From: Sarea resinae
Lineage: Eukaryota
Reading direction: 5' to 3'
Length of the DNA stretch: 20,000 nucleotides
Assembly (NCBI GenBank): GCA_026026165.1
Contig: JAPEUD010000100.1
Coordinates: forward strand, 57,290 to 77,289
Shown piece after piece: positions 1 through 20,000 of this stretch. The first letter of the stretch is position 1. Each line of letters starts with the position of its first letter. The position numbers and the translations under genes are program-made. The notes beneath the pieces are model-generated. The model made no database searches, was not told the DNA's origin, and saw only the letters and a list, made by a program, of their open reading frames with translations.

Positions 1-2835
1 TACGCAAGAGAAGCCGTTTGTATGCCAGTTCTGCTCTAAAGGCTTCACCAGACCGTATGTATCCATCCCGAGAGACCTGATAACAACGTGCTAATCTTCA
101 ACGGCACCCAGAGATCTCCTCAAACGCCATACCGTGGGCCATGACCCGGGCAGTGACAACAAGCGGCAAAAGCGACAGCATCCATATCGCAACTATCGAG
201 TGTCGAGGGCATGTGAGGCTTGTGCGAGGGCGAAGATGAAATGCGAAGAGAATAGACCGTGCGGCACCTGCAGGCGAAGGGGCATCTCATGCGAGTCCGA
301 GCCCGGGATCGACAGCACCTCGAGGGACGACTGTCTGGCGATGCCAGCAAGCGGTGAGGATAGTTCGCGACCGAGTAGTACGGAGGTGGTACTGACACGT
401 CGAAAAGATGAAATACCGGATTGGACTCGTACTTCACATTCCTCTTCCCAGACTCAGATGGCAGTCAATGAATACGATGACACGGACAGTCTTGAGACGA
501 TCCAATTGCAAACTCCAGCCACATTAGTGCAAGGCAAGAGCCCTCTGCGTCCCGAGATCTGAACTCCATCTAATTCCTTGCCACTGATAGACGAAGATAG
601 AGTTCTGATGGCGAATGGGAACTTCAGTCACCCCCCGAATAACCCCAGTGATGCGACGACGGCGCACCATTTCGATGCCAATCTCTTAAGGAGCGATCAA
701 GGTGCCCACGATCCGTCGTACAATCATTACGATATTGCCAATTTTGGATCGGAGATGAGTCTGGACCTCAACGATATAGATTTTGGCTTCCTGGACGCCC
801 TCAACGGGAGCACACCGTTCACGATCGACCCCGCGCAGGACAACGGTGAGGCATCCGAGAGACAAGGCTGTTCGAGTGCGCCCAGAGGGCTTATGCAGCG
901 GATAGAAGCTTACAAGAAATCTGGACTTACGCCATGGAATCCCGGCCATCAGGACAATGGGTTTTCGCACCAAAAGCATCTTTCCCTGCCGTCTCACATG
1001 GCGAACGAGCCAGGTTCCAACTTACACGAGATACATGGGCTAGGCCCTGTTGTCGAAGGACTGAAGCCGGGCTCCAGGGATAACATACTTGCAATGATCT
1101 TGAGCGGATGCAAACCTCGCGAGGCCCGTCGAATTGTGTCATCGTTCCCGTCAAACTCGCTATTGGACAGTCTCATGCAGTACTTCTTTGCAACTCAAAA
1201 GTCCCAGGTAGACTCTTGGATTCACGTTCCCACATTTCGGCCGAACTCGACGAAGCCCGAGCTTGTCGGTGCCATCATTGCCGCTGGCGCCATTCTGACA
1301 CCTATACTAACTATACGGAAATTGGGGTTCGCGTTACAAGAAGCAGTACGGATTGGGATTTGTCAGCTAGTAAATCTTCCTCTTCAAGGCCGATGACGGT
1401 ATTCTAATGCTACGCAGTTTGAGGAGGATAATTCTTTAACCAGAGAGCTTCAGATACTTCAAGGTTATGTTCTCCAGTTAGATCTCGGCCTCTGGAGCGG
1501 ATGCAAACGAAAGATGGAATTGGCAGAAAGCTTTGAACAGCCCTTGCTTACTGTATGTGTCGAAACGATTGGTCTACCGTCGCTGACTCGATCTAGATGT
1601 TACGTCGAGCGGGCCGATTCCGCCGATCCACCGAATCTTCCTTTGTGCCCTTATCCTCGGACGAGGGCGAGATCCTTGAGGCGAAGTGGCATCAGTGGGC
1701 TAAGCATGAGTCTTTCAAAAGGTAAGCAATGCCGTCAAAGTGTGTCACCTTCTAAGTTGTATATAGGCTCGTGTTCCATCTGTTCATTCACGATGCCCAG
1801 TCGTCAATATCGTTACTTGTGAACCCACTCATTTCCTATGCGGAACTGGCTCTTCAATTGCCCGACTCTCGAGACCTTTGGGACGCAGAGGACGCTACGC
1901 GATGGAAGGGCTTATATCTCTCGAAGATGCGCAACAATGATGAGAAAAGTCTATCGGCGGTTGATTGTATTCACGATTTGTCCTATCTCGGCGCATACCA
2001 CGAGCGAATTGATTTGCCCTTGTCTACTATGATCGTACTGCACAGCCTCTGGGGGTTGATATGGGAGTATCGTCAATTGAACTCCATCTTAAAAAGTCAG
2101 CCTTCGGTATGGAACGGGCTAGTACTCGATTCCCGTTATCAAGAGCTCTGTCAGGTGGTGAAGAATTCTCGCCTAAGCTACTCTGCATGGAGCGAACACC
2201 ATCAACGTCCGGAGATTGACATGTTTCTTGAGCTATTGCTCATGCATCTCGACATGTCCTTTGACGACATCCAGCTCTTTGCCGGAAAAGAAGATCGTGA
2301 AGAGGCTTGGAGAGTGATCCCGTCGTTGCGGCAATGGGTGTCGAGTCCCCGATCTCTTCGGGCAATATGGCATGCTGGCCAGCTTGTGCGAGCCGCCAAT
2401 CTGTTCCCGGCAAAGGCCCTACGGGACTTTTATTCAATCTGTGTCTATCAGGCTAGCTTGGCGTTCTGGGCATATTGTGTCTTATCTCGCAGCACGAAAG
2501 AGAAAAGCGGCGATGAAGGTGATGGAAACGGTTGTCGCATGACTGCGACCGATTCTCCATATATCTATCTCGACGGCCCAGATTCGCCCGATGTCCAACG
2601 ATTCATCGCACAGCAGCACGGGACACCCAGTCTTTCAGGTCTGCCATGTGATGAGAGGGTCACGGACGGTGCAAGACTCCCTTCTGTACCTTTGGACGAT
2701 TCACCCAAAGTGATAGAGATGCTCTGCACAATCCTGCGGCGTAATTGTGGCGACGAGCCTGTTCCACCACTGGTTGGAAACTTGATAGATCTGATGCAGG
2801 ATCTCGGTGCAGCGGCCACCGAGTCTTACTCGTGA
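1..2835 (+). CDS. Fungal transcription factor with C2H2 zinc finger + Zn(II)2Cys6 cluster + fungal-specific TF (MHR) domain; 5' end lies outside the window
   Basis: Exons <1-54, 112-533, 591-1369, 1418-1552, 1597-1721 and 1767-2835 splice in frame. Introns are 55-111, 534-590 (GC-AG), 1370-1417, 1553-1596 and 1722-1766. Translation gives [28 protein letters not shown] (C2H2), [28 protein letters not shown] (Zn2Cys6), and WIHVPTF / [17 protein letters not shown] / [16 protein letters not shown] motifs typical of the fungal TF middle homology region. Confidence 0.92.
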
Positions 2836-3458
2836 GAGTGTCTGGCGTTGATTATAGATGGCGCATGGGAAATGAGATGGGATGTATTGTTTGGCACGCG
2901 ACTCAGGCTCGGGCAATGGAAATCTTAGCAGAACAGCGCGCGCTTGATCGCTGTTTATCTAAATTCAAGTCATCAAATCCACGAACCTGCAATCTGACCC
3001 GCGAACTCGCCAACCATGTGACTCCCCTCGAACGGTAATGCTACTATAAGAATACTTCGTTCGTTGTAATCTTACTTATATTAAAATAGTCAATAATTTC
3101 TCAATGACTGAATCAACAACAAGAACACAACTAGGTATAGTCCAACATTACTCAAAACAAAAAACAAAACCAAATTTATCCTCGTGGGACTTTTAACGGA
3201 ATGTACTTATCAAGACTGTATTTTCTAATCTGTACGCAAGTTACTAGGGTGCGTGTAAGTTACTAGAGACTAAGAATATTTATCGCACATTGTCTAATTA
3301 ATTTAAATTTAGAAGCTAAGAAGGTGCCAATTAATCTGCCCACCCAATAAAGACAATCACTGCGCATAAATTTAAGCCTATTTGCCGTTGTTTGCTTTCC
3401 TTTCTTCCTTAAGCAGCAAATTAGCACGAAACTCCAACGCTCGAGTGCTACACGTACT

Positions 3459-4842
3459 CTAACTATCTAACTCTCTCCACAATGCTCTGAAACGAGCCAC
3501 TAAGCCCACGTCAGACACAAACCCCGTTTCGAGAATTTCCAGTGGCCGGACCCATCCTCGAGACCGTAATGCTAGCACCGCCCCCTTCAGCGTAGCCATG
3601 AACCACGCCCTATCCTGTGAGCCTTCACCTGCCGCAACGGCCCCCAACATCAGTTGACATGAAGTCAGAGTCATGAACAAGCATGGTCTGACTGGGAGCT
3701 GGCACCATGCTTCCCTGAGCTCGCCAGCGAGGAGTGTGAGATTTGCCTCTGGCTGCGGACACCAGGATAGATGGAGAATCAACTCGATCGCTCGTGAAGT
3801 TGCTTGGACAAACGGATTATCATCGAATCGAAGGGCTCGAGCCTGGCATAATAAGCTGTTCCACCACTTCTCGATTTCTTTGGCCTGAATGTCCGAGCCC
3901 GATGAATATTTGCGATGCCTATCTATCGACTTTCGCAACTGGACGAGGTTGTCGGAGATGTTCGCCACAATACAGATTGGCTGGCTGCCATAAGGACGTA
4001 TCTTGTCGATGATTTTCCTGTGATATGCCAAAGGAAAGTTAAAAACATCGTTTGTAGAATCCCTGGCAAGTTCGTTTAGCTTTGCCTCGATGCAGCAAAG
4101 GATATACAGACAAAAGGAGGAAATTACATAGCACTGGCGGCACATCAAATTCGCCCTGAGAGCGTCTCTCTGTGATGAGATTGGCAAGGCCATCAACATG
4201 AATGTTCCAAAGAAGGTCATTATGCATCAAGCGCTCTCCGATGGCCATGCTGAGCACTGCCCCAAGAACAGCACCAGTGTGAGCTGTTTCAGATGTGATG
4301 TGCTGGACAATGAGATTGGCAGCCTTGCACGAGTGGGCCACGGCTTTCTCTTGACATGACGCATCTGGCGACCAGTGCCGGATGCCTATGGCCATGGACA
4401 CCTCGGCAAGGGCTGCTTCCGAGACCAGCAGCTGGATCCAGGCTTCTTCATCGGGACTGCTGGGATAATTACCACCGTCCAGAAAAACCAGCGACCAGAA
4501 TCTCGCAACTACAGAAGATTAGCGGCGTATGTGGCCGACCGAGCTCGACCTCGAGGAATCCTTACGGAACTGGGCGTAGCGATACGGATCTTTTGGGGGT
4601 GTTGCGAGCGGCAAGTCTGTTAGCAGAGCATCGGCGGCTCCGTCCTGTGCCAGTTGCCTCTGCCCAATCCGCGCAAGTACACCCCTCTTCGCTTTTTCTT
4701 TTGCGGCTTCATTTCCGATGATCCGCTGGCGTCTGTTCGCAAAATTCGTCTTGGTGATGTGCGCCCGCATCAGCTTCGCGTCGGATCGAGATAGCGCCGG
4801 CGTACCGGTTGCATTGAGGAATGTGAAGCTCGTTGTGCTCAT
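3459..4842 (-). CDS. Conserved fungal protein (~425 aa), probable transcription-regulator-like protein with no Zn-cluster DNA-binding domain
   Basis: ATG at 4842. Exons 4842-4566, 4508-4112 and 4062-3459 join in frame through GT-AG introns 4565-4509 and 4111-4063 (1278 nt total). The N-terminus FTFLNATG...AKLMRAHITK..FANRRQR resembles the 'F.F.N...RSHV' start of Fungal_trans_2-like proteins, and the C-terminal helical region is similar. The function is inferred. Confidence 0.75.
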
Positions 4843-5292
4843 TCTCACTGCCTGCTTTAGGAAAATCAACTTCAGGGTGGTTTATTCCACGGAGTGATGT
4901 GGAGCTGTTGATATGCCATGTCTGGATGAGGACAATCAATTGATAAGCTCTAGGCGATTAGTGATCGGCAGTGCCCTACAAACGCGGACTCGGATACAGT
5001 CGCGTTTGACCCGGTTAGGAAAATCAGATTCAGACACGCGAGTGGATAGCTTCAACCTAGCGGTAGGCCCGTTGACGGCGACATGTACATACAATACCCA
5101 CCTTGAACATGGGCTCGACTGACACAAGTCGCCGACATTTCATCGCTTTGGCGGATGGCCACGATAATAATATATCCCACATGGACATGTATTTATACCT
5201 CGGGACACCCGTGGAGATGTGACTCTCCTGGTCAGGCTATTTGCAGACTTCTAATCGCAAGACTACATTACAATCAACTACAAGTCAATATC

Positions 5293-6429
5293 ATGTCTAG
5301 ACAATGGATCCTTGCGAGCCAGGAAGGCTTTGAGGCTTCTCTGCAATATCAGGAGAATGTCAGAATACCATCTCAAGATGAGCTTGGCTCCAATGGGGTC
5401 CTCGTGAAAATCCATGCCGCCAGCCTCAATTATCGCGAGCTCTCAATCGCAGATCCAAAGGCTAGTAGACTACCATGCTCAGAGTACTTAAGTGCGTGCT
5501 GACTCTCTCACCGTAACCAGGGTGTCAACGGACCAATCCAGCCCCCTATCATACCGGCATGCGACGGTGCAGGAGTCGTTCTAGTAATCGGATCATCTGT
5601 CCAGGAGTTCCAGCCCGGAGACCGAGTCGTCACACATTCAGCACCGAAGCTTGTGGAATCTAGCGGAGACAATGCGTCCGCAACTCTCGCAGATGCTCCT
5701 TTTATGCTGGGTCAAGGAACAGATGGAACATTGCGTTCCATTGGTATCTTTGCAGAAAAAGCTCTCGTCCACGCCCCTGCATCTTTGAGTTGGCTGCCGG
5801 CGGCGACGCTATCGTGCACATGGGCGACGGCGTGGAACGCACTCTTTGGAGTAGAAGGCAGAAAGGCCGGGCCGGGTATGTGGGTTCTTGTTCAGGGATC
5901 AGGCGGCGTGAGTGTCGCCACGCTTCAGCTCGCAGCAGCGGCTGGGGCTACGGTAGTGGCCACCACGTCGACCGGGGAAAAAGAAGCCCGTCTGAGGGCG
6001 CTTGGAGCGACGCACACGGTCAACTATCGCTCAATTCCCGATAGCTGGAGCCAAAAGGCTCGAAGCCTGACACCAGGCGGCATAGGGTTCGATATCGTCG
6101 TCGATATTGGTGGCAACCAGACACTGTCCCAGTCTTTGGCGGCCGTGCGTGTTGATGGGCTTGTGATATTGGTTGGAGCTGTGGGCGAAGACACGGCACC
6201 AGTTCCTCTGTCCGCGGCCTTCATGCATACTTGCATGGTGCGTGGCCTGCTTTGTGGGAGTCGGGCTCAGTTGAAGCAACTTGTGCGCTACATTGACGAG
6301 AAGGATATCCAGCCCGCTGTGGATGACGTCGTTTTCGAGCTTGCAGAGGCTAAGGATGCTTATAGACGCTTGAAGGAGAAGAAGCATTTCTCCAAGGTCG
6401 TTATACGGATTGAGCATCCAGACGCATGA
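5293..6429 (+). CDS. Medium-chain dehydrogenase/reductase (NADPH:quinone oxidoreductase / zeta-crystallin-like, MDR7-type), ~358 aa
   Basis: Exons 5293-5460 and 5521-6429 with a phase-0 GC-AG intron 5461-5520. Motifs VLVKIHAASLNYRE, PACDGAGVV..G..V.EFQPGDRV, AATLSC...TAWNAL, VLVQGSGGVS (nucleotide binding) and KHFSKVVI. The catalytic zinc GHE motif is absent. Confidence 0.93.
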
Positions 6430-7070
6430 CGGTCAAAGGTCTAGCGTAATAGCAAACAACGTATGTCAATTGATCAGATTGCTAGTCTTACACCGAAACA
6501 GGTGTGCTCTCTTTCCTGCGCGTCTCCTCTTTCAGCCACTCAGCTAAAGTTTAGCACAAACGCATTGATTGGGTCTCGCAGCTTGAGATCGGGCTGGTGA
6601 TTAGCTGACTGAGGCGGTGTGCTTGTAGGGCATCGCGATGTGGCGATGATATAAGGCCGTGTGCGATGTAGAAGTCGACGACCTGATGTTGAAATCGTTG
6701 GAGATGACGGTAGGATGTCTGACTTCGATGACGAAGAAGGCTGATGAATGCGAAGAGGTAGCCTGCCTGCAATCGATAGATCTTGAAAACATGACCCTCA
6801 TCACTAGCTAGATTGGTGTAGTAGTAGTACTCCGGAGTAGATTGAGGAATTGTGACAGTCATCGAGGCACCGCTTACTAAGCGATCCGATCATACTGTAA
6901 TTTACAGGCCACCAGTCATCCATGATGGATCTCCATCCCCACCTCCATCTACATCTTCCTCCCACCCCAGCCCCACCGTGGGGTGGTCGACCTGAACGCC
7001 TCATCCGCCTGTCGGTCTGTTCATGTCACCTGCTGCAGCTCAAGCGGTTCTTTCGACATTCGGGAACAGT

Positions 7071-8365
7071 ATGGCCGACTACGTCACAGTCAACGATCAT
7101 CTGGACCGACAACGACGTATCGACGACCGCATCCGGGCTTCTTTCGTCAACGTTCATGAGAAAGTCGACGTGAAGTTCGAGCATGCGGACCGGAGGTTTG
7201 ACCAAATCGACCGAAGATTTGAGCAGTTTGACCGGAGATTCGATAAGATCGAGGTGAAGTTGAGTGAGCACGACAAGCTTTTCCAACAGATCCTCTACCG
7301 CGACGAACGACGAGACAAATTGCAATACAACACCCTTGGCCTCGAGGAGCACCGATCCTATCGCACCCGTACCCATCTTCTCTCTGAACGGCGAGGAAGT
7401 CCCTCAGAACTTCCCTGATACAGTGGGCGGCTTTTGGACCCTGACACGACCTTATCGCAGTAAGCGCTTCTCTGACTGAGCCTCCTCATCATGCGCTGAC
7501 ATTGTCGATAGTCCAATCCTTGATTGACCTCGCCCAATTCTACCAACTCGATCCGAAAGCGTGGGGAAGGATGACACATGGGTCCGAAGAGGACTCGGAG
7601 TCCAGTACTCCGGATGAGGAGCGCCTCCCAACGGCAGTGCGGAAATACCCACTGGCATGGCACCGGACTCTAGCGTCACGACTAGGTCTGAATTATCACG
7701 AAATATCTAAGTCGATGGAGCAGGAAGAGGCATCTCGAGAGGCTCTCAAGCGGAAACGACCTCATCGAAAGCTGCAGGGCAGGGCAACAATCAAAAAGCA
7801 CACTATCCAGAAATTGATCGACGACATTGAGGAGGAGCAAGGAGAAGACGACAATCCAGACCAGGAGGACCTCGCGAGTATCGTGGAAGTGGTCACTGAA
7901 GCGGCAAGATCATTGAACGCAAGCTCTAAGCTGAGCAGTAAGACCAAATTCCGGCGAATGCTTCTCGAGGAGCTGATGCGCGGGGTTGACGAACAAGAAA
8001 ACCCACCCCTAGAGCGACCAGCAGCCCATGAGGCTGAGGATAGGGTTTTGTGGGATGACGGTCCGTCTCAGCCAAGAGACAAGTTCGTGTTCCGAGACCT
8101 TTATCCGCCAACGTCTATGGAGGAGCCAAGAGCGGAGTCAACACCTCACGAAAGAAAAGAAACAAAGGAAACAAACGAGAATCCGCACACCGAGACAACG
8201 GTAGAAGATCCATTGCCAGCGCAGATGTTTTTGGCCCGAAGCAAGCGGCAAAATAGCACGACTGCACGCTCCGTAAAGTCAAACTCGCGCGCGTTATCTA
8301 CAATCCCTACAATGTCTCCGGAGTCCTTGAAGTCCACCAAGTCCGACAGGTCCATACATGCTTGA
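7071..8365 (+). pseudogene. Coiled-coil protein gene (heptad stalk + putative Mug135/DUF1773-like domain + disordered tail) interrupted by one +1 frameshift near 7335
   Basis: ATG at 7071 (alternative 7023) opens the frame to ...DRRFDQIDRRFEQFDRRFDKIE...KLQYNT. The protein-like continuation LASRSTDPIAPVPIF...PQNFPDTVGGFWTL is in the +1 frame. A clean GT-AG intron 7460-7511 then joins in frame to QSLIDLAQFYQL...LASRLGLNY, ending at stop 8365. Removing one base gives about 413 aa. The gene may be intact if the indel is a sequencing error. Confidence 0.7.
7188..7250 (+). repeat. 3 x 21-bp coding tandem repeat (DRRF[DE]xx heptads)
   Basis: gaccggaggtttgaccaaatc / gaccgaagatttgagcagttt / gaccggagattcgataagatc. 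Confidence 0.9.
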
Positions 8366-9603
8366 CAGCTTTAACCCCCTACTTCAGGGCCCTGGCTTCG
8401 ATAAAATACCGGCGAGGGTACGGAGTGCGGTTTTCTTTTAGATTCTCACAACGCTGCGGGTTTTCCTCATTCGTCTACATGCATATCTTTCAGCGATTTG
8501 CTGTGGCAGCGACCCGGCGTGATACCATCATACTTATTATTTCCGAGGGCGCAACTGTTACAACAAGGATAGGGTCGGGTATCGGGATATCAGCAGGGTG
8601 TCGGGCCATTCGGTGTGGCATTTGGTACTGGCATATTTGGGGTTAGGGCGTCTATTCTTTTGGGTCGTTGTTCGATGATCACGATAGTCCTCAGTCATTA
8701 CGTCTGTTTTCTGCAGACCATAGCACTAAACATGAATGCAACTTGTTCTCTCTACCAATGCGGCCTCACTCGTCTGTGCTGATGCTCTTAATTGGGATTG
8801 CGGGAGACGAACGCTGACACTCAATAAACCCTACCGTTCTTTCTATTCCTCTTGTCCTAGTAGAGGAGTGTTCGTCTCTCTGACTGTCTTATTCAGGTCA
8901 GAGGTCAGTGCTATAATCTCTTCGCGCCTTGGCGCACGATAGGCGTCCTTGTATTGTGAAAATAAAGCCTGAATGCCGTTTAGTAATACCCTTATCAATA
9001 AGACTATATCTACCTACCTTACACAAGGAGATAGCCACGATCTGTGCTACTACTAATAGCCTAAGAATTAGTACGAGCCTCCTCGCTCTATAGGGTAGCT
9101 TCTAGCGATACCAGCTCGGCAGCGTCTACTCCGTACTACATAGTATAAACACAGCCGCGACAAGAGATGAATTTGCCCTGGAATATTCCCATTCGATAAT
9201 CTAGATCCCCGATCGCTTCAATCTATTTTCATAATGCCGCTCTGTGAATAGACAAGGATGGCGATGCCGGACAGCTTGCTTACGAGCTCGCGCGCGCGGG
9301 TGGCCTTATCCCGACTGGAATCAGATCGCCATCCTCCACGTAATCTAAGCTGCATCATTCTATCCTCGTCCAGCAAGAAGCGAATCAATACGAGATTCAC
9401 GGACTTGAGGTGGATTGGGATCGGCAGGCGAAGGGCGAAGGATGCACTTGTACCGCCGATCCTAGCAAGATCCCGACTCATCAGGCAACCGCGCAAGATG
9501 CCAGCCAAGCATCATCGCATGCGTGCGGTCCTCCTTAATACCCGCCGTTCTCCCCTCATCGCCTCGGGCGTACTGCGTCCTCGGTTTTTTTGCCACGATC
9601 AGA

Positions 9604-11611
9604 ATGGCCAAGGCTTTTGGGACCGCGTTCGCGGTCTTTTTCTTGATACACTGGCACTGCTTCATGACGGCTTCAGCTTACCCCACAAATCGGGAGCCGA
9701 TCGCGACACTTCGGAACGGTTCCTACCGCGGACTCCACTCGGAAGGCTACCGCCAGGACTTCTTTCTCGGAGTCCCATTTGCGCAGCCGCCTCTAGGCGA
9801 CTTGCGTCTCAGAGTACCGGAAAGCCTGAACAGTTCGTGGACCACCGCCCGCAATGCCACTGAGTACGGCCCAGCGTGTTACGGATATGGTGAGGACACG
9901 GCCATTGGTGCTGCCAATTATGTCAGTGAAGACTGTCTGACGTTGAATATCGTCCGCCCCGCTGGATATGCGGACAGCGCATTGCCAGTCGGTGTCTGGA
10001 TCTACGGGTCAGTACATCTCACACAAGGGAAGATGCTTTGAGACTGACCGACACATGTAGCGGGGGTTTTTACGAAGGCTCTAGCCTTGATCAGCGATAT
10101 AATCTGTCATTTATCGTGGAGCAATCCGTGGAAATTGGGAAGCCGTTCATTGCCGTGAGCATCAACTATCGACTCCAGGGCTGGGGCTGGCTGTACTCGG
10201 ACAAAGTTGTGGAAGCCGGAGTCGCCAACCTTGGCCTCCGAGATCAGCGGTATGGCATCCCGGCGTAATGTATCTGTACTGGTGATGCTAAGTTCTTTAA
10301 AGATTGGCCTTGCATTGGTTACAGGAGAATATCGGCGCTTTCGGTGGAGACCCTCAAAAAGTGACAATCTGGGGAGAAAGCGCGTAAGTTCACTTTTCTC
10401 TCGACATCTAGACGCCAGCTAAAGTAGCGGCAGTGGAGCGGTATCCGTTGGATTGCATCTACTTGCATACAACGGACGAGATGACCACTTGTTTAGCGGG
10501 GCAATAGCAGAATCTGGACCGCCTTCCGGAGTCGGTCTTATCAATCCTACGAAAGGCAAGTTTGATCGTTCAAACTAGTACTGCACGAGCCTGACCTTTG
10601 CAGAATTGGCGCAAGAGGCATGGACGAACGTCACCGAAGCTACAGGGTGCTCAAAAGCCCCCGACAAGCTCGCATGTCTTCGTCTTGTTCCGACCGAAAA
10701 GCTCAACGATGCTTTCAATTCCACGACAACGGAGGATGACTACTCTCTCTATTGGGGTCCACTTATAGATGGCGACATTGTTGCGCGCGGCGGCAATGAA
10801 CAGCTGCTAGATGGATCTTTTGTGAAAGTACCCTACATCCTTGGTGAAAATTCCGATGATGGAACCGATTTCTCCCCTTTCGGGCTCAATTCAGATGCGG
10901 AGTTTTTCGAATTCTATCAAGGATATGATATCGATAATGAGACGTTGACAGATCTGCTTGAACTCTACCCCAATGATGCGCTGGATGACATCCCCGCATC
11001 TTTCCCAGGAGAATTCAATCAGACAATCGGCCTCCAATTCAAGCGCAGCGCTACTCTGATTGGCGACATTGCCTTCAAGGCCCCGCGACGCCTGGCCGCT
11101 CAGGAGTGGAACAAGTACACCGATGCGCCTCTGTATAGCTATCGATTCAATGCCATCCCGAACGGCGTTCCGGATTACTATGGGGTCACGCATTGGCAAG
11201 AAGTACCATTCATGCTCCACAATGTGAACGGCTACGGATTCCCAAACGTGGATCCCCCCTACTTCGGCCCTGATCCGTTTGCGAATCGATCCGAGAGCTA
11301 CGTGCAGCTGGCAACCCTCATGAGTAGGATGTGGTCGTCCTTTATCTATGACGGCAATCCTAATTTTTTGAATCGTAAGTCCTTGCTTTCCTCACCTTTG
11401 CTCCATTTTCTTTGGGCTTTTCGGCTTATGCTCGTCAGAAAACGCACCTACCTGGCCGCCCTACTTTTCCGAAAGCCCAGTCAACTTCGTCTTTGACGCC
11501 AATGTCACAAGCCATCTCGAGCCCGACACTTATCGCGAAGAGAGTATCCAATATCTGGTCGAAAAGTATCGCAATGGCACGAACCCGTGGGGCCCTCATA
11601 GTCTGTCCTAG
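9604..11611 (+). CDS. Secreted type-B carboxylesterase/lipase (alpha/beta hydrolase, COesterase family), ~579 aa
   Basis: Exons 9604-10007, 10061-10249, 10303-10383, 10434-10555, 10604-11374 and 11439-11611 (1740 nt, in frame; intron 10556-10603 is GC-AG). N-terminus is signal-peptide-like. Motifs [67 protein letters not shown] (catalytic Ser), GENSDDG (acid) and GVTHWQE (His). Confidence 0.96.
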
Positions 11612-12410
11612 CACGAACCCTGCGAGCTGTAGATAGAACGCTCCTTGATATTCTTCTGGGGCCGTTCTAAAGTTAATCCACCGGTTGGAATAGTGCCATG
11701 GTTAATTACTTTGTCCCTTTAAAGAACAAAACCACCCCTAGCTGCACACTGAAAACCTTGCTTTTTGCCCTGCTATAACGCCAGGCTCCGTCGATAAATC
11801 AGAGGAACCTCTAATTGTGACAAGTGTCCGAAAAGAATTAATAGTCAACAAAAGCTCGCGACAAAGGTAAAAACTTGGACAACATCTTTCGCTAAAAGAG
11901 CGGGCAGTCAAATAAAAGCCAAAAACATACAGCAGCGGGTATTCGCTGGTCGTCACCGACCCAACTACTAATCCGCCGGTTTGTGGTTTGAGTACAGGAG
12001 AGCGGACGGGATCCTCTATATTCCACAACCTATGGTCGTATGTACCAAATTGTTACCTGTAATGTAATATAAACCACTTCTGCTTGGCTACGCATCATCG
12101 CATTCTAACACCTACCACTCAGGAAAACGGCAGACCCTTCGCATAAGCCGTCGTTGGCATCGCTCGGCCGCTCTCAAAATCTTTGCTCTGCCTAAGCGTA
12201 AGATACTGCCTAGTCTCTTAGTGCGTAGCAGCAGGTCTTCTACTTCTCTTCTTTGTTAGCGGCAAATTATTACAATCGCTGTAAGGGCGACATCTTTTTG
12301 TTGAGGATCTGCGCCTGTTCTTCGGCCCCAGAAGTGTTAAGGACATTGACATTGCCTGCTTACCTCGTGCAGGGTGTATCAAAGCCTGTAACGTGCCCAC
12401 CCAACCTGCG

Positions 12411-12683
12411 ATGAGAGTAGAAGATAGGATACTCGTCAGTGCGCCCAGGAAGCATCAGCCGGTCGTCGGTGCAGATCCGACAACCGCGATCTCGTCAGCC
12501 ACCAGCGATGTCAACCTGCGGTCCACGGCCGCCGCCAATGCCAACGTTGATGCTATTGTGGCTTTCCCCGCCAATGCATATGGCGATCATAAGCCCAGGC
12601 ACGCCAGACAAATGCAAGAGCAAGCCAACGCGGCAATCCTTGACCTCGTTAAAGCCGGCTGGGTCAAGCCGGACCCTGGGTGA
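12411..12683 (+). CDS. Small orphan ORF or exon, paralogous to 14899-15048
   Basis: ATG at 12411, with the frame open from about 12285. It shares 27/50 identical residues without gaps with the segment at 14899-15048. The true start is uncertain. Confidence 0.4.
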   Translation: MRVEDRILVSAPRKHQPVVGADPTTAISSATSDVNLRSTAAANANVDAIVAFPANAYGDHKPRHARQMQEQANAAILDLVKAGWVKPDPG

Positions 12684-12984
12684 ATTGAAGTAATATGAAC
12701 GTTGCCGTACACTAGGGACACTACACAAACAACGGACAGCAATGCTAGACATCATTAACAGCCGTAATGCAAGACGACAAATACAGAATGCGCTACAGGC
12801 ATATGAGATACAGTTCTATAATCTTTTCTTAGATAGCAATCATTGGTAGATAGCAATTCGATCAGATACATAGTAAGGACTTTAGTAGCGTCTAAGATAA
12901 AATAGAATAGTAAGGGTTGATTTTCAAATTTATCTTGATTTAGTGGTCTAGTCCATTCCCGGACCTCGAGCGGAACTTTTGATC

Positions 12985-13022
12985 GATCGCGTAGTACATA
13001 ACACTCACCGCGTGGTTACATA
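12985..13022 (-). mobile_element. Possible solitary terminal inverted repeat remnant of a Fot1/pogo-like (Tc1-mariner) DNA transposon
   Basis: The minus strand reads TATGTAACCACGCGGTGAGTGTTATGTAC, resembling a RIP-altered TA+CGTAA.C.CGGTGAGTG fungal Fot1-type end as I recall it. Adjacent 12820-12950 is TpA-rich. No partner TIR or transposase is seen. Confidence 0.3.
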
Positions 13023-13436
13023 AGTCAAAGGGCCGCAACACCTGAAGCCACTAGGTGGCCTGGTCTGGGGTTATAAGGGTCCAAAGCAAATGATTTTGAC
13101 CACTCGCAGCATGACTGCGATCTCGGAGTTCAACACGTTATATATCAATAGCCTTTTGCGACCGGAAGCATCGTAGGCTTGTATTCCGCCTCTACAGCTT
13201 CCCGGATGTAAAACGAGATTTGTAGTTTCTTCTCTTAGATAACTACGAAAGTAAAAGATCGCGACGTGCTACCCTGACCGTGTACGACGAGCGCACAAGG
13301 AACACACGTCCTTCTCTATATGACTCGTCTGTCAGAGAACACGCACTGCGAGCACGAGCAAAGACCGCTCCTCTCAGTCGTAGAGTCTAGTCTTTGTCAG
13401 CTTCAACGTACTTGATATTAGCCATGATAGCTCGAC

Positions 13437-13969
13437 TCACTCATCCTGTTCAACCAAATCAACGTGATCAAGTTCCTCGTTCTTGAACAGCCAACCAGTC
13501 ACACCGTCTTCCGCGTCCTCCTGTTTTTTCACGGGTGACTCGAAATTCTGGTATCCATTCTGTTGAAGCGCATCGTTGCCGCGAGAAGATTTCAACATGG
13601 CGGCTTCTTTCTTCTTCGAAGCGGTAGATCTGTTTGACTTCGGGGTCGACGCTTTCGTGACTCGGGTTTTGCTCGGTGTGCTGGGAGCAGAAACGTTATC
13701 GCCCTTGGTCTCGCGCTTGATCTTGTTGTAATGTTGACTTTGTAGGTATTTGGCATTAGCGCGATAGGATCAAGAGGCTAGGCGGCAGGGGGATCGGTAA
13801 GGTAAGAAGCGACAACTACCTGATTGAAGACTTACCGGCAAGCCTCTTGCGTAAAGCCTTCACCCATCTTTTCGGCGACAGCGGGCCAAGAAGGCGGCTT
13901 TGGGTTCACGATGTCAATGACGGCGAGAAGGAGCTTGCGCTCTTGAGCGGTATCCCAGGTGGCTGGCAT
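13437..13969 (-). CDS. Small Myb/SANT-like helix-turn-helix nuclear protein, 144 aa (not in the ORF track)
   Basis: Exon 1 is 13969-13836, the intron is 13835-13738 (GTAAGT...GCTAAT...AAG), and exon 2 is 13737-13437 (435 nt total). Translation: MPATWDTAQERKLLLAVIDIVNPKPPSWPAVAEKMGEGFTQEACRQHYNKIKRE, then an S/T/P/K-rich linker and an acidic tail. A TATTTAA element lies about 110 nt upstream. Confidence 0.88.
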
Positions 13970-14338
13970 GTTTACTTGCGAACGAGGGTGCTGTCGCGGG
14001 AAAAGACTGAAAGTGAAGGTTGAGTTGAAAAGAAGGTTGAGTCGGAGAGCATAATCATGTAGTGGGCGGGTGTCACAGCATTAAATACAGCAAAAGTCCG
14101 TGAATAAAGAGTACTGTAGGGTAATGTAACACACACACAAAGTGATATAGAGTGATATGATAAGAAACCTCTTAATATTAGTGAATAGTAAGCGTGTTAT
14201 AAGGCCAACTTCTAAGGAAAGTAAAGGAAAATGTAAAATACCTTCCATTTATATTGGATTGACTCTTTACAGACACAATAATCAGCACAACTCGACTACG
14301 CAATACCTCACGTCTATCACCCACTACCTGGAAGTAAA

Positions 14339-14623
14339 GTGTCGCAACCTATGGACATCTTGATGCTCGCTCATCGGAGCCAAACAGCTGTCGTGAGCGC
14401 ATCGACACTGCCAACGCTACCGATTTCAAAGCGAGCACAAAGGCCGCTCTTGATGCCAGTTCACGACTTGCGAGTCATTCATGGCCATGCTAAATCACGC
14501 AGCATTGTGTATTCGGCCGAGACGCAGCGTGTCATGATCGTGGACTTTGAGCGGTCTGAGATGCTGCCCTTACCAGAGAATGGCCAGCTGAAGGCGTCAA
14601 GAAAAATCACCGGAGTCTGTTGA
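14339..14623 (+). pseudogene. Degenerate fragment of a fungal protein-kinase-like (PKL) domain
   Basis: VHDLRVIHGHAKSRSIVYSAETQRVMIVDFERSE resembles the kinase-like C-lobe motif LHxxGVLHGDxxxRNI...RVMIVDFERA, but the catalytic D and N are replaced (H, S). The upstream part is AT/TpA-rich and not open. Confidence 0.6.
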
Positions 14624-14691
14624 GGAGAGCCGGAATCGGCAGAGTAGTCCACAATTGCAGCTGGTGACGAAAATGCTCCGGCGATGCATAG

Positions 14692-15153
14692 GTCTGCGGA
14701 GCGAAACGCAAGTCAGCCTTTGAGGAACCCGCCTGGGTCTGCTACTGGAAACATCAATGTCCTTTAAAAAGTCCGCTTGGATGCCCGACTGGCAAAGCCA
14801 ATGACTTGAAGGCGGATCCGATCCAGGCTGCAGCCGATTGCATCAACCCGTCCACGAGGCATCGACTGGGAGTGAGGGCAGCAAACGCCAGGGCGGCACC
14901 GACAACTGCAGTCACGTTAGCCACCAGTACTGTCAACGTGCAGTCCACAGCCGCCGCTAATGCCAATATCGATGCTTATTGTAGTCCCACCATTAATGAC
15001 CACGGCGATCTTGATGCCAAGCACTCTGAACAGATGCTGGGGCAAGCTAGGAATTCCGCATTACAGAAGGCATTCCAGCGTGGACTCAACGAAGCAGCTT
15101 GGATTTTGGAACGCCTTGTGCGTCGCTATAAGGGCGCTCCCCCGAAGACTTGA
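14692..15153 (+). CDS. Orphan ORF/exon without ATG, paralogous to 12477-12626
   Basis: The frame is open from after TAG (~14691, a possible CATAG acceptor) to TGA 15153. It contains AKRKSAF (NLS-like) and the shared PTTA..ATS.VN..STAAANAN.DA module. Confidence 0.4.
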   Translation, partial: VCGAKRKSAFEEPAWVCYWKHQCPLKSPLGCPTGKANDLKADPIQAAADCINPSTRHRLGVRAANARAAPTTAVTLATSTVNVQSTAAANANIDAYCSPTINDHGDLDAKHSEQMLGQARNSALQKAFQRGLNEAAWILERLVRRYKGAPPKT

Positions 15154-15385
15154 TTGAGTTCCGTCTATCGTCGAGGAGGCCAGGCCTCGATGCTCACGCT
15201 TAGGCCGTCTATCCGCTCTCCAGGTTGGCCCATCAAATCCCGAGGACCTTGTGAGAGACAATCAGTCGTTCTCAATTCATATTCATCTTCAGCAAACGCG
15301 CCATTTGCGATCAATATCAAGGAGCGGGTGTCCATCTCTTCAGGAGCAGGAGACCCAGACCGCCTGATACTCCATATCAAGTCCT

Positions 15386-16062
15386 TTGTCCGATCATCTC
15401 ATCACTGAGCGTTACCCGTTTCCTGTAGACAACAGCCTAGAACCAGTTTCTTGGGCCCTTGAACAACCGACTTCGAACAGTGTACCATTTGCAACCCAAC
15501 ACAACTTAACGCAACTTAACAAAACCCCACCTCTTTCAAATGCAGTACACCTTCAAGACGAGACCAACGACAAAACACCTATTTCGAGCGACTATGATGA
15601 GACCATCGACCCCTCACGCATCCTTATAAAGGACGACACTGCTTCGCGATATTTTCGAGGCAGTCCTCCCTCGACCCTACCTCAACCCCATCTGCATTGC
15701 CAATGCCCGGGCTGCGAAAAGCTTTTCCTGAGGCAGTGCGATCGCAAGTGAGTAGAATCCTTTCCTAAAAAATCCTACTAGCTTCTAGCCTTGTGCTCCA
15801 CACAAAAGCTGACCACTCTCTATTTCTGTGAAGGGAACACATGAAATGCCACGTCCGGCCGTACAGCTGCCGTGTGCCAGGCTGTACCGCGCGGCCCTTT
15901 TCACTAAAGAAGGATCTAACGCGCCACCACTGCGCAGTTCACAAGCCGGACCCAACGAAATTATTCCAGTGCAGGATCGAGAACTGCACCAAGTACAGGC
16001 ACTGGTTTAATCGGAGATCAAATTTCGTGCGGCATTGCAGACAAAGGCACGCTGGTGCGTAA
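15386..16062 (+). CDS. C2H2 zinc-finger protein with three fingers; 5' end/start codon unresolved (possibly truncated)
   Basis: Intron 15748-15833 (GTGAGT...GCTGAC...AAG) completes finger 1, CQCPGCEKLFLRQCDRKEHMKCH. Finger 2 is CRVPGCTARPFSLKKDLTRHHCAVH and finger 3 is CRIENCTKYRHWFNRRSNFVRHCRQRH. There is an in-frame TGA at 15365-15367 and no ATG between it and the fingers. Confidence 0.8.
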
Positions 16063-16703
16063 TTTTAGTAGGACCTAAATGGTACTACTATAGCGCTGTT
16101 AGCGGGATAACTGTAAGAGGTAGAATTAGTAGTTCTATATTTATTTTCTCTATTATGCTTATATAGTCACAACAATTTATAATCACTGTCTTTACTGTGT
16201 GTAAATCTTCTCTAAGTGTAGATATTATCTATTTTTATCGCTCTTATTATTTAAAGAAGTTAACCTAACTTTAGTGACTAGTATAGTAGATAGTAATTAA
16301 AAGATCTTTTCTCCTATTATTAAACTATCTATATAAGTTATTGCTTTTAGAAGTATCTTAGCTTCTTATAGCTGTATTTAACCTATCTTTTACCTTTAAA
16401 ATTTAAGTGCATATAACTACCTTCTAAAAGCACTCTAATTCCTTATCTTTACACACTTAATATATATAGGATATAGGTTAGGATTAGAAGTTTTTAAAGT
16501 TAATTAGGATTTTCTAACTATAATAACTCTATAACTACATATTATATAGAGATAATTTTATAATAAGTTCTATTCTAATTTAATAACTCTAAAGATCTAT
16601 TATATTATTATATAATTATTTGTTATATATAATAAGATACACTAGTATAAGTGTAAAGAAGCTAATTCTATAAGTTTTTTAAGGTAAAAAGTAGCTATAT
16701 ATA

Positions 16704-16955
16704 GTTTCTTACTTATATTTCCTATTTTATTTCTTTCTAGTCGCTTATATTTCTTATTTAGTTTTCTCTCTAGTTACTTATATTTCCTATTTAGTTTTCT
16801 CTCTAGTTACTTATATTTCTTATTTAGTTTTCTTTCTAGTTACTTATATTTCTTATTTAGTTTTCTTCTAGTTGCTTATATTTCTTGTTTTGTTTTTCTC
16901 TAGTTATATATATTTCTTGTTTTATTTTCTCTCTAGTTGCTTATATTTCTTATTA
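16704..16955. repeat. 33-bp minisatellite, ~7.5 copies (ctagttacttatatttcttatttagttttctct)
   Basis: Unit starts (ctag) at 16737, 16770, 16803, 16836, 16868, 16900 and 16933, plus a partial copy upstream. Copies differ mainly by C/T and G/A transitions. Confidence 0.92.
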
Positions 16956-18102
16956 TCTACTCTTAAATCCTAAGTCTAATCTAAACTAATTCTTTTTAAC
17001 TAGGATCTATATTCTTATAGCATCTAATACACTATACCTTTTTAATATAGATACTCTAAGAAATATAATACTAAAGAGAAGCTATAAGCTATCTAGTAAG
17101 CGTTATAGTAGGGTTATTAAGTTAGTTAGTTATATAGAGAGTAGTTAAAGAGATAGGTTAGTGTAGCTGTTTATTATAGCATTGTTTCTTACTTTATAGG
17201 TAGCTTCTAGTTCTTTAGTTTATTATACAATTTAGTTTAAATCTTCTTACTAGTTTAAGTCTAGTAAGCTAGTAAGTTAGGTTATTTAAGTGCGTTTTAT
17301 ATTTAGTTCCTAATTATTTAACATATATATCTAGCGTCCTACTTCTACTGCTATTACTATATCCTATAGCCTACTATATATATCCTTTACTTCTTACTCT
17401 TAAAAGAGTAACTATTAAAGCCCTTTATATTAGTAACCTATATAGAGTATAAACAACTTAATCTAATATAAGGAATTGCTTAAATCTTTAGAGTATAAAA
17501 AGGTACCTAGTTAGTATTAAAGGGTTAGTGTAGCACTATATATAGTGGTATTAGAAATTAAGCACTTAGATAGAGACGCTTTTTACTAGCCTAGCTAGTA
17601 AAAAGACTAGGTCTTAAAAGTAGTGCAAGTAGTTGTTATAGCAACTATAGTAGTAAGATTATAATTAGCATATTATTTACTAGATTATAGTTAGGTTGCT
17701 TATACACTAAGAAGTGTTAGAGGTTACTAAAAGAAAAGAATTAAGAGAGTAGAGATAGAGAGAGGTAGTAAGGCGCGCTATAAATGCTATAGATATGTAT
17801 AGCATAGAGTAAAGTGCTACTATAAGAGTTATATAAGTCTTTTAGCTGATTTAGAGCTACCTTTAGGATTTATCTTTAGTTTCCTACTCTTTATTATAAT
17901 ATCTAACTCTAGAATAGCTCTATCTACTTTATCTAGTACTGTTCTAGCACCTAATATTATAATACTAGATATAACAATATAGTTAGCAACTACACTAAGG
18001 ATTAGAACTCTTATTAAATTAGCTACTCTAAGCTAAAAGAGTATAACCTCTTTTAAGTAGCTACTATAAGATAATATATAGCCTAGTGTATTTTAGGTTC
18101 TT

Positions 18103-19110
18103 ATACTACTACTTAGGTCTACTAGAGCACTCTATTTCACTAGGTAGAATATTACTAAATTCTTTAAGCGCTTTAACAATCTATATAATAAGTATTAAGT
18201 TAGTAAAGAGAAGTGTTTTAAGAAGTTGCTACACTATTGCAATAAATCTATAGGCCTTCTAATTAAATCAGCCACTGCCTACTAAGGTAGAGACTAGAAT
18301 ACTCTAGTCTATACACTTTATAAGGAATAGAAAAAAGAGGATATAAAGTAGTGCATTTACTTCTAAGAATTTCTTAAAGAGTATAAGAAGATATTATATA
18401 TATTAGTAGATAAGGTTCGCCTCTTTTACTAATAGTTTACTAGTATCTTAATAGAGCTAGTTAAGTATAGTGTCCTTAATAAATACACCTAGTGCAAGTA
18501 GTTTCTAGATAGACTTCTAGTTAAAATAAAGTCCTATATAGTGTAAAAGTCTAAAGTTAACTTTAAAGACTATAGTACTCTTAACTTTAAAAAGATACTT
18601 AATATAAGCCTTAAAGAGTGTAAAAGCATAGTAACTCTAGAGCACCTAGATAGGTAGTAGCCTAAGAAGAGTATTATAACACTTATAAAAGAATATTAAA
18701 GGCTAGAGGTGTATAATATAGCCTCTACTCTAGTAGCTCCTATAGTTCTTAAACTTTCTCTTACTCTAGCACTAGGTATAGATACTCTTATAAAAGCAAT
18801 AGAGGTGCTAGCTATACTAATTAAGGTTATATTAGTATAGCTTAAGAAAAGAGTAGTAGTGCTACTAAAAGAGAATAAAAGACAGCCTAACCTAGCACTC
18901 TAAGCACTTTATATACCTGCTAGTACTATTAATACAGTTAGTATAGCTAGTGCTACTAGTAGTAGTATAAGAGAGAGTAGTTTTACTTAGATATATCTTA
19001 TATACTAGTTAAGAGAGCACTAGAGTAAGTTGCGCTACCTAGTACTAAAAGAATTCTTAGACTAGAATAAAGTGTATCTTAATAACTTTAGAAGAGTATA
19101 TATTAGCTAG
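18103..19110 (+). mobile_element. RIP-inactivated Ty3/Gypsy LTR-retrotransposon gag relic
   Basis: Reversing C>T/G>A changes at 18103-18240 gives approximately MPPPGSTGAPYFTGQNVTEFFERFDNLCDEYQVGEEKRFKKLPHYC, a fungal Gypsy gag N-terminal motif. In the same frame, ~18994-19110 gives C-L-M-C...EH.....CP.L.E.....VHLND.GRVCIG, a zinc-knuckle-like motif. Element boundaries are not resolved. Confidence 0.7.
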
Positions 19111-19922
19111 ATAGCAGACTAGGGACTAGAAATCTCTATACTTTTTTAAAACTCTAGCACAACGTTTAGATAAGCTATAAGAGAGGCTATATAAGTAGAG
19201 GTAGTAAGGTTATATTGCTCTATACTAAGAGATATTTATATTACAGTGTTTAGAGTTACTTACCTTTATACTAAAGCAGTAGATATAGATAAAAAAGTAG
19301 AAGATATTACTAGCTTAAAAAAAGTTAGTGTAAATAGCGCTAGGCTAGTAGAGGTAGCCTAGTATTTATAGCCTAACTATATTGCAGCAGGTAATCCTAC
19401 TAGGATTAAAGAGATGTACTAGGTATATACTCTAACTACCTAGCCTTTAATTAGCCTACCTTGCTAGTAAAAAGTAGGATTAAGTAGAGTAGGATTAAGC
19501 AATTGCTACTGTGTTAAAATCGCCTCTTAACGCTGCTAGCTGCATCTCTAACCCTTAAGGAGCTGCCTTTCTATAGCACTTAATTAATTATCTGTTACTA
19601 TTAATGCTGTTTAGGCCTGCTTAACTCTCTAGAGTTATACTTAACCTTAGTTAGAGCTACCTTCTACTTATACCTCTAACTGCATTGCTACTAAGTAAGT
19701 AAGCAAGTAAGTAAGCATGCTCTAGGTAACTCTTAGTAGCTATAGCTACTTTTTTTAAAATAGCAACTAAGCGACTAACTAACTAGTTAAGCGCGCCCTA
19801 GGTAACTCTTTATAGCACCTTAAGAGAAGCAAGCCTTAGTAGTATCCTAACTATATAGCTAGTCGCTATCCTATCTAATACAGCTGTTTAATAATTAAAC
19901 TTCTAGACAGTCTAGTAGAAAA

Positions 19923-20000
19923 AGGGTTAGGGTTAGGGTTAGGGTTAGGGTTAGGGTTAGGGTTAGGGTTAGGGTTAGGGTTAGGGTTAGGGTTAGGGTT
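19923..20000 (+). repeat. Telomere repeat tract (TTAGGG)n, right chromosome end
   Basis: AGGG, then 12 perfect TTAGGG copies (19927-19998), then TT running to the end of the window. Confidence 0.99.

What the first reader, a model, noticed from the sequence alone, without database searches (positions are those of the whole stretch)
7071..8365. Subtelomeric coiled-coil protein resembling the Mug135/Tdk1 (DUF1773) family: candidate selfish or meiotic-drive-like gene
Seen: an N-terminal heptad-repeat stalk (DRRF[DE]xx x3, expanded as a 21-bp tandem repeat). It is followed by a compact domain, YN.LA.RS.DPI.PVP...GEEVPQNFPDTV..FW.L...L..LAQFYQL...LASRLGL, then an NLS-like KRKRPHRK and a long disordered tail. 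Known: S. pombe Tdk1/Mug135 is a killer meiotic driver built from a repeat coiled-coil stalk plus a DUF1773 (PF08593) head. Inference: the motif spacing recalls that head domain, and subtelomeres are typical homes for drive or incompatibility genes. This is the best candidate for an undescribed system in the window.
Basis: partly seen in the sequence, partly recalled or inferred. Interest (0 to 1): 0.7.

Follow-up and report, generated by a model that had tools for sequence, protein, structure and literature searches.

The report
Broken Tdk1-like gene in filamentous fungus
Near a chromosome end of a filamentous fungus lies a frameshifted copy of an unannotated gene family whose predicted shape matches the fission-yeast offspring-killing protein Tdk1, a domain reported as absent from filamentous ascomycetes; whether the family distorts inheritance is untested.

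Summary
The gene has a heptad stalk, a head of about 120 residues, a basic patch and a disordered tail, 11.6 kb from telomere repeats. It is broken by a +1 shift at 7335-7339 and has a 52-nt intron. Intact relatives in several Pezizomycotina lineages confirm the shifted frame (profile score 98 bits), and the shift is also in the read-derived contig.

No family member hits PF08593 (0 of 10). But a head model of an intact relative ranks both Tdk1 structures first among 48,161 PDB chains (Z 7.0 and 6.3, next 3.2). Foldseek found nothing significant. A parallel trimer is predicted (0.63, best control 0.02).

The genome holds one intact paralogue, also subtelomeric, 2 kb from a Spok-like gene. Two papers state that this domain is absent from Pezizomycotina.

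Tdk1's N-terminal Z-shaped domain is missing, and a non-driving relative of yeast Mrp8 (DUF3294) is a real rival. Verdict: a diverged Tdk1-fold family (homology about 0.85). This copy is probably dead; drive by intact members is about 0.35. The scan's earlier notes held nothing similar.

The parts
7071..7337 (+). Exon 1, ATG frame: short N-terminus, coiled-coil stalk and first residues of the head. An in-frame upstream ATG at 7023 would add 16 aa.
   Evidence: long helix in the model of relative P0035 (residues 28-95)
7188..7240 (+). 21-bp tandem repeat encoding the DRRF heptads
   Evidence: 2.5 copies, 78% matches; RF/KF at 7-residue spacing in 12 of 12 family proteins examined, from 2 to 14 such positions
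7335..7339 (+). +1 frameshift (one base more than intact relatives); the ATG frame then stops at 7416-7418
   Evidence: identical in the Logan contig of run X1 (depth 383, no indel)
7339..7459 (+). Exon 1, shifted frame: first half of the head (I.PV ... FPDTV..FW.L)
   Evidence: 24 bits alone against the relatives' profile, positions 11-54
7460..7511 (+). Intron, 52 nt, GT-AG, phase 1
   Evidence: same position and phase in the C51 paralogue (57 nt) and in L015 (57 nt). No RNA evidence.
7512..8365 (+). Exon 2: second half of the head with an acidic loop, basic KRKRPHRK patch, and a tail of about 210 aa
   Evidence: 59 bits against the profile; the tail of relative P0035 is mostly pLDDT < 50
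14459..14575 (+). Isolated fragment like the kinase-type end of the Spok-like protein on C51 (context, not part of the gene)
   Evidence: 29% over 42 aa, 33.9 bits; 0 of 100 codon shuffles reach it, max 25.4
16001..19922 (.). AT-rich subtelomere with RIP-like dinucleotide bias (context)
   Evidence: GC 0.20-0.38; TpA/ApT 1.5-3.4, CpG nearly absent
19923..20000 (+). Telomere repeat (TTAGGG)n at the contig end

Best explanation
This is a recently broken copy of an old, unannotated Pezizomycotina gene family that descends from the same ancestor as fission-yeast Tdk1 (Mug135_C/DUF1773 fold). Shown: the family, the conserved intron, the frameshift, and two subtelomeric copies in this genome. Predicted: intact members form a parallel coiled-coil oligomer capped by Tdk1-like heads, and they add an acidic loop in the head and a basic, disordered tail. 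Inferred (most likely mechanism): intact members are selfish single-gene toxin-antidote elements. The oligomer enters the nucleus by its basic patch, is deposited in all meiotic products, harms progeny that lack the gene, and is neutralised by freshly made protein of the same copy. Copies diverge (31% identity between the two here) and decay once drive pays no more, which is the state of this copy. Its likely products are a 115-aa stalk-only peptide or, by the public gene model, a 383-aa protein lacking half of the head. Separate odds: homology to Tdk1 0.85; this copy not functional as a full protein 0.85; family members drive or drove 0.35-0.4.
For: Head-only model of relative P0035 (pLDDT 85, pTM 0.78): Tdk1 chains 9JA6_A (Z 7.0, rmsd 3.1, 85 aligned, 19% id) and 9JA5_A (Z 6.3, rmsd 3.3) rank 1 and 2 of 48,161 chains, next Z 3.2. 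The match covers Tdk1 261-349, the whole DUF1773 range 268-340. Full model: 9JA5_A is first of 305 chains realigned (Z 6.3, 135 of 167 residues, stalk plus head), and is rank 2 by E-value and best by probability among the Foldseek rows shown. Atlas features and structure point to clusters with PF08593 or PF07957 members for both queries. Trimer of P0035 40-222: score 0.63, best of 3 controls 0.02; runs agree in at least 98% of contacts, pLDDT at least 81. That mark was reached by 21 of 30 solved homo-pairs and 0 of 23 single chains; for eukaryotes by 17 of 29 and 0 of 30, but by only 1 of 7 with no older solved relative. Genomic traits reported for tdk genes (PMC12930445: chromosome ends, pseudogenes, internal repeats, divergent copies) recur here: 2 of 2 copies found lie within about 30 kb of telomere repeats, 1 of 2 is broken, and repeat number varies widely. 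The intact copy is about 2 kb from the only Spok-like match in the genome. MAT1-1-1 is present with no HMG-box match on its contig among 8 matches, and RIP-like ends suggest outcrossing sex.
Against: No PF08593 hit for any window piece, for 10 of 10 relatives or for the paralogue. No Tdk1 hit by sequence in the PDB at E <= 10. Foldseek gives E 1.2 for the full model and does not show Tdk1 in the rows listed for the head model. Z of 6-7 is within the range the tool calls common. All Atlas scores are under 0.9 (leads only), and DUF3294 scores as well as PF08593 (0.86 versus 0.84 for the paralogue). Tdk1 needs an N-terminal tetramerising domain to make toxic assemblies (PMC11551426, sections 6-7), but the window protein has only about 80 residues, nearly all stalk, before the head, and no PP motif. 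Only two copies were found, not the 6-24 of fission yeasts. Most tdk homologues tested in PMC12930445 did not drive (2 of the first 15, 0 of 6 more). The models are of a relative (37% identity in the head), not of this protein. The trimer pass may reflect any coiled coil or likeness to solved Tdk1; dimers and tetramers were not tested.
Confidence: 0.4

Rival explanations
1. The family shares the Tdk1 fold but does an ordinary job as a non-driving coiled-coil scaffold, like budding-yeast Mrp8 (DUF3294). This copy is a dispensable accessory gene that decayed in a subtelomere, as many such genes do.
For: Atlas ranks the DUF3294 cluster (92% PF07957, 219 aa) at 0.80 and 0.86. Mrp8 is 219 aa with a coiled coil at 7-116 and is listed as an eisosome interactor (PMC3128537, two table passages), so it starts with a stalk and has no separate N-terminal domain, like this protein. 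The intron position is conserved in 3 of 3 loci seen as DNA, which fits long vertical descent. Copy number is low.
Against: No PF07957 hit either. Subtelomeric position of both copies, a broken copy, 31% identity between paralogues, variable repeat number and a Spok-like neighbour fit genes in conflict better than a conserved scaffold. That Mrp8 itself is not a driver is recalled, not tested.
Confidence: 0.35
2. The family is a selfish or self/non-self element of another kind: a vegetative toxin-antidote or heterokaryon-incompatibility factor that stabilises a subtelomeric or mobile block, acting in mitosis or hyphal fusion and not through meiosis.
For: Self-oligomerising stalk, divergent paralogues, subtelomeric sites, and a Spok-like neighbour. 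Spok toxicity also shows in vegetative cells (PMC6660238 passages).
Against: No HET, NLR or other known domain in the protein. No DUF3435 captain match on contigs C3 or C51 among 5 matches in the genome. The two neighbourhoods share no DNA by blastn.
Confidence: 0.13
3. The likeness to Tdk1 is convergent: a small helical head on a generic heptad stalk, unrelated by descent.
For: No significant sequence or Foldseek match; Z under 8; the repeat is shared with many unrelated proteins.
Against: Tdk1 was named before the search and took ranks 1 and 2 of 48,161 at about twice the next Z, with the head alone. The domain order stalk-then-head is the same. Two Atlas queries converge on the same two fungal families.
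Confidence: 0.1
4. This locus is intact in practice: the shift is an assembly error, or is bypassed by the longer intron of the public model (about 7369-7511) or by +1 recoding.
For: Only one lesion in 413 codons. The public annotation gives a 383-aa product. The ATG frame ends in CCC-TGA, which recalls +1 shift sites (from memory).
Against: The Logan contig of X1 is identical across 6000-9264 at depth 383, though probably from the same sample. The longer intron has a weak donor and removes conserved profile positions 11-48 (60 versus 98 bits). CCC-TGA is a by-product of the conserved FPD codons, and shifting there would skip 25 conserved residues.
Confidence: 0.1

Closest known systems
Schizosaccharomyces pombe Tdk1 (Mug135, SPCC330.04c) and the tdk family; Pfam PF08593 Mug135_C / IPR013902; PDB 9JA5, 9JA6
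   Same: Repeat-containing helical stalk leading directly into a head with the same predicted fold (Z 7.0, 85 residues, about 19% identity); predicted parallel three-helix coiled coil; chromosome-end location, divergent paralogues, broken copy.
   Different: Below PF08593 detection. No 111-residue N-terminal domain, Z-shaped domain or PP linker in this protein. About 40 extra residues in the head (85 of 125 aligned), mostly an acidic loop. A 110-210 aa disordered tail with the basic patch after the head, whereas Tdk1 ends soon after the head and has its predicted NLS at 67-93. One conserved intron. Found in Pezizomycotina, where PF08593 is reported absent. Drive untested.
DUF3294 (PF07957), budding-yeast Mrp8/Ykl142w type
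   Same: Coiled coil from the N-terminus followed by a domain that the Atlas places next to this head (0.80-0.86).
   Different: No PF07957 hit; lacks the long tail (219 aa). No solved structure was compared. A link between DUF3294 and Tdk1 is my inference from Atlas clusters that carry both families, and is not mentioned in the main text of PMC12930445.
Podospora Spok spore killers (for the neighbour on C51, not for this gene)
   Same: 932-aa frame with N-terminal coiled-coil repeats, a D...EYK nuclease-like motif, a C-x3-C-x13-C-x5-H-x8-H cluster (paper motif: x7) and a kinase-like end.
   Different: Unrelated to the Tdk1-like protein. Assigned by motifs and domain order only; no SPOK sequence was aligned.

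Membership tests
tdk / Mug135_C (PF08593) | Profile match to PF08593 (IPR013902) | tested here: not met
   No hit at E <= 10 for 3 window pieces, the exon-1 read-through and the public model, or 10 relatives; none at E <= 0.1 for the paralogue frame. The fully spliced read-through could not be scanned against Pfam.
tdk / Mug135_C (PF08593) | C-terminal globular domain with the Tdk1 fold | tested here: met
   Model of relative P0035: 9JA6_A Z 7.0 and 9JA5_A Z 6.3, next 3.2, of 48,161 chains. Foldseek not significant. Predicted model of a relative only.
tdk / Mug135_C (PF08593) | Long repeat-containing helix directly before the domain, forming a parallel coiled coil | tested here: met
   Helix 28-95; stalk plus head aligned to Tdk1 211-349; trimer 0.63 versus control 0.02. 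Prediction only.
tdk / Mug135_C (PF08593) | Separate N-terminal region with Z-shaped domain and PP linker | tested here: not met
   The window protein's head starts near residue 79 and no PP precedes it; 3 of 14 family sequences have a PP before the head. The N-terminal 27 residues of P0035 are modelled at pLDDT 43-61, so the question is open for longer relatives.
tdk / Mug135_C (PF08593) | Several divergent copies per genome, pseudogenes, enrichment at chromosome ends | tested here: inconclusive
   2 copies found, both within about 30 kb of telomere repeats, 1 broken. Counts are lower bounds; positions of the relatives in their genomes were not seen.
tdk / Mug135_C (PF08593) | Post-germination killing of non-carrier progeny with self-protection | not testable with these tools
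   Needs crosses.
tdk / Mug135_C (PF08593) | Nontoxic tetramer versus toxic trimer-based assembly | not tested
   Only three copies were folded; one complex job was available.
DUF3294 / Mrp8 (PF07957) | Profile match to PF07957 | tested here: not met
   No hit. The own-genome search was empty but its control was silent too.
Spok (neighbour on C51) | Coiled coil, PD-(D/E)XK nuclease, C-x3-C-x13-C-x5-H-x7-H cluster and kinase, in that order | tested here: inconclusive
   Order and motifs are seen, the cysteine cluster with x8 in place of x7; kinase only as a weak APH hit, E 0.04. No alignment to a SPOK protein.

The most novel reading that the evidence does not exclude
[quoted passage not shown] It has no Z-shaped N-terminal domain but an acidic head loop and a disordered tail, sits in subtelomeres and can cluster with Spok killers. 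Together with DUF3294/Mrp8 it would fill both reported gaps (Pezizomycotina and Saccharomycetaceae) in the family's patchy range, making the range an artefact of profile sensitivity.
Probability: 0.3. Interest if true: 0.85.

Novelty: new variant of a known kind. Interest (0 to 1): 0.6.

Why it matters
PMC11551393 and PMC12930445 state that DUF1773/IPR013902 is absent from Pezizomycotina (0 of 832 species), and the latter explains the patchy range by repeated loss or horizontal transfer. A structurally matching family in at least six named Pezizomycotina genera, with a conserved intron, suggests the gap is partly a detection limit. That bears on whether tdk drivers are as old as the fungi. It gives cloneable intact genes (the C51 paralogue, P0035) for a direct drive test. 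It also tests which parts of Tdk1 are needed, since these proteins lack its N-terminal domain. The window's own copy is probably a dead remnant.

Tried and rejected
Pfam scans of window pieces, the exon-1 read-through, the public model, 10 relatives and the paralogue gave only generic coiled-coil hits. PDB sequence searches found no Tdk1. Own-genome searches with PF08593 and PF07957 were empty, but their controls were silent, so they say nothing. Foldseek on the head model found nothing at E <= 0.001. The wide VIA search of the full-length model failed on the machine side and was not repeated; the head model was searched instead. Word-index homologue searches were shallow: 1, 6 and 2 proteins, so the family's range and copy numbers are unknown. 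Metagenome scans gave 0 loci and 1 locus of 2.5 kb, so neighbourhoods in other species, including any link to Spok, could not be tested. No RNA holder listed. Runs X2 and X3 did not cover the gene. The head tree (14 rows) has only 2 of 11 well-supported inner branches and does not place the window protein. A Starship captain was not found on C3 or C51. Programmed +1 shifting at CCC-TGA was considered and rejected. P0047 was picked as a possible relative but did not match the head profile and was left out of alignments. Five look-ups in the scan's earlier notes gave nothing relevant. Literature searches: tdk1 + meiotic driver, domain names (one further search timed out), Spok domains, organism biology. 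None listed a paper reporting Tdk1-like proteins in Pezizomycotina; subscription journals are mostly not covered, and supplements were not read.

Full report
Setting. The window is the last 20 kb of contig C3 (77,289 bp) of a 25.5-Mb fungal assembly. It ends in TTAGGG repeats after about 4 kb of AT-rich, RIP-like DNA. The protein search returned this locus's public gene model, a 383-aa hypothetical protein labelled Sarea resinae, a Pezizomycotina fungus (title of PMC7451776).

Anatomy. The ATG at 7071 opens a helix-prone stretch with three DRRF heptads, encoded by a 21-bp repeat. That frame stops at 7418. The conserved-looking head continues in the +1 frame from about 7339, is interrupted by a 52-nt GT-AG intron (7460-7511), and runs on into exon 2 with KRKRPHRK and a long tail. 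Read through with X at the shift, it is 413 aa with no stop. The public model avoids the shift with a longer intron (about 7369-7511, my inference from comparing) and loses the first half of the head.

The shift is real and the shifted frame is the ancestral one. The Logan contig of run X1 is identical over 6000-9264 at depth 383; this run may be the source sample, so it checks the assembly, not the population. A search of 1.84 billion representatives gave 432 hits, of which 150 were listed; 10 of the 149 non-self rows carry the head, and the rest match mainly the repeat. Named relatives come from Thelocarpon, Rhinocladiella, Trypethelium, Usnochroma and Zopfia. A profile from nine relatives, none from this genome, scores the read-through at 98 bits over positions 4-128 of 130, against 60 bits for the public model. 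One lesion in an otherwise open 413-codon frame suggests a recent loss (inference).

A second copy. Protein searches of the genome find one paralogue, on C51 at about 382.1-383.3 kb (counts are lower bounds). It is intact (400 aa), 31% identical over 212 aa, and has an intron at the same place and phase, as does metagenome locus L015. C51 also ends in telomere repeats about 30 kb away. If the genome has 20-40 chromosome ends (an assumption), such zones are 2-5% of the assembly. About 2 kb downstream, convergent, lies a 932-aa frame with Spok-like order and motifs (motif from PMC6660238), the only match to itself in the genome. The window holds a short fragment like its kinase-type end at 14459-14575 (33.9 bits; 0 of 100 shuffles reach it). 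The two neighbourhoods share no DNA by blastn. One adjacency in one genome is suggestive only.

Relation to Tdk1: sequence tests fail. There is no PF08593 or PF07957 hit for window pieces, the public model, 10 relatives or the paralogue, and no Tdk1 chain in PDB sequence searches.

Relation to Tdk1: structure tests largely succeed. The model of P0035 shows a helix at 28-95, a confident head and a disordered tail. Foldseek ranks Tdk1 9JA5_A second by E-value (1.2, not significant) and best by probability among rows shown. Realignment puts it first of 305 with 135 of 167 residues, the only row at Z 4 or more that covers the head. To remove the helix's contribution I folded the head alone (pLDDT 85): 9JA6_A and 9JA5_A rank first and second of 48,161 chains at Z 7.0 and 6.3, next 3.2, covering Tdk1 261-349. 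Foldseek shows no Tdk1 row for this model, and Z under 8 can be a common arrangement, but the hit was named in advance and stands at about twice the background. ESM Atlas neighbours of both P0035 and the paralogue are fungal clusters with PF08593 (16-18% of members) or PF07957 (92%), all scoring under 0.9. Three copies of P0035 40-222 give a parallel coiled coil, score 0.63 against a best control of 0.02 (calibration counts and caveats under Best explanation). This may reflect likeness to solved Tdk1 or any coiled coil.

Differences. Tdk1 has a 111-residue N-terminal domain, a stalk and a head that ends the protein (PMC11551393, passages). Its toxicity rests on a mismatch between an N-terminal tetramer and a C-terminal dimer of trimers (PMC11551426, sections 6-7). 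Active tdk proteins share a Z-shaped domain and a PP linker (PMC12930445). The window protein has about 80 residues before the head and no PP; 3 of 14 family sequences have one. The family adds an acidic loop in the head and a tail of 110-210 aa. So it is not filed as a tdk member. In layout it is as close to Mrp8 (219 aa, coiled coil 7-116; PMC3128537).

How it most likely works. Intact members probably oligomerise through the stalk and present Tdk1-like heads. The selfish toxin-antidote reading is preferred slightly (0.4) over a non-driving scaffold (0.35). The reasons are that the only characterised proteins with this fold are drivers and that the genomic traits match those reported for tdk genes. 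The fungus shows signs of outcrossing sex: MAT1-1-1 downstream of an APN2-like frame (name recalled), no HMG-box match on that contig among 8 matches, and RIP-like ends. Against this stand the missing N-terminal domain, the low copy number and the fact that most tested tdk homologues did not drive. This copy, broken in the head, is most likely inactive.

Novelty. PMC11551393 and PMC12930445 report the domain as absent from Pezizomycotina; the main text of the latter does not mention DUF3294, Mrp8 or Foldseek. My searches listed no paper on such relatives; subscription journals are mostly not covered.

What I saw of each paper: PMC12930445, parts 1-4 of 8 plus passages; PMC11551426, abstract and sections 6-7; PMC11551393, PMC6660238, PMC3128537 and PMC7451776, passages only; others, search listings only. 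No supplements were read; the preprint's Supplementary Data 2 could bear on the range claim. Verdict: new variant of a known kind, interest 0.6.

Noticed in passing
L009:1328-4126 (G000:C51:385328-388126, minus strand): Intact 932-aa Spok-like frame (coiled-coil repeats, EYK motif, cysteine cluster, kinase-like end), convergent with and about 2 kb from the intact paralogue; the only match to itself in the genome.
   Followed up: partly
window 14282-14623 (+): Isolated fragment resembling the kinase-type end of that Spok-like protein; no other part of such a gene was found in the window.
   Followed up: partly
L013, G000:C51 about 368,300-371,600 (+): Frames that look like an Argonaute (PAZ/PIWI, recognised from memory), about 11 kb upstream of the paralogue.
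   Followed up: no
window 12285-12683 and 14692-15153 (+): Two short frames that resemble each other by eye (T...SDVN/TVN...STAAANAN.DA...H) and have no Pfam hit; possibly decayed duplicates.
   Followed up: no
window 13437-14080 (-): Small intron-split gene beginning MPATWDTAQERKLLLAVI, a Myb-like fungal protein by recall.
   Followed up: no
window 15368-16062 (+): Frames with C2H2 zinc-finger-like Cys/His spacing just before the RIP-like region.
   Followed up: no
window 1-11600: Typical subtelomeric accessory genes: probable Zn2Cys6-type regulators at 236-2835 and 3459-4842 (recalled), a zinc-binding dehydrogenase (5704-6429, PF00107) and a carboxylesterase (from 9604, PF00135).
   Followed up: no
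window 16709-16954: 33-bp AT-rich tandem repeat, 7.5 copies, in the RIP-like subtelomere.
   Followed up: no
G000:C28:21132-22364, C35:422993-423256, C104:95559-95984: DUF3435 (Starship captain family) matches with internal stops.
   Followed up: no
L020/L021, G000:C17 about 29,300-35,700: Mating-type locus with MAT1-1-1 downstream of an APN2-like gene and no HMG-box match on the contig, consistent with a heterothallic strain.
   Followed up: partly
ESM Atlas results: One cluster carries both PF07957 (16%) and PF08593 (10%) members, hinting that DUF3294/Mrp8 and Mug135_C are one clan.
   Followed up: no
P0028 and the public frame of the C51 paralogue: Both appear to be annotated with the conserved intron read through in frame (16 and 19 extra residues), which may hide family members from profiles.
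   Followed up: no
P0001 and P0035: Sarea and Thelocarpon both have many-spored asci (recalled, not confirmed by the passages read), which would make spore killing hard to see by counting.
   Followed up: no
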